Source: a bacterium (lineage in GTDB: Bacteria > SZUA-79 > Acidulodesulfobacterales > Acidulodesulfobacteraceae). Taken from it: 64,000 bases of DNA. The translations under genes were made by a program, and so were the position numbers. The notes beneath the pieces are model-generated. The model was not told where the DNA came from, made no database searches, and worked only from the letters and a program-made list of their open reading frames with translations. The stretch is taken from the NCBI GenBank assembly GCA_003232385.1, contig QIJE01000006.1, positions 7,336 through 71,335 of the forward strand, read 5' to 3'. Position 1 is the first letter of the stretch, and each line of letters starts with the position of its first letter. Positions 1 through 64,000 of the stretch are shown here, one piece after another.

Positions 1-837
1 ATTCCTTCGATTTATAGGGTACATGAAAGGCCGGATGAGGAAAAAGTTAAAGAATTTTTAAAAATATTAAAATATTTTAAACTGCCTTTTGTGCACGGTC
101 CGCTAGAAAATTCACTCGACTATCAAGAAATGCTTAATAAATTAAAAGAAAACCCGTTATCCTCTTTTTTAGAACAGGCATTTTTGAGATCTATGCGTAT
201 TGCCGTATACTCTCCGGTTAATATTCATCACTTTGGACTTGCTTTGACCTCTTATACCCATTTTACGTCTCCTATCAGGAGGTATGCCGACCTGTTAATT
301 CATAGGATTCTTGCCTTTATGCTTTATGGAGACGACGGCAATAAAAAAACGTTTAAAGCCGAAAGCGGCGGATATGGAGAGGCGGGCAAAGATAAAAATG
401 TTCCGGAATGGTTTAATTTAGACTACTTAAGGGTTGTATCGAATATAATTTCCAGACGGGAAAAGCTTTCGACGGATGCCGAGAGGGAGTACTCCGATTT
501 TAAGAAAATGCAGTTTTTAAAAAAAAATGAACAGGCGGTTTACGACGGGTTCATCACTAACGTAGTAAATTTTGGTTTTTTTGTAGATATTAAGGGATTT
601 TTTATACAGGGCTTCGTGCATGTTTCGACCATAGCCGACGATTATTATGAATATAACGATAATACAAAAATACTTAAAGGTAAACACGGCAGGAAGATAT
701 TTAAGATAGGAGACAAAGTTGAAGTCAGCGTTTATTCGATCGACCTGTTAAAGAGGGAAGTGGATCTAAGGTTTATAGAGTTCGATAAACAAAAAAAACA
801 TAAGACGGGATTTTTGCCTGCAAGAAAGCGGAGATGA
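1..837 (+). CDS. rnr: Ribonuclease R, C-terminal part (5' end outside window)
   Basis: Frame 1 is open from base 1 (IPSIYRVHERPDEEK...). RNB signature HFGLALTSYTHFTSPIRRYADLLIHR, S1-like segment (GFITNVVNFGFFVDI...GFVHVS) and a basic tail. Confidence 0.85.
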   Translation: MPSIYRVHERPDEEKVKEFLKILKYFKLPFVHGPLENSLDYQEMLNKLKENPLSSFLEQAFLRSMRIAVYSPVNIHHFGLALTSYTHFTSPIRRYADLLIHRILAFMLYGDDGNKKTFKAESGGYGEAGKDKNVPEWFNLDYLRVVSNIISRREKLSTDAEREYSDFKKMQFLKKNEQAVYDGFITNVVNFGFFVDIKGFFIQGFVHVSTIADDYYEYNDNTKILKGKHGRKIFKIGDKVEVSVYSIDLLKREVDLRFIEFDKQKKHKTGFLPARKRR

Positions 838-890
838 ATCGGGAAAGGCATATCTCGGCGTGCAGCTAAAGACTGAGGATTAATCTATAT

Positions 891-2576
891 ATGAAAATAG
901 GCGATTTTATTAGATTCGTGAGGGCGATTCAGAGGATAAGGCAGGTTTCGGCGATTCTTGCAAAGCATGGTTTTTATCAAATCATAACTAATTTGGGGCT
1001 TTCGAAATTTTTTATATTTAAAAAATATCTTAAGGCAGCCTATCCGGTGGATAATTATCAGAACGTTCCGCCCGAAGTAAGACTGAGATACGCAATAGAA
1101 GAGCTTGGCCCGACCTTTATAAAACTTGGACAAATATTTTCCGAAGAAATAGCCGACCTACCTTTGAAATATATCATCGAACTAAGGAAGCTGCAGGATA
1201 GTACACAGATAGATTATAATAAAATAAGCGATATCAGAGAAATATTTAAGGCGGAAACCGGTTTAAATATTGAAAATGTTTTTGCGTCCTTTGAAGAAAC
1301 ACCCGTAGCTTCGGCTTCCATAGCGCAGGTGCATAAGGCTGTCTTAAAAGACGGAACCGTAGTTGCCGTTAAGATTAAAAAAAAGGACGTACACAAAATA
1401 ATCAAAAAAGATATAGGCGTTTTATACTTTATCTCCAATATCGCCGGCGATGCCGCCAAAGAATTGCTCTATATTGATAATGCGGAGGAATTTCTGGAGG
1501 AATTCGTCAAAAATATTACATCGGAACTGGATTTTTTGCGTGAAGCCGGAAATACGGAAAAAGTAAGGAAAATTAATCAAGATAAAGATACGGTTGAGAT
1601 AGCCAAAGTTTACTGGGAATATTCTTCTGCGAACGTATTAGTGGAAGATTTTGTAGAAGGAGTCAAAATAAGCGACGTAAATGAATTATCTAAAAGAGGT
1701 TTCGACAAAAACAATATCCTTAAAATATTTTTAAACCATTTTTTAAATCAGATATTTATGGTAGGTTATTTTAATGCCGACCCTCATCCCGGCAATATAT
1801 TAGTTATCAATGAAAACAAGATAGGGATAATAGATTTCGGCTCCGTAGGGATAATTACGAAAGATTTACGAAAAAAAGTTTTAAGGTATTTTATTGATTT
1901 TTTTCACGACGATTATGAAGATGCCGCTTCTATATTTATCGATATATGTATGGGAAATTTGACCGAAAGGGAGGAACAGGCATTTAAATTTGAACTTATA
2001 GAATTCATAGAAAGTGTAGACAATAAACCGTTCAAGGATATATATAGTTCCGAGATTCTTTTAAAAACCTTGAAAATAGGCCATAATCATAAATTAGCGA
2101 TACCCTCGGAGCTTTCTCTTCTGTTCAAGGCCATGCTTCCCATAGAGTCTGTGGCAAAAATGCTTAATCCAAATTTTTCCTTTGCCGATTCGGGGCTTGA
2201 GTTTTTTGATTCCATATCGGCAGATAAAAAAGCGAAAGCTAAAGCGAAAGATATTGAGGCAATGCTTATAGGCAATTTAAAAAGCTATAAGGATTTTTTT
2301 GAGGTACTTCCGAAAAGAGCAGATAAGATACTTAAGAAAATGTCGGAAGATAAATTCTCCATAGATTTTATACATAAGGGATTAGAGGGGCTGATAGGCG
2401 AAATGGAAAGGTCTAGCAAAAGGCTTACCGGCGGACTTTTACTTGCTTCTGTTATAATTTCTTCGGGGGTTCTTATATTCATAGGAAGTGAATTTTCGCA
2501 TTTATACATTTCGATAATGGGGATAACAGGATGGATTATGGGATTGTTATATATTTTAATTTTATTGTTTAAATAA
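891..2576 (+). CDS. ABC1/UbiB-family atypical kinase with C-terminal TM helices
   Basis: 561 aa. ABC1 signature PVASASIAQVHKAVLKDGTVVAVKI, FNADPHPGNILV and IIDFG motifs, hydrophobic C-terminus. Confidence 0.8.
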   Translation: MKIGDFIRFVRAIQRIRQVSAILAKHGFYQIITNLGLSKFFIFKKYLKAAYPVDNYQNVPPEVRLRYAIEELGPTFIKLGQIFSEEIADLPLKYIIELRKLQDSTQIDYNKISDIREIFKAETGLNIENVFASFEETPVASASIAQVHKAVLKDGTVVAVKIKKKDVHKIIKKDIGVLYFISNIAGDAAKELLYIDNAEEFLEEFVKNITSELDFLREAGNTEKVRKINQDKDTVEIAKVYWEYSSANVLVEDFVEGVKISDVNELSKRGFDKNNILKIFLNHFLNQIFMVGYFNADPHPGNILVINENKIGIIDFGSVGIITKDLRKKVLRYFIDFFHDDYEDAASIFIDICMGNLTEREEQAFKFELIEFIESVDNKPFKDIYSSEILLKTLKIGHNHKLAIPSELSLLFKAMLPIESVAKMLNPNFSFADSGLEFFDSISADKKAKAKAKDIEAMLIGNLKSYKDFFEVLPKRADKILKKMSEDKFSIDFIHKGLEGLIGEMERSSKRLTGGLLLASVIISSGVLIFIGSEFSHLYISIMGITGWIMGLLYILILLFK

Positions 2577-2608
2577 AGCGGACAAGAAGGAGGAGGATAA
2601 TAAAAACA

Positions 2609-3565
2609 TTGGAAATATTGGAAATTAATGATGTAGGATGCAACTTTAAGAACTCGGTAATTACTATAGGTAGCTTTGACGGAATACATCTGGGGCACAG
2701 AAAATTAATGGAACTCACTAAAGATTCTTCTTTAGAATCAAATTCAGTTTCGGTAGTTTTGACTTTTTATCCCCATCCGCTAAAGGTTCTTCACCCGGAG
2801 ACTAAGGTCCATTTGATTACTACATTCGAAAAAAAGACGGAATTAGTAGAGGAAACGGGTATAGATTATTTAGTTTATATCACCTTTACGCCTGAATTTT
2901 CAGGAATGATGCCGGAAGATTTTATCAAAAATATTATAGTGAAAAGATTGAATCCGGTTAAAATCATAGTAGGACACGATTTTGGTTTCGGTGTAAAAAA
3001 GTCGGGAAACATACCCCTGCTGGAGAAGCTATCCGGGGAGCTCGGTTTTGAACTTGCTGTTGTAGAGCCTGTTGTAATAGATGGAGAGGTTGTTTCAAGC
3101 ACGCTTATAAGAAGATTGGTGATAACCGGCAGGGTCTGCGCGGTAAAGAGATTTTTAGGGAGGCATTATTCGGTTCACGGTCGTGTAGTTAGGGGAAGCG
3201 GCAGGGGTAAACATCTCGGATTTCCTACGGCCAATATTATTCCGGAGGAGGAGTTGTTTCCCAAAGACGGGGTGTATGTTACACAGGTGAGAATAGGCGA
3301 TAAATTTTATGATTCTATAACAAATATAGGTTCTAATCCGACGTTTAACGAAGAAATAAGAAGAATAGAGACATATGTATTTGATTTTAACGGCAATATA
3401 TATGATGTGAAAATAGAGGTTTTCTTTACGGAAAGGTTGAGAGAAGAAATAAAGTTTAATAATATAAAAGAACTTAAAGAAAGGATTAAAAAAGACATAG
3501 AACTGGCAAATCTTATTCTAAGAAGAAGACTGAAATATAAAAAAAACATTGTTCCTTTGACTTGA
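2609..3565 (+). CDS. ribF: Bifunctional riboflavin kinase / FMN adenylyltransferase
   Basis: TTG start 13 nt after GGAGGAGGA. GSFDGIHLGH nucleotidyltransferase motif; C-terminal riboflavin kinase segment (GRGKHLGFPTANI, PTFN). Confidence 0.9.
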   Translation: MEILEINDVGCNFKNSVITIGSFDGIHLGHRKLMELTKDSSLESNSVSVVLTFYPHPLKVLHPETKVHLITTFEKKTELVEETGIDYLVYITFTPEFSGMMPEDFIKNIIVKRLNPVKIIVGHDFGFGVKKSGNIPLLEKLSGELGFELAVVEPVVIDGEVVSSTLIRRLVITGRVCAVKRFLGRHYSVHGRVVRGSGRGKHLGFPTANIIPEEELFPKDGVYVTQVRIGDKFYDSITNIGSNPTFNEEIRRIETYVFDFNGNIYDVKIEVFFTERLREEIKFNNIKELKERIKKDIELANLILRRRLKYKKNIVPLT

Positions 3566-3596
3566 TTTTTAAATAGAAGTTTAATAAAATATACTT

Positions 3597-4616
3597 ATGA
3601 TAATGTATAAGACTAAAACTAAAAAATTTAAGGTTTTTTTGTTAAGTCTCGTTATTGTCTTGATGACGCTTACCGCGGGATTTTTCGCATATACGGCTTA
3701 TACTTTCGGTTCGTTATATGCTAAAACCTCCGCGTTCTATTCTCTTAAACAGTCCAATATGATTTTTTTTGGCGGCCAAAAGGGGCTAAGGCTTGTTTAT
3801 CCGTCTATGTCGGGCGGGTCAAACGGCGTTTCCTTTTATTTTGTTTTTACTATGGCGTTGTTATTATTTGCGGGCATTATAATCTTTATGTTCGTCTATT
3901 TTTACAGACTGATAGAAAGCCAGGAAAATACCGAATTGACCTTAAGGTCTGTAGAAAAGAACATCCTTGAAGTACCATCCACTATTATTCATGAAATTAA
4001 GGGTAACATAAATTCGGTCTTAATTAATTCGAGGGTGTTAATTGAGAAGGTTAAAGACATAGAGTCGAATAAAGACGGTATTGTAAAAACCGGCGGTGTC
4101 ATAGGAAGCGAAACCGCGAGGTTGGCTCAAACAATGGATAACATACTTAAGTTTACCAAGGATTACGATTTAAATTTAGAAAACGTCAGCCTTTCGGAAT
4201 TGATAGAAGAGGCATATGAATTGATTGAAAATAGGGTTTCTGCAAAGGGAATTGTATTTTCCGTTTCGGTAGATAGGGATATTAACATTAAAATGGACAA
4301 AGATTTAATGCTTCAGGTTTTTAAAAATCTAATTTTGAATGCCGTCGAATCTTACAAAAGTAAAAAAGGAGAGGTATCGGTCTATTCCTCTTATATTTTA
4401 AATAAGATTTCTCTTGTCGTGGAGGATAATGGAGCAGGTATAGATAAAAAATACATGCGAAAGATTTTTGAACCGTTTTTTACCACTAAAAAAACAGGAG
4501 TAGGGCTCGGGCTTGCATTGACAAAGAATATTATAGACGCTCATGGATTTAATATTAATGTTGATTCGCATAATGGAGTAGGTACAAAGATTTCGGTTAT
4601 CATGAAGGATTTATAA
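3597..4616 (+). CDS. Membrane sensor histidine kinase
   Basis: N-terminal TM segments, H-box-like IIHEIKGNINSV, HATPase_c boxes (LILNAVES, EDNGAGID, GVGLGLALTKNII). Confidence 0.75.
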   Translation: MIMYKTKTKKFKVFLLSLVIVLMTLTAGFFAYTAYTFGSLYAKTSAFYSLKQSNMIFFGGQKGLRLVYPSMSGGSNGVSFYFVFTMALLLFAGIIIFMFVYFYRLIESQENTELTLRSVEKNILEVPSTIIHEIKGNINSVLINSRVLIEKVKDIESNKDGIVKTGGVIGSETARLAQTMDNILKFTKDYDLNLENVSLSELIEEAYELIENRVSAKGIVFSVSVDRDINIKMDKDLMLQVFKNLILNAVESYKSKKGEVSVYSSYILNKISLVVEDNGAGIDKKYMRKIFEPFFTTKKTGVGLGLALTKNIIDAHGFNINVDSHNGVGTKISVIMKDL

Positions 4617-4717
4617 TACTCTCCTTAAAAGAAAAAGCGTAATGGGAAACGAAGCCGAGCAAATAAACCGATTATCGTCTTAAATATAGAGAGGACGGAG
4701 AGTTAAAAAGTTTAAAA

Positions 4718-6157
4718 ATGAGCGATACGCATAAAAAGTCCATAGTAATATTAATAGTTGAAGATGATGAAGCCTCCCGCATTGGTCTCGCCGATTTTAT
4801 AAAACTCAGCGGCTATAAAGTTTATGAGGCAGATCGCCTTAAATCCGCTTTTGATATTTTAGGCTTAAACGACGGCGATAAGGATAGGATAGATATAGTA
4901 ATTACCGATCTTAAACTTCCGGACGGCACAGGGTTGGATTTATTAAGAGTTATAAAAAAGGACGGAAAGGCTCAAGGTACGGACGTTGTTGTCGTTACGG
5001 GGTTCAGCTCGGTAAAAACCGCCGTAGAAGCGATAAAACTTGGGGCATACGATTATATAACGAAACCGGTAAATCTTGACGAACTCAGCTTAATAATTAA
5101 ACGAATAATATCCAACAAAAACCTTATAGACGAATTAAATACTTTAAAAACAAGGCTTGACGAAAGATTTAATTTCGGCAATCTGATAACTTCATCAAAA
5201 AAGATGATAGATATCGTCAATACCGCAATTACTGTTTCAAATACCAATTCTACCGTATTAATAGAAGGCGAGTCGGGAACAGGCAAAGAATTACTTGCAA
5301 ATATTATAGTTAATAATTCTCGGAGAAAAAATAAGCCTTTTATCAAGGTAAATTGTGCTGCGCTTTCGGAAACGATTTTGGAAAGTGAGCTTTTCGGACA
5401 CGAAAAAGGGGCTTATACCGGAGCGGATTCACTTTATAGGGGGAGATTCGAGATAGCGGACGGCGGAACCATCTTTCTTGATGAGATAGGCGAAGTTTCC
5501 ATGAAAACGCAATCTAAAATATTACGTGTTTTGCAGGAAAAGGAATTAGAGAGAGTAGGCGGGAATAAAACGATCAAGGTGGATATAAGGGTAATAGCCG
5601 CTTCTCAGGATATAGAAAAAAAAGTTTCGAATAGCGAGTTTAGGCGGGATTTGTATTACCGACTTAATGTAATAAATTTAAAACTCATACCCCTTAGGGA
5701 GAGGAAGGAAGATATACCTGTCCTGATAAAGAGATTTTTAGAGGATTTTTCTAAAGAAAACGACAAAAACATTATAGATATAAATAAAGGGACTTTAGAT
5801 ATTTTATTAAGATACGGTTATCCCGGAAACGTAAGAGAATTAAAAAATATAATCGAATATATGGTTGCCGTGGCCGGAGGAGATGTCATAGATGAATCCC
5901 TGCTGCCTAATTACATAAAAGAAAAATATATAGAAAACAAAGAGGAAGAAACAGGGCATGATTTAAAATCGGAGCGGCTTTTTTCAAAGGATTGTATTGA
6001 AATACCCATAGGTGCAACGCTCGAAGATGCGGAAAATTTAATCATACGAATGACACTAAAGATGAATAATTACGATAAGGTTAAAACAGCTAAAGATTTA
6101 AATGTCGGATTAAAGACGATTTACAGGAAATTAGGCAAAACGGCTACGTTAGGCTGA
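4718..6157 (+). CDS. Sigma-54-dependent response regulator (NtrC family)
   Basis: REC domain (VITDLKLPDG), AAA+ domain with GESGTGKE, ESELFGHEKGAYTGA (GAFTGA variant), C-terminal HTH. Confidence 0.85.
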   Translation: MSDTHKKSIVILIVEDDEASRIGLADFIKLSGYKVYEADRLKSAFDILGLNDGDKDRIDIVITDLKLPDGTGLDLLRVIKKDGKAQGTDVVVVTGFSSVKTAVEAIKLGAYDYITKPVNLDELSLIIKRIISNKNLIDELNTLKTRLDERFNFGNLITSSKKMIDIVNTAITVSNTNSTVLIEGESGTGKELLANIIVNNSRRKNKPFIKVNCAALSETILESELFGHEKGAYTGADSLYRGRFEIADGGTIFLDEIGEVSMKTQSKILRVLQEKELERVGGNKTIKVDIRVIAASQDIEKKVSNSEFRRDLYYRLNVINLKLIPLRERKEDIPVLIKRFLEDFSKENDKNIIDINKGTLDILLRYGYPGNVRELKNIIEYMVAVAGGDVIDESLLPNYIKEKYIENKEEETGHDLKSERLFSKDCIEIPIGATLEDAENLIIRMTLKMNNYDKVKTAKDLNVGLKTIYRKLGKTATLG

Positions 6158-6160
6158 TTT

Positions 6161-7861
6161 TTACCTAATTTTATTTATTTTTATCATATATCGTTTCACC
6201 TCTTTGGATTTTTTGATTTTATAAGATTTTTTAAGATATTCAAGGGCTCTTTTGTATTTTTTTAACATAAAATAGTCCATACCCGTATGTTTCAGAACGA
6301 TTGCGGATTTACCGAGCTTTTTGAGTGATAACTTAAATAATTTTAATGCCTTCGCATACTGTTTTTCCCTGTAATATACAAAGCCGAGACTATCAAGGAT
6401 AAACGGTGAGCCTTTATCGTAGGATAAAGCTCTATCTATCAGTGTCTTCGCTTTTTTTAGATTCTTATTATTTATTGCAAGATTATACCCTAAATAATTA
6501 AGAGCATCTGCATTATAGGGATTTATTTTTAATATTTTTTTCATTACCGCGCGAGCCTTTTTTCCTTTTTTTAGATAATGATATGTTGAACCCAATTCAT
6601 ATAAAAGGGCGGTATTGTTGTGAAAATCCTTAAGTCCCGCTTTTATAATATCTTCAGATTTTTTATAATCATTTATTTCGGTTAAGGCAATTGCCGAGAA
6701 ATAATAAAACCTTAGATTCTTTTTTAATTTTATGTTCAAAAGCATATCGGCTATTATGTTTTCTATAGATTGTTTGTATTTTATCTCGCCGCTCTCCCTG
6801 TAACTATTAAGGTATATCGCTATTTCCCGGAGTTTGGCGTCAATGTAATGTTTTCCCGGCTTGAGCTTATTTAAAAATGCAATGCCGCTTTTATAATTTT
6901 TTTGTAATATATAAGAAGTGCCGATAAAAAAGTATGCGTTGTTTTTTAAGCCCGTCGTATTTTTTGTAATATCAATAAAATTTAAAAACAGCCTTATGGA
7001 AGCCTTGTAATTTTTCATAATATAATAGAGTATCGCCGATTGATAAATTGCCGCTTCGGAGTCATGGTTTATTTTAAGATATTTACCTAACGCATTTACG
7101 GCATCCTTATCCCTTCCCGAAAGCACGTAAACCGCCGCAAGCCTGAAGTATGCCTTTTTAAAATACGGGTCTATTTTTATAAGAGACAAAAGGTTCTCTT
7201 CGGCTTTTTTCTTTTTATTTTGAGTCATATATATTTTTGATAACATATAATAAGAGTTTATGTTGTTTGGGTGATTTAATTTCATGATGTTCAGGTAAAA
7301 TATTGCGGTTTTTAAGTCTCTTTTATATGTATAAAGGTTGGAAAGAAACAAAAGAGTTTTGAGGTTATAGGGATTTTCTTTCAGGATATTTTTAAGAATT
7401 TTAATGGATTCTTTGAGCTTGCCCGTATCGGCGGTTATTTTTGCCTTGAGAATTAAATATTTAATTATTGTATTACCTTTCTTATTTCTTATTTTTAAGG
7501 CAAGGTTTATATGATTTAAGGATTTTTTATATTCCCCGTTTTTAAAATATAAAGATGCAAGCACATAGTTAAAATAATGATTTTTGAGTAAATCCCCCGG
7601 TTCCTTTTTAAAATATTTGATTGCACGGCCGTAATCGCCGTCATAGTAATAGACAAAACCGGTAAGTGTGTTGAATACCGTATCCGATTGCACGGTTGCG
7701 GCTTTTACGTTAGTCGCATTAGCCTGCAAAAGTAAAAAAAAGAGTACAAATAAAATAGATGCAAAAGGCGGTATAAAATATTTATAAATATTTATATGCC
7801 CTAAGTATTTTTTGACAGCAGTATAAAAAATTCCGTATTCCCCTTTTTTCCTTTTATGCAT
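6161..7861 (-). CDS. Secreted or membrane-anchored TPR-repeat protein
   Basis: 566 aa with a hydrophobic N-terminal segment and many degenerate 34-residue TPR-like repeats. Overlaps tlyA by 61 nt, so the true start may lie downstream. Confidence 0.65.
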   Translation of the reverse strand: MHKRKKGEYGIFYTAVKKYLGHINIYKYFIPPFASILFVLFFLLLQANATNVKAATVQSDTVFNTLTGFVYYYDGDYGRAIKYFKKEPGDLLKNHYFNYVLASLYFKNGEYKKSLNHINLALKIRNKKGNTIIKYLILKAKITADTGKLKESIKILKNILKENPYNLKTLLFLSNLYTYKRDLKTAIFYLNIMKLNHPNNINSYYMLSKIYMTQNKKKKAEENLLSLIKIDPYFKKAYFRLAAVYVLSGRDKDAVNALGKYLKINHDSEAAIYQSAILYYIMKNYKASIRLFLNFIDITKNTTGLKNNAYFFIGTSYILQKNYKSGIAFLNKLKPGKHYIDAKLREIAIYLNSYRESGEIKYKQSIENIIADMLLNIKLKKNLRFYYFSAIALTEINDYKKSEDIIKAGLKDFHNNTALLYELGSTYHYLKKGKKARAVMKKILKINPYNADALNYLGYNLAINNKNLKKAKTLIDRALSYDKGSPFILDSLGFVYYREKQYAKALKLFKLSLKKLGKSAIVLKHTGMDYFMLKKYKRALEYLKKSYKIKKSKEVKRYMIKINKIR

Positions 7862-8541
7862 GATTTCTTTACTCCGACAACAGTGAGGTTCAAGTTTTTT
7901 GAAAATTCGATTATCCTGTTTATTACTGTTTCATGGACGGCATTGTCTTTTATTATGCCCTTTTTAAGGGCTCTTTTATCTTCCGTTTCAAATTGAGGCT
8001 TTATCAACGAGAGTATAAGGCCTCCGGTCTTGATAAAATTTTTAATATTAGGAAGAACCTTGGCGAGCGATATGAAGGATACGTCACATACCGCCATGTC
8101 TAATTTTTCTCCGATCTCTTCAAATGATAGATATCTTATGTTAGTATTTTCTAAATTTTTAATTTTTTTATTATTTCTTAATGAATAATGAAGCTGTCCG
8201 TAACCTACGTCTATGCAATAGACAAATTCAGCACCCTCCCTTAGAACGCAGTCAGTAAATCCGCCGGTAGAAGCCCCTATATCTATAATTCTCTTACCTT
8301 TAACATTAATACAAAAATCCGCCAGCGTTCCCTTTAATTTTAACCCTCCTCTGGATACATACCCGTCTGTTTTCTTGATTTCTATCAGGCTATCCGGGCT
8401 GACCGATATTCCGGGTTTTGTGCATATTTGTCCGTCAACGGATACCATGCCCTCCATTATCAGCGCCGATGCCCTCGTTCTTGTCAGATCGTCGATAGAT
8501 CGAATATTAGAGAGGAGAATATCTAATCTTATTTTTTTCAC
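7801..8541 (-). CDS. tlyA: TlyA-family rRNA 2'-O-methyltransferase (hemolysin A-like)
   Basis: S4-like N-terminus MKKIRLDILL...; FtsJ-type SAM motif IDIGASTGGFTD. Lies downstream of dxs, as in many bacteria. Confidence 0.85.
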   Translation of the reverse strand: MKKIRLDILLSNIRSIDDLTRTRASALIMEGMVSVDGQICTKPGISVSPDSLIEIKKTDGYVSRGGLKLKGTLADFCINVKGKRIIDIGASTGGFTDCVLREGAEFVYCIDVGYGQLHYSLRNNKKIKNLENTNIRYLSFEEIGEKLDMAVCDVSFISLAKVLPNIKNFIKTGGLILSLIKPQFETEDKRALKKGIIKDNAVHETVINRIIEFSKNLNLTVVGVKKSCIKGKKGNTEFFILLSKNT

Positions 8542-10441
8542 TGTCTACGTTAAAAAAGTCGTTTATAGATTCAAGTAATTTTGCTTGTGAAAACCCCATA
8601 ACGGTGAGAAGTTCGTTACGAGAGCCATGTTCAATATAATTATTGCCTAAAGATATAATTTTATATTCTAAATTTATTAACGGGACGTTTTGACTTAGCA
8701 CCGTTAAAAGTTTTGCCCCAAATCCGGAAAACTCGACATTTTCCTCTACCGTCATAACCCTCTTTGAATTTTTTATTTTATCAATCAATTTTGAAGAAAT
8801 CGGAGATATAAACCTGGCATTAATGAGTCCTATCCCCTGTTCTTCGTTAGCAGTGTTTTTGTTTATATTGTCGAGTAAATCTTTTATTATTTCGGTATGC
8901 GGAGCGCCGAGACTTACTATAATATTATCATTCCCATTTAAAAGAACCTCAAATTCACCTTCGTTTATTACGGGTATATCTTTTTCTTCCGGAGACGCAA
9001 AATAGGGGATTTTAGCTTTAGGATATCTGATTACGGTTGGCGCATTGTAGGATACGGAGCTTTTAATCATTTGCATAAGTTCATATTCATTTTTAGGAGA
9101 CATAAAAATAAGGTTGGGTATATAACCTAAAAATGATACGTCGAATATTCCTTGGTGCGTAGCCCCATCTTCCCCCGCAATACCTGCCCTGTCTATACAT
9201 AATACTACCGGCAAATTTTGAAGACATATATCGTGAATGATTTGATCTAAAGATCTCTGAAGAAAAGTAGAATATATAAAAACAAAAGGCCTCAGTCCGT
9301 TTGCGGCCGCCCCTGCGGCAAAGGTAGAGGCGTGTCCCTCTGCTATGCCGGTGTCGAAAAATCTTTCAGGAAAAACCTTTGAAAATTTAGATAAACCGGT
9401 ACCGTCAGGCATTGCAGCCGTGATTGCTATTATTTTTTTATTATTTTTGGCAATATTTATTAGAAAATTAGAAGCCGCCTCGCCGTAGGTTATATCATCC
9501 GTTTTTTTTAGAATTAATCCCGTGTTTTTGTCAAAAGCCGATATACCGTGAAATATAGAAGGGTTTTTCTCGGATGGTCCGTAGCCTTTACCTTTTTTTG
9601 TTATGACGTGTAAGAGAATCGGTTTTTTTATTTTTTTTATATTTTCAAACGAATCTAATAGATACGGTATGTTATGCCCGTCTATGGGGCCTATGTATGT
9701 GAAGCCCAGTTCCTCGAATAAAATTCCGGGAACTATAAGATTTTTAAAAGACTCTTCAAACTTAGAGACGAGTTTTGCCATTTGATTTCCGAACAGCGGT
9801 ATGGACTTAAGTAATTTTTCAGCTTCCTTTCTGAGCCCTTGATAAAAATCTCCGCTCATTATTTTGTTCAAATAATTAGAAATTGCTCCGACGTTTTTAG
9901 AGATAGACATCTCATTGTCGTTTAAAATAACGATAATATCTCTCTTTAAAGAGCCTGCATTATTTAAGCCTTCAAGTGCCAGTCCGTTAGATATTGCGGC
10001 ATCCCCTATTACGGCTATGATTCTGCCTTGGCTACCCCTACCCGTCAAATCTTTCGCAACGCTCATGCCGAGAGCGGCGGAAATAGACGTTCCGGCATGT
10101 CCCGTACCGAAGTAGTCGTATCTACTTTCATTGATAGATGGAAAACCAGATATTCCGCCCAATTTCCTAAGCGTAGAAAATTTTTCTCTCCTTCCGGTCA
10201 GAAGCTTATACGGATAAGATTGATGCCCGACGTCCCATATTATTTTATCTGAATTTTCTATGTCGAATGATTTTAAAATTGCGATAGTAAGTTCTGTAAC
10301 TCCGAGACTTGAGGCAATATGCCCACCGTTTTTTGAACAAGTAGTTATTATTTCTTCCCTGAGCTCTCCCGCTAAGATTTCAAGTTCTTCCGGCTTTAAG
10401 GTTTTGACATCGTTCGGGCTTTTAATTTTGTCTAATATCAT
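8507..10441 (-). CDS. dxs: 1-deoxy-D-xylulose-5-phosphate synthase
   Basis: 644 aa. DVGHQSYPYKLLTGR and a TPP-binding region (IGDAAISNGLALEGLNNAG); transketolase-like C-terminal domains. Confidence 0.95.
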   Translation of the reverse strand: MILDKIKSPNDVKTLKPEELEILAGELREEIITTCSKNGGHIASSLGVTELTIAILKSFDIENSDKIIWDVGHQSYPYKLLTGRREKFSTLRKLGGISGFPSINESRYDYFGTGHAGTSISAALGMSVAKDLTGRGSQGRIIAVIGDAAISNGLALEGLNNAGSLKRDIIVILNDNEMSISKNVGAISNYLNKIMSGDFYQGLRKEAEKLLKSIPLFGNQMAKLVSKFEESFKNLIVPGILFEELGFTYIGPIDGHNIPYLLDSFENIKKIKKPILLHVITKKGKGYGPSEKNPSIFHGISAFDKNTGLILKKTDDITYGEAASNFLINIAKNNKKIIAITAAMPDGTGLSKFSKVFPERFFDTGIAEGHASTFAAGAAANGLRPFVFIYSTFLQRSLDQIIHDICLQNLPVVLCIDRAGIAGEDGATHQGIFDVSFLGYIPNLIFMSPKNEYELMQMIKSSVSYNAPTVIRYPKAKIPYFASPEEKDIPVINEGEFEVLLNGNDNIIVSLGAPHTEIIKDLLDNINKNTANEEQGIGLINARFISPISSKLIDKIKNSKRVMTVEENVEFSGFGAKLLTVLSQNVPLINLEYKIISLGNNYIEHGSRNELLTVMGFSQAKLLESINDFFNVDSEKNKIRYSPL

Positions 10442-10518
10442 GGCGGTTTAATACTAATATTTAAATAATATGTGTTATCTTTAATGTATCCTGATGTCGT
10501 ACCGGCCATACGTCCGGA

Positions 10519-11436
10519 TTAATTTATCCTTTCAGTAAGGTAATCTATAAATTCGATAAACATATCCGTTTCAGCCCCGGTTTTGCCTAAATAAAATATA
10601 GCTTTTTCATTATACTTTTTTATTAATTCCTTGGTTTTTTCTATTCCGATGTTTTCCGCAACCGTAAGTTTATTATTGGTTTTATCTATCCCGACCGTTT
10701 TTCCGATAATTTCCTTACTTCCGGTAATGCCCAGAACATCGTCGGTTAACTGAAAAGCCAATCCCACGCATGCCCCGAATTTTTTAAAATTATTTATGAC
10801 GTCGTCATCGTCGGAAGATAATATTGCCCCTGCGGCGCAAGCAGCGCTTATAAGGCTCGCAGTTTTTTTTTCGTTTATGTATTCGATCTTTTCTATATCT
10901 AAAGAAAACTTTCCGAATGAGTTAATATCGTGAAACTGTCCTTCCACAAGCCCACCCGCCCCTGCAGCGCAGGAAAGCTCCCTTATTACCGCGATAATTT
11001 TTTTCGGGTCGAACCCTTTAGAATATTCTCTATCCGATAGAATGGCAAAAGTTTCGGCAAGGAGGGCATCTCCGGCAAGTATCGCCGAAGCTTCCCCGAA
11101 TATTATATGATTCGTAGGCTTTCCTCTCCTTAGACTGTCGTTATCCATTGACGGAAGGTCGTCATGTATTAAGGAATAAGAATGTATAAATTCGAGAGAG
11201 GAAGCAAAAGGAATCAGTCTTTTTCTTTCGGAAAATCCAAGGCTGTCGGCGGTCATTAAGAGCATTACCGGCCTGATTCTTTTTCCGGGCATGGTCAAGG
11301 TGTATAACATCGTGTCGGTAAGCGAAAATTTGTTGTGGAGAAATTTTTTATCGTACTCTGTTTTATTAAAATAGGATTTTATGAAATCGTTAATCAGGTT
11401 TTTATTTGTCTCTATATACCGGTCTATGCCTTTCAT
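10519..11436 (-). CDS. ispA: Farnesyl/geranyl diphosphate synthase
   Basis: Two Asp-rich motifs, LIHDDLPSMDNDSLRRG and QLTDDVLG. Sits between xseB and dxs. Confidence 0.9.
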   Translation of the reverse strand: MKGIDRYIETNKNLINDFIKSYFNKTEYDKKFLHNKFSLTDTMLYTLTMPGKRIRPVMLLMTADSLGFSERKRLIPFASSLEFIHSYSLIHDDLPSMDNDSLRRGKPTNHIIFGEASAILAGDALLAETFAILSDREYSKGFDPKKIIAVIRELSCAAGAGGLVEGQFHDINSFGKFSLDIEKIEYINEKKTASLISAACAAGAILSSDDDDVINNFKKFGACVGLAFQLTDDVLGITGSKEIIGKTVGIDKTNNKLTVAENIGIEKTKELIKKYNEKAIFYLGKTGAETDMFIEFIDYLTERIN

Positions 11437-11699
11437 AAATTCAGTTGTTCGGTACTTAAGGAGGCTTGAATTCCGTCATTATTTTTCACGGTCAACTCTT
11501 CTACCTTTTTTTCGGCGGAATTGAGTTTTTTAATGAGATAATCCGAATATTTTATGCCTTCTTCATAAACCCTGATAGAATCTTCAAGTCCGAGGTCTCC
11601 TTTTTCGAGACTTAGTACGTTCTCTTCTAATTTTTTGAGGGCCTCTTCAAAAGTTAAAGCATTTATATTCTTACCCGCATCTTTATCTTCCGTGTTCAT
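11433..11699 (-). CDS. xseB: Exodeoxyribonuclease VII small subunit
   Basis: 88 aa. FEEALKKLEENVLSLEKGDLGLEDSIRVYEEG is typical of XseB. 4-nt overlap with ispA. Confidence 0.85.
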   Translation of the reverse strand: MNTEDKDAGKNINALTFEEALKKLEENVLSLEKGDLGLEDSIRVYEEGIKYSDYLIKKLNSAEKKVEELTVKNNDGIQASLSTEQLNL

Positions 11700-11869
11700 G
11701 TCTTAAATTATAAGATAAACAAAAAAAATTTTCAACATAACTTTAAAAAAAATTTAAAAAACATATTGAAAAAAATAAATCTATTTTGTATTATTAAACT
11801 ATTATTAAATTTATTAAATAATAAAGGAAATAAGCGTAAAAAATAAAAAATTTTGGAGAGGAGGTTAAA

Positions 11870-12205
11870 ATGTCTATAATTACTTCGATCTTGACACTTA
11901 AGGGTCTTTTTTATTTACTCGTTGCCGCCGGTGCAATAATAATGTTTGCGAATATGGTTATAGCGGCTTCCCTAAAAAATAGAGTGCCGGGGGGATTTGT
12001 CGGTAAATGGCTCACTATAATGTGGGTATTTATGTTTTTTTTCTTTTTGGCGGAAGCCGGTGCATTTTTCTTTATTAAATCCCTTAAAAATATGGCTTTA
12101 TCCTATTTTATTATAGGTTTAGTGCTGTTTTTCGGGTCTATATTTATAGTAGTGGTCAACAGATTTATGTATCATTTAATTAAAGAGTTAGAGGTTCACA
12201 AATAA
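11870..12205 (+). CDS. Small integral membrane protein, function unknown
   Basis: 111 aa with about 3 hydrophobic helices. Strong SD (GGAGAGGAGG) upstream of the ATG. Confidence 0.5.
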   Translation: MSIITSILTLKGLFYLLVAAGAIIMFANMVIAASLKNRVPGGFVGKWLTIMWVFMFFFFLAEAGAFFFIKSLKNMALSYFIIGLVLFFGSIFIVVVNRFMYHLIKELEVHK

Positions 12206-12282
12206 AAACGGCATAATTAAATTTATCTATGCCGCATGTAGGGAGTTTGTTTTTAATTTAAACTTAATAAGGGTTTGCCATA

Positions 12283-13233
12283 ATGGACGTAAAAGGTAGC
12301 ATAACAAATCTGGAGCTTTTTGACGTATTAAAATTTTTAGAAATTTCGAAAAAAACAGGTGTACTTAACCTGAGATTTGAGAATTTTGCGGCAAAGCTCT
12401 TCATAGAAGAAGGGATGTTATATTTCCTTTCCATTTCCGATAATAATATTCTAGAAAAATTAGTAGTTAAATTGCTTAATATGAGTAAGCAGGAATATCT
12501 TCAAGTGCTGGAAAAATATAGGACGTACTATAAAACAACGGCAGGTTTCGATATCTATTTTCTCAAATCCGATACCATACCTAAGGCAAAGGAGCATGAG
12601 TTTACGTCAAATTATATATCCGATACGCTAAACTATATACTTTTTTTAACCAACGGAGAATTTGCTTTCGACGAAAAACCGTTGCCCGACGTTATAAATT
12701 TTGCTCAGCCTATGAATTTATCGCCTATACTGATGGGTTGCAAAAAAAGGCGTGACGAACTTGCCGTAATGGCTAAAATTATCCCGTCAAAGAATTATGT
12801 TCCGATCATAGTTACAAATAGAAGCGGCAATTTAAGGCCGTTATCGCTTACCCCGGCGATATGGAACGTGCTTTCATTGGTAAACGGGAAAGAGAATATC
12901 AATCAAATACTTGCTTTATCTGTGGAAAATGATTTCTTTGTGTTCAAAACGCTCTATAATCTCTTGCAAAGCGGCTATATAAAGCTTGAGCCTCCCAGGA
13001 ATGAAACTGCTAAGGTATACGACATAGTGAGTTCTATTAAAAAAATATTAAGAGAGCAACTCGGCAGCAAAGCGGATAAGGTGCCGGTCGATTTTAACGG
13101 CTTAAATAAAGGAGATAAACAGTCTTTGATAAAGGTTACCCAGGACATAGAAAGATATGTCTATATGTTCATAGATGATAAAAAGGCGGCTAAAATAGAC
13201 TATCTTTTAAAACAATTGTTGATGAGTATTTAA
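12283..13233 (+). CDS. DUF4388 (PATAN-like) domain protein
   Basis: The N-terminus GSITNLELFDVLKFLEISKKTGVLNL...LFIEEGMLYF matches the DUF4388 pattern as I remember it. The rest is unrecognised. Confidence 0.55.
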   Translation: MDVKGSITNLELFDVLKFLEISKKTGVLNLRFENFAAKLFIEEGMLYFLSISDNNILEKLVVKLLNMSKQEYLQVLEKYRTYYKTTAGFDIYFLKSDTIPKAKEHEFTSNYISDTLNYILFLTNGEFAFDEKPLPDVINFAQPMNLSPILMGCKKRRDELAVMAKIIPSKNYVPIIVTNRSGNLRPLSLTPAIWNVLSLVNGKENINQILALSVENDFFVFKTLYNLLQSGYIKLEPPRNETAKVYDIVSSIKKILREQLGSKADKVPVDFNGLNKGDKQSLIKVTQDIERYVYMFIDDKKAAKIDYLLKQLLMSI

Positions 13234-13234
13234 T

Positions 13235-14107
13235 ATGAGAGAACAAATTTTTTCCGGTATTTTCGGTTACGATATAAAATATTCCCTCTCTCCGGTAATA
13301 CAGAACACGATGTCGAGACTTGCAGGCGTGAATCTCTGTTACGGTAGATTTGATGTCCCTCCCGAAAAGTTTACGGTAGCATTTAACGGTTTTAAGGCTC
13401 TTAAGATAAAGGGCGCAAATATTACGCAGCCGTATAAGGTAAATGTTTTAGACCATATAGATCGTTTAAGCGGAGATGCCGAGCTTATCGGTTCCGTCAA
13501 TACCGTAAATTTAGAAAAAGACGGCGGTTATAGCGGTTATAATACCGACGTAATCGGTTTTATAAAGGCCGTAAAATATGAATTTAAGGAAGGATTAAAA
13601 GATAAAAAAATCACGGTTTTAGGGGCAGGTGGGGCTTCCAGGGCGATAATATATGCATTGATAAAAGAATCGGCGAAGGACGTATTGATTATTAATCGAA
13701 ACATAGAAAAAGCCATGATGCTTAAGGAGGATGCGGAAATTTGGAAAAGGGTTTTGCAATCAGGTTCAACGGTTATCTATTCAGGTTTTAATTTAGATAA
13801 TGCTTTGAGCAGGGCTGTGTTTGAAAATAGTGATATTATTGTCAATACCGTGACACCTTCAAGCGAAAGCGGTGAATTAATCAAACAATTTTTTTTAGAA
13901 AATTTATCTGACAAGAAATCCTTACCGTTGTTGATGGATATCTCTTATTCTGCTGAAGCGGCTCGACTTTTGAATAGCATAGGAAAGAAAACATCAATGT
14001 CCGTTAACGGACTTTCCATGCTTTTTTTTCAAGCTATAGAAAGTTTTTATATATGGACCGGTGAAAGAATTGATTTTAACGCTCTCAAAGAAGCATTGCC
14101 CGTCTGA
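13235..14107 (+). CDS. aroE: Shikimate dehydrogenase
   Basis: SLSPVIQN, GANITQPYK, GSVNTV, GYNTDVIGF and the NAD(P) loop GAGGASRA. Confidence 0.85.
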   Translation: MREQIFSGIFGYDIKYSLSPVIQNTMSRLAGVNLCYGRFDVPPEKFTVAFNGFKALKIKGANITQPYKVNVLDHIDRLSGDAELIGSVNTVNLEKDGGYSGYNTDVIGFIKAVKYEFKEGLKDKKITVLGAGGASRAIIYALIKESAKDVLIINRNIEKAMMLKEDAEIWKRVLQSGSTVIYSGFNLDNALSRAVFENSDIIVNTVTPSSESGELIKQFFLENLSDKKSLPLLMDISYSAEAARLLNSIGKKTSMSVNGLSMLFFQAIESFYIWTGERIDFNALKEALPV

Positions 14108-14211
14108 TTAATTTTATGTTTATAGTTTGTATGGTAAAATAAAAATGCGGGACATTGCCATGGAGTGAATGAGGGAATTAAATAAATCATTAAAGACAAG
14201 ATAATTTAGCT

Positions 14212-16062
14212 ATGAGCAACGATTTTATGTCATCCGTTAATTTACCGAAAGAGAGATTAGGGGAGATCCTATTAAAGCGCGGTATCGTAAAAAAGGATGA
14301 TATATCTAACGCATTACTGATCCAAGAAAGGGCAAGATTAGGGATAGCCAAGGGCGAAAGGCTTAAAGATCTAAAGCTCGGCGAGATTCTTGTAAAAAGC
14401 GGTATAATAACAAACGATGAACTTAGTATAGCGTTGGGAGAACAAAGCCGTGCCGGCGGCAGTATAAGCGGGCAACTTACAAAACTCGGTTTTATAAAAG
14501 ATTCGGAGCTTGTCTCTTTTTTGTCTAAAGAATTTGGGGCGGCAACGGTTAATTTACTTGAAGGAGAGATTCCTGAAAGTATAATAAAACTCATCCCCCC
14601 CGATTTAGCCGTTAGATTACAAGTAGTACCGTTTAAAAGGCAGGGGAATACCCTGTATCTTGCGATATCCGACCCCACTAAACTTGAGGCTTTAGACGAC
14701 ATAAAGTTTTTAACGGGACTTAATGTAGAAATAGTCGTTGCCTCGGAAAACGAAATTGCCTCGGCATTATCTAAATATTATAATGCATCAAGTATTCTTA
14801 CCGAAAATAAAGATTATCTCAATTCTATCGCTATTGAAGAAACCAACGAAGAATTAGATATTTCGGAACTGCAAAGGTCATCTTCCGAACAGCCTATCAT
14901 AAAATTCGTCAACAAGGTTCTTTTAGATGCCGTTAAGATAGGAGCCAGTGATGTCCACGTAGAACCGTATGAATCTATAATAAGAATAAGATATCGTATA
15001 GACGGAAAATTAATGGAGCAGATGAAAATACCCGGAAATCTCAAAAATCCTATAATTTCAAGATTAAAAATTATGTCTCAGCTTGATATAGCAGAGAGAA
15101 GGCTGCCCCAGGATGGACGAATCAAGGCAAAGATAGATAATAGAGAGGTAGATATGAGAGTATCGTGTCTTCCGACGCTTTTTGGAGAAAAAATAGCTAT
15201 AAGGATTTTAGATAAATCAGTCCTTCAGCTTGATATGAAAAAATTAGGATTTTCAGAAACACAGCTTAAAGATTTTAAAACGGCTATATATAAGCCATAC
15301 GGCATAATACTTGTTACCGGACCTACCGGTTCGGGGAAGACAACCACTCTTTATAGCGCACTTTCCGAATTAAATAAGTCGGATGTAAACATTTCTGCGG
15401 CAGAAGACCCGGTAGAATATGAGATGCAAGGTATCAATCAGGTACTTGTCAACGAAGAGATAGGTCTGACCTTTGCTCAGGCGTTAAGGTCGTTTTTAAG
15501 GCAGGATCCGGATATAATTATGGTAGGCGAAATTAGAGACTTAGAGACGGCGGAAATTGCTATCAAGGCTGCGCTTACAGGGCACTTAGTACTTTCTACG
15601 ATACATACCAACAATGCTTCCGCCACTATATCAAGGCTTATCAACATGAATGTAGAACAATTCCTCATCGCTTCCAGTTTGAATTTAATAATAGCACAGA
15701 GATTAGTCAGAAAGTTGTGCAACGAATGCAAGGAACCCTATTATCCCGATATTAAAACCTTAACCGGTTTGGGGTTTTTAGATTCGGATATTGCTAAGGT
15801 TAGGTTTTATAGAGCGAAGGGGTGTTCCGTTTGTAACAAAACCGGTTATAAGGGCAGGATTGCTATATATGAAGTGCTAAAGGTAGGCGATGATATTAAG
15901 AATAAAATATATAAAAATGCTAATGAATTTGAAATAGAGAAGCTTGCGGTAAAAAACGGAATGAAAACATTGAAAGAATCGGCAAAAGATAAGTTTTTAG
16001 ATGGAATTACGTCCTTAGAAGAAATTATTCAATATATGGGCGGAATGGATATAAGCGTTTAA
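14212..16062 (+). CDS. pilB: Type IV pilus assembly (extension) ATPase
   Basis: N-terminal T2SSE_N/MshEN-like repeats, Walker A GPTGSGKTTT, Walker B IIMVGEIRD, His box, tetracysteine CNECK...CSVC. Confidence 0.9.
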   Translation: MSNDFMSSVNLPKERLGEILLKRGIVKKDDISNALLIQERARLGIAKGERLKDLKLGEILVKSGIITNDELSIALGEQSRAGGSISGQLTKLGFIKDSELVSFLSKEFGAATVNLLEGEIPESIIKLIPPDLAVRLQVVPFKRQGNTLYLAISDPTKLEALDDIKFLTGLNVEIVVASENEIASALSKYYNASSILTENKDYLNSIAIEETNEELDISELQRSSSEQPIIKFVNKVLLDAVKIGASDVHVEPYESIIRIRYRIDGKLMEQMKIPGNLKNPIISRLKIMSQLDIAERRLPQDGRIKAKIDNREVDMRVSCLPTLFGEKIAIRILDKSVLQLDMKKLGFSETQLKDFKTAIYKPYGIILVTGPTGSGKTTTLYSALSELNKSDVNISAAEDPVEYEMQGINQVLVNEEIGLTFAQALRSFLRQDPDIIMVGEIRDLETAEIAIKAALTGHLVLSTIHTNNASATISRLINMNVEQFLIASSLNLIIAQRLVRKLCNECKEPYYPDIKTLTGLGFLDSDIAKVRFYRAKGCSVCNKTGYKGRIAIYEVLKVGDDIKNKIYKNANEFEIEKLAVKNGMKTLKESAKDKFLDGITSLEEIIQYMGGMDISV

Positions 16063-16142
16063 CGTAGATTCATGGTAAGGCAAATGAGTCGTTATGCTGT
16101 AATTATTAGATAACTATGAATACAAATAAAGGAAGGTAGCGT

Positions 16143-17348
16143 ATGCCGTTTATTATTGATTTATTAAAAATTACCGTTAGTAAAGGGGCATCAGACCTTC
16201 ATCTAGCGGTAGGATCACCTCCCCAAGTAAGGATCAGGGGGTCGTTGGTTCCGTTGGATTTTCCCGTGTTTACGCCTGCAGATACGCAAGGGCTTTGTTA
16301 TAGCGTTATTACGGATATGCAGAAAAAAAAGTTCGAAGAAACACATGAGTTGGATTTTTCGTTCAGTCAGGAGGGCGTTTCAAGGTTTAGGGCTAATTTA
16401 TATTACGATAGGGGCGCCGTTGCGGGGGCATTCAGGGTTATACCGCATGAAATTCCCACTATCGACGCGTTGGGTCTCCCCCCTATGATTAGGGAAGTCA
16501 TTAAGGCACCGAGAGGATTTGTTTTGGTAACCGGTCCGACCGGCTCAGGCAAAACTACCACGCTTGCCGCAATGATAGATGCTATAAATCAGAGTAGGCA
16601 TGAACACATAATAACTATTGAAGACCCTATAGAATATATTTTTTCTCATAAGAGTTGCCTCGTAAATCAAAGAGAAATAGGGCAGGATTCAAGCAGTTTT
16701 TCAGAAGCTTTAAGGCATATATTAAGAGAAGACCCGAACGTGGTTCTCGTAGGTGAAATAAGAGATATGGAGACTATGGAAGGAGCCCTCACCATTGCCG
16801 AAACCGGACATCTTACATTCGGTACCCTGCACACAAACTCTGCCGTTCAGACGATAAGCAGGGTTATAGATATATTTCCTCCCAATCAGCAGCCGGAAGT
16901 AAGATCGTCGCTTTCGCTTTCGCTTGTGGCGGTTTTATCGCAGGCGCTTATTCCAAGATGCGACACTACCGGCAGGGTGCTTGCGGCAGAATTAATGATA
17001 CCGAATGCAGCTATCAGAAATCTGATAAGAGAGAATAAGATTCATCAGATTTATTCTCAGCTCCAACTCGGGCAGGAAAAGTATGGAATGCAGACACTAA
17101 ATCAGGCATTGGCTTCATTGGTTAATAAGGGGATAATAAGTGAGGAAGACGCATACAACAGATCGTCGGATGTAGAAGAATTGAAGCAGACTATAAGCTC
17201 AGGACTTATATCGAAAGGGGGTCTGACGGGAGTAGTAAGGGGGGATGGAGTAGGCGATATCAATAATTCCGCTATCGGTGCTATGGACAATAGGTCTGAC
17301 GGCGGTAACAATAAGCCCTTTTCGGGCATAGATTTCGGTAATTTATAA
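16143..17348 (+). CDS. pilT: Type IV pilus retraction ATPase with a 50-aa Gly/Asp/Asn-rich C-terminal tail
   Basis: GPTGSGKTTT, VVLVGEIRD, GHLTFGTLHT and the PilT signature AIRNLIRE. 401 aa. Confidence 0.9.
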   Translation: MPFIIDLLKITVSKGASDLHLAVGSPPQVRIRGSLVPLDFPVFTPADTQGLCYSVITDMQKKKFEETHELDFSFSQEGVSRFRANLYYDRGAVAGAFRVIPHEIPTIDALGLPPMIREVIKAPRGFVLVTGPTGSGKTTTLAAMIDAINQSRHEHIITIEDPIEYIFSHKSCLVNQREIGQDSSSFSEALRHILREDPNVVLVGEIRDMETMEGALTIAETGHLTFGTLHTNSAVQTISRVIDIFPPNQQPEVRSSLSLSLVAVLSQALIPRCDTTGRVLAAELMIPNAAIRNLIRENKIHQIYSQLQLGQEKYGMQTLNQALASLVNKGIISEEDAYNRSSDVEELKQTISSGLISKGGLTGVVRGDGVGDINNSAIGAMDNRSDGGNNKPFSGIDFGNL

Positions 17349-17370
17349 GTTTGCTAATAGGAGCGATAAA

Positions 17371-18597
17371 ATGGCTACTTATCTTTGGAGAGGGAAAAAA
17401 ACACATACCGGGGAATATTTAAGAGGGACTATTACCGCCCAGAATCCCGAACAAGTAATAGAAGAGATACGGAAAATGGGTATTTATCCTATAAACGTTA
17501 AGAAAAAGAACGAGTTTTTCACGTTAAGCCTTAAGGGAGTGAAGGAAGTAGGTGCTAAAACCAAAATTAGCGACAGCGATCTTATAATGTTTACAAGGCA
17601 ATTTTCTTCCCTTATAGATTCCGGCGTTCCGATACTTCAAGGTCTGTTGATAATGATAGAACAACAGAAAAATAAAGAATTGAAGGGCATATTGACAAAA
17701 ATAAAGGAAGGGATTGAGAGTGGAGCGTCTTTATCTGACAGTCTTAGAAAATTCCCTAGGGTTTTTAATGATTTATATGTAAATCTTGTGGAATCCGGCG
17801 AGAAGGGTGGAGTTTTAGACAAAGTTTTTAAAAGATTAGCAACATACTTCGAAAAAATACTTAAATTGAAAAGAAAAATAAAAGGGGCGATGATATACCC
17901 TATCGCTGTTCTAAGCGTTGCCGTTGCCGTTATTGTTATTCTTATGACCTTTGTCATACCGGTATTTGCAAACCTGTTTGCAAGCGTCGGCGCAAAATTG
18001 CCTGCCCTTACAAGAGAGGTTATAGCCTTCTCAGATTTTATGAGGGCTTATATATTATATATAATAATTGCCGCCGCCATAATTATTTTTGCGGTGAAGG
18101 CATATCGGAAAAAGGAAAGCGGCAAGAGAAATATAGACAGAATTATACTTAGAATTCCGCTTGTAGGCGCTTTATTTAAAAAGGTGGCTATAGCGAGATT
18201 CGCAAGAACTCTTTCCACTATGGTTGAAAGCGGTGTGCCTATACTTGCCGGATTGGAAATAGTTTCCAAGACGAGCGGCAATAAAATTATCGAAGAATCC
18301 CTCATGCAGACGAAAGAGGATGTTTCCTCCGGTTCTCCTTTGAGTGCGGCACTGAATAAAACTAAACTGTTTCCGCCCCTTGTTATTCAAATGATTATGG
18401 TGGGAGAAAAAACCGGAAATCTTGATGCCATGCTTGCTAAGGTTGCCGATTATTACGACGAAGAGGTAGATAATGCCGTTAACAATCTGACTCAGATGTT
18501 AGAGCCTGCGTTGATAGTATTTCTCGGAATAGTCGTAGGGACTCTCGTCGTAGCGATGTATCTGCCGATATTTAATCTAGGAAAAGCCATCAAGTGA
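17371..18597 (+). CDS. pilC: Type IV pilus platform protein (GspF/PilC family)
   Basis: 408 aa with two T2SSF-type repeats and hydrophobic helices. Follows pilB-pilT. Confidence 0.9.
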   Translation: MATYLWRGKKTHTGEYLRGTITAQNPEQVIEEIRKMGIYPINVKKKNEFFTLSLKGVKEVGAKTKISDSDLIMFTRQFSSLIDSGVPILQGLLIMIEQQKNKELKGILTKIKEGIESGASLSDSLRKFPRVFNDLYVNLVESGEKGGVLDKVFKRLATYFEKILKLKRKIKGAMIYPIAVLSVAVAVIVILMTFVIPVFANLFASVGAKLPALTREVIAFSDFMRAYILYIIIAAAIIIFAVKAYRKKESGKRNIDRIILRIPLVGALFKKVAIARFARTLSTMVESGVPILAGLEIVSKTSGNKIIEESLMQTKEDVSSGSPLSAALNKTKLFPPLVIQMIMVGEKTGNLDAMLAKVADYYDEEVDNAVNNLTQMLEPALIVFLGIVVGTLVVAMYLPIFNLGKAIK

Positions 18598-20369
18598 TGA
18601 AAAAAGATAATAAAAAGGCTTATAAGGGTTTATATGATAAAATAAAATTTACAATAATCTTTAGGCTCCTTGCCTTTCCGACAATAATACTTGCATATGT
18701 TTTAATTAATTTTAGATATATAAACCATTATAAGTTTTTTGTTTATTTTCTTATAGCCTTCATAATATTTTTAAGTATTACTTATTCCTTAGCCCTCCTT
18801 TATTTCAAAAAGAAAGAAAATTTATCATATTTAATCTACTTGGGATTCATTCAACTGTTTATCGATTTTATCTTAATATCCGTTGTAGTATTGTTTAACG
18901 GCGGCTTAGACGGCAAATTTATATTCTTATACTATTTGTTGGTACTTATTTCAGGATTTATTTTTTTAAGAAAGGGAGTAATGATATTCGGAGTAGCGTC
19001 GGCGGTAGCCATAGGTATATCTGCGGATATGCAGTACTATTTCAATATTGGGCGTCATGCCTATTTTTTATCAAGCCCCGATAAGCTTTTATTCTTAACC
19101 AGCCTCAATATACTCGGCGTTTTGATATTCAGCTGGCTTTTGTACCATTTTTCTGGAGAGCTAGATATTTTAAGCGGCAGAATAGTAGAGAGAGATGAAT
19201 TCATAAGGAAATCGCAAAATTTTAATAGAGAATTATTTAACAGTTTTTCTCAGGGAATTATCGTATTAGGCGAATGCGGCAAAATCATTTTTATGAATAA
19301 AGCTGCTATTCAAATGCTTGAACCGGATTCCGAAAATAGGGCGTTTCGTGATAAAGCCGGTATTTTATATAATTTTAATATGAAAATAACCGATATTTTT
19401 GAAAATTTTCCATTAGGTGCTACACATGAAATGCATAAAAACAGAACCACAACCGAAACGAAAAACGACAGAGGCGAAAATGCATTGAAAAGGTTTGAGT
19501 TAAAATATAAAGATATGATTTTAGGATTCTCTGAGACAAAGTTAGAGAACAAGGAGTATAAAACCGGTAAATTTATCTTCTTGTTTAGAGATATAACTTA
19601 TATAAAACAATTAGAGATGGAATCGAAAATAAATGAGGGGTTGGCTACTGCCGGAAAGCTTGCGGGATGGTTGGCCCATGAGATAAGAAATCCCCTTGCA
19701 GCGCTAAATACATCTGCATACGTTTTAAATACGGAAAATATATCCTTCGGCGGTAGTGATTATAAAAAATTAACGGGCATAATAAAAATCGAAGCGCAGA
19801 GGTTGGATAACTTGGTGAACGATTTCTTAGGGTTCGTTAAAGTGAAATCAAAAAATGTAAGCGGCAGCGCTAATTTTGAAAATTTTAACCTATTTTTATT
19901 GGCGGAGGATTTGATACGAGGGTTTATGGATTCTATCGCAAATTGCTGCAGCGAAAAGGCGGAAATAAAAATACATAACAGCATCAACAAAAAAATAAAC
20001 GTGTTTTCCGAAAAAAGCAGGGTCAGACACGTGTTATTGAATGTCATGCAAAATGCTGTACAATCAACCAAAAAGACTATACTTGCAGGCAAGAAGGAAT
20101 TTAGGACGGGTATTATCAGATTGGGTTCAAAGGTAGTTGAAAAAACGGGAAATAAAAGATATGTTTCTATAAGTGTTTCCGACAACGGCGAAGGTATGGA
20201 TGATTTTACGTTAAAAAATGCCTTTAAACCTCTTTTTACTACCAAGAAAGACGGATTTGGGCTTGGCTTATCGCTTGTTTATTCAATAACGGAAAGCCTC
20301 AATGGAGAGATAGAGGCTATAAGCAGGGTTAACAGGGGGACATTAATAAGGATAAGCATTCCTTGTTAA
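18594..20369 (+). CDS. pilS: PilS-like polytopic sensor histidine kinase
   Basis: About 6 N-terminal TM helices, a PAS-like middle, H-box LAHEIRNPL, HATPase_c (DNGEGMD, GFGLGLSL). ATGA overlap with pilC. Confidence 0.7.
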   Translation: MMKKDNKKAYKGLYDKIKFTIIFRLLAFPTIILAYVLINFRYINHYKFFVYFLIAFIIFLSITYSLALLYFKKKENLSYLIYLGFIQLFIDFILISVVVLFNGGLDGKFIFLYYLLVLISGFIFLRKGVMIFGVASAVAIGISADMQYYFNIGRHAYFLSSPDKLLFLTSLNILGVLIFSWLLYHFSGELDILSGRIVERDEFIRKSQNFNRELFNSFSQGIIVLGECGKIIFMNKAAIQMLEPDSENRAFRDKAGILYNFNMKITDIFENFPLGATHEMHKNRTTTETKNDRGENALKRFELKYKDMILGFSETKLENKEYKTGKFIFLFRDITYIKQLEMESKINEGLATAGKLAGWLAHEIRNPLAALNTSAYVLNTENISFGGSDYKKLTGIIKIEAQRLDNLVNDFLGFVKVKSKNVSGSANFENFNLFLLAEDLIRGFMDSIANCCSEKAEIKIHNSINKKINVFSEKSRVRHVLLNVMQNAVQSTKKTILAGKKEFRTGIIRLGSKVVEKTGNKRYVSISVSDNGEGMDDFTLKNAFKPLFTTKKDGFGLGLSLVYSITESLNGEIEAISRVNRGTLIRISIPC

Positions 20370-20392
20370 ACCGTTAATCTATTTTTTTTGAA

Positions 20393-21901
20393 ATGGACGA
20401 TAAAAGGAAAATATTAATAATAGACGACGAAAAATCTATTCTTGAATCTGTTAAGATACTTCTCGGATTCGAGGGGTACGATATTTATACTGCCGAAAGT
20501 GTGAATGTTGCGAAAAAACTCCTTGATGCGACTGATTTTAACCTCATTATTTCAGATGTTAAAATGCCTGAAGTTTCAGGTATAGATTTTATAAAATACT
20601 TTAAGAGTGAAAGGATAGATCTAAGCGTAAAATATAATAATAAACTTCCGATTATTTTTATGACGGCATATTCTGACGTAAAAACCGGCGTAGAGGCCAT
20701 AAAATTAGGCGCCTACGATTATATAGCCAAACCGTTCGACAACGAGGAGTTTAAGATAATAGTAAGGAGGGCGATAGACTATTTTTCTGTTTATGAAGAA
20801 TTGAATAGCATCAAAACGGTTCAACTTGCCTTAGGTACGATAAAGGGTAAATCCATAGCAATAAAAAATGTTTTAAAAGATATATCTTGTGTTTCCTCCA
20901 ATTTTAGCAATATTATTATTACAGGGGAATCCGGAACGGGAAAGGAATTAGCGGCAAGATTGATTTATGAGATTTATTCCAAAAATTTAGGCAGTGTTAA
21001 AAGCGTTCCGTTTGTCCCCGTTAATTTGGCAGCAATTCCTGAAAACCTTGTGGAAAGTGAGCTATTCGGTTACGTAAAGGGTGCATTTACCGGTGCCGAA
21101 ACCGGAAAAATGGGTTTAATAAAATATGCTGACGGAGGAGTCCTTTTCTTAGATGAAATAGGTGATTTGTCCTTACAAGTTCAGGTAAAACTTTTGAGGA
21201 TTTTGCAGGAAAAGGTATATAGAAAATTAGGTTCTAATATAGAGGAACCTATGAAAGTAAAGTTTATTGCGGCTACAAATAGGAATCTAAACGAATTAAT
21301 ATCGGCCGGAAAATTTAGGGATGATTTATATTACAGGTTAAATACGATAAACATTAAAATGCCGCCACTGAGGGAGCATAAGGAAGATATCCCGGTACTG
21401 ATATCATATTTTTTGAAAAGGTTCTCTAAACATGTAAATTCTATTTCGCCCGAGGCATTGTCGGCTCTTATGGAGTATGATTATCCCGGAAATACGAGAG
21501 AGCTTGAAAACATTATCGAAAGGGCATGTATCTATTGCGGCGGGGAGGGCATAACAAATGAGCCTAAAGAAATTGATGTAGAGTGTTTTCCCGATTATAT
21601 TTTCGACCTAAAAAAACCGGAAAAATATCGGCATCAAGAAAGGGTTCAAGGTGATACGCCGAATGAAATAAACGGAGAAGTAGCTAAAAGGGGCGATTAT
21701 GTGTATAATATGTCTAAAATAGTCGAGATATTTGACCGTATTAATAAAGAAGAAGGCTTATCGCTTAACGATTTTATAAAAAATATAGAGAAAAGCATAA
21801 CGACGGACAGAACCGCGAAGAATAATTCTAAACATGAAGCGGCAAAAAGTTTAGGTTTATCCTTAAGGTCGTTAAGGTATATATTGTCTAAGAAGAGATA
21901 A
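20393..21901 (+). CDS. pilR: PilR-like sigma-54-dependent response regulator
   Basis: REC domain, GESGTGKE, ESELFGYVKGAFTGA, C-terminal Fis-type HTH (AAKSLGLSLRSLRYIL). Confidence 0.8.
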   Translation: MDDKRKILIIDDEKSILESVKILLGFEGYDIYTAESVNVAKKLLDATDFNLIISDVKMPEVSGIDFIKYFKSERIDLSVKYNNKLPIIFMTAYSDVKTGVEAIKLGAYDYIAKPFDNEEFKIIVRRAIDYFSVYEELNSIKTVQLALGTIKGKSIAIKNVLKDISCVSSNFSNIIITGESGTGKELAARLIYEIYSKNLGSVKSVPFVPVNLAAIPENLVESELFGYVKGAFTGAETGKMGLIKYADGGVLFLDEIGDLSLQVQVKLLRILQEKVYRKLGSNIEEPMKVKFIAATNRNLNELISAGKFRDDLYYRLNTINIKMPPLREHKEDIPVLISYFLKRFSKHVNSISPEALSALMEYDYPGNTRELENIIERACIYCGGEGITNEPKEIDVECFPDYIFDLKKPEKYRHQERVQGDTPNEINGEVAKRGDYVYNMSKIVEIFDRINKEEGLSLNDFIKNIEKSITTDRTAKNNSKHEAAKSLGLSLRSLRYILSKKR

Positions 21902-21922
21902 TAATTTTAAATATAGTTTAAA

Positions 21923-22693
21923 ATGAATTATTTGATAGTTCTTGAGTATGATGGCACGAATTTTAACGGCTGGCAGATTCAAAATGTTATTGAAAAAACA
22001 TACGAAAATAAAACGATAGAAGACGAGATTTCAAAAGCAATAAGTATCGTTACGAAATTTAATACAAAATTATTTGCTTCCGGAAGAACCGACGCCGGTG
22101 TTCACGCGATGAACCAAGTTGCCAACTTTAAGCTTCCATTTTATTATGATGTGAATAAGTTTAAAATTTCGCTAAACGGTATTCTTCCTTCGGAAATATC
22201 CGTAAAAAATATGGAGATAGTTCACGATTCGTTCCACGCCACCCACGATACCGTTGCAAAAACTTATCTTTATAAAATAAATTCGGTATCAAGAAGTCCA
22301 CTGTTATCCGGTCATTCATGGTTTGTCAAAGAAGAATTGAACTTTGGCCTTATGAGTGAATCTGCAAGGGTTTTTACGGGTAGGAATAATTTTTTTAACT
22401 TTGCAAAAAGAGAAAAAAAAAGACGTATCATAAGCTATTACAGGGTTATTTCTGAGATAAAAATCTTTCGTAAAAACTACGGGTTCGACATTTTAGTGAA
22501 TGGAGAAGGATTTCTGAGGCACATGGTTAGAAGGATAATCGGAGCTATCGTTTCATGCGGAACCGGTAAAACGGAATCGGCACACTTGGCAGACATGCTG
22601 GAAGGAAAGAATTTGTCGTATAATGTTCCGTGCGCACCTCCTTGCGGGCTATTTTTGCATTCGGTCAGATATGGACATAAAATTTATTGTTGA
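21923..22693 (+). CDS. truA: tRNA pseudouridine(38-40) synthase
   Basis: LEYDGTNFNGWQIQ and the catalytic Asp motif GRTDAGVHA. Confidence 0.9.
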   Translation: MNYLIVLEYDGTNFNGWQIQNVIEKTYENKTIEDEISKAISIVTKFNTKLFASGRTDAGVHAMNQVANFKLPFYYDVNKFKISLNGILPSEISVKNMEIVHDSFHATHDTVAKTYLYKINSVSRSPLLSGHSWFVKEELNFGLMSESARVFTGRNNFFNFAKREKKRRIISYYRVISEIKIFRKNYGFDILVNGEGFLRHMVRRIIGAIVSCGTGKTESAHLADMLEGKNLSYNVPCAPPCGLFLHSVRYGHKIYC

Positions 22694-22800
22694 TATTTTA
22701 TTAAATTTTATATATAATTCTATAGTTAAGTATGTAAAAGAATGTTTCAAGAACCGGGGGGTTTTTATAAAAAGTGGGTTACACCCGCTTTTTTTGTTTT

Positions 22801-23289
22801 ATGCATGAAAATTTAATAAAAGACGTAGAGAATATTATTGAGGAGATACTACTTTATTACGGGTGTTATCTTGTAGGAGTTGTGTTCCTTCCTGCAGTAG
22901 AGGATAACGGCGTCATCTTGAGAGTATATATTGATTCAGACGGCGGGATCAAGGTATCCCAGTTATCTGACGTATCGAAGAAATTAAGTATGATTTTGGA
23001 TATTGAGGATATGATAAAATTTAAGTATATTCTTGAGGTTTCATCTCCCGGTATAAATAGAGTTCTTTTGAAATTTGAAGATTATGAAAAATACAAAGGG
23101 GAAAGAGTTAAAATATTGTTGAAAAATGAAATAGACGGCAGATTAGATTTAGTTGGAAGAATAATGGACACCGAAAACACAGGCATAGATTCCGGCGGCG
23201 CTAAAATAAAAATTTTAGATGAAGTAGAAAGCAAAGACAGAATCATTCCGTTTTTTAAAATTGTAAAAGGAAATCTGTTAGTCGTATAA
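22801..23289 (+). CDS. rimP: Ribosome maturation factor RimP
   Basis: The ORF is open from GTG 22774; I prefer ATG 22801 (MHENLIKD...). LEVSSPGINRVL motif; sits upstream of nusA. Confidence 0.8.
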   Translation: MHENLIKDVENIIEEILLYYGCYLVGVVFLPAVEDNGVILRVYIDSDGGIKVSQLSDVSKKLSMILDIEDMIKFKYILEVSSPGINRVLLKFEDYEKYKGERVKILLKNEIDGRLDLVGRIMDTENTGIDSGGAKIKILDEVESKDRIIPFFKIVKGNLLVV

Positions 23290-23321
23290 TATAATTTTAT
23301 AACATTAAGGAGAGTCATAAA

Positions 23322-24623
23322 GTGTCTCAAATCGTCATAAACGACCTTAATCCGGTGATAGATCAGGTATCTAAGGATAAAAACATAGAAAGGCATTTAG
23401 TCGTAGAAGCGCTGGAGCAGGCAATACTTGCCATTGCCAGAAAGAATCTGGGTATTAGTTATGATTTAGAAGCGCATTTTATCGAAGAGAGCGGAGAGAT
23501 AGAGGTATTTATGTTTAAACAGGTGGTAGAAGCGGATGATATTAAAAATCCCAATACGGAAATATCCTTTGAAGAAGCGCTTAAAAACGATCCTGAAGCA
23601 ATTTTAGGAGACAGTCTTGGGCTCAAGGTCGAAAAAAACATATACGGCAGGATAGAAGCTCAGGTAGCCAAACAGGTTATATTTCAAAAAATAAAGGAAA
23701 TAGAGTATAAAAATATTTTTAACGAGTTTAACGAACGAAAAGGAGATATAGTTAGCGGACTTGTCAGAAAGGTGGAAAGGTCGGTGATAATCGTAGATTT
23801 GGGAAAAACAGAGGCAATTTTACCTAAGCAGGAGCAGATTTACAGCGAAATATACAAACCACATGATAGAATAAGATCGGTATTATCAAATATTAAAATG
23901 GAAAAATGGGGGCCAAAGCTTATTCTTTCCCGTGCTTCTGATGAATTTTTGATTAAACTTTTCGAAGCGGAGGTTCCGGAAATTTATGACGGAGTGGTTA
24001 AAATAGTAAAGGTAGCAAGGGTTCCGGGATTTAGGTCTAAAGTTGCCGTCGCTACAACAAACAGGGACGTTGATCCGGTCGGGGCATGCGTGGGGATGAG
24101 AGGAATTAGAATTCAGAGTATAACAAATGAACTTAGAGGGGAAAAGATAGATATTATACCTTATTCGGACAGTCAGGCAAAGTTTGTTGTCTCTGCTTTG
24201 AGCTCGGTAGATGCATCCAGCGTTATAATCAACGAAGATGCGATATCAATTACGGTTATAGTTCCGGATGATCAGCTTGCTCTCGCTATCGGCAAGCAGG
24301 GGCAGAACGTAAGACTTGCTACAAAAATTGTCGGTTATAAGATAGATATAGTCAGTGAGTCTAAAATTACCGCAAAGGATAAGGCCGCATATAAGGAACT
24401 TATGGATATACCCGGAGTCGGGGACATTACCGCAAAGCTTTTATATCAAAACGGCTATACAAAGGTTGACGATATCGTAAATGCAGATGTGTCCGAATTA
24501 GCCGGAGACATTGCGGTGGATGCAAAAAAAGCGGAAAAGATAATCGGCTCTGCAAAGGAATATTTAGACAGAGTAAAGGCAGATACCTTGCTTAAAGAAA
24601 AAATAGACGACGATATTAACTAA
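23322..24623 (+). CDS. nusA: Transcription termination/antitermination factor NusA
   Basis: GTG start after AAGGAGA. S1 domain, KH domains (GACVGMRGIRIQ, AIGKQGQNVRLA), C-terminal HhH. Confidence 0.95.
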   Translation: MSQIVINDLNPVIDQVSKDKNIERHLVVEALEQAILAIARKNLGISYDLEAHFIEESGEIEVFMFKQVVEADDIKNPNTEISFEEALKNDPEAILGDSLGLKVEKNIYGRIEAQVAKQVIFQKIKEIEYKNIFNEFNERKGDIVSGLVRKVERSVIIVDLGKTEAILPKQEQIYSEIYKPHDRIRSVLSNIKMEKWGPKLILSRASDEFLIKLFEAEVPEIYDGVVKIVKVARVPGFRSKVAVATTNRDVDPVGACVGMRGIRIQSITNELRGEKIDIIPYSDSQAKFVVSALSSVDASSVIINEDAISITVIVPDDQLALAIGKQGQNVRLATKIVGYKIDIVSESKITAKDKAAYKELMDIPGVGDITAKLLYQNGYTKVDDIVNADVSELAGDIAVDAKKAEKIIGSAKEYLDRVKADTLLKEKIDDDIN

Positions 24624-24636
24624 AATCGGGAAAAAA

Positions 24637-26955
24637 ATGACGGATAAGCAGGATTTTATTAAAAAGGAAGATAAGAAGATGGAAGAAAGAAGGGTTTCTA
24701 GAGGTGTTATAAGGAGAAGGGTAACTAAAACTGAAGTAAAAGAAACTAAGGTAAATTCGACAGAAACGGTCTCTGAAAGCAAGATAGAATCTCCCTTGCA
24801 ATCTAACGATATTTTAGCGAAGGATGATAGTTCTAAATCGAAAATTGCTGAAGTCGAAAAGGCCGGCTCTGTTACACCGGCATCGCCAAAAGAAAATACT
24901 GCCGTATCCAAAAACGGCAGTAAAAAACCGGTCCGCGGAAATACCGATGCGTTAAGTGCAACAAAGACTTCAGTGCCGCCAAAAGCAAAAAATACGGGGG
25001 GTGAGAAAGGCCGTGTTGCCGCTTTACATAAAAAACCTATTAAAAAAGATGAAGTTAAAAAGGGGCATAAAAGATTTGTAGATGCTTCTAGAGAGGGAGA
25101 ATCTTTTGTTTATAGAAAGCATAGAAGAAAATTCGGAAGCGGCAAATCATTTAAACAAGCTGTTCGAGCTAAGCAGATAATACCGGAAAGGAAAGCTTCG
25201 AAAAAAGTAATTAAAATAAGCAACGGCATAACCGTAAACAATTTATCTCAGACGGTAGGTGTTAAGGCATCTGAAGTTATAAAAAAATTAATGGATGTAG
25301 GAATCATAGCTACCATTAATCATGTAATAGATATAGATGCCGCCTCACTTATCGCCTCCGAATATGGATATACCGTAGATAACGTCGGATTTAACGAAAC
25401 TATTGCATTGGAAGAATCCGTAGATGCCCCGGAAACGCTTATGTCTCGTGCGCCGGTAGTTACGGTTATGGGACATGTCGATCACGGCAAGACCTCTTTG
25501 CTTGATGCCATAAGGAAAACAAACGTAATGTCTAATGAAATAGGGGGGATAACACAACGTATAGGCGCTTACAGCGTCAAGGTTGCCGACTCTATGATTA
25601 CTTTTTTGGATACGCCTGGTCATGAAGCATTTACTCAAATGAGGGCAAGGGGTGTCGGCATAACGGATATAGTAGTCCTGGTGGTCGCAGCTGACGACGG
25701 CGTCATGCCTCAAACTATAGAGGCGATAAACCATGCCAAGGCAGCCGATGTTCCTATAATAGTAGCGATAAATAAAATAGACAAGCCCGGTGCAGACCCC
25801 GATAAAATCAAAAGTAGTCTTATGGAATATGGTCTCGTTCCGGAGGAGTCCGGCGGAACTACATTGTATGTAAATGTTTCCGCTAAACTTGGTAACGGAG
25901 TAAAAGATCTTCTCGAAGCGATCATGCTTCAAGCCGAAATTTTAGAATTAAAGGCAAACCCGGATAAACCTGCAAGAGGGACGGTTATCGAAGCTAAGTT
26001 AGATAAAGGAAGGGGACCCGCGGCTACGATATTAATACAGAGCGGAACATTGAGGGTCAATGATAGTGCCGTATGCGGTTTATATTACGTTAAAGTTAGA
26101 GCCATGCTGGATTATAGAGGTAATAAAATAAGCGAAGCTGCCCCATCCACTCCTATAGAGATATTCGGTTTAGAGGGTGTTTCGTCCCCCGGTGACAATT
26201 TTATCGTACTGAAAAACGAAAGGGATGCAAAAAGAATAAGCTTAGAAAGGCAGCTAAAACATAGAGAGGCGGAGCTGACTTCCAATGCGAGACTGACGCT
26301 TGAAGGATTATACGCAAAGATAAAGTCGGGCGATGTAAAGGAACTGAAACTAATAGTCAAAGCAGATGTTTATGGCTCTATGGAGGCACTAATACAGTCC
26401 TTCAAAAAACTTTCCAATGCAAAAGTAAAAGTTAATATTATACATAGCGGGGCATCGGCGATTACTGAAAGCGATGTCATGCTTGCAAGGGCTACTAACT
26501 CTATAATTATCGCTTTTAATGTTCGTCCGGAACCTAAAGCTCTGGTTTTGAGCGAAAATGAAGGGATAGAGATAAGATATTACGGTATTATTTATGATGC
26601 GGTTAAGGATATCAAGGACGCAATGGAAGGACTATTGTCTCCCGTAGAGGCAGAGAGGATAACGGGTAAGGCAGAGGTCAGAGACGTATTTGTCGTTCCA
26701 AGGTCCGGAACGGTTGCAGGGTCATTTGTGATAGACGGGTTTATTAAGAGATCGTCTAATATCAGACTCTTAAGGGATAGTGTCGTAATCCATACCGGAC
26801 ACATAAATTCGTTAAAAAGATTTAAAGAAGACGTTAAAGATGTTCAGATAAATTTTGAATGCGGAATACTTCTTGAGAATTTCAACGATATAAAAGTAGG
26901 CGACATAATAGAATCTTACGATATAGAATACATAAAACAAACCCTTGAATCGTAG
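24637..26955 (+). CDS. infB: Translation initiation factor IF-2
   Basis: G-domain motifs GHVDHGKTSLLD, DTPGHEAF and NKID. Lys-rich N-terminal region. Confidence 0.95.
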   Translation: MTDKQDFIKKEDKKMEERRVSRGVIRRRVTKTEVKETKVNSTETVSESKIESPLQSNDILAKDDSSKSKIAEVEKAGSVTPASPKENTAVSKNGSKKPVRGNTDALSATKTSVPPKAKNTGGEKGRVAALHKKPIKKDEVKKGHKRFVDASREGESFVYRKHRRKFGSGKSFKQAVRAKQIIPERKASKKVIKISNGITVNNLSQTVGVKASEVIKKLMDVGIIATINHVIDIDAASLIASEYGYTVDNVGFNETIALEESVDAPETLMSRAPVVTVMGHVDHGKTSLLDAIRKTNVMSNEIGGITQRIGAYSVKVADSMITFLDTPGHEAFTQMRARGVGITDIVVLVVAADDGVMPQTIEAINHAKAADVPIIVAINKIDKPGADPDKIKSSLMEYGLVPEESGGTTLYVNVSAKLGNGVKDLLEAIMLQAEILELKANPDKPARGTVIEAKLDKGRGPAATILIQSGTLRVNDSAVCGLYYVKVRAMLDYRGNKISEAAPSTPIEIFGLEGVSSPGDNFIVLKNERDAKRISLERQLKHREAELTSNARLTLEGLYAKIKSGDVKELKLIVKADVYGSMEALIQSFKKLSNAKVKVNIIHSGASAITESDVMLARATNSIIIAFNVRPEPKALVLSENEGIEIRYYGIIYDAVKDIKDAMEGLLSPVEAERITGKAEVRDVFVVPRSGTVAGSFVIDGFIKRSSNIRLLRDSVVIHTGHINSLKRFKEDVKDVQINFECGILLENFNDIKVGDIIESYDIEYIKQTLES

Positions 26956-26999
26956 TTGCCGTAAGTTTTTACGGGAAGCTTCGGGAGGTAATACAAGAA

Positions 27000-27344
27000 T
27001 TGATTAAACGAAACGAAAGAGTTTCAAACCTCATTGCAAGAGAGGTTTCTTTGTGTTTAGAATTTAAAGTGAACGACAATAGGCTTAAAAATGTTACCGT
27101 TTTAAATGCCGAGGTTTCTAAAGATTTAAAGTTTTGCAAAATATTTTTTAGCGTAATAGGTCCCGAAAAGGAGATAAAAAAGGCGCTGAGCGGTTTTGAG
27201 AGTTCCAAAAATTTTATTAAAAGGGAGGTGTTCTCTAAAGTATTATTAAGGGTTGTACCGGATATAAGATTTGAATATTATGGCGGATTACATGAGGCAT
27301 ACAAGATAAATATGATTATAAACGAGTATAACTCCGGCAAATAG
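27000..27344 (+). CDS. rbfA: Ribosome-binding factor A
   Basis: 114 aa; TTG start after GGGAGG. Sits between infB and truB. Confidence 0.85.
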   Translation: MIKRNERVSNLIAREVSLCLEFKVNDNRLKNVTVLNAEVSKDLKFCKIFFSVIGPEKEIKKALSGFESSKNFIKREVFSKVLLRVVPDIRFEYYGGLHEAYKINMIINEYNSGK

Positions 27345-27377
27345 CGAATAATAATAAATTTAGAGCATGCCGTTATT

Positions 27378-28502
27378 ATGATATCTATAAAAAAAGAATA
27401 TTCTGTTTCGGATTTAAAGGCATTAAATGATTTTACGGACGATATATTTCGCGTCATAGAAACATCTAAAAAAGTCCTTATAGCCACTCATGAAAACCCG
27501 GAGGGCGATGCTATAAGCTCTGTAATTGCCGTAGGGCTTTTTTTGCAGGCGTTAGATAAAGACGTTTATTTCTATGATAAAGACCAAATTCCGAATAACT
27601 TAAAATTTTTGCCGCAGACGGACAAATTTATAAACGAGTTTCCGGAAGAACCTATAGATTTGCTTGTAGTTGTAGATTGCGGTGAATTTTCCAGAATAGG
27701 TTCCGGTTATGAGCAGCTTTTTGGTATTAATAGGATAATAAACATAGATCATCATTTTACGAATACTTATTTCGGACATCTAAACCTCGTATTGCCGGAT
27801 GCAAGTTCAGCCGGAGAGATTCTTTTTTATCTTTTATTAGCATATGGCGCTCGTACGTGCGGAATTAATTTTTCTCCATACGATAATTTTTTAGGAGATA
27901 CTTTAAAAGAGCCGCTTCCGTGCGATTTGGAGGCAAGAAAGGGTGTATTATCCTTTATAAACGACGATATTGCATTGTCCTTATATACCTCTATCTTGAC
28001 CGATACCGGTTCTTTTCATTATTCTTCTGCTAACAAAAGATCTTTTTATATCTGTTCCGTTTTAAGCGGATATAATTTGGATTTGTCTAAAATTGCTACC
28101 GAACTTTTTGAAACAAAACCGGCTGAGATGTATTTTTTGTTGGGAAAGAGTTTAAATACATTAGAATTCGCTTTAAACGGAAGGGTTGCATCAATGGTCG
28201 GGACTAAAAAGATGATAGAGGATGTCTTGGAAGAGTCGGATGGAAATAGGGTTAACGGTTTATACGAAAATTTCGTAAATTATCCAAGGTCAATACAGGA
28301 TGTTGAAATAGCGATATTTTTTAGAGAGACGGGCTTTAACCGTTATAGATTAAATTTTAGATCTAAAAGTTATGCTAATGTCGCTTATGTCGCCGAAAAA
28401 TTCGGCGGAGGCGGACATAAGTTTGCGGCAGGCTGCAAGGCAAGCGGTGATTTGAACGACATTAAAAAAGAAGTGTATAAATATTGCAGCGAGGTTATAT
28501 AA
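27378..28502 (+). CDS. DHH/DHHA1 phosphoesterase (NrnA-like nanoRNase / pAp phosphatase)
   Basis: HENPEGDAISS, VVVDCG, NIDHH and the C-terminal GGGHKFAAG (DHHA1). Confidence 0.75.
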   Translation: MISIKKEYSVSDLKALNDFTDDIFRVIETSKKVLIATHENPEGDAISSVIAVGLFLQALDKDVYFYDKDQIPNNLKFLPQTDKFINEFPEEPIDLLVVVDCGEFSRIGSGYEQLFGINRIINIDHHFTNTYFGHLNLVLPDASSAGEILFYLLLAYGARTCGINFSPYDNFLGDTLKEPLPCDLEARKGVLSFINDDIALSLYTSILTDTGSFHYSSANKRSFYICSVLSGYNLDLSKIATELFETKPAEMYFLLGKSLNTLEFALNGRVASMVGTKKMIEDVLEESDGNRVNGLYENFVNYPRSIQDVEIAIFFRETGFNRYRLNFRSKSYANVAYVAEKFGGGGHKFAAGCKASGDLNDIKKEVYKYCSEVI

Positions 28503-28510
28503 TTTAAACT

Positions 28511-29242
28511 ATGAAGTTATGTAAAAATGACGGCATAAGCGGGATTCTTGTCGTAGACAAGCCGGTAGGTATGACATCTTTTAGGGTAGACTCATTAATC
28601 AAGAGGGAGCTTAATTGTCCCAAAGTGGGACATGCCGGAACGTTAGATCCCTTCGCAACGGGAGTGCTTCCGATTCTTTTAAATAAAGCGACTAAACTTC
28701 AAGATAACCTCATAAATATTCCAAAGTCTTACGAAGGGACTTTTAAGCTGGGCATGAGTACCGATACCCTGGATATTTTAGGTACTTCTAACGGTAATAA
28801 AGAGGTTACGAGTCTCGAATTAAAGAATATAGTCGATTATTTAAGTAAATTAAAAGGGGATTTCGTTCAAAAGATACCTGCTTTTAGTGCAAAGAAATAC
28901 AAAGGAGTGCCGTTGTATAAGTATGCGAGGAAGCACATAGACATAATACCGGATAATCCGACTTCGGTAGTTAAAATATATGAGTTTGAAGTTAAATCGT
29001 ATGATAATCCGTATATAAATTTTAAATGCACCGTTTCTAAGGGGACATATGTGAGGGCGATGGCGCAGGACATAATGGATAAGTTTGATATGCCGACTCA
29101 TTTATACAGTCTTAAAAGAACAAATGCCGGAGGCTTCGATATTTCCGAAGCTCTGCCATTAGAATCTTTGGAGAAGGGTGTCGATTTTATAACTGAAAAC
29201 ATTATTCCGATGAACAGCCTCAAAATTAATATAACGGAGTAA
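28511..29242 (+). CDS. truB: tRNA pseudouridine(55) synthase
   Basis: GILVVDKPVGMTS and the catalytic Asp motif GHAGTLDPFATG. Confidence 0.9.
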   Translation: MKLCKNDGISGILVVDKPVGMTSFRVDSLIKRELNCPKVGHAGTLDPFATGVLPILLNKATKLQDNLINIPKSYEGTFKLGMSTDTLDILGTSNGNKEVTSLELKNIVDYLSKLKGDFVQKIPAFSAKKYKGVPLYKYARKHIDIIPDNPTSVVKIYEFEVKSYDNPYINFKCTVSKGTYVRAMAQDIMDKFDMPTHLYSLKRTNAGGFDISEALPLESLEKGVDFITENIIPMNSLKINITE

Positions 29243-29285
29243 ATAATAAAACAAAATATTATATTTAAGGAGGGGGTCAATTTAA

Positions 29286-29555
29286 ATGTCCATTTCAAGA
29301 GAAGAAAAAGATGTAATAATTCAGAAGTTTAAAACGCATGAGAATGATTCCGGTTCGGTAGAGGTGCAGGTTGCATTGATCACTTATCGTATTAATCTAC
29401 TGTCGGAACATTTTAAAAAGTTTGTTAAGGACCATCATTCAAGGAGAGGGCTTTTAAAAATGGTATCAAAAAGAAGGCACCTCTTGGATTATTTGAAGGA
29501 TAAAGATGAAGCCAGATATAAAATTTTGATTAAAGCACTTGAACTGCGCAAATAA
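29286..29555 (+). CDS. rpsO: 30S ribosomal protein S15
   Basis: 89 aa. [24 protein letters not shown]...[16 protein letters not shown]. Confidence 0.95.
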
Positions 29556-29558
29556 AAC

Positions 29559-29587
29559 GATAATAAAAAGATATATTCTTTATTATC
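29559..29587 (+). terminator. AT-rich stem-loop between rpsO and pnp (possible attenuator or RNase III-type leader hairpin)
   Basis: GATAATAAA (29559-29567) pairs with TTTATTATC (29579-29587) around an 11-nt loop. All A/T except the G-C pair closing the base of the stem, so weak. Confidence 0.3.
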
Positions 29588-29644
29588 AGGTTGATAGGTT
29601 TGATAATAGTGTCAAATCTTAATAGAATTTTAACGGGAGATAAA

Positions 29645-31714
29645 ATGACAAGCAATACTTTAATGCTTAACGGTAAAAAAATAACTATTGAGACGGGAAG
29701 GCTTGCAAAACAGGCATCGGGCAGCGCTTTTGTTACTATAGGCGATACGAAGGTTCTTGTTACGGCATGTTTAAGTAAACGGATAAAAGAAGGTGTCGAC
29801 TTTTTACCCCTTACGGTAAATTATGTAGAAAAATATTATTCAGCGGGAAAGATACCGGGGGGATTTTTCAAAAGAGAAGCAAGACCGTCGGAAAAAGAGG
29901 TTTTAACGTCAAGGTTTTTGGATAGACCCATAAGGCCGCTTTTCCCCGATAACTATTTTTTTGATACTCAAGTGATAGCCACCGTCGTCTCTATGGATGA
30001 CGAAAATGATCCGGACATGGCCGCCATGATAGGTGTTTCGTTTTCATTAATGATTTCGGAGGTGCCGTTTGAAGGTCCTACTGCCGGGGTCAGAATTGCT
30101 CGAGTAAACGGTGATTTTATCGTAAATCCTACATATAAAGAGATTGAAAGTAGCGATATGTTCCTCGTAGTCGCAGGCTCTAAAGATGCCATAACGATGG
30201 TAGAAGGCAGTTTTAACGAATTAGACGAAGAGGAGATTCTTTCGGCGATAGAATTCGGTCACGGTAAGATAAAGGAACTGGTAGAATTTCAGAATAATAT
30301 TTTATCCGAAATAAATATTAACAAAGCGGTGGTAGAAGAGATTGAAGTGCCGAAAGGGTTACCCGAGAAAGTTAAGGAGATTGCCTATGGTGATTTGTCC
30401 GAGGCCTTACAAATACCGGCAAAGTTGGAAAGGAATGAAAAGATAGCAAATTTGAACTCTAAAGTTATAGAACTCCTTAAGGAATCTTATCCCGATCAGG
30501 ATAGGTCAATAGACCAAATATTAGAATCGCTTCAGAAGGATTTGTTGAGAAGCAGGATTATCAATGAAGGATCAAGGATCGACGGAAGGGGTCTCAGGGA
30601 TATAAGGCCTATTAGTTGTTCGGTAGGGGAATTACCGATGGCCCACGGAAGTGCAGTTTTTACACGTGGTGAAACGCAGGCTCTTGTTGCTGCTACCCTT
30701 GGTACCAAATTTGACGAGCAGATAGTAGATGCCCCGGAAAAGGAATCTACTAAAAGATTTATGCTGCATTATAATTTTCCGCCGTTTTCGGTAGGTGAAG
30801 TTGCGCCGTTAAGATCTCCCGGCAGGAGAGAAATAGGTCACGGGTCGCTCGGTGAAAAGGCTCTTAGATATGTTATTCCTACGGCGGAGGAGTTTCCTTA
30901 TACTATAAGATTGGTTTCTGAGATACTCGAATCTAACGGTTCTTCTTCGCAAGCTACGATTTGCGGAGGAACATTATCTTTGATGGATGCCGGTGTCCCG
31001 ATAAAGGCTCCTGTTGCCGGAATTGCGATGGGACTCATAAAAGAGGGGGATAAGATTGCAATTCTTTCCGATATTTTAGGAGACGAAGACCATCTTGGAG
31101 ATATGGATTTTAAGGTTGCGGGTACCGCACAGGGCGTAACGGCTTTACAGATGGATATTAAAATTTCAGGGGTTACGAGAGAGACTTTAAGCAATGCTCT
31201 TTCTCAGGCAAAGGAAGGTCGCTTGCATATACTCAATATTATGCTTCAGTCGATATCCGAACCAAGAACGGAAATGGCTAAGAATGCCCCGAGAATAATT
31301 ACGATATCGGTCAAACCCGAAAAGGTAAGGGAAGTTATCGGTTCCGGCGGAAAGGTCATTAGGGGAATAATAGAAAAAACCGGAGCAAAGGTTGATATCG
31401 AGGATTCGGGAAAGGTTACCATCTCTTCTTCTAATGGAGAGTCTTTGAATCTTGCCGTAGCTATGATAAACGATATAACCCAGGAGGCAGAAATAGGCAA
31501 GATTTATTATGGTAAGGTTCGAAAAATAATGGATTTCGGGGCATTCGTCGAGATATTTCCCGGAACCGACGGGCTTGTTCATATTTCTCAGATAGACAAT
31601 AAAAGGGTAGAAAAGGTTTCCGATGTTTTGAAGGAAGGAGACGAGATAAAAGTTAAGGTCATAGACGTAGATAAAGCGGGTAAAATAAAACTTTCCAGAA
31701 AAGAAACTTTATGA
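29645..31714 (+). CDS. pnp: Polynucleotide phosphorylase
   Basis: The ORF is open from TTG 29591; I prefer ATG 29645 (GGGAGA SD). Two RNase PH domains, KH (VIGSGGKVIRGI) and S1 (GKVRKIMDFGAFVEI). Confidence 0.95.
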   Translation: MTSNTLMLNGKKITIETGRLAKQASGSAFVTIGDTKVLVTACLSKRIKEGVDFLPLTVNYVEKYYSAGKIPGGFFKREARPSEKEVLTSRFLDRPIRPLFPDNYFFDTQVIATVVSMDDENDPDMAAMIGVSFSLMISEVPFEGPTAGVRIARVNGDFIVNPTYKEIESSDMFLVVAGSKDAITMVEGSFNELDEEEILSAIEFGHGKIKELVEFQNNILSEININKAVVEEIEVPKGLPEKVKEIAYGDLSEALQIPAKLERNEKIANLNSKVIELLKESYPDQDRSIDQILESLQKDLLRSRIINEGSRIDGRGLRDIRPISCSVGELPMAHGSAVFTRGETQALVAATLGTKFDEQIVDAPEKESTKRFMLHYNFPPFSVGEVAPLRSPGRREIGHGSLGEKALRYVIPTAEEFPYTIRLVSEILESNGSSSQATICGGTLSLMDAGVPIKAPVAGIAMGLIKEGDKIAILSDILGDEDHLGDMDFKVAGTAQGVTALQMDIKISGVTRETLSNALSQAKEGRLHILNIMLQSISEPRTEMAKNAPRIITISVKPEKVREVIGSGGKVIRGIIEKTGAKVDIEDSGKVTISSSNGESLNLAVAMINDITQEAEIGKIYYGKVRKIMDFGAFVEIFPGTDGLVHISQIDNKRVEKVSDVLKEGDEIKVKVIDVDKAGKIKLSRKETL

Positions 31715-32952
31715 GAAATTTTAAAAAAGAAATATTACAGTCCGGCATCACGCTTATAACCGAAAAAAAATCGCATTTTAATTCCGTAAGTATAGGATTA
31801 TGGGTTAAAACCGGCAGCGCTCATGAGTCTGCCGGTTTTAACGGTATATCTCATTTTATAGAGCACTTGCTCTTTAAAGGAACTAAAAATAGAACGTATA
31901 GGGATATAAATATAGAAATAGATTTTATGGGCGGCGCATTAAACGCCTTTACGGGAACGGAACTTACCTGCCTTTACACTAAAGCCCTATATAAAAACTA
32001 TGATAGTGCCATAGATCTCCTAATAGACATGATGTTCAATTCGATTTTTCCGGCAGGCGAAATAGAAAAAGAAAAAGGCGTAATTTTGCAGGAAATATCA
32101 GGAGTTCAGGACGACCCTTCCGATTATTCCATGGAACTTTTTCATAAAGATTTTTACGGAAATTCTACGTATGCCTATCCGATACTTGGAACTGCAGATA
32201 CCATAAATAATTTTAACAGAGAAAAAATATTAAGCTATTACCACTCTCATTATAATCCCCGGAATATGGTGATCTCAGTTGCAGGAAACCTTGAGCATGA
32301 TAAAATAGCCGATTCTATAAACCGGCATATGAGTAAAACAGTCTATGATGCAGGTGATAAAGCAGTAGAAAAAACGATAGAAGCGTCCAAGGTGTACGGC
32401 AATTTTTTTCATGATAGAGATTTGGAACAAACGCATTTTCTTATAGGTCTCGATGGCATATGCAGGACTGATGAAGATTTTTTTACATTGGAGGTTTTAA
32501 ATACGATATTAGGCGGTTCGGTCAGTTCCAAACTTTTTCAAGAAGTAAGAGAAAATAAAGGGCTTGCGTACTCCATCTATTCCAATGTTGTTTTTCATAA
32601 ATTTGACGGTTATTTATATATATACGCAGGCGTTTCTCCAAATAAATTTGAACTTTCAAGAAAACTAATTTTTAGCATAATAGACGATATAGTAGAAAAT
32701 AATATTAAGGGCAAAGATATTCGGAATGCGAAAAAACACATATATGATGGATTTCTTCTAAGCGTAGAGTCTACTGGGCATATAATGAATCGCAATGCTA
32801 TAAACGAAATCTACGAAGGCGGATACGTTTCTGAGGCTCATGTTTTAAAAAAAATAGATGAAGTTGACGAAGTAGCGGTAAAAAGAGTTTCTCGGCGGTT
32901 ATTTGAGAATAAAGAGGGCAGAAATCTTACTGTTCTCGGCAATATTGAATAA
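31711..32952 (+). CDS. M16-family zinc peptidase
   Basis: Inverted zinc motif HFIEHLLFKG (HxxEH). 4-nt overlap with pnp. Confidence 0.8.
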   Translation: MRNFKKEILQSGITLITEKKSHFNSVSIGLWVKTGSAHESAGFNGISHFIEHLLFKGTKNRTYRDINIEIDFMGGALNAFTGTELTCLYTKALYKNYDSAIDLLIDMMFNSIFPAGEIEKEKGVILQEISGVQDDPSDYSMELFHKDFYGNSTYAYPILGTADTINNFNREKILSYYHSHYNPRNMVISVAGNLEHDKIADSINRHMSKTVYDAGDKAVEKTIEASKVYGNFFHDRDLEQTHFLIGLDGICRTDEDFFTLEVLNTILGGSVSSKLFQEVRENKGLAYSIYSNVVFHKFDGYLYIYAGVSPNKFELSRKLIFSIIDDIVENNIKGKDIRNAKKHIYDGFLLSVESTGHIMNRNAINEIYEGGYVSEAHVLKKIDEVDEVAVKRVSRRLFENKEGRNLTVLGNIE

Positions 32953-33029
32953 TAATATTATATATATTTTTATCGTACACATTACTATTAACCCGTAAGC
33001 GACGCCATAAGTTGCTATAAATAGAAAAA

Positions 33030-33584
33030 GTGAAGGATATGGACACCGATATTTATTATCCTAAAATTTATGACATAATATATAGGTCAGGTTATGCAAT
33101 AGGCTATGTCGGTATAGTTTTATTTGTTTTTTCTTATCTATTTTACGATTTGCCGGTCTTTTCTGCAGGAATTTTAATCTTTTATCTTGGCTCTCTTACT
33201 TCCGGGATATTTCTCTTAGTTTGGAAAAGAGAGATAAAAATATTCATTCTTTCATGCATAATATTGGGAATTCTTATAGGTGTCGGTGATATATTCCTTA
33301 AAAATTCGGAGGTTTTAATCATATCTATCGGATTAGTGCTTACGGGTGTTGCGGGACTATACGGAAAAGAGGCTCATTGCTTTCATTTTATAGAAGGCTG
33401 GATTCTAATGTGGTCGTTTCCGATTTTGATTTTTGCAAATTTATTGATTTATGGATTAGGCTTGCAAGATAACGGTATAATTCATTTTATTTTTTTCGTA
33501 ATTTATGCAATATTAATGCTCTTGGCATTATCTTTTCTGATAAAAAAAACGAGACAACCTTTAATGAAGTTTTGTCAGGATTAG
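33030..33584 (+). CDS. Polytopic membrane protein, function unknown
   Basis: 184 aa with 5-6 hydrophobic helices. No motif recognised. Confidence 0.45.
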   Translation: MKDMDTDIYYPKIYDIIYRSGYAIGYVGIVLFVFSYLFYDLPVFSAGILIFYLGSLTSGIFLLVWKREIKIFILSCIILGILIGVGDIFLKNSEVLIISIGLVLTGVAGLYGKEAHCFHFIEGWILMWSFPILIFANLLIYGLGLQDNGIIHFIFFVIYAILMLLALSFLIKKTRQPLMKFCQD

Positions 33585-33596
33585 AATATTTTTTTA

Positions 33597-33625
33597 TTGC
33601 ATAATGACTTTAAAGTCATTATAAT
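33597..33625 (+). promoter_or_regulatory. Putative promoter (TTGCAT-17-TATAAT) overlapped by a perfect 22-bp palindrome, the candidate TetR operator
   Basis: ATAATGACTTTAAAGTCATTAT (33601-33622) equals its own reverse complement. -35 at 33597-33602, -10 at 33620-33625, tetR ATG at 33637. Confidence 0.45.
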
Positions 33626-33636
33626 AAAATTAAGAT

Positions 33637-34248
33637 ATGATGGAAAATGTGGATAAATATGAATTGATTATGTCATCTTCAAGAAAATTGATTGAGGAAA
33701 TAGGTTTTTCTGCTCTTACTATGGATAAAGTAGCGCAAAAAGCCGGCATCGCAAAGGGAACGGTCTATCTTTATTTTAAAGACAAGAACGAACTTATGGA
33801 GAAGGTTCTGTCTCTCGGATTCAAAAGGATGTTTGAAAGAATTAAGGGTAAAGTAGAAAAAGAAAAAGGCGGTATAGAAAAATTAAAAACATTAATTTCC
33901 GAGAACTTAAATTATATTTATGAAAATAGATATTTTTTTAAAACAATCTTCTTAGATGAGGTTAATATTGTTTTCTTGAAAAAAAAATCTAAGGAGTCTT
34001 TGAATCTGAGAAGAAAAAGATATACAAATTTCATAGGCGAAATTATTAAATCTGAAATGCAATCCGGTAGGTTTAGGGGCGATTTAGATCCCTTAAAGGT
34101 TGGATATATGCTTGCCTCTTTAATCAAAACAAACGCCATATATAATTTTATTAACGATAAATACGAGCTTACGGAGGGAATGATTAAAAAAGATTCGGAA
34201 GATATATTTAACCTGTTGATACACGGAATAATCAGACCCCACACTTAA
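33637..34248 (+). CDS. TetR/AcrR-family transcriptional repressor
   Basis: N-terminal HTH FSALTMDKVAQKAGIAKGTVYLYF. First gene of the efflux operon. Confidence 0.85.
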   Translation: MMENVDKYELIMSSSRKLIEEIGFSALTMDKVAQKAGIAKGTVYLYFKDKNELMEKVLSLGFKRMFERIKGKVEKEKGGIEKLKTLISENLNYIYENRYFFKTIFLDEVNIVFLKKKSKESLNLRRKRYTNFIGEIIKSEMQSGRFRGDLDPLKVGYMLASLIKTNAIYNFINDKYELTEGMIKKDSEDIFNLLIHGIIRPHT

Positions 34249-34287
34249 ACCTGGTCTTAATTATTAAGAATATTCGGAGGATATAGA

Positions 34288-35397
34288 ATGCATGCCCTGA
34301 AAAGTAAAATCAACAAAATAAAAATACTGCTGCCTGTCCTTACCGTGCTTGTTTTGATTTCAGCCCTGTCACTTACCGCCTGCGGAAAAAAGAATACCCG
34401 GGTAAAGACGGCAACCCCGATAAGTATTGCTAAAGTTAAGGTTTTGAGCACAAAAATTTACTTAAAGGAACCGGGGTACTTCTTGCCGTATAATGTCGCA
34501 AATGTATCGTCAAGGTCGCCCGGCCAGATTACGGAGGTTATTGCCCGAGACGGTGATTCCGTAAAGGCGGGGCAGGTATTAGCCGTAGTAGATAGAAAAA
34601 AAGCCTACTTTACAATGAAATCGCAGGAGGCCGCCGCTAGGCAGAAAAAAGCCGTTTATGTCCTTGCAGAATCAATGTTGAAAAGGGATACGATGCTGTT
34701 TAAAAAACAATTATTGACGGCCGTTAATTACGATCGTGCGGTTTCGAGTTTGAAACAGGCGTTATCTTCTTATGATGCAGCGTTGTCGCTTTTAAAATTA
34801 GACAAAAAAAATTATAAGGATACATTAATAGTTTCGCCGATTAGCGGCATTGTCTATGAAAGACGTATTAACCTTGGGGATTATGTCAACGTGGGTATGT
34901 TATCATACAGTATTGTCGCATTGAAGCCGTTAGAGTTGGAATTTCACGTTCCGCAGAGTTATGTGCCGTTTATAAAAAACGGAGAAACCTGTTCCGCAAT
35001 CGTTAAAGGTTATCCTCGGAAGATTTTTTCAGGGCGTATTTATTTTATAAGTCCTTCGCTAGATCCGGATACCAGGACGGTAAAAATCAAGGCTATTTTT
35101 GGCAATAATAGAGAATTTATAAAACCGCAGGATTTTGCGAACGTCAGATTTTCAGTGGGATTTGTAAAAAATGGTCTTTTTGTGCCGGAATCATCCGTCA
35201 TAATTACATTAAAGAGGGACTATTTGTTTGTATATAAAAACGGCATCGTTAAACGAAGAGACGTATCCGTAGGAATTTCTAAGAATGGATACCTGCAGAT
35301 TACGAAGGGTATAAGCGATAATGATACCGTAGTCGTTAAGGGTTCAAGCTTAGTGCATAACAATGAACGCGTTTTCATAGCAAAGAGGGTTAGATAA
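34288..35397 (+). CDS. RND efflux periplasmic adaptor (membrane fusion protein), lipoprotein
   Basis: Lipobox LSLTAC; HlyD/AcrA-like lipoyl and beta-barrel segments. Immediately upstream of the RND pump. Confidence 0.85.
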   Translation: MHALKSKINKIKILLPVLTVLVLISALSLTACGKKNTRVKTATPISIAKVKVLSTKIYLKEPGYFLPYNVANVSSRSPGQITEVIARDGDSVKAGQVLAVVDRKKAYFTMKSQEAAARQKKAVYVLAESMLKRDTMLFKKQLLTAVNYDRAVSSLKQALSSYDAALSLLKLDKKNYKDTLIVSPISGIVYERRINLGDYVNVGMLSYSIVALKPLELEFHVPQSYVPFIKNGETCSAIVKGYPRKIFSGRIYFISPSLDPDTRTVKIKAIFGNNREFIKPQDFANVRFSVGFVKNGLFVPESSVIITLKRDYLFVYKNGIVKRRDVSVGISKNGYLQITKGISDNDTVVVKGSSLVHNNERVFIAKRVR

Positions 35398-35398
35398 A

Positions 35399-38300
35399 AT
35401 GAAAATATCAGATATTTCAATTAAACGGCCGGTTTTTGCAGTAATGATGGTCAGTATTTTCGTTGTTTTCGGTATATTCGGTTATTTTGCCCTTGCAGTA
35501 AATCTTTATCCAAGCATTCAGTTTCCCATAGTAACTATTACGACGACAATGCCCGGCGCCAGTCCGAGAGAAATGGAGCTTGACGTTACGAAAAAGATAG
35601 AGGATGCCGTGAATTCGGTTTCGGGCATAAAACATATAATGTCCTCAAGCAGCGTTGGGATGAGTAATGTCATCATAGAGTTTCATTTAAATAGAAACAT
35701 CGCTCATCGTTATCAGTCCGTTACCGCAGATGTTAATGCAATATTGGATACACTACCTAAAAATATAAATACGCCGGTCATTAAAAAGCTTAACGTAAAT
35801 TCTTCTCCCGTTATGTGGATTGCCTTGTCCGGTGACAGGTCTAGAAGATTCTTGTCTTTTTATGCGCAAAAGGTCTTAGAAAGAAAGTTTGAAAGGCTTC
35901 CCGGAGCCGGTCGGATTATTATAGGCGGGATAAGAAGCAGGAGGATGATTTTTTATGTAAACAATAATGAGATGACGGCCCACGGCATTAGTATTAATCA
36001 GGTCATTAGTGCCATTAAGTCTCAAAGCATTTCCGCACCCACCGGAAATCTAAAGACCGACACTAAAACATATTTCACCTATCTTAAGGGAAGACTTCAT
36101 ACGGCAAAAGGGTTTGATAGGATGGTTATCGGTAATTATAAAGGGATACCCATCAGATTTTCGCAGATAGGGCGTGCCGTGAATTCGGAAGCCCCGGAGG
36201 CGTCCATTACAACCTTTGACGGGAAGCCTGCTGTAGGACTTGGAATTACTATAAAGACGCACGCTAATACCGTCAAGGTTGTCGCCGAAGCAAAACATCT
36301 TCTAAACTTGATAAGACCGTCTTTGCCTTCCGGAGTTAATGCACAAATTGCTTATAATAGTGCGACCTTTATAAAAAAGTCGATATCGGACGTAGAGTTC
36401 GATATAATATGGGGAACCATTCTTACTATATTTGTTGTTTTTTTCTTCTTAAAAAATTTAAGAACCACTTTAATTGCGGCAACGGCATTACCCGCCGCAA
36501 TAATTTCTGCTTTCGGTTTTTTACGTCTTATGAATTTTTCTCTCAACAATATGACCATGCTGGGGCTATCACTGTCGGTGGGTCTCTTGATAGACGATGC
36601 CATAGTCGTTTTAGAGAATATCTACAGGCATGTCGAAAACGGAGAAGATAGGATGTATGCATCGTCCAAATCTATGAAAGAGATCGGCATAGCGGTGATG
36701 GCCACAACCTTCTCTATCGTAGCGGTCTTTGTTCCGGTTGCGTTTATGCCGGGTATGATAGGCAGGTTTTTTTATGAGTTTGGTTTAACCGTCGCCTTTG
36801 CCGTCTTAATTTCATTGTTAGTTTCTTTTACTCTTACGCCGATGCTGTCGTCACGTTTTATCGTTTATAAAAAGGATCACGGTTTTTTGTTCATATTTTT
36901 TGAAAATATTATGAAGCAGACGACTAATATTTACAAAAAGGTGATAGGCTGGAGCCTGGATCATAGGTCGGCGATTATAATATCGGCGATTATTATATTT
37001 GCCTTTTCGCTGTATTTAACGAAATATATTGGGAAAGAGATGATGCCTCCGTCAAATTCCGGTAATTTTCTTATTTATTTTAAGGCTCCCGAAGGTACGA
37101 GCGTAAAGGTCATGAAGAAATATTCGCATGCTTTATATAAAATAGTCAAGAAAACCCCGTTCGAAAAATCTATTTTTATGGCTACGGCGTCCGGCGTTAA
37201 CGGTTCAAGGTATAAAGGGTTATTTTTCGTCTCTTTAAAAAACTCCAGAAATCTCAATCAACAGCAAGTAATGAAGATAGTGAGAAAAAATTTATCCGTA
37301 ACCCCCGGTGTTTTTACTCAGGTAATGGATATGCCGGTTATCGGAGGCGCTTCTTCAAATGTTTCTCCGCTACAAGTTATCATAATGGGTCCTGGCATTA
37401 AAAAGACAATAACCTATTCGAAAAAACTCATAAAAGACCTAAAGAAGGTACCCGGATTAGTAGACGTGACGTCTAATATGCAGTTTCGCCAGCCGGAGCT
37501 TTTGATTCACGTAAATAGAAATCTTGCCGGCAGTCTTGGCGTAAGCGTGTCTTCCATAGCTGAGACAATAGATGCACTTATAGGCGGGGATATAAATATA
37601 TTTAAAGATTATAATTTTATATATAAAGGACATACCTATAACCAGCAGATAAGGCTTTTTGGGAATGAAAGAAATAATATAAAGGATATAAAAAATCTTT
37701 ATGTCGCCAATAATATGGGCAAGCTTATTTCTCTATCGGATTTAATATCCGTTAAAAATACGATAGGACCCCAGGTCATAAACAGGAGAGATCTTGAAAA
37801 TGCCGTTACTATTTATGCCAATATGTCTAATCACGTTCCGTTAAGTTACGGAATCGCAAAGGTGAGACAGTATATATCCCGCATAATACCTAAAAAATCT
37901 TTATACTCTTATCAATTCAGCGGGATGGCTTCAAAACTGAATCGATCGTTCAGTACTATGGGTTTAACGCTGCTTTTGGCGCTGATTATAGTATATATGA
38001 TCCTTGCTTCCCTCTATGACAGTTTTATAGACCCGTTCGTTATCATGGTTTCTGTTCCTTTTGCTCTTATAGGGGCGATAGGGGGGCTGCTTTTAATGCA
38101 CAAATCTTTAAGTATAATCGCGTTAATAGGTATAATTTTACTGATAGGGCTCGTCGTAAAAAATGCCATACTTTTAGTTGATTTTATAATATTATCCAGA
38201 GAAAAGGGATTAAATAAGCATGATTCTATTATTGAAGCCGGCAGCATAAGATTTCGCCCTATTTTAATGACAACGCTTGCAATGGTTTTCGGTATGCTTC

Positions 38301-38470
38301 CTATAGCTACCGGTTTGGGTGTCGGTTCTTCTTCTAGGGCACCTATGGCAATTGACGTTATAGGCGGACTTTTGACGTCGATGTTTCTTACGTTGGTGGT
38401 CGTTCCGGTCTTATACTCGTATGTCGATAACCTTAAGGGATTTTTAAATAAGGTATTTTCGAAGAGATAG
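35399..38470 (+). CDS. RND (AcrB/HAE1-type) efflux transporter
   Basis: 1023 aa. N-terminus ISIKRPVFAVMM, 12-TM architecture with two large loops, GLLIDDAIVVLENI motif. Confidence 0.9.
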   Translation: MKISDISIKRPVFAVMMVSIFVVFGIFGYFALAVNLYPSIQFPIVTITTTMPGASPREMELDVTKKIEDAVNSVSGIKHIMSSSSVGMSNVIIEFHLNRNIAHRYQSVTADVNAILDTLPKNINTPVIKKLNVNSSPVMWIALSGDRSRRFLSFYAQKVLERKFERLPGAGRIIIGGIRSRRMIFYVNNNEMTAHGISINQVISAIKSQSISAPTGNLKTDTKTYFTYLKGRLHTAKGFDRMVIGNYKGIPIRFSQIGRAVNSEAPEASITTFDGKPAVGLGITIKTHANTVKVVAEAKHLLNLIRPSLPSGVNAQIAYNSATFIKKSISDVEFDIIWGTILTIFVVFFFLKNLRTTLIAATALPAAIISAFGFLRLMNFSLNNMTMLGLSLSVGLLIDDAIVVLENIYRHVENGEDRMYASSKSMKEIGIAVMATTFSIVAVFVPVAFMPGMIGRFFYEFGLTVAFAVLISLLVSFTLTPMLSSRFIVYKKDHGFLFIFFENIMKQTTNIYKKVIGWSLDHRSAIIISAIIIFAFSLYLTKYIGKEMMPPSNSGNFLIYFKAPEGTSVKVMKKYSHALYKIVKKTPFEKSIFMATASGVNGSRYKGLFFVSLKNSRNLNQQQVMKIVRKNLSVTPGVFTQVMDMPVIGGASSNVSPLQVIIMGPGIKKTITYSKKLIKDLKKVPGLVDVTSNMQFRQPELLIHVNRNLAGSLGVSVSSIAETIDALIGGDINIFKDYNFIYKGHTYNQQIRLFGNERNNIKDIKNLYVANNMGKLISLSDLISVKNTIGPQVINRRDLENAVTIYANMSNHVPLSYGIAKVRQYISRIIPKKSLYSYQFSGMASKLNRSFSTMGLTLLLALIIVYMILASLYDSFIDPFVIMVSVPFALIGAIGGLLLMHKSLSIIALIGIILLIGLVVKNAILLVDFIILSREKGLNKHDSIIEAGSIRFRPILMTTLAMVFGMLPIATGLGVGSSSRAPMAIDVIGGLLTSMFLTLVVVPVLYSYVDNLKGFLNKVFSKR

Positions 38471-38510
38471 GGGGGTCAATTAAGAGACTTGATCTGAGTG
38501 AATAAAATAA

Positions 38511-40070
38511 ATGATTGAAAAATCGCATAAATATTATAAATGGATAGTTCTTTCCCTTGTGGTTGTTTCTTCATTTATGGCAATATTAGACGTAAATATA
38601 GTTACGGTCGGCCTTCCAAAGATGATGTCCCATTTCGGCATTAACGTCACAGACGTCGAATGGGTAATGATTGCTTATACCATTGCTTATTCTATAGTAA
38701 TACTTCCGATGGCGCATTTTAAGAGAAAATATGGGATAAAGTATCCTTTTATAGTGTCTCTTGCTATATTTGTTATCGGATCTGCTTTAAGCGGGCTTGC
38801 CCCTTCTTATACCGATCTCATTATATTTCGCATTTTACAAGCCATTGGAGGTGCAGGACTTACCCCGACCGGTTTGGTTCTACTTGCAGAGGTTTTTCCT
38901 CCCAATGAAAGAGGGGAAGCAATGGGTATCTGGTCAATAGGTGCAATGGTGGCTCCGGCTATCGGACCTACCCTTGGAGGCTATCTTGTAGATTTTGTAA
39001 ACTGGAGATGGATATTTTATGTAAACGTTCCTATAGGAATCATTTCAATATTAGGGGCGGCTATGATTTTGCCGTACGACGTTCCCATAAAAAAATATTT
39101 AAAGAAATTCGATATACTTGGTTTTTTGTTTATGGCTTTATTTATGGGTTCGCTTCTATATGCCTTAAATGAAGGACAGACTTTCGGGTGGAATGCACCT
39201 ATTATAATTCAATCCGAAGTTTTAAGCGGATTTTCGTTTGTTTTTTTTATAATTACCGAATTATTTGTTGACACCCCCCTTCTTAATCTTGCCATATTCA
39301 AAAATTATAATTTTGTTGTATCAATCATGGTTAATATGGTAAGAGCAGTGGGGATTTTCGGCTCAATGTTTTTATTGCCTCTTTTTATGGAAAATGTCTT
39401 AAACTACAACGCAATGCATGCCGGGATATTAATGGCCCCTACTGCCGTCGCTGTAGCGGTTGTTTCCCCTTTTTCCGGTAAAATATCCGATAAAATAGGG
39501 CCGAGGTATCCACTGTTTGTAGGATTATTGATTGTTGCGGCTTCTATGTTTATGTTCGATAATATCTCCTTAAATACAAGTGCTTACGATATAGTGGTAA
39601 ACCAGCTGATAAGAGGTGTAGGTATAGGATTGTTGAATGCTCCGGTTATGAGCGCCGCTTTAAATTCCGTAAAGAAAAAATTAATACCCGAGGTTTCCGG
39701 TTTAATCCCCGTGACTATTCAAATAGGGGCCTCGTTTGGAATAGCTTTTATAGGCAATGAACTTATTATTAGGCAGATTTACCACCTAAATCAGTATGCG
39801 GGAGATATTAAATACAATTTTTATACATATCACGACATGATGAAGTTCATTGGCAGTAATTTAGTGAATAAGGCACCGGCCTACTTTAGACCGGGAACGA
39901 TATTTCCAAACTCGGCACTTAGCTTTTTTGATTATATCATACATATGCTTGCTTACGTTGCCTCTTATGGAGATTTGTTTGCGATTTTGGGGTATATTAC
40001 GATAGTAGGGGCAGTTATTGCTTTTTTCATTAAGAATAAAAGGCCTACAGATATAGATAGTAAATCGTAA
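38511..40070 (+). CDS. MFS transporter, DHA2 (EmrB/QacA-like, 14-TMS) type
   Basis: 519 aa. LDVNIVTVGLPKM, LIIFRILQAIGGAG and many TM helices. Confidence 0.85.
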   Translation: MIEKSHKYYKWIVLSLVVVSSFMAILDVNIVTVGLPKMMSHFGINVTDVEWVMIAYTIAYSIVILPMAHFKRKYGIKYPFIVSLAIFVIGSALSGLAPSYTDLIIFRILQAIGGAGLTPTGLVLLAEVFPPNERGEAMGIWSIGAMVAPAIGPTLGGYLVDFVNWRWIFYVNVPIGIISILGAAMILPYDVPIKKYLKKFDILGFLFMALFMGSLLYALNEGQTFGWNAPIIIQSEVLSGFSFVFFIITELFVDTPLLNLAIFKNYNFVVSIMVNMVRAVGIFGSMFLLPLFMENVLNYNAMHAGILMAPTAVAVAVVSPFSGKISDKIGPRYPLFVGLLIVAASMFMFDNISLNTSAYDIVVNQLIRGVGIGLLNAPVMSAALNSVKKKLIPEVSGLIPVTIQIGASFGIAFIGNELIIRQIYHLNQYAGDIKYNFYTYHDMMKFIGSNLVNKAPAYFRPGTIFPNSALSFFDYIIHMLAYVASYGDLFAILGYITIVGAVIAFFIKNKRPTDIDSKS

Positions 40071-40114
40071 TGATAAACGTTTATCGTATTATATAAATGT
40101 GATAATATTAAGGC

Positions 40115-41485
40115 ATGGATAAAAATATTATGAGTAATAATCTAATTTTTAGTGTATCGGAACTCTCTCGTCTTTTGAAAGAAACAATAGAAGGGAGTTT
40201 TTATAATATAAAAGTAAAAGGTGAGATATCGGGCTTGAAGACGAATTATTCTTCAGGGTATTATTTTGATCTTAAAGACGAATATGCAAAATTAAAATGT
40301 ATAATTTTTAAAAGCGATATTCGAAAAATACGATGCGAAATTAAAGACGGATTATCGGTGACCGCTTATGGAAGAATAGGCTTATATGAACCTAGGGGGG
40401 AATATAGCTTTATAATATCAGAATTGGAACCTTCCGGCTACGGAGAGCTTTATATATTATTCGAACGGTTAAAGAGTAAACTTAGAAAAGAGGGATTATT
40501 CGATAATTCGCATAAAAGGAAAATTCCTTTTATGCCTGAAACTATAGGGATAGTTACGTCAAAAAACGGTGCAGTTTTGCATGATATAATCAAGGTCATA
40601 GAATCAAGATTCGAGAATGTATCGATAATATTAGCTAATGCGAGTGTTCAGGGCAAGAACAGCTCGACCGAAATAGTTGCCGCAATTGAGCTTTTGAATT
40701 TATACGGTAAGACGCAAAGAAAAATTGACGTTATTATAGTCGGTAGGGGCGGGGGGAGTATCGAAGATTTATGGGTTTTTAATGAAGAGACGACGGCAAG
40801 GGCTATATATAATTCGGCTATTCCCGTAATCAGTGCGATAGGTCATGAAACCGATTTTACTATTGCCGATTTTACCGCAGATAGACGAGCTTCTACGCCT
40901 TCAAATGCTGCTGAGATAGTTGTTCCCGTAAAATTCGAACTCATAAAACAATTAAAAACATTAAGGGGCAGGATAGAACAGGGGGTTTTTAATATCGTTT
41001 CTGCCAAAAAGGGTAGTTTATCTAATTTAATAGAAAACAGGGAGCGGGTTTCTCCGAAAAGATTGATTCAGGATAAAATGCTTCGGGTCTATGACATATC
41101 GGATAGGATACGTAAGGTTGTGAGCGGACGCCTTGATTTGTTAAAAGTCAATGCTTCCCATTTGAATAAAAGGCTTTCGCTGAAAAATCCTTCAGCTGTT
41201 TTTAATGAAAGCAGAGTTTATGTTACAGGTTTATCGGAGAGGCTTAAAAATGCAGCGGGAGTTACAATATTGAATTGTAAAAATAGGCTTCAAACCGAAA
41301 GCAAGGCATTGAATTATTTAAGCCCCTATAACGTTTTGAGAAGGGGATACGGCATAGTTTTTACCGATAAAAATGAAATCGTTTCTTCGGTTTTAAACGT
41401 CGAAGATAACGAAAATATAAAAATAGCCTTAAGCGACGGCAGTCTAAACGCCACAGTCAACGGAAAAGAATTTAATAAAAAATAG
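40115..41485 (+). CDS. xseA: Exodeoxyribonuclease VII large subunit
   Basis: OB-fold N-terminus (VSELSRLLKETIE...VKGEIS), GIVTS...GAVLHDI, GRGGGSIEDLW.FN.E, SAIGHETDFTI. Confidence 0.9.
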   Translation: MDKNIMSNNLIFSVSELSRLLKETIEGSFYNIKVKGEISGLKTNYSSGYYFDLKDEYAKLKCIIFKSDIRKIRCEIKDGLSVTAYGRIGLYEPRGEYSFIISELEPSGYGELYILFERLKSKLRKEGLFDNSHKRKIPFMPETIGIVTSKNGAVLHDIIKVIESRFENVSIILANASVQGKNSSTEIVAAIELLNLYGKTQRKIDVIIVGRGGGSIEDLWVFNEETTARAIYNSAIPVISAIGHETDFTIADFTADRRASTPSNAAEIVVPVKFELIKQLKTLRGRIEQGVFNIVSAKKGSLSNLIENRERVSPKRLIQDKMLRVYDISDRIRKVVSGRLDLLKVNASHLNKRLSLKNPSAVFNESRVYVTGLSERLKNAAGVTILNCKNRLQTESKALNYLSPYNVLRRGYGIVFTDKNEIVSSVLNVEDNENIKIALSDGSLNATVNGKEFNKK

Positions 41486-41497
41486 GTTCCTTTATTC

Positions 41498-42634
41498 CTA
41501 CCGTTTTTTCTTTTCAATAATATGTATGGCAGATTTTTTTAATGAAATGTTGATGGTTTTTCCTTCAAAAAGATGCATTACTTCGTACGCATGAAACGGT
41601 ATTAGAGCCTTAAATTCCAAACCGCTCTCAGATTTAATTAGTATTTCCATCATGCGTAGCGTGAAAACCGATGAAATAATTTTTCCGGTAAAGTGGTTCT
41701 CTCTTACCGACCTTGAAGCCCCCCGATCTTCCCTCAGTATCATCACTTCCTCCGGTCTTATTGCGAATACAATTCGCTCGTTTACCTTGAACGTTCCGTA
41801 ATAATCGGCCTCTATATAAATATTTTCCGGTTTTTCATTCTTAAGTCTGATTTTGACTATATTATTTTTTTTGTCTATTTCTGATATGATACCGTCGAAT
41901 ATGTTTTCCGTTCCTATAAGAAAAGCCGTTTCTATAGAGGACGGTTTTTTTAAAACATCCTTTGGCCGTCCTGAATCTTTAATTTCACCCTTATTTAAAA
42001 TAAACATTTTATTTGATAGATTTATAACGTCTTCTATATCATGCGTTACGAGCAGTATGGAAATTTTGAGCTCGCAGTTTATTTCTTTAATGAGTTTTCT
42101 AACCTTAGTTTTAGAAATAATATCGAGGTTTGAAAAGGGTTCGTCCATGAGTATTATTTCCGGGTTAACGATTAACGCCCTCGCTAAAGAAACCCTTTGA
42201 GCTTGCCCCATGCTTATTTCACTCGGATACCGTTTTTCAAGACCGGTTATTCCGAGGAGTCCCATTATTTCTTTCGGCGATTCCAACGCCTTTTTATTGC
42301 TTGTCGTATGTCTCTTCTTGTTAGCTCTTAATTTTGAACCGAAGGCTATATTTTCCAGTACGTTCATATGCGGAAACAAAAGCGGTTCGTCCATTACAAG
42401 GGTGGTAGACCTTTCATACGGTTCAAGATTATTAATATTTTTTTCGTTAAGTACAATGTCCCCGCTGTCCTGTTTAATAATTCCACAAATTATTTTTAAA
42501 AGCGTACTTTTGCCCTCGCCGGAATACCCGAAAATGGATGAAATTTCGCCGTTTTCTATGTCCAAATTTATACCGTGCAGGACTTTTTTATTGGAAAAAT
42601 TTTTATAGATGTTTTTAATTTCTAATAGTTTCAT
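41498..42634 (-). CDS. ABC importer ATPase with C-terminal TOBE-like domain (molybdate/tungstate type)
   Basis: Walker A GYSGEGKST, signature ISMGQAQRVSLARAL, Walker B ILMDEPFSNLD, about 130-aa C-terminal extension. Confidence 0.75.
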   Translation of the reverse strand: MKLLEIKNIYKNFSNKKVLHGINLDIENGEISSIFGYSGEGKSTLLKIICGIIKQDSGDIVLNEKNINNLEPYERSTTLVMDEPLLFPHMNVLENIAFGSKLRANKKRHTTSNKKALESPKEIMGLLGITGLEKRYPSEISMGQAQRVSLARALIVNPEIILMDEPFSNLDIISKTKVRKLIKEINCELKISILLVTHDIEDVINLSNKMFILNKGEIKDSGRPKDVLKKPSSIETAFLIGTENIFDGIISEIDKKNNIVKIRLKNEKPENIYIEADYYGTFKVNERIVFAIRPEEVMILREDRGASRSVRENHFTGKIISSVFTLRMMEILIKSESGLEFKALIPFHAYEVMHLFEGKTINISLKKSAIHIIEKKKR

Positions 42635-43431
42635 TTTGGTTTCATTTTGTAGCTAAAGTACTTAAAAACCCCTAGAGAAAACATGGAGACGAGCATCAAA
42701 ATACCGGCAATTGCAATGGCGGCAGGGTAGTTGCCGTAGCTTGTCTTAACAAAAACCTCTATAGGGGCGGTTTCGGTTACATTAGGAATAACACCGGATA
42801 TCATTTGCGTTGCCGCATACTCACCCATAGATCTTGACCAGCTTATCGCAAGTCCTGCCATAATGCCGTTATAAGAAAGCGGGAGTATAATTTTGGAAAG
42901 GATATCAAATGAATCGGCACCGAGTGTTTTGCTTAAGTCTATTATGTTTCTGTTTATAGAATCGAAAGATGTTTTAACTATATTTACGAAAAAAGGAAAT
43001 GATATAATTAATTGCACCAAAACAATACCTTGGGGCGTAAATACGAATTTTATTCCGTTGTCTATAAACAACTTTCCTACAGGGTTAAGGGGTCCCATAG
43101 TGATCAAGACGGCAAAACCAATCACGAGTGGTGACGTAGTAAGCGGAAGATTAGAGACAGAATCAAGAATAAAAGATATTTTGCTGTTATGAAACGACAG
43201 TATATATGCAATAGGAATGCCTATGATTAAGTTTATCAGAATAACTATAAATGAAATTTTAAAACTTAAAAAGATAGAATTCCAGAGATTAACGTTTTCT
43301 AATTCTTTTATAAAAAGACCGGGGGATGTTTGAAAAAATATTCCCGAAAGAAGCAGTATCAGCGCAATAAAAAATAAAAACGAGATAATATAAACTATTA
43401 TGTTGAATATCTTATTTTTATTAAAACGCAT
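42631..43431 (-). CDS. ABC importer permease (ModB-like)
   Basis: 266 aa, about 6 TM helices, EAA-like loop (LSKTLGADSFDILSKIILP). 4-nt overlap with the ATPase gene. Confidence 0.75.
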   Translation of the reverse strand: MRFNKNKIFNIIVYIISFLFFIALILLLSGIFFQTSPGLFIKELENVNLWNSIFLSFKISFIVILINLIIGIPIAYILSFHNSKISFILDSVSNLPLTTSPLVIGFAVLITMGPLNPVGKLFIDNGIKFVFTPQGIVLVQLIISFPFFVNIVKTSFDSINRNIIDLSKTLGADSFDILSKIILPLSYNGIMAGLAISWSRSMGEYAATQMISGVIPNVTETAPIEVFVKTSYGNYPAAIAIAGILMLVSMFSLGVFKYFSYKMKPK

Positions 43432-43502
43432 TTATCAATTTTATCATTTAATATAAAGTATAATTTTTCGTTTATAAATAATTACTGTTAATTTTATAAT
43501 GT

Positions 43503-44363
43503 CTATCTTACGGGAGAAAACCCCCAATATTTCAATATCTTTTTTCCTTTTTTTGAAAAAAGAAGTCGTATAAAGTCTTTATCGAGGGTTTTATATCTTG
43601 ATTGATTTAAAATAGAGGCTGTAAATTTTGCCTTGGTGTTATATTTTTCAGGGATGGGTATTATATTAATCTTAGCTCCGCTTCTTTTAAGTTCAAGAAG
43701 TTGAGATTCGTAGAGTATGCCTAAATCGGCATTTCCGCTTTCTAAAACGGGCATGATCATAGCGGCATCTATTAAATGGTTGGTATGGTTAGTAATTTTT
43801 TTGAAAGCCCCGGGAAACCTTCGATTGATTATTCTAAACATTGCCCATGTATAATCTCCGGCAGGATCGGCGTGAGGGCTTGAGGTGGCAAGAGTAACAT
43901 TTGCATCCATTAATTTCTGTATCAGATTAGATTTCGTAACGCGGGCAGGATTGTTGTAGGGTGTGGCTGCGGCTAAATAATTGTATGCAAAAATTTTGTA
44001 GGAATTTAAAAATCCCTTTCTCTTGAGTTGTCTTTGGAATTTTTCGTTTGCGGATAAAAAAATATCACAGGGCGCTCCCTCTTCTATATCGCCTTTAAGA
44101 ACGCCGGCACCTAAAAAATCATAATCTATTTTAACGTTGGGGTGTTCTTTTTTAAAAATATTGCCTATTTCGGTAACGGGTTTAGGGAGGGCGTCGGCTG
44201 CCATTATTTTTAAGGTTAACGCATTTGCGGGGAAAACGTTAATAATAACGGCAAAACCCGTGAAAGCTAAAAACAAACCGATATAAAAAATTAAAGCCTT
44301 GTAGTAAACAGATTTTAATATAGCGTGTGATATAACACGCACAACTTTCGTATTAGTTTGCAT
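43503..44363 (-). CDS. Periplasmic oxyanion-binding protein (ModA-like)
   Basis: N-terminal anchor or signal. GAPCDIFLSANEKF resembles GAPADLFISAD of ModA. ADPAGDY segment. Confidence 0.65.
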   Translation of the reverse strand: MQTNTKVVRVISHAILKSVYYKALIFYIGLFLAFTGFAVIINVFPANALTLKIMAADALPKPVTEIGNIFKKEHPNVKIDYDFLGAGVLKGDIEEGAPCDIFLSANEKFQRQLKRKGFLNSYKIFAYNYLAAATPYNNPARVTKSNLIQKLMDANVTLATSSPHADPAGDYTWAMFRIINRRFPGAFKKITNHTNHLIDAAMIMPVLESGNADLGILYESQLLELKRSGAKINIIPIPEKYNTKAKFTASILNQSRYKTLDKDFIRLLFSKKGKKILKYWGFSPVR

Positions 44364-44390
44364 TTCTACCTTAAATTATTTAGAACTTTA

Positions 44391-44419
44391 ATTATACCTA
44401 TTGCATTGTGTACGGCTAA
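44391..44419 (-). promoter_or_regulatory. Possible promoter for the modA-like operon (TTAGCC-17-TATAAT on the minus strand)
   Basis: -10 TATAAT is the complement of 44391-44396; -35 is the complement of 44414-44419. The AT-rich background makes chance matches likely. Confidence 0.3.
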
Positions 44420-44460
44420 AAAAATAGGCGATTGTTAAAAGGCTCTATTTTTTTAGCCGT
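44412..44460 (-). terminator. 15-bp perfect inverted repeat downstream of the traT-like gene
   Basis: ACGGCTAAAAAAATA (44412-44426) pairs with TATTTTTTTAGCCGT (44446-44460) around a 19-nt loop. There is no separate U-tract after the stem on the minus strand. Confidence 0.35.
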
Positions 44461-44481
44461 TATTTTATTGTCGTAGAGATG

Positions 44482-45291
44482 TCAGGGCATCAGATTTGCG
44501 ATAGAATGAGCAATCTGCTTTTTCAATAGAGGTTCTGCAGTTCTAAATACCAAGTTCATCGCTTTTGCCTGAGAAACTATCCTATCCCTGTATATCGCCC
44601 AATTCTTTACTCCGGCATTATACGTTGTAGTAGAATTCCCCAGCCCTTCACTCGTAGAAGTCCTATTTGTCATATATGAGCCTTTTTGCCTTTGTTCTAA
44701 CTGAATATCGACTACCATAATGTATGCTTTGTTTTTAAAAGCAGAGCCGATAGCAGCGCCTATTAGCCCCCCTATTAATCCGCCTGCAATAACTCCGGTA
44801 GCAGAATTATATCTTGAGCCAATCAACGCACCGCCAAATCCCCCTGCGAGAGCGCCTGACATTGTGTATGATTTTGTCTTTTTTCCTATATAAAGAACGT
44901 TAGACATAAGCATAAAATTTGCCTTTCCGGGATTATTAGTGATAGTGTAGCCTTCATTGATTAAATAAGAGATGAGTTCCTGTTTAAAGTTAAGTCCGGT
45001 AGCCGTGGAAGTGTTTCTTGCGCTTACGTATATGATTTTGTCATTAGGGGCGACAGGTTGTAAGAATATACTAGAACTCATCTTCGTGCTCAATGTCACG
45101 CCGTTTGAAGACAAACCGCTGGCAGACGTTACGGAACCGGCGGTCGTAGCACATCCGGAAAAAATAAAAATAGGTAACGACAAAAACAAAAGAAGAGCAA
45201 TGATTTTAAGCCTAATTTTTGAAAATTTTAGAGAGACGCCGTTGTGACCTTGGAAAAGTCCAAAAACAAAGCTATGGTTTTTGTAATACAT
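44482..45291 (-). CDS. traT: TraT-family outer-membrane lipoprotein (complement-resistance / surface-exclusion protein homologue)
   Basis: Lipobox IFSGC and a Gly-zipper core (GALAGGFGGALIG...GGLIGGLIGAAIG). Blocks MSSSIFLQP, VVDIQLEQRQK and YRDRIVSQAKAMNLVFRTAEPLLKKQIAHSIANL parallel F-plasmid TraT as I recall it ([55 protein letters not shown]). AGGAGGG SD. Confidence 0.65.
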   Translation of the reverse strand: MYYKNHSFVFGLFQGHNGVSLKFSKIRLKIIALLLFLSLPIFIFSGCATTAGSVTSASGLSSNGVTLSTKMSSSIFLQPVAPNDKIIYVSARNTSTATGLNFKQELISYLINEGYTITNNPGKANFMLMSNVLYIGKKTKSYTMSGALAGGFGGALIGSRYNSATGVIAGGLIGGLIGAAIGSAFKNKAYIMVVDIQLEQRQKGSYMTNRTSTSEGLGNSTTTYNAGVKNWAIYRDRIVSQAKAMNLVFRTAEPLLKKQIAHSIANLMP

Positions 45292-45463
45292 CTTAACAAC
45301 CCTCCTTTAATTTTATTTTTTAATATTATGTTAGATATTTGAGATATTATCATTATAAATAAAAAAAATCAAGGACTAAGAACCCAAGAGAATGCTTATG
45401 GTTATACAAAGTGAATAACAATTAATTAAATTTTAACACTGAATATTTTTTAATATTAAATCA

Positions 45464-46507
45464 TTATTTTAAATATTTATTAATGTTTTTTACTTGTTCG
45501 GTAAGGTTATTAGTGAATATCGTCTTTCCGTGTTTCGTGGAGATATAATATAAATACCGAGTTTTAGCAGGATTAGCGGCAGCCTTAATAGCGGAAATAT
45601 TCGGGTTTGCAATAGGCGTGGGCGGAAGACCGTAATTTGAATATGTATTGTAAGGGGATTTTATTTTGAGATAAGCACTATTCATATTTAAGGCCGGATT
45701 AAAATTTCCGTTTCTTTTCGTTTTTATATATTTTTTGTACGCAAGCAGGTTTCTGGCATAAATAGAGGTTGAGTCAATATCGAGGGGCATATTAATTTTA
45801 AGCCTATTGTGAATTACGGATGAAACTAATCGCATATTTTTTTTAGAGTTTTCATTTGCTTCTTTAGTTATTATAGAGGCTATTATTAGATTTTTATAGC
45901 CGAGTTTTAAATTTTTAGTTTTTATGTTAAACTCCGTTACCATTTCTTTAATGATTTTTACCGGATTAGAATCAATCTTAAAAATATACGTATTCGGATA
46001 TAAAAAGCCCTCAACGTTCCTTTCATCTATCCCTATACTTAAAAGGAGTTTTCTGTTAAAGCATTCTTTTAAGAATAATTTTTTGCCGGTTATTCTGTTT
46101 TTCGCTAGAATTTTAGCTATTTGGAATATATTCAAACCCGGCGGAACGGTTACTTTAACCGAGGCAATCCTGCCGTTTACGAATTCATGGTATATAGAGA
46201 CAGGGGATTGGCTGGCAGAAACATAGTACGTGCCTGCCTCTATATATTCCGAATAACCGCTGATAAAGCCGATAAAATAAAATAAATATGGATTGGTTAT
46301 GAGTTTTTTACGATAAAGTCTATATGTTATCTCTCTTAGAGAATTTCCTTGTTTTATGGTAATAAGTTCATGTTTTTTATGGATATACGATCGTGGAGTA
46401 AATATAAATAAAAAAAGATAACCGATAACGGTTAGGGGAATAATAATTTTTAGAATAAATGCTGTTTTTTTGGTTCGCTTATAAAGTATATGATCGAAAT
46501 AGCACAT
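45464..46507 (-). CDS. mltG: Endolytic murein transglycosylase MltG (YceG-like)
   Basis: N-terminal TM segment, ASIITKEA, NRLKINMPLDIDST, SPYNTYSNYGLPPTPIANP. Confidence 0.85.
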   Translation of the reverse strand: MCYFDHILYKRTKKTAFILKIIIPLTVIGYLFLFIFTPRSYIHKKHELITIKQGNSLREITYRLYRKKLITNPYLFYFIGFISGYSEYIEAGTYYVSASQSPVSIYHEFVNGRIASVKVTVPPGLNIFQIAKILAKNRITGKKLFLKECFNRKLLLSIGIDERNVEGFLYPNTYIFKIDSNPVKIIKEMVTEFNIKTKNLKLGYKNLIIASIITKEANENSKKNMRLVSSVIHNRLKINMPLDIDSTSIYARNLLAYKKYIKTKRNGNFNPALNMNSAYLKIKSPYNTYSNYGLPPTPIANPNISAIKAAANPAKTRYLYYISTKHGKTIFTNNLTEQVKNINKYLK

Positions 46508-46603
46508 TGCATAACATTTGATATTTTTTTAAGCTAAAGGTAAATGTAAATCAAAAACATTATAGTATTACAATCGTACGATATAAATAAATTGTATAGT
46601 TAT

Positions 46604-47056
46604 TTAATTCTTGTTCCTATCTAAATATGATTGCAAAATAAGCGCCGAAGCAACCGAATCTACTATTTCCTTCCTTTTTTTCCTTTTAACGTTTTGACTT
46701 ATGAGACTTTTTTGCGCCTGAAGAGTAGAAAATCTCTCGTCATAAATCGTTATGGTAATTTTCTCATCGTCGGTTTCATTGCCCGATTCATTGATTGCAT
46801 TTTTCAATTCCTTAATAAATTTATCAATATTAATAGATATTTTCGTTTGCTTTCCTTTTAGACCAATAGGCATCCCGACAACTATTAAGCCGATATTTTC
46901 GAGGTCTATAATCTCTTTCAGTTTATAAATAGCTCCTTTTAATGAGTCGTTATGTATGTATTTAAATGGAAACGCAATAGTTTGGGTGTCATCGCTCAAA
47001 GAAAGACCTATCTTCTTTAAGCCGAAGTCAACACCCAGCGCTTTTTTATTCTGCAT
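46604..47056 (-). CDS. ruvX: YqgF/RuvX putative pre-16S rRNA nuclease
   Basis: LGVDFGLKKIGLSLSD, VVGMPIGLKG, YDERFST, VDSVASALILQSYL. Confidence 0.85.
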   Translation of the reverse strand: MQNKKALGVDFGLKKIGLSLSDDTQTIAFPFKYIHNDSLKGAIYKLKEIIDLENIGLIVVGMPIGLKGKQTKISINIDKFIKELKNAINESGNETDDEKITITIYDERFSTLQAQKSLISQNVKRKKRKEIVDSVASALILQSYLDRNKN

Positions 47057-48035
47057 ATTCTAATCCTAAATCATTTATTAATTCTATGTCAAGTTCCGGA
47101 TTTCTTCCGGAGGTAAGCAGATAATTGCCGAGGAGTAATCCGTTTGCTCCGGCCATTAAGGCGAGGGGCTGAAGTTGGCGGAGATTATGTTCTCTGCCTC
47201 CCTGTGCGAGGATGTTCTTCTTCGGATTGACAAGCCTAAATATTGCAATGGTCTTAAGGCATTCCATCGGTGTTAATGCATCGGTATTTTCAAGCAGAGT
47301 ACCTTTTATCGGATTTAGGAAATTTATCGGAATGTTGTCTGCATCTATTTTTTTTATTTCCTTAGCCATGTTTATTCTATCATATTCAGATTCACCCATT
47401 CCTATTATTACTCCGGAACATACCTTGAGTCCGGCTCGTTTTGCAGATTTAACGGTTTCCACATTGTCGGCAAAAGAGTGAGTAGAACAGATTTTAGGAA
47501 AATAATTACTGCTTGTTTCAATGTTATGATGAAATATTTCAAGGCCGCAGTTCTTTAAAAATAATAAATGTTCATACTTCATGAGTCCGAGGGATGCGCA
47601 AGGGACGATCCCTACCTCTTCCTTTATACGCTTAACCGCATCGGCAATCACTTTGAGTTCGTTTTCGTCATTTATGGAAGTTCCACTTGTTACAATAGAA
47701 AATTCATTTGCGCCGTTATTCTTGGCTATTTTTGCAGCTTTGACTATTTCTGAAACCGATAGAAGTCTATTTATTTTTATTTTCTTTTCCTCTTTACCGG
47801 CAATTATTGATTGACCGCAAAATGCACAATCCTCGGAACATATCCCGGTTTTTGCACTGACAATGGAGCAAAAATTGACTCTTTTTCCGGTATATCTTTC
47901 TTTAAGTTCGAGGGCTAAAGAAAAAAGTTCTATAACGGGGGACCCGGAGAGCTTATAAATAGATAAAAGAATATCATCGGGAAGTTCTACTCCGTTATCG
48001 ATTAAATTTTTTATACGAGCCGTCAGTGAGGACAT
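47046..48035 (-). CDS. bioB: Biotin synthase
   Basis: Radical SAM motif CSEDCAFCGQS; FHHNIETS; BioB length and layout. Confidence 0.9.
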   Translation of the reverse strand: MSSLTARIKNLIDNGVELPDDILLSIYKLSGSPVIELFSLALELKERYTGKRVNFCSIVSAKTGICSEDCAFCGQSIIAGKEEKKIKINRLLSVSEIVKAAKIAKNNGANEFSIVTSGTSINDENELKVIADAVKRIKEEVGIVPCASLGLMKYEHLLFLKNCGLEIFHHNIETSSNYFPKICSTHSFADNVETVKSAKRAGLKVCSGVIIGMGESEYDRINMAKEIKKIDADNIPINFLNPIKGTLLENTDALTPMECLKTIAIFRLVNPKKNILAQGGREHNLRQLQPLALMAGANGLLLGNYLLTSGRNPELDIELINDLGLEYAE

Positions 48036-48083
48036 TATATAGTTATATCAATTTGTTTAATTTTTTCATATTTATAAAATGCA

Positions 48084-48446
48084 TTAGATATTGCCGTTGC
48101 TATTATCTTCGGTTTCGCTGAAAGCTTTGTTGTTTTTAAGCATGGAAATAAGCTCATCAATACTTTTAGAATTATCAATTATATCAAACATAATTTTAAT
48201 TTTATTCTGATAATCTATAATTCTTTTTCTTAAGCCTATTATTACGGATACTCCTTCGTCATTGACCCCGAGGTCATTTTTAATCTCGGAAATAAGCCTG
48301 AGCATATCTGCGGTTTTATCATCAATATAAAACTCGTTTTCCTGCCGTTCCACAGTAATCATGCCTTCGTAAACGAAAAACATTACGGATTCATTATTTA
48401 AGTTAATTTTATTGCAAAAACTTGCAAGGTTAATACAACAATCCAT
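48084..48446 (-). CDS. cbpM: CbpM-like (MerR_2-type) chaperone modulator
   Basis: Directly downstream of the cbpA-like gene. The segment DDKTADMLRLISEIKNDLGVNDEGVSVIIGLRKRI resembles the CbpM core. The true start may be an internal Met. Confidence 0.5.
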   Translation of the reverse strand: MDCCINLASFCNKINLNNESVMFFVYEGMITVERQENEFYIDDKTADMLRLISEIKNDLGVNDEGVSVIIGLRKRIIDYQNKIKIMFDIIDNSKSIDELISMLKNNKAFSETEDNSNGNI

Positions 48447-48467
48447 AATAAATAATAAACTCCTCTT

Positions 48468-49337
48468 TTAAAATCCCTCTTTAGAAAGTTCCGTAAATAT
48501 TTTTTTCGTTTTATCCGAAACGTTAGAAGGAATATCAACTTGTACCGTAACTATTAAGTCACCTCGTCTTTTTCCGGAAACGTCTGTTGCACCCTTCTTA
48601 GGGATACGGAATTTCGTTCCGTTTTGAGTTCCTGGGGGGATTTTAAGCATAAACTTTCCCTCTATTGCGGAAACTTCTACTTTTGCCCCAAGAATGGCTT
48701 CGGTTAATTTTATTTTTTTATTTATATAAATATCATTACCTTTTCTTTCCAATATGTTATCGCTTAAGATAGTTATGGTTATATATAAATTGCCGTTAGC
48801 TCCGCCGTTCATGCCGGGAGAACCTTTTCCTGAAATTTTTATTTTTCCGCCGTCGGAAATACCGGACGGTATTTTTATTTTTATCCTTTCTCCATTTATA
48901 TCTATGATTCTTTCGGTTCCCTTAACGCTTTCAATGACAGATATCTTAATAGAAGCTATCAGGTCGTTTCCTTTCATTTGTCCCTGTTTTTTTTCCGACC
49001 TGCTAAAAAGATCTGAAAATATATCTTCAAAGTTGAAGTTCGCACCCCCACCGGAATAGCCTTGGTAATATCCACCCTGTGAACGACTTCCTCCTGCGCC
49101 GGAATTTTTAAAGTTAGAATAGTTGGTTCCTAATTCATCATATTCTCTGCGTTTCTTTTTATCCTTAAGGACGTCATACGCTTCCTGCAACTCTTTAAAT
49201 TTGGATTCTGCCGTTTTATTATTAGGATTAACGTCGGGGTGATACTTTCTTGCCAGTTTTCTATAGGACTTCTTTATTGTATCTCCGGAAGCATTTTTAT
49301 CTACGCCAAGTATCTTATAATAATCTTTGTATTCCAT
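48468..49337 (-). CDS. cbpA: DnaJ-class co-chaperone lacking the zinc finger (CbpA-like)
   Basis: J-domain DYYKILGV...[12 protein letters not shown]-rich linker, two C-terminal beta domains, no CxxCxGxG repeats. Confidence 0.8.
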
Positions 49338-49346
49338 ATATGTATA

Positions 49347-49375
49347 TTTATATCAGAAAATGCAAATAATTTCAA
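49347..49375 (-). promoter_or_regulatory. Possible cbpA promoter (TTGAAA-17-TATAAA) ending 9 nt before the ATG
   Basis: -35 is the complement of 49370-49375; -10 is the complement of 49347-49352. No SD precedes ATG 49337, which implies a near-leaderless mRNA. AT-rich context. Confidence 0.3.
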
Positions 49376-49379
49376 TAAA

Positions 49380-49427
49380 ATCCATAGCCCTTCTTCTATC
49401 AAGATATACGAAAGAAGGGCTATGGAT
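49380..49427 (-). terminator. Intrinsic terminator of the RiPP operon
   Basis: 16-bp perfect stem (49380-49395 with 49412-49427, core CCATAGCCCTTCTT/AAGAAGGGCTATGG) and a 16-nt loop. On the minus strand it is followed by TTTATTGAAATT. It begins 16 nt after the distal precursor stop. Confidence 0.7.
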
Positions 49428-49442
49428 AGTATTTAACTGTAT

Positions 49443-49562
49443 CTACTTGCAGCCCTTACAAGAATAGCAAGAACCTTTTGCATTATTGTCATTTGTTAAC
49501 ATATTGTAAAATTCTTCTGCCGAAATTTCTTGAATTGACGGTGTCTTGTAAATCTTTTTCAT
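49443..49562 (-). CDS. RiPP precursor peptide, distal copy, 39 aa: MKKIYKTPSIQEISAEEFYNMLTNDNNAKGSCYSCKGCK
   Basis: Hand-translated and below the ORF-track cutoff. ATG 49562, TAG 49445-49443. GGAGGTG SD (complement of 49569-49575) 6 nt from the ATG. C-terminal CxxCxxC. Co-oriented with the PqqD-like and rSAM/SPASM genes. Confidence 0.7.
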   Translation of the reverse strand: MKKIYKTPSIQEISAEEFYNMLTNDNNAKGSCYSCKGCK

Positions 49563-49578
49563 AGATTTCACCTCCTTT

Positions 49579-49615
49579 TTAATTATCGTTATCATAAATA
49601 TATTGCTTATTCAAG
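49579..49615 (-). pseudogene. Relic 3' fragment of the PqqD-like gene carried along by the duplication
   Basis: Identical to 49825-49861, the last 11 codons plus stop of the PqqD-like gene (..LNKQYIYDNDN*). No upstream reading frame. Confidence 0.6.
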
Positions 49616-49688
49616 GAATCCTTGTCCTTTTCCTCACGTCTTCAAAAAATAATTTAAAAGGATGAGGAAACCATGCAATATTAAATGT

Positions 49689-49808
49689 CTACTTGCAGCC
49701 CTTACAAGAATAGCAAGAACCTTTTGCATTATTGTCATTTGTTAACATATTGTAAAATTCTTCTGCCGAAACTTCTTGAATTGACGGTGTCTTGTAAATC
49801 TTTTTCAT
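49689..49808 (-). CDS. RiPP precursor peptide, proximal copy, 39 aa: MKKIYKTPSIQEVSAEEFYNMLTNDNNAKGSCYSCKGCK
   Basis: ATG 49808, TAG 49691-49689, the same GGAGGTG SD. Differs from the distal copy only at codon 13 (GTT Val vs ATT Ile). Confidence 0.7.
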   Translation of the reverse strand: MKKIYKTPSIQEVSAEEFYNMLTNDNNAKGSCYSCKGCK

Positions 49809-49824
49809 AGATTTCACCTCCTTT

Positions 49825-50088
49825 TTAATTATCGTTATCATAAATATATTGCTTATTCAAGAGTATTTTTATTAGGTCGTTAAAATCTTTTTTTACGTCC
49901 GCCTTTGCAACGTCAAATTCGTTTGTTAAGCTTAGTATGATATTTTCATTTGAATTTTCTCCGTCACATAACGATAAGATTTTATGTGATACCTCATTTA
50001 TTTTATAAATATTTCCATTGGAATTATCGAAAAGCATGTAATTTTCTTCTTCATGTTTTATACTCACCGTGCTTGAAAGCATCAGCAT
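49825..50088 (-). CDS. PqqD-family peptide chaperone (stand-alone RiPP recognition element)
   Basis: 87 aa. The pattern YMLFDNSNGNIYKINEVSHKILSLCDGENSNENIILSLTNEFDV...DVKKDFNDLIKILLNKQYI fits PqqD/RRE proteins. AAGGAGA SD. Confidence 0.8.
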   Translation of the reverse strand: MLMLSSTVSIKHEEENYMLFDNSNGNIYKINEVSHKILSLCDGENSNENIILSLTNEFDVAKADVKKDFNDLIKILLNKQYIYDNDN

Positions 50089-50148
50089 TATATGTTCTCC
50101 TTATTTACGATTTCGGTTACGGCTTACGTACCAAACAGTTGCGTAGTA

Positions 50149-51186
50149 TTATATCCAGCATTGCGGATCCTTAGAACTTAAATCTTGATTATTGTGATAA
50201 TAACTTATAGCCTTGCATCCGCCGCACCTTTCACTGTGAGAACAAACGAAGCATTCACTTTTATCGTTTTTCTTTCTCATTTGCCATAAAATATCGGAAT
50301 TATACCAAACTTTAAAGAGACCGTCAGTCAGAATGTTGCCGATTGGTAAATAAAGCCTGCGGCAGGGGAGTAAGGTTCCGTCGTGCAATATGCATATTGA
50401 AGAGAACCCGACAGGGCAATAACCGCCTAAGTTTTCGTCTATTAAATTCCATAGTGGTCTTGAGGTAGAAAGCTCAGTATCTTTATTGGAAAACTCTTTT
50501 TTTGCTTCATTGTATACATTTGAATAAATTGTTTTTAATTCCGATGCCTCAATAAAAAAATCTTGCTCTTCGGTTTTTGTCATGGTTGTCATTCGTTCTA
50601 CCGTTAGCATATCTATATTTAATGAAGCGGCAAGTTTCGGCATATTTGCAGCAGAATCTTTATTTTTATCATGCAGCGTAAACATAATTGATGTTTTTAT
50701 TCCTGCATTTTTCAGCCTTTTAATAGATTCAATCGCTTTCAAAAATGTTCCGGCACCCCTTATTTTATCATGTGTTTCTTCATTGTGACCGTCTAATGAC
50801 ACCTGGATTTCAGATATCTTTTTGTGTTTTTTTAGTTTGATAATCGTATCGTTATTGATTAATGTGCCGTTCGTAAGTATAGCGATATTTTTAAAATTAT
50901 CCGATTGTTCTATCAGGTCTATGAGATAAAAAAGACCCTCCGGTTTCAAAAACGGTTCTCCGCCCGAAAGCGAAATAAAACATTTCATTTTCCATTTAGA
51001 CATAGCGGCATCTAATTCAAAAAATATAGAGTTAAGAATATCAAAATCTATATCTTTATAGTCATAGTCATCTTGATAGCAGTGAATGCATCGCAGGTTA
51101 CAGGAGTCTATGAAATGCCATTGTGCGTAAAAATCGTTATTTATGTGTTTTTTATTATTATAGGAATCCATATTGTATAAACCCAT
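50149..51186 (-). CDS. Radical SAM / SPASM-domain peptide maturase
   Basis: C29-x3-C33-x2-C36 (CNLRCIHC), SGGEPF, and a C-terminal SPASM Cys array (CPVGFSSICILHDGTLLPC, CFVCSHSERCGGC, DPQCW). Only 28 residues precede the SAM cluster, so there is no fused RRE. Confidence 0.9.
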   Translation of the reverse strand: MGLYNMDSYNNKKHINNDFYAQWHFIDSCNLRCIHCYQDDYDYKDIDFDILNSIFFELDAAMSKWKMKCFISLSGGEPFLKPEGLFYLIDLIEQSDNFKNIAILTNGTLINNDTIIKLKKHKKISEIQVSLDGHNEETHDKIRGAGTFLKAIESIKRLKNAGIKTSIMFTLHDKNKDSAANMPKLAASLNIDMLTVERMTTMTKTEEQDFFIEASELKTIYSNVYNEAKKEFSNKDTELSTSRPLWNLIDENLGGYCPVGFSSICILHDGTLLPCRRLYLPIGNILTDGLFKVWYNSDILWQMRKKNDKSECFVCSHSERCGGCKAISYYHNNQDLSSKDPQCWI

Positions 51187-51416
51187 AATCTTGATCGGGT
51201 CTATTCTATCTTTATGTATTTTTATAGGTCAAAATCTTATTCGTATAAATAAACTATATCATATGATTATCTAATTTTCAAATTTGGTTGGCCTCATAAA
51301 AAAATATATTGATTTTTTTTTTAATAATGATATATATATTAACTAACGATGAACAAACCTTATGATACTATTTTAAAAGTTTAATTAAATTAATTTTATT
51401 AAGGAGAGAGTTTACG

Positions 51417-51980
51417 ATGAACAAAAAAGCGAAGATCGGGCTGTCTATCCTCGGTGTGGTTTTTGGCATTTCCGCAGTTCTTTCCGGTTGTGCCCCCACT
51501 ATTACTAAAAAAACTTCGAGTGCCTTACCGCCGGTAAAAAAACCGGTAGTAGTCATGAAGCAAGCCGTGAAACCTATGCCTAAGGTTTCAAAACAGGTGC
51601 CTTCCTATGTAAAGGAATATCCGTGGCTTGCGAATTACGACATCCAGAATAGCCTTAACAATATCCATTTTGCTTTCAACAAGTCTATTCTTACGCCGTT
51701 AGATAAGATTGTTCTTAAAAAAGATGCGGTTTATCTTCGGTATAACCCCGATGTAATTATTCAGATTCAAGGAAATTGCGATAGAAGGGGTTCTGAGGCC
51801 TACAATCTTGCGCTTGGGTGGAGAAGGGCGAATGCGGCAAAGGCATATCTTGAGGATTTAGGTGTTGCAGATACCAGACTCAAAACAATTAGCTATGGAA
51901 AAGAAAAACCCCTATGCGGAACGCATGGCAGGGTATGTTATGCAAGAAACAGAAGAGATCATTTTGTTTTGGTTAAATAA
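51417..51980 (+). CDS. pal: Peptidoglycan-associated lipoprotein (OmpA-family, Pal-like)
   Basis: Lipobox LSGC. OmpA_C motifs IHFAFNKSILTP, GNCDRRGSEAYNLALGWRRANAAKAYL, ISYGKEKP. Confidence 0.8.
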   Translation: MNKKAKIGLSILGVVFGISAVLSGCAPTITKKTSSALPPVKKPVVVMKQAVKPMPKVSKQVPSYVKEYPWLANYDIQNSLNNIHFAFNKSILTPLDKIVLKKDAVYLRYNPDVIIQIQGNCDRRGSEAYNLALGWRRANAAKAYLEDLGVADTRLKTISYGKEKPLCGTHGRVCYARNRRDHFVLVK

Positions 51981-52035
51981 ATAGAAGAGACAAGATATGG
52001 TGTAGTCAAATTGAAATTTACGGTTTTAAACTTAG

Positions 52036-52071
52036 CCCTGAATAGCGGTTAGTTTTATTCTTTATTCAGGG
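52036..52071 (+). terminator. Intrinsic terminator after pal (bidirectional; overlaps the bioC 3' end)
   Basis: CCCTGAATA (52036-52044) pairs with TATTCAGGG (52063-52071) and is followed by TTTTCGTATTTTTTT. Confidence 0.55.
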
Positions 52072-52887
52072 TTTTCGTATTTTTTTAAGTACTATGTATG
52101 CAATTTTATACGTACAGTATGTCCTCCCGTTATTATAACGATAATGCTTGTCATAATGGAGAAGTATCCGTCTTAATGATCGCGTGTCGGGTGTTTTTTT
52201 ATTAACAGTGTTTTTCGCGCCAAGCATGTTCATTCTTTTTAATAGTCGTATCGGGGATTCTGCAGTTTCGACGTATTCGAATGTTTTAGAATATTCTATT
52301 TTTAATTCCGCCCCATTAATTTTCTCGTTAATAAATTTCAATTCCGGAAACACATGAAGTTTTATGGAATCGTTTGCCGTATTTTTAAGGCACTCCGTTA
52401 ATTCTCTCAATGTTCCGGATATTAAAAAAGATAAAACAATGACGCCGTTGTCTCTTAGGGATGCCTTGCATTGATTTAAAAAGTTTCCTATATTGTATTG
52501 GTTCAGCCAGTGCAACGCCATATTAGAGAATATCACATCGAATTTTTTACATTTTAAAGGCAAAGATTCTGCATCGCCGCAGATCAAGTATGCATTGTTT
52601 GTATCATTCTTACTCTTAAATTTTCTTTGTGCCTCATTCAATAACCCCGTAGCAAAATCCAGCCCGAAATAATTAAAACAGTCGTTCGACATGTCGCGTT
52701 TAAGTGCAAAATATCCTTGTGCCGTCCCGCAGCCTATATCTAATATGTTCTTGGTATATTTTCGGGTATCAAAAAAACTTTTTATTGTTTGAGATATCAT
52801 TCTAAGAGTAAGATTGTGATACGATGTAAAATTATCATAATTCTTAGCATTAGAAAAATTCAGTTTAACTTTTTGTTTGTTTATCAT
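52066..52887 (-). CDS. bioC: Class I SAM methyltransferase, probably malonyl-ACP O-methyltransferase
   Basis: Motif I ILDIGCGTAQG. Immediately downstream of bioF and overlapping it. Confidence 0.6.
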   Translation of the reverse strand: MINKQKVKLNFSNAKNYDNFTSYHNLTLRMISQTIKSFFDTRKYTKNILDIGCGTAQGYFALKRDMSNDCFNYFGLDFATGLLNEAQRKFKSKNDTNNAYLICGDAESLPLKCKKFDVIFSNMALHWLNQYNIGNFLNQCKASLRDNGVIVLSFLISGTLRELTECLKNTANDSIKLHVFPELKFINEKINGAELKIEYSKTFEYVETAESPIRLLKRMNMLGAKNTVNKKTPDTRSLRRILLHYDKHYRYNNGRTYCTYKIAYIVLKKIRKP

Positions 52888-54100
52888 ATGTATTTACTAA
52901 AATTTTTAAGGCATTTTCAAGAGCGGTAATATTTATACTTGTGTTTATCCCAAGCCTCAATCTTGCTTTCTTTTTTGGAACTGCAGGGTATCTTATTGCC
53001 TTAAGGTATATCCCCGCTTCCAGTAGCCCTTTTTCGATTAAGACAGCCTTGTTTTCATCTCCTATTAGTACAGGTATTATATGAGTCGAGGAATTCAGTA
53101 TGTTTAATCCGCACTGCCTTAAATAATTACGCGCGAATCCGGAATTATCTTGCAGGGTTTTAACTATTTCCGGATTTTCTTTTATGATATCTATTGCTTT
53201 TACACTCGCTGCCGCCGATGTCGGAGGCATGCCGGTAGAGAATATGAACGCCCTACTGAAATTAATAAGATATTCTATTATTAACCGCTTTGAAAGGACA
53301 AAAGCGCCGCTAGAGGCCAACGCCTTGCCAAGCGTACCTATTAGGATGTCGGGTTTAACCGCATGAAAATCGACGCTGCCGCCGCCCTTATCCCCTATAG
53401 TTCCGGTTGCATGTGCATCGTCGACTATGCTGACCGCGTCATATTCTTCAGCTATATCTAAAATACCTCGTAGATCAGGTATATCCCCGTCCATACTAAA
53501 AACACCTTCGGTTATTACCATTTTTATTTCATAATTCCTATGTTTATATAGGATATTTGACAGATAATTCAAATCATTATGTTTAAAGCTCCTAAATTTA
53601 GCGCCGGATGTCAAGATTCCATCTATAATGGAAGCATGAGAAAGCTCGTCGAATACTATGAATGTTTTTAAAGGCGATATATCCGACAGTGCCTTTATGA
53701 CCCCGATATTAGCCTGATAACCGGATGGATATAAAATGCAATTTTCATAATTTCCTTTGAATTCGCAAAGTTTTTTTTCAAGTTTCGTGTGTATATCGGA
53801 ATGTCCATATATCAAAAAAGATGACGACGTTGAGGTTCCATAAGTATTAACGGCTTTTTTTATAGCATTTTTTATCCTTTCGTCGGAAGAAAGTCCGAGA
53901 TAATCGTTTGTTGCAAGATTAATAAATTCGGTGTTATAATTTGAATTATATTTGTAGCGTTTAGACGTAAATATGTTATTTTTATTCGAGTGCGGTTTAA
54001 AGTCATGCCTCGCAGGGTTTATTTTAGGGATTTCCCTATAAAGACCGGTTCTTTTGTTCGCTTCAATCTTGTTCGAGATTAAATCAGATATAAAAGACAT
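52865..54100 (-). CDS. bioF: 8-amino-7-oxononanoate synthase
   Basis: Alpha-oxoamine synthase fold: NDYLGL, VDDAHATG, PLP-lysine region GTLGKALASSG. Confidence 0.85.
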   Translation of the reverse strand: MSFISDLISNKIEANKRTGLYREIPKINPARHDFKPHSNKNNIFTSKRYKYNSNYNTEFINLATNDYLGLSSDERIKNAIKKAVNTYGTSTSSSFLIYGHSDIHTKLEKKLCEFKGNYENCILYPSGYQANIGVIKALSDISPLKTFIVFDELSHASIIDGILTSGAKFRSFKHNDLNYLSNILYKHRNYEIKMVITEGVFSMDGDIPDLRGILDIAEEYDAVSIVDDAHATGTIGDKGGGSVDFHAVKPDILIGTLGKALASSGAFVLSKRLIIEYLINFSRAFIFSTGMPPTSAAASVKAIDIIKENPEIVKTLQDNSGFARNYLRQCGLNILNSSTHIIPVLIGDENKAVLIEKGLLEAGIYLKAIRYPAVPKKKARLRLGINTSINITALENALKILVNTYDKQTKS

Positions 54101-54193
54101 AGATGAAAGTTATGATAACATATTTGCGTATTAATGTTAAATGTTGTAAATAGGCTAAAATTATTCAACTTAACGTTAGAGTAAGGCAAAATA

Positions 54194-54955
54194 GTGAAAA
54201 AAATCTTTGAATTAATTGCAATAGATTTATATCCGGAAATTATGAATATATATGGAGACAGGGGAAACCCCTTCTATTTTAAATACAGGTGTTCTCTTTA
54301 TGGGATAAATCTAAGAGTTTTTGATGTTTCTTTTGAAGCGGAAAAAAGAATTGACATGGATAGGGCGGATATATTCTTTATAGGCGGAGGGCAGGATGCG
54401 GAGCAGGCTTTAATTTATGAAGATTTTATAAAATATAAAAAAAGCGTATTAATGAAAGCCTTGGAAAATGATAAAATAATGCTGGCAATATGCGGCGGTT
54501 ATCAATTATTGTGTGATTATTATAAATCTTTAGATAATAAAATAATTAAGGGAATTTCGGTATTTAGGGGTTATACCGAATCTAAAACGCTTAGATTAAT
54601 TGGAAATATTGCCGTTAAAGCGGAGAATACGGTTTTGGTCGGATTTGAAAATCATGGGGGAAGAACTTACCTGGAAAGAGAACAGAAAGCGTTAGGGACG
54701 GTGCTCAAGGGGTATGGAAATAACGGAAAGAATGGAACGGAAGGGGCAGTGACAGGCAATTTTTTCGGTACATATATGCATGGAAGTTTTTTGCCGAAGA
54801 ACTATATCTTTTGCGATTATCTCATTAATATTGCGCTAAAAAAAAAATATAATGTTTCACTTGAAGAAATTATAAAAATAAATGGAATAGAAATCGATAA
54901 TGATTTTGAAATGAAAGCAAGAAAAGACATAGCCGATCTAAAAAGATTTTTGTGA
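54194..54955 (+). CDS. gatD: Lipid II isoglutaminyl synthase, glutaminase subunit GatD
   Basis: Block-for-block resemblance to S. aureus GatD as I recall it: IFFIGGGQD.EQ, catalytic Cys in AICGGYQLL, YTESKT.RLIGNI, VGFENHGGRTY, GYGNNG, GTYMHG..LPKN. Confidence 0.85.
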   Translation: MKKIFELIAIDLYPEIMNIYGDRGNPFYFKYRCSLYGINLRVFDVSFEAEKRIDMDRADIFFIGGGQDAEQALIYEDFIKYKKSVLMKALENDKIMLAICGGYQLLCDYYKSLDNKIIKGISVFRGYTESKTLRLIGNIAVKAENTVLVGFENHGGRTYLEREQKALGTVLKGYGNNGKNGTEGAVTGNFFGTYMHGSFLPKNYIFCDYLINIALKKKYNVSLEEIIKINGIEIDNDFEMKARKDIADLKRFL

Positions 54956-55372
54956 AATATTTTTAGATTTTCCTACTTCATACTTGGTTTTGACTATAGT
55001 ATCCAATCCGCCGCGTGATTCAAATCTTGCCTCTATCTCTATAAATTTAGGCTTAAGTATTTTACGCAAGTCTTCAATAATTCTGTTTACGGCATGTTCT
55101 TGAAGTATCCCTACGTTTCTGAAGGATAACAAGTAATATTTTAGAGACTTCATTTCTAATAGTTTTTTTGCGGGTAGATATGTAATTAGAAGTTCCGCCG
55201 TGTCGGGAAGTCCCGTCCACGGACAAACAGAAGTAAATTCCTTGGTTTTTATCGTTACGAGTGTGCCACTTTCCGGATATTGAAAATCAATAATTTCTAA
55301 AGCGTCTATATCTATATTTTTTTCAGATAGAACGTCAAATCTTTTATTGATATATTTATTTTCTGTCGTCAT
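54938..55372 (-). CDS. queF: NADPH-dependent 7-cyano-7-deazaguanine reductase (type I QueF)
   Basis: EFTSVCPWTGLPD (catalytic Cys), E.KSLKYYLLSFRN, RGG. Confidence 0.9.
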   Translation of the reverse strand: MTTENKYINKRFDVLSEKNIDIDALEIIDFQYPESGTLVTIKTKEFTSVCPWTGLPDTAELLITYLPAKKLLEMKSLKYYLLSFRNVGILQEHAVNRIIEDLRKILKPKFIEIEARFESRGGLDTIVKTKYEVGKSKNISQKSF

Positions 55373-55472
55373 CTCGTTTTTATTTTTATTTTTATGATTT
55401 TTACTTTATAATAACCAAATAGATTTAACGAATTTATTGCAATTATTCTATCATAATTATTCAGGTAATTCT

Positions 55473-56348
55473 ATGAAAATAATGAAATTTAATAATTTTC
55501 CTATAGGAATATTTGATTCAGGCCTTGGAGGCTTAACCGTTTTTAAAGAAATAAGGAAAATTTTACCATATGAAGACTTGATTTATTTCGGTGATACTGC
55601 AAGGGTTCCATATGGAAATAAATCAAAAAATACCGTTATAAGGTATTCTAATGAAATTTTAGAATTTTTAATCAAGAAGAGAGTTAAAATAGTAATAGTT
55701 GCTTGCAATACCTCGTCAAGCTTGGCATTAGACAGTTTACGGGAGAGGGCGGTTGTTCCGGTGTTCGGCGTTATAGAACCGGGAGCCCAAAAAGCCGTTC
55801 AGGTATTTTCTGGAAAGAATATCGCTGTGATAGGAACATCGGCTACGATTAAAAGCAAGGCGTATTCAAGGGCTATAAATAGAGAAATAGAGCATTTAAA
55901 CGGGGACAGGGGATACATTGACCATACATTTAAAATTATAGAACAAGCTTGTCCTCTCTTCGTTCCTTTAGTCGAAGAAGATTTTTCCAATGAAGAAATA
56001 GTAAGGAATATAATAAGCTATTATTTGAATCCGATAGTTAGTAAAAGGCCTTCATGTATAGTTTTGGGCTGCACGCATTATCCTATCCTTAAAGATTTTA
56101 TATTAGAGGCAATGGGAACGAACGTAGAGATAATTGATTCCGGTATAGAAACTGCAAAGGTAGTTAAATGTTATTTGGGAGAGAATGGGATGTTAAAAGA
56201 CAGGAAAGAGGTAGGAAGCGAATCGTTCTTTGTCAGCGATGGGATGGGGCGACTTAAAGAATTGGGTAAAAAGTTTTTGGGCATAAATATGCGGATAGAG
56301 GATATACACGTTGTAGAAGATGTCAGCTTGCAGGAGGTGCGAGTATAA
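55473..56348 (+). CDS. murI: Glutamate racemase
   Basis: The ORF is open from TTG 55437; I prefer ATG 55473. IGIFDSGLGGLTV, catalytic Cys motifs VACNTSS and LGCTHYP. Confidence 0.9.
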   Translation: MKIMKFNNFPIGIFDSGLGGLTVFKEIRKILPYEDLIYFGDTARVPYGNKSKNTVIRYSNEILEFLIKKRVKIVIVACNTSSSLALDSLRERAVVPVFGVIEPGAQKAVQVFSGKNIAVIGTSATIKSKAYSRAINREIEHLNGDRGYIDHTFKIIEQACPLFVPLVEEDFSNEEIVRNIISYYLNPIVSKRPSCIVLGCTHYPILKDFILEAMGTNVEIIDSGIETAKVVKCYLGENGMLKDRKEVGSESFFVSDGMGRLKELGKKFLGINMRIEDIHVVEDVSLQEVRV

Positions 56349-58792
56349 TGATAAATGATTTTAGAACCGAATTAAAAAATAGGCTGATACTTTCCGACGG
56401 TGCCATGGGGACAATGCTTCAGCTTAAGAATCTCATTCCTAAAGGTCTGCTTCCGGAAAGTTTTAATATTTCCGAAAAAATAAGACATATAAAGGATATA
56501 CATAGTGATTATATCAATGCGGGTAGTGAAATAATAGTCGCTAATACATTTGGAGCCAATAAAATAAAATTAGCCGAATATGGTCTTGCCGACAAATTAT
56601 ATGAGGTAAATTTTAATGCCGTTAAGTCTGTTAAGGAAATTTCCGGAGGTGCCGTACTCGTTGCTATGTCTATAGGGCCTACCGGAAAATTTATTTATCC
56701 GGTAGGAGACATGACCTTCAAGGAAAGCGTAGAAATATACAAAGAACAAATAAGAGCAGGGATAGACGCCGGTGCCGATATTTTTCAACTTGAGACCATG
56801 ATAGATTTGCAGGAGATAAGGAGTGCCGTTGTTGCGGTTAAAGAATTATGCGATAAGCCGATTATTGCGATGATGACGTTTGATGATACTTTCAGGACTA
56901 TCCTCGGAACTACGCCGGAGGTTTTTGCTATAACGGCGGACAGCCTCGGAGCGGACGTAATAGGGGCGAACTGTTCCGTAGGTCCCGCCGGAATTTACGA
57001 AGTTTTAAAGAAAATGGCTTCGGTGACGGATGTGCCGCTGATTTCTAAGCCGAATGCGGGGATACCGAAATTAGTAGGAGGGAATACCGTCTTTCCCGGA
57101 AAACCGGAAGATTTCGTTTCGTCGGTTTCCGAGCTTGCGTTAATAGGGGTAAGGGTAATTTCCGCATGTTGCGGGAGCGACAAATCTTTCATAAAAGCGC
57201 TTAGGAGCGAAATAGATAAGATAAACAAAAACGGTTTGCCGGAAAAGGGCATAAAGAGGGAGAACGGGCTATTTTTAACGTCAAGAACGGATTTCGTGCC
57301 GTGCGGGTATAATCATCCTCCCGTTATTATAGGGGAAAGAATTAATCCCACCGGCAAAAAAACATTTATGGAGGAACTTAAGAACGGAAAGACTAATTAT
57401 ATAAGAAAAACCGCGTTAAGGCAGGTTGAGGCTGGTGCTACTATATTGGATATAAACGTAGGGGTCCCGGGTACCGATGAAATAAATTCCATGAAAAAGG
57501 GAATAGTTGCAATAACAAGCGTTGTGCATATACCGATTTCTATTGATTCTTCCGATCCATCCGTTCTGGAAGAGGCCCTTATGCTGTATTCAGGCAAGCC
57601 GCTCGTAAACTCTATAAGCGGCGAAGAGAAAAAACTTATGAAGGTTATGCCTCTTATTAAGAAATATGGAGCGGGTGTATTAATTTTGGCTTTAGATGAC
57701 GAAGGTATTCCGGAGACCGCGGAAAAAAGGCTTAAAACAGCTTATAAGGTATATCGAAAGCTTGTAGATTTTGGCGTAAAACCCTACGACATAATGATTG
57801 ATTTTCTTACGCTACCTATAAGCGCGGGGCAGGAAAAATCCTTAATAACCGTCGAAGCACTTGCTAAAAATAAAACATCTTTAAATCTTCCAACCGTTTT
57901 GGGAGTCAGCAACGTGTCATTCGGTCTTCCGAAGAGGTCGTATATTAATTCATCTTTCCTATCTTTGTGTCTGAAAGAAGGGTTAAGCGTATCCATAATA
58001 AATCCAGAGGACGATTATTTGATGGCAAATTTTTATGCAATGAGTGCACTTTTAGGGAAGGATTATCTTTGTAAGAATTACATAAACAGGTATTCTAATG
58101 AAGCCAAGGACTATGCCGAAAATAAGAATAAAGAAAAAGGTCTTAATTCCGCCTCCGACAAATCTGTCGGCGAACTCTTATACGATGCCGTAGTTCACGG
58201 TGAAAATGAGTATGTAGAACAATATGCGGAAAAACTTTTAGCGGACGGGGAACTGCCGTTAAATATAGGAAGTAAATATTTAATCCCCGCATTGGAAGAA
58301 GTCGGTAAGCTTTTTGATAAAAATATATATTTTCTTCCACAGGTTATGGAAAGCGCCGAGACTATGAAAAAGGCATTTAATAGAATTAAACGTGAACTGC
58401 CCAAAACCGATATTCTTGCGGGACCGAAGATACTAATGGCTACGGTAGAAGGGGATGTACACGATATAGGGAAAAATATAGTGACTATGCTTTTGGAGAA
58501 TAACGGCTATCAAGTCATAGACCTCGGCCGGAATGTAAAAACCGAAAGAATAATTGATGAGGCCGTAAAAAATAAGGTGGATTTCGTAGGGCTTTCAGCT
58601 TTAATGACTACCACGGTTACGGAGATGGAACGCGTTATAAGTGAATTGAAGAAACATGATCTAAGAGTATTTTCAATGGTCGGAGGAGCTGTCGTAACGG
58701 AAGATTATGCGAGATCTATAAATGCCGATATTTATGCCAAAAATGCAATGGAAGCTGTTGAAAAGATAAGGCAATTTATTGCCGTTTTATAG
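56348..58792 (+). CDS. metH: Cobalamin-dependent methionine synthase, short form lacking the AdoMet reactivation domain
   Basis: Hcy-binding domain (DGAMGT), pterin-binding domain, B12-binding DVHDIGKNIV (DxHxxG). The protein ends at 814 aa, right after the B12 domain. Confidence 0.9.
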   Translation: MINDFRTELKNRLILSDGAMGTMLQLKNLIPKGLLPESFNISEKIRHIKDIHSDYINAGSEIIVANTFGANKIKLAEYGLADKLYEVNFNAVKSVKEISGGAVLVAMSIGPTGKFIYPVGDMTFKESVEIYKEQIRAGIDAGADIFQLETMIDLQEIRSAVVAVKELCDKPIIAMMTFDDTFRTILGTTPEVFAITADSLGADVIGANCSVGPAGIYEVLKKMASVTDVPLISKPNAGIPKLVGGNTVFPGKPEDFVSSVSELALIGVRVISACCGSDKSFIKALRSEIDKINKNGLPEKGIKRENGLFLTSRTDFVPCGYNHPPVIIGERINPTGKKTFMEELKNGKTNYIRKTALRQVEAGATILDINVGVPGTDEINSMKKGIVAITSVVHIPISIDSSDPSVLEEALMLYSGKPLVNSISGEEKKLMKVMPLIKKYGAGVLILALDDEGIPETAEKRLKTAYKVYRKLVDFGVKPYDIMIDFLTLPISAGQEKSLITVEALAKNKTSLNLPTVLGVSNVSFGLPKRSYINSSFLSLCLKEGLSVSIINPEDDYLMANFYAMSALLGKDYLCKNYINRYSNEAKDYAENKNKEKGLNSASDKSVGELLYDAVVHGENEYVEQYAEKLLADGELPLNIGSKYLIPALEEVGKLFDKNIYFLPQVMESAETMKKAFNRIKRELPKTDILAGPKILMATVEGDVHDIGKNIVTMLLENNGYQVIDLGRNVKTERIIDEAVKNKVDFVGLSALMTTTVTEMERVISELKKHDLRVFSMVGGAVVTEDYARSINADIYAKNAMEAVEKIRQFIAVL

Positions 58793-58990
58793 ATAAATGT
58801 TACAATTGTATTACGTTTTTATTACGTTTCTATGACAATTTCACAATCGTTGTGAATTTCTCTTGCAAAAGTCTTGTTAATATAAAAATTTTTTATAAAA
58901 AAATTAGGTAGTTAATCAAATTGATTAATTTTTAATCAATATTAACCTATTGATATCTCAAGGAAAACATTATAACTCATTTAATTTATT

Positions 58991-60448
58991 ATGATTTTAA
59001 GATTAAAAATTAAAGCGGAAATTATATTATATTTTTTTTTAAAATACATATTGAACAATGTTTTCAATAGGGAAGGGGATGTTCTGCCCGTTCATATTCT
59101 AAAAAAGATAGATAAAGATACCTTCGATAACTTTGCTTCATATATCCATTCTTACGGCATTCCCATTATTTTTGTGACCGGAACCAATGGAAAAACAACC
59201 ACGGCAAATCTCATTGCGGATACCTTAAGGGCAGCAGGTAAAAATGTATGCGTCAATTCAAACGGAGCCAACATGTCTAACGGTGTGTTCGGAGCCATTA
59301 TCGGCTCATACGGATTATCGACGATAGATAGATTGTTAGGATTAGATTTTCAATTTAATGCTGATTTTATCGTTATTGAGGCAGATGAAAAAGTTTTCCC
59401 TTATCTATCGTCAAAACTAATGCCGAACGTCGTAGTCATTACAAATTTTTATAGAGACCAATTGGATAGATACGGGGAAATCAACACAACGGTTTTTGAG
59501 ATAAAAAGGGCCATAAAAAACCTATCCGGCGATACGATGCTTATTCTACCCTCCTTTGAACCGCTTGCGATGTCGGTTGGTTACGGCATTAATAATCCCA
59601 GAATATATTACGGCTTTAAAAGGGAATTTTTTAAAGAGAAACAATGCCAGGAGAGGGCTGTATCGTCGGATGCTTTAACTTGTCCTTACTGTAAAAAGGT
59701 TCTCTTTAACAGAAAGGATGTTAATCAAAATGTATTTTTACTGAAGTTTAAATGTGAAAACTGCGGTTTTACGAACATAGAACCGGATATATATATTTCG
59801 GGATATAAGGGGGAAAAGATAATAATAAAATCGAATAAAATTGGTGCTGAATATGACGGTAAAACGGATGGGGCACTTTATTCTGATTTTAAACCTGCAT
59901 TATCCGGCGATTACAATATGGCAAATTATTTGGCTGCTTACTCGGTTTTAAAGAATTATAAAATTAAAAATGATATCATAATACCTTCATTCGAGAATTT
60001 TCAGACAAAATTTGGCAGGTCGTTTAAGAAATATGTAGGAGATTTAGAGATAAACATTGACCTTGTTAAGAATCCTACCGGATTAAGTAGAGTTTTGGAG
60101 AAAATAACAGACGTGTACAATAATGACTTGCCTTTTATAGATATTTTATTTGCATTTTCCGATAGGGATGCCGACGGAAGAGATGTTTCATGGATTTGGG
60201 ATGTGGAGTTTGAAAAATATGTCAAAGACATAGGAAAGATTATTATTACAGGGCTTCGCCCGTTTGATATGGCAATAAGGTTAAAAACGGCAGGCGTAGA
60301 CAAGAGCCTTATTTCGATAGAGCATAATCTAAAAAAATCATTAAAAAAAATCATTAAAATAGGGAGGTCGCAAGTCTCTTCCAATAAAAAAGTTTTCATT
60401 TTATCTACTTATACGGAGCTTTTAAGAATCAAAAAGTACATAATGTAA
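58991..60448 (+). CDS. murT: Lipid II isoglutaminyl synthase, Mur-ligase-like subunit MurT
   Basis: P-loop GTNGKTTT, Cys4 ribbon CPYCKK...CENCGF, C-terminal DUF1727-type motif DADGRDVSWIWD. Confidence 0.85.
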   Translation: MILRLKIKAEIILYFFLKYILNNVFNREGDVLPVHILKKIDKDTFDNFASYIHSYGIPIIFVTGTNGKTTTANLIADTLRAAGKNVCVNSNGANMSNGVFGAIIGSYGLSTIDRLLGLDFQFNADFIVIEADEKVFPYLSSKLMPNVVVITNFYRDQLDRYGEINTTVFEIKRAIKNLSGDTMLILPSFEPLAMSVGYGINNPRIYYGFKREFFKEKQCQERAVSSDALTCPYCKKVLFNRKDVNQNVFLLKFKCENCGFTNIEPDIYISGYKGEKIIIKSNKIGAEYDGKTDGALYSDFKPALSGDYNMANYLAAYSVLKNYKIKNDIIIPSFENFQTKFGRSFKKYVGDLEINIDLVKNPTGLSRVLEKITDVYNNDLPFIDILFAFSDRDADGRDVSWIWDVEFEKYVKDIGKIIITGLRPFDMAIRLKTAGVDKSLISIEHNLKKSLKKIIKIGRSQVSSNKKVFILSTYTELLRIKKYIM

Positions 60449-60490
60449 TATGAAAATACGACTGAATATAATTTATTTTGTATTGTCTCA

Positions 60491-60877
60491 TTGCATAGGG
60501 ATATTATCATGGATATGATTTCTTACGTATTTATAGGCTTAGCCGTCATATTTAACTCGATAGGCCAAATTTTACAAAAAGTCGGTTCCGGCCGAATAAA
60601 AAAGGAACATTTAAAAATAGGCGTTAAGTCTATTTTTGTGTTCTTTAACCCTTTTATATTTAGCGCACTCGTAATGCTTCTTTTTGCAACCATTTTTTAT
60701 CTGTTTGCTTTATCTATGCTTCCGCTTTCGATTGCCTATCCGATGTTATCGAGCGGTTACATCATAGTAGTTCTTTTATCTAAAATATTTTTGAACGAGA
60801 AGGTAAGCTTAAAAAGGTGGGTCGGTGTTTTTGTCATAATAATAGGAATATTTATAATATTTAACTCAGGTAAATGA
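60491..60877 (+). CDS. Small 4-TM DMT/EamA-like membrane protein (ArnE/SMR-like)
   Basis: 128 aa with four hydrophobic helices (start could be ATG 60509). No diagnostic motif. Confidence 0.45.
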   Translation: MHRDIIMDMISYVFIGLAVIFNSIGQILQKVGSGRIKKEHLKIGVKSIFVFFNPFIFSALVMLLFATIFYLFALSMLPLSIAYPMLSSGYIIVVLLSKIFLNEKVSLKRWVGVFVIIIGIFIIFNSGK

Positions 60878-60892
60878 AGGTTTTATTTTTTT

Positions 60893-61708
60893 ATGAAATT
60901 ACTTTCTTCAAATGCGTTTGTCGTATATGCAAAAAAAATAAACGAAGCGGATATGCTTTTAAGTTATATTACCGAGGATTACGGAAAGGTCACTTGTTTT
61001 GCCAATAATGCGAGAAAGAGCAGAAAAAGGTTTCTCGGCAAGTTAGAGCCCGCAATGCTAACCAAGATAAAATTTTATGAAAAGCCGGGAATGACCTTAG
61101 ATATTTTGTATGAAGTAGATTTAGTGGAAGATTATAAGAATTTAAGAAAAAATATAAATATTTACTTATTTTTAACTAAGCTCATTGAAATTCCAAGGAT
61201 TTTATGTCAGGAAAGAGATAATAATAAAAATATTTTTTATTTGATGAAGAATATTTTCAAGGGCCTTAATAATTTAAATATTGAAGATATAGATAATGAA
61301 GGTAAATCTGCAGGATATGGGCATATTTCCATAAACGCCATACTAATCAAATACGACATTTATTTTCTTTCAAATCTGCTACGATATATGGGCATATTTC
61401 CAAATTTTTATAATTGCATTATTTGTTCGGAAAAAAATCTTGGCAATAGTTTTGATTTTAGTTTGAATAGAGGCGGAGTTGTTTGTAGTTCGTGTATCAA
61501 AGATAAAAGTAATGAATTTAAATACTCGGAAGTTAAAAAGTTACCGGTTAATTTTATAAATTTATCAAATTTAATGGCTGAGTCAAACTTATCAATAATA
61601 AATAAGTTAGCGGTAAAAGAGGAAATTTTAGTAGAGTGTTCGATATTTTTAAGGGATTTTTTGTCTTTTCATACCGGTAAAAGATTAAGATCTTTTGAAA
61701 CAATTTGA
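60893..61708 (+). CDS. recO: DNA repair protein RecO
   Basis: OB-fold N-terminus (AFVVYAKKINEADMLLSYITEDYGKV) and Cys4 finger CIICSEK...CSSC. Confidence 0.8.
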   Translation: MKLLSSNAFVVYAKKINEADMLLSYITEDYGKVTCFANNARKSRKRFLGKLEPAMLTKIKFYEKPGMTLDILYEVDLVEDYKNLRKNINIYLFLTKLIEIPRILCQERDNNKNIFYLMKNIFKGLNNLNIEDIDNEGKSAGYGHISINAILIKYDIYFLSNLLRYMGIFPNFYNCIICSEKNLGNSFDFSLNRGGVVCSSCIKDKSNEFKYSEVKKLPVNFINLSNLMAESNLSIINKLAVKEEILVECSIFLRDFLSFHTGKRLRSFETI

Positions 61709-61731
61709 TTAATGAAACAAATAATATAAAA

Positions 61732-63171
61732 ATGCGAAATAATAAAAATAATATACTTAGGCAGTTTCCAAGTATGCAGGCTATACTTAAAAATCCGGAG
61801 GTCGTTCGACTTACGGAATCGTTTTCGTATGAGTTTGTAAAGGAAAGGTTAGGCGACTTAATTAAACTAAAAAAAAATGAAATTCTTGGCACTATTGATT
61901 CGAATGATGAATTCGGGATACCGTACAATTATTATCTTACCGTCGAATTTTTTACGGAAAAACTTAAAGAAGATCTAAATGATTTTTCTTTTAGTCTTAA
62001 AAGAGTCATTAACGGAACCGGCGTTGTCGTCCATACAAATTTAGGTCGTTCAATACTGTCTAAGAGCGCGGTTGATAATATCAGTAGAATTTCATCATCG
62101 TATTCTAACTTAGAATTTAATTTGGCAGAAGGCGAAAGAGGAAAAAGATATTCTCATGTAGAGTATCTTTTGAAAAAAATCATAAAATGTGAGAAAGCTA
62201 TAGTCGTAAATAATAATGCGGCTGCCGTATTTATGACATTATCGTCATTCTGTTCCGGGCAAAAGAAAGAGGTCATAGTTTCAAGAGGAGAGCTTGTAGA
62301 GATAGGAGGTTCTTTTAGGATACCGGATATAATGAGAGCATCCGGCGCTGTTTTAGTCGAAGTAGGAGCAACTAACAAGACTAGGCCGGAGGATTATGAA
62401 TCTAATATAAATGAAAACACCGCATTATTACTGAAAGTGCATCAAAGCAATTTTAGAATGGTCGGTTTTGTACATGAATTGTCAAGTAAGGATATTGTTT
62501 CTATCGGAAAAAAATATAGGATACCGGTTGTGGAGGATCTGGGCTCCGGCAGTTTTATAAATTTAAGTCGGTTTGGTCTTCCCTATGAACCCACTGCTCA
62601 GGAGGTTGTAAGTACAGGAATGGATGTTGTTACTTTTAGCGGTGATAAATTGCTGGGCGGACCCCAAGCCGGAATAATAGCCGGAAAGAAGAAATATATT
62701 GATATGATCGCGACAAACCCTTTGAATAGGGCTTTTAGGATAGACAAGATGACCATAGCTTCATTAGAAGCAACTCTATTCGAGTATTTAGATATGGAAA
62801 ATGCAGTTAAAAAAATACCTACGCTTTCCCTTATCGCTCAATCCGAACAGGATATTAAGAAAAAGGCAAAAAAATTTTTAAATAAACTTAAAAAATTTGA
62901 ATGGAAAAATAAAAATTTATATAATTTTAAGATATTAGAGGATCTGAGTATTGTGGGTGGAGGTGCTCTTCCTGATTATGGGCTTAAGACCTATGCTTTA
63001 AGCATTACGCATAAAACAATGAGCGCTGATAATCTTAGCAAAATTTTCCGCGGTTTGAATATTCCGATTATCGGAAAAATAAAAAACGCAGAATTTTTGC
63101 TTGACATGAGAACTGTATTAGACACAGATTTTAAAGATATTTTATACGGGTTGTCGATAATTGATATATAG
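61732..63171 (+). CDS. selA: L-seryl-tRNA(Sec) selenium transferase
   Basis: The ORF is open from TTG 61705; ATG 61732 gives MRNNKNNILRQFPSMQ. INGTGVVVHTNLGRS, VVNNNAAAV, VSRGELVEIGGSFRIPD, PLP-lysine motif FSGDKLLGGPQAGII.GKK. Confidence 0.9.
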   Translation: MRNNKNNILRQFPSMQAILKNPEVVRLTESFSYEFVKERLGDLIKLKKNEILGTIDSNDEFGIPYNYYLTVEFFTEKLKEDLNDFSFSLKRVINGTGVVVHTNLGRSILSKSAVDNISRISSSYSNLEFNLAEGERGKRYSHVEYLLKKIIKCEKAIVVNNNAAAVFMTLSSFCSGQKKEVIVSRGELVEIGGSFRIPDIMRASGAVLVEVGATNKTRPEDYESNINENTALLLKVHQSNFRMVGFVHELSSKDIVSIGKKYRIPVVEDLGSGSFINLSRFGLPYEPTAQEVVSTGMDVVTFSGDKLLGGPQAGIIAGKKKYIDMIATNPLNRAFRIDKMTIASLEATLFEYLDMENAVKKIPTLSLIAQSEQDIKKKAKKFLNKLKKFEWKNKNLYNFKILEDLSIVGGGALPDYGLKTYALSITHKTMSADNLSKIFRGLNIPIIGKIKNAEFLLDMRTVLDTDFKDILYGLSIIDI

Positions 63172-63268
63172 GAACTTTTAGTTTTATATTTTTTCATTTG
63201 CTGGTATAATAATATTAATATTTAAATGGATTTAGCTTTATATCATTATTTTATTGTCGTAAATAATT

Positions 63269-63865
63269 ATGATATCTTCAAGTGTTCTTGTTTTAAATAA
63301 ATCCTTTTTACCTGTGCATGTGACCTCCCTGAAAAGAGCATTTATTCTTTTTTATCAGGGTATCGCCAAAGCCGTGGACAAAAATTATAGAACATTTAGT
63401 TTTGATTCATGGGCAGATCTTTCCGTTATTGACGGATATAATTCAATTGGACTCGTGAATAGGATGATAAGGGTGCCAAGCGTGATAATTCTTACTAATT
63501 ACGATAAGCTGCCGAGAAGATATGTCAAATTTTCAAGAGCCAATATATTTTTAAGAGATAAAAATAAGTGCCAATATTGCGGTAAGGAATTTAAAAAAAA
63601 TGATTTAAATTTGGATCATGTTATTCCGAGGATGCGCGGTGGCGTTTCGTCTTGGGAAAACGTGGTATGCAGTTGTATTCCGTGTAATCGCAACAAGGGT
63701 GGCAGGACGCCGGAGGCGGCGGGAATGAAGCTTATAAAAAAGCCCATAAAACCGGGGTGGTCTTCGTATTATCATATATCGCTTACTAATATCATGTATA
63801 AAGAGTGGATGCCCTTCTTAAGCCTCGTAGATAATGCGTACTGGCATGTAGAATTAGATAAGTAG
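63269..63865 (+). CDS. HNH endonuclease family protein
   Basis: CQYCG...LNLDHVIPRMRGGVSSWENVVCSCIPCNRNKGGRTPEAAGM. Confidence 0.8.
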   Translation: MISSSVLVLNKSFLPVHVTSLKRAFILFYQGIAKAVDKNYRTFSFDSWADLSVIDGYNSIGLVNRMIRVPSVIILTNYDKLPRRYVKFSRANIFLRDKNKCQYCGKEFKKNDLNLDHVIPRMRGGVSSWENVVCSCIPCNRNKGGRTPEAAGMKLIKKPIKPGWSSYYHISLTNIMYKEWMPFLSLVDNAYWHVELDK

Positions 63866-63924
63866 CAGAATAATATAAATATTTATTAGATTATAGGCGA
63901 ATTTACCGGTAGTGATAAATTAAA

Positions 63925-64000
63925 ATGGACGCAATACTTAACCCTTTTGAAAGTATCGGAAAATTTATACTGAAAACAATCAACGATTTAGGTTCTATTG
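63925..64000 (+). CDS. 5' end of an unidentified CDS running off the window
   Basis: ATG 63925, MDAILNPFESIGKFILKTINDLGSI... Vaguely like MlaE-type permease N-termini, but too short to call. Confidence 0.25.
   Translation, partial: MDAILNPFESIGKFILKTINDLGSI

Follow-up and report, generated by a model that had tools for sequence, protein, structure and literature searches.

Organization of the operon

The window is the whole 64,000-nt stretch of DNA that we analysed. On its minus strand lies a four-gene operon that encodes a radical-SAM (rSAM)/SPASM enzyme, a PqqD protein and two copies of a 39-residue Cys-rich peptide. The features are as follows.

51203-51281, minus strand: two sigma-70-like promoter candidates upstream of the enzyme gene (consensus scan only)
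50149-51186, minus strand: rSAM/SPASM enzyme, 345 aa (Pfam Radical_SAM and SPASM matches)
49825-50088, minus strand: stand-alone PqqD-type RiPP recognition protein, 87 aa (PF05402)
49815-49821, minus strand: GGAGGTG ribosome-binding site of copy A, 6 nt 5′ of the ATG (sequence; GGAGGTG also precedes the peptide ATG in orthologous loci)
49689-49808, minus strand: precursor peptide copy A, 39 aa, Val13 (ORF; family profile match)
49569-49575, minus strand: GGAGGTG ribosome-binding site of copy B, 6 nt 5′ of the ATG (sequence; inside the duplicated unit)
49443-49562, minus strand: precursor peptide copy B, 39 aa, Ile13 (ORF; family profile match)
49442-49615 and 49688-49861, no strand assigned: tandem duplication, two 174-nt units, 99% identical, 246-nt spacing
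49371-49436, minus strand: long hairpin 3′ of copy B (inverted repeat, arms 49371-49395 and 49412-49436)

A preliminary description had placed the enzyme, the PqqD protein, both 39-aa ORFs, the GGAGGTG sites and the terminal hairpin correctly. It had called the peptides invisible to the ORF list. They are in fact listed there as 50-aa ORFs, whose ATG lies farther upstream, where it overlaps the 3′ end of pqqD, and one public gene call (P0132) uses this start. We prefer the 39-aa form because of the ribosome-binding site and the orthologues. The true start of the enzyme may be Met6 at 51171, as judged from orthologues of 338-339 aa.

The hairpin has 25-nt arms that are 88% complementary and 16 nt apart, and is likely the operon terminator. 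A simple terminator scan missed it because the loop exceeds 8 nt. The promoter candidates read TTGAAA-17-TATAGT and TTGACC-18-TAGAAT and are weak, as shuffled sequence would be expected to give at least as many. Neither a protease nor an exporter is encoded in the operon. Its neighbours in the window (biotin synthesis genes, Pal and CbpA) are uninformative on function.

Each 174-nt unit consists of the last ~35 nt of pqqD, a short spacer with the ribosome-binding site and the peptide gene. The twin peptides are the result of a recent, strain-level 246-bp tandem duplication. A metagenome scan with the single enzyme sequence returned one locus only, from the 96% identical strain L088, which has a single peptide gene of the Ile13 variant. 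Copy B is therefore the ancestral copy. The duplication, the predicted selenocysteine (Sec) in orthologues and the size of the peptide family, including archaea, were absent from the preliminary description.

The rSAM/SPASM enzyme

Pfam Radical_SAM matches the enzyme at residues 25-179 (E 2.3e-22) and SPASM at residues 257-315 (E 4.7e-7). The SAM-cluster motif is C29-x3-C33-x2-C36. With only 28 residues before this cluster, the enzyme has no fused recognition domain, as had been noted. Ten Cys are invariant in 120 homologues, three in the SAM cluster and seven in SPASM (C257, C275, C312, C315, C321, C324 and C343). C265 is Cys in just 58 of the 120, and there is no conserved eighth SPASM Cys. 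This seven-Cys SPASM, with three Cys for the first auxiliary cluster, we take to match that of CteB (PDB 5WGG). In the PDB, the folds nearest to the AF2 model (pLDDT 85.5) are SkfB, SuiB, anSME and CteB. These closest solved relatives are all peptide modifiers; SkfB, anSME and CteB act on Cys and SuiB makes a Lys-Trp link.

When searched against the NCBIfam models, SPASM maturases included, the enzyme fell far under every cut-off and no family could be assigned. The best similarities were to ACGX (TIGR04340, 133.3 bits, cut-off 400), SbtM (TIGR04082, 129.7 bits, cut-off 350) and GeoRSP. The SbtM alignment is confined to model positions 199-515, which is the catalytic half. Scores against other peptide maturases were 93.9 bits for MftC (cut-off 265), 91.7 for PapB (340), 81.1 for StsB (625), 66.8 for AlbA (850) and 58.7 for SkfB (300). 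The enzyme thus misses the cut-off of every sactipeptide family (AlbA, SkfB, StsB). As for ACGX, distant homologues of the enzyme (26-36% identity) adjoin proteins that end in (SSC)n or (GGC)n. The substrates there are the repeat tails of 300-720-aa proteins, whereas here the substrate would be a 39-aa leader-core peptide with no repeats. A PqqD profile scan of the ACGX-type loci found none in the examples examined.

The PqqD protein and the leader motif

The PqqD ORF matches PF05402 with 42.8 bits (cut-off 23.4, E 6.7e-11). Its NCBIfam matches, to PqqD (35.1 bits, cut-off 46), WgkC and the lasso PqqD chaperones, are weak and all under cut-off. The enzyme gene is followed by pqqD in every close homologous locus apart from the decayed L009.

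The peptide leader carries a Y-x-x-P-x-[I/L/F] motif. The recognition proteins of lasso peptides and of linear polyphosphorylated peptides (LPPs) are also discrete PqqD-like proteins of ~90 aa, with the same leader motif near the precursor N-terminus. The window differs in having no lasso cyclase, B2 protease or kinase, and the partner enzyme here is an rSAM enzyme. Discrete PqqD-type proteins bind [Y/W]xxPx[L/V/I/F/A] in lasso peptide and LPP leaders (PMC13381572). The leader motif of this peptide equals the one bound there, and we infer that the PqqD protein binds the leader.

A large undescribed peptide family

Both 39-aa peptides read MKKIYKTPSIQE(V/I)SAEEFYNMLTNDNNAKGSCYSCKGCK, laid out as a leader Y5-x-x-P8-x-I10 ... 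F18 and a core C32-Y-S-C35-K-G-C38-K. A profile of the peptide family, run against six-frame translations of all loci, found both copies at E about 1e-20. The family has 669 clusters at 90% identity and 212 at 50%, in bacteria and archaea. Its frame is fixed as Y-x2-P-x9-F-x13-C-x2-C-x2-C, and the 13-sequence alignment (A2/A3) has zero indels. Y5, F18, C32, C35 and C38 are invariant in alignments A2/A3/A5, and P8 is at least 90% conserved. The wider family includes CFGCTNCNCN and CxQCSSCHGCR types from many bacterial phyla and archaea. The subtype-2 clusters carry an Asn-synthase homologue.

The preliminary description could fit the peptide to none of the families that it considered, and neither NCBIfam (E up to 10) nor Pfam has a model that matches. 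A search by core sequence and topic in the text of open-access papers found no description of the family. Judged by sequence, the family is widespread, large, undescribed and unannotated, and the operon architecture and peptide frame are far beyond chance.

Beyond the three Cys, no core residue is conserved across the subfamilies, so no crosslink acceptor can be named. An Asn/Asp-rich NDNN stretch upstream of the core had been proposed to supply such acceptors. Where the window strain has NDNN, the orthologues read ...MEGYGIKD or TEGYGLKD... The stretch is thus strain-specific and an unlikely source of conserved ranthipeptide-type acceptors. The Gly that had been placed ahead of the core is not conserved either; the orthologues mostly have Asp.

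Linkage and distribution of the peptide and the enzyme

An intact family peptide lies beside the rSAM-PqqD pair in 13 of 17 distinct homologous loci. A scan of homologue neighbourhoods for C-x-x-C-x-x-C peptides had been suggested, and these peptides belong to the same family. The peptide gene usually follows pqqD directly on the same strand; L008 has two further copies upstream of the enzyme. The peptide accompanies the same pair in Bacillota, Planctomycetota, Desulfobacterales, Thermoplasmatota and Methanoperedens. The lineages with the enzyme-PqqD-peptide arrangement include Desulfitibacter, Thermopirellula, Lachnospiraceae and the window's own Acidulodesulfobacter-like lineage. Wider sampling of loci was by exact-protein look-ups.

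This linkage bears on a quite different reading, in which the enzyme is a tetrapyrrole or small-molecule rSAM enzyme (AhbD/NirJ-like) and the short ORFs are incidental. The NirJ2 and AhbD models do give 106-116 bits, and up to 170 in other subfamily members. However, these scores are far under the cut-offs of 500, heme d1 or alternative heme genes were not found nearby, and PqqD and a conserved peptide accompany the enzyme. We find this reading barely credible. Conservation and context led us to reject chance ORFs and an AhbD/NirJ-type enzyme.

Some loci are split. An intact Sec-type peptide occurs at the same chromosomal spot with no adjacent enzyme or PqqD in L089-92, L095-97 and L100-101. 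In L096 a 55-codon remnant of the enzyme gene adjoins it. L093/94 have PqqD and peptide only. Such orphan Sec-type genes persist in three distinct lineages, which implies that the enzyme works in trans or that the peptide is functional without modification. Enzyme-PqqD pairs with no peptide also occur in the same lineage (L001-3, L110-115). These pairs and the orphan peptides of L100/L101 come from the same sample series. Orphan peptides and peptide-less pairs have similar G+C (0.34-0.35) and may share a genome.

The orphans could mean that the peptide stands alone and stays unmodified, as a mini-selenoprotein or thiol peptide with a CxxU/UxxC redox or metal-binding motif, and that the enzyme-PqqD pair is not needed or serves a different substrate. 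The intact orphans in three lineages and the bare enzyme remnant of L096 fit this. CxxU and UxxC are classic selenoprotein redox motifs (PMC13188914). Metal or redox genes (NicO, Nramp, ferritin, HMA, rhodanese, thioredoxin-like) also neighbour some loci, with no consistent recurrence. Against this, the recognition-protein motif and the fixed leader-core spacing are kept across two domains, which is sensible only for presentation to an enzyme. The peptide-less pairs from the sample series of L100/L101 fit a split system. We consider an unmodified peptide improbable.

Predicted selenocysteine at the middle Cys in close relatives

In the window's subfamily, an in-frame TGA takes the place of the middle Cys in 14-15 of 22 peptide clusters (SCYS-U-K-x-C-K). 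Fourteen of these end exactly after SCYS; in the fifteenth, P0250, both TGA codons are read as Trp. We fetched 20 loci that encode 9 distinct peptides, and in each of them the C35-position codon is TGA. The window itself has TGT (Cys). After the TGA the frame continues as K-(S/E)-C-K(K), in which three of four codons change only synonymously (Lys AAG/AAA, Cys TGC/TGT, Lys AAA/AAG). A real stop and then a hairpin follow.

The hairpin has the form (A)GCGC-AGUUN-GCGC(U) or AUGUGC-AGUUG-GCACAU. It begins 15-19 nt 3′ of the UGA, with the apical loop at 19-22 nt. The loop is AGUUN or GUU/GGU, the stem 4-8 bp and the energy -7.4 to -13.7 kcal/mol. A published model of the bacterial SECIS sets loop, stem and spacing criteria and an energy limit of -7.5 (PMC13188914). 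The hairpin agrees with its loop, stem and spacing. The energy is borderline (-7.4 versus -7.5) in 3 of 11 sequences, and in two more of the eleven the minimum-energy fold lacks the hairpin. All 37 of 37 base-pair cells are paired, with one compensatory change only. An Rfam search in E-value mode with three Sec-type loci gave no match to a SECIS family.

Alignment with the Sec-type orthologues points to a remnant of this hairpin in the window:

49420-49442, minus strand: decayed SECIS hairpin remnant (alignment with Sec-type orthologues)

CAGTT is in register there, 18 nt after the Cys35 codon; the stem is lost and no stable hairpin forms. The window encodes SelA at 61705-63171 (569.6 bits, cut-off 267.9). 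The 64 kb yielded no selB, selC or selD and no tRNA gene.

From these data, the middle Cys is predicted to be encoded as Sec in most close relatives of the window peptide, and the window strain would be a Cys-reverted, recently duplicated version. We rejected P0341, a truncated subtype-2 peptide (...FCMQ), as a second Sec case; the codons after its TGA are unrelated, and a phage terminase gene is adjacent.

Proposed maturation of the peptide

With a probability of about 0.78, we read the locus as a minimal operon for ribosomal peptide maturation (RiPP type) with a CxxC/UxxC core, here in the Cys form. A system of an rSAM/SPASM enzyme, a discrete PqqD and a leader-core peptide had been expected from the preliminary description; the linkage in 13 of 17 loci and the YxxP leader motif bear it out.

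In the mechanism that we propose, the 87-aa PqqD would hold the N-terminal leader via Y-x-x-P-x-I and present the 39-aa peptide to the enzyme. The enzyme would carry the SAM cluster and two auxiliary Fe-S clusters, one of them with only three protein Cys ligands. Its target would be the C-terminal core C-Y-S-C-K-G-C-K, which a constant spacing of 13 residues separates from the conserved Phe. The open iron of the first auxiliary cluster would be ligated by a core Cys, with the central one as the best candidate, and the 5′-deoxyadenosyl radical would then take a hydrogen in or next to the core. In PapB and Tte1186, the substrate Cys or Sec is bound directly to the auxiliary cluster (PMC10177961). 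The product would then carry either sacti/ranthi-type thioether crosslinks, each with a loss of 2 Da, or a Cys whose beta-carbon is oxidized as by SbtM/anSME (-4 Da, thio-oxazole).

Thioether crosslinking, in essence the model of the preliminary description, would make a rigid polycyclic peptide in which each core Cys (Sec in the orthologues) is bonded to a carbon from a different residue. SkfB and CteB, among the closest solved relatives, are thioether synthases, and the SPASM with a three-Cys first auxiliary cluster is presumably as in CteB. In the ranthipeptide/SCIFF systems (CteB, PapB, Tte1186), as we propose for this operon, the substrate Cys is bound by the first auxiliary cluster of a SPASM enzyme, which has three Cys ligands from the protein. 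Their precursors are also short, Cys-rich and strongly conserved, and their minimal clusters often lack a protease or exporter. PapB and Tte1186 accept Sec and make Se-C links (PMC10177961). However, the proposed NDNN acceptors are not conserved, the three subfamilies have no common acceptor residue, and the PapB, AlbA, StsB and SkfB models give 59-92 bits against cut-offs of 300-850. The recognition domain of CteB is fused to the enzyme, whereas it is separate here. The core here is CxxCxxC with three Cys, instead of CxxxD/T repeats or six Cys in 45 residues, and Asp, Asn or Thr residues that could act as acceptors are not conserved. A natural Sec is costly, and locking it in an inert selenoether would also have no known precedent or obvious benefit. 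We regard this chemistry as possible, though less likely than not.

Beta-carbon oxidation would leave a reactive S or Se in the central residue, as a thio(seleno)oxazole or a related oxidized form. Among the NCBIfam models SbtM ranks second, through its catalytic half, and other subfamilies score higher against it (135-174 bits). The structural comparison places anSME near the top. SbtM/selenobacteriocin, with the TIGR04082 enzyme and the TIGR04081 peptide of a thio(seleno)oxazole RiPP, is the single rSAM-modified peptide family on record with natural Sec. As we propose here, the substrate of its rSAM/SPASM enzyme is a short peptide with Cys or encoded Sec at the key position. That family also has a SECIS hairpin right after the UGA, comparable to the SECIS-like one of the orthologues here, which the window lacks. 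On the other hand, the enzyme scores far under the SbtM cut-off, and SbtM has a fused N-terminal domain of ~190 aa in place of a separate PqqD. The peptide has no TIGR04081 match. The SbtM peptide carries (S/G)GUG, probably with two Sec, in contrast to the Y-x-x-P leader and C-x-x-U-x-x-C-K tail here, and the window's subfamily has a residue other than Gly immediately ahead of the central Cys. SbtM occurs in Geobacter and Desulfobacteria, and the present family in an Acidulodesulfobacter-like lineage. An SbtM-like oxidation is in our judgment unlikely.

Since most orthologues of the subfamily are predicted to encode Sec at the central position, the product would work through its central chalcogen, which would be a redox site or metal ligand. 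We tentatively propose, at a little under even odds, that the window operon has reverted to Cys within a second, independent family of peptides with genetically encoded Sec, which rSAM enzymes mature; the core would be C-x-x-U-x-x-C-K and the helper a separate PqqD. The product would be a small intracellular Se redox or metal-binding peptide cofactor and not an antibiotic, and the wider family would represent a new class of ancient origin, made up of modified peptides that resemble cofactors.

Significance of the family

The PQQ and mycofactocin systems (PqqA/D/E and MftA/B/C) also pair an rSAM/SPASM enzyme with a PqqD-type chaperone, and their precursor is very small, strongly conserved and converted to an intracellular cofactor instead of a variable antibiotic. 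They differ in that the peptide here has no E-x3-Y or GVY and the window has no downstream pathway enzymes. About 200 clusters at 50% identity in both prokaryotic domains, with the whole peptide unusually conserved and no database model, is the pattern that PqqA and MftA presented before their cofactors were recognized. The family is also a third use of the YxxP leader code, beside lasso peptides and LPPs. The Cys form in the window offers an easy biochemical entry, because no Sec insertion is needed in E. coli. If our proposal is true, this would be a second family beside selenobacteriocin, with another motif, recognition architecture and lineage, and Se-containing ribosomal peptides would be a recurring invention.

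Operon structure in the window

Four genes, all in the same orientation, were found at 49371-51281 on the minus strand.

50149-51186, minus strand: rSAM/SPASM enzyme, 345 aa (Pfam Radical_SAM and SPASM)
49825-50088, minus strand: PqqD protein, 87 aa (Pfam PqqD)
49689-49808, minus strand: peptide ORF, 39 aa (copy A)
49443-49562, minus strand: peptide ORF, 39 aa (copy B)

The sole difference between copies A and B is residue 13 (Val vs Ile). Both peptide ATGs are preceded by GGAGGTG with a 6-nt spacer, and a hairpin with 25-nt arms lies 3' of copy B. With genes, GGAGGTG sites and hairpin all present, the operon of the preliminary description (rSAM/SPASM, PqqD and twin peptides) is real. Both peptide genes lie inside a 174-nt direct repeat (99% identity, 246-nt spacing), which duplicates the end of pqqD as well. 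The strain at L088, whose enzyme is 96% identical, has one peptide gene only, the Ile variant. The twin in the window is therefore a recent strain-level duplication and not a family trait.

Elsewhere in the window, GatD-like and MurT-like proteins are encoded on the plus strand at 54194-54955 and 58991-60448 (186 and 208 bits, under the cut-offs). GatD and MurT are the subunits of lipid II isoglutaminyl synthase, and such genes alongside Pal (in relatives also LpxK) are an odd mix for a diderm. Directly after selA, a 198-aa ORF (63269-63865, plus strand) showed a weak HNH-type match to the RNA-guided nucleases IscB/Cas9d (46.7 bits, far under the cut-off). The ORF may encode a small HNH nuclease or be left over from a mobile element.

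Linkage of enzyme, PqqD and peptide

Database searching gave 613 relatives of the enzyme at E ≤1e-10. A PqqD gene follows the enzyme gene in all inspected loci of at least 35% identity, the decayed L009 excepted, and a short ORF of a single family comes next in 13 of 17 distinct loci. The same peptide family thus stands beside rSAM-PqqD in most loci, and the main interpretation offered earlier, a RiPP-type rSAM/PqqD/peptide system, was right. The arrangement occurs in Desulfitibacter (Bacillota), Thermopirellula (Planctomycetota), Candidatus Methanoperedens and MAGs of Lachnospiraceae, Desulfobacterales and Thermoplasmatota.

Gene content of the window and of fetched homologous loci (L numbers). 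Sec peptides have an in-frame TGA at the middle core Cys.
Full operon with Sec peptide: L008, L010, L011, L098/99, L103-109
Full operon with Cys peptide: window, L088
Sec peptide alone, bio locus: L089-92, L095-97, L100-101
PqqD and peptide, nothing more: L093/94
Enzyme-PqqD without peptide, beside rhodanese: L001-3
Enzyme-PqqD without peptide, between lipid A genes and rpsT: L110-115
Decayed peptide, PqqD undetectable: L009

L008 has two Cys paralogues upstream, besides its Sec peptide operon. In L089-L092, L095-L097 and L100-L101 (about 6001-6120), an intact Sec-type gene lies between pal and cbpA. These orphan genes keep the ribosome-binding site, TGA, KSCK and hairpin; enzyme and PqqD genes are absent there. 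A 55-codon remnant of the enzyme N-terminus was found directly upstream of the orphan peptide of L096 (5822-5986). Because L113-115 (enzyme, no peptide) and L100 (orphan peptide) share a sample series and a similar G+C, we read the system as one that may be divided between two loci. As this reading is tentative, the rival in which the peptide works unmodified is kept alive. The interpretation we prefer, with a probability of about 0.78, is that the operon matures a peptide at its Cys/Sec core.

L009 holds a copy of the system in decay (4671-4835). An in-frame TAA/TAG interrupts its peptide gene after ...TPLFQ, and another residue stands in place of the last Cys (SCHSCKQYKK); PqqD was looked for between enzyme and peptide and was undetectable.

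Redox or metal genes often adjoin operons of T3, the window's own peptide subfamily (L103-L106 1607-2351; L098 3509-4546; L093 1697-3055 and 6285-6749; L002 5835-6551). They encode thioredoxin-like 87-aa and GcvH-like proteins, a NicO Ni/Co transporter, Nramp and ferritin, and rhodanese. The pattern is not consistent between loci and is suggestive only.

Peptide family and subtypes

Thirteen such linked peptides aligned with zero indels from Tyr5 to Cys38. Y5, P8, F18, C32, C35 and C38 were invariant in this set; P8 falls to about 90% in a 36-sequence set. A profile search gave 669 clusters at 90% identity, and an exhaustive search gave 212 clusters at 50% identity (E ≤0.001). All clusters are unnamed and without a Pfam domain, and no model in NCBIfam release 20 matched any family peptide, even at E = 10. 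The operon belongs to a large undescribed family with an unrecognised selenocysteine branch.

Peptide subtypes.
T1: C-terminal region ...EEIWEEFNGGNW-CFGC(T/S)NCNCN; many bacterial phyla
T2: ...EKFNGGRF-CxQCS(S/G)CHGCR; found in archaea and in several groups of bacteria
T3: MKKxYxxPLFxEIPAEEFYxLIxxxYGxKDS-CYS(C/U)KxCK; the window's subfamily

T3 is the minimal form of the system, compared with the gene-richer T1 and T2 clusters, which have extra genes after the peptide (L006/L007 5600-9000, L013 4465-7040, L014 4535-7050, L016 4461-7040). T1 clusters encode an amidohydrolase_2-GNAT fusion and a class II aminoacyl-tRNA-synthetase-like protein, T2 clusters an asparagine-synthase homologue, and both alike a small squalene-hopene-cyclase-like toroid protein of ~300 aa. 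That two unrelated carboxylate-activating enzymes occupy one position suggests that the T1 and T2 pathways include an amidation or a ligation.

Selenocysteine branch

The gene order of L010 matches that of the window (bioF-bioC-pal, enzyme-PqqD-peptide, cbpA-merR-bioB). Its peptide gene reads ...GAT TCG TGC TAC TCC TGA AAG GAA TGC AAA TGA, with an in-frame TGA at the exact position of the window's Cys35 TGT. A T3-limited search gave 22 clusters, 14 of which stop exactly at ...SCYS and 7 of which are full-length Cys forms. The remaining cluster, P0250, has Trp called at both TGA positions; this gene call on a 550-bp ENA contig (...SCYYWKECKKWNVQVAHKK...) was apparently made with a TGA=Trp code and illustrates the mis-annotation of Sec-type peptide genes.

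We compared the DNA of 20 Sec-type loci, which encode 9 distinct peptide sequences. The codon at the Sec position was TGA in 20/20. Past it, all 20 continued with Lys-(Ser/Glu)-Cys-Lys(-Lys) and then a genuine stop, and the Lys, Cys and Lys codons showed synonymous variation only (AAG/AAA, TGC/TGT, AAA/AAG). A hairpin, (A)GCGC-AGUUN-GCGC(U) or AUGUGC-AGUUG-GCACAU, starts 15-19 nt past the UGA in every case. The bacterial SECIS model has an apical loop of 3-9 nt with a G within its first two positions, a stem of 4-16 bp and a UGA-to-loop distance of 16-37 nt (PMC13188914). The post-UGA hairpin agrees with all four features (loop size, G position, stem and distance). Its folding energy was borderline in 3 of 11 distinct sequences (-7.4 kcal/mol vs the -7.5 limit), and in 2 further sequences it was absent from the minimum-energy fold of the 48-nt segment. 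Of its base-pair cells, 37/37 were paired, with one compensatory change, C-G to U-A. A larger separate hairpin further downstream is the putative terminator. Rfam contained no SECIS model matching the post-UGA hairpin.

A fragment of a T2 peptide in L102 (1223-1375, ...FCMQ-TGA) was rejected as a Sec form, the codons past its TGA being unrelated. It directly precedes a phage small-terminase gene in a prophage-like context.

One gene of the Sec machinery was found in the window.

61705-63171, plus strand: SelA, L-seryl-tRNA(Sec) selenium transferase (TIGR00474, 569.6 bits vs cut-off 267.9)

At least some of this machinery is therefore present in the lineage. No selB, selD or tRNA-Sec was seen within the 64-kb window, where ARAGORN found zero tRNAs. 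Despite SelA, the window's own peptide copies use Cys. CAGTT lies 3' of copy B (49420-49442, minus strand) exactly where Sec-type orthologues have the apical loop of their SECIS, with mutated stem bases; L088 keeps the same CAGTT in register (about 4000-4020), with the stem gone. The pattern suggests that a former Sec codon reverted to Cys and that its SECIS then decayed, which would make the CAGTT in the window and in L088 a relic.

The 2026 prokaryotic selenoprotein catalogue holds selenobacteriocin (TIGR04081, SGUG) as the sole peptide natural product; a CxxUxxC entry was absent from the catalogue as searched.

Enzyme and leader

The enzyme is outside every curated family. It scored 133 bits with the NCBIfam model ACGX (cut-off 400), 130 with SbtM (350), 130 with GeoRSP (400), 92 with PapB (340) and 94 with MftC (265). 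T1 enzymes, T2 enzymes and a clade of ~30% identity were likewise far under every NCBIfam cut-off. Ten Cys were invariant in 120 homologues, 3 in the SAM cluster and 7 in SPASM, and Cys265 was Cys in just 58/120. Judging from the CteB structure, three protein residues presumably ligate the first auxiliary cluster, which leaves one of its irons open. The AF2 model was confident (pLDDT 85.5), and its nearest solved folds were SkfB, SuiB, anSME and CteB (TM 0.67-0.75); the nearest PDB sequences were SkfB, anSME, CteB and PqqE. In general kind the system is a known one, a new variation on the pairing of an rSAM/SPASM enzyme with a recognition protein of the PqqD type.

In the ~30%-identity rSAM/SPASM clade (L029, L036, L039, L045, L049, L051, L065, L077; Nitrospirota, Syntrophales and other Deltaproteobacteria, Dehalococcoidia), a different peptide family, ...(E/A)xFW...GKxC(Y/F/R/L)xCKxCK(S/GK), is encoded just upstream of the enzyme gene. 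These loci lack a detectable PqqD gene, and NCBIfam had no matching model. The core of these peptides resembles the window's CYSCKGCK. More distant homologues (26-36% identity; L020, L021, L027, L037, L040, L053, L064, L071, L072) adjoin 300-720-aa proteins that have (SSC)n or (GGC)n repeats at the C-terminus, in many cases with GGGGAD after them; such loci are ACGX-like, and their substrates are the size of whole proteins.

The leader motif Y-x-x-P-x-(I/L/F) fits a published consensus. Discrete PqqD-like recognition proteins bind [Y/W]xxPx[L/V/I/F/A] in lasso-peptide and LPP pathways, where complex formation requires the motif Tyr and Pro (PMC13381572). The spacing from F18 to C32 is fixed at 13 residues, which fits an enzyme that would gauge the distance from bound leader to active site.

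Proposed mechanism and role

It is likely that PqqD binds the YxxPxI leader, that the core is then handed to the enzyme, and that a core chalcogen ligates the first auxiliary cluster at its open iron. Se-Fe contact of this type was shown in PapB and Tte1186 when their substrates carried a Sec substitution (PMC10177961). The 5'-deoxyadenosyl radical would then abstract hydrogen. Thioether formation, one of two leading options for the chemistry, is favoured by the nearest solved relatives of the enzyme. It is disfavoured by the lack of any conserved acceptor residue and by the inert link in which a natural Sec would end up. The NDNN stretch proposed earlier as thioether acceptors is unsupported. 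The other leading option is beta-carbon oxidation of the SbtM/anSME type, for which the natural Sec/Cys alternation is a unique parallel to the SbtM system and to which the enzyme's relative similarity to SbtM also points.

Natural Sec at the centre of CxxUxxC argues that the Se atom is chemically active in the product, where it would be a redox site or a metal ligand. The operon encodes neither a protease nor an exporter, and conservation of the peptide is unusually high over its whole length; both suggest that the product would have an intracellular, cofactor-like role and would not be a variable antibiotic.
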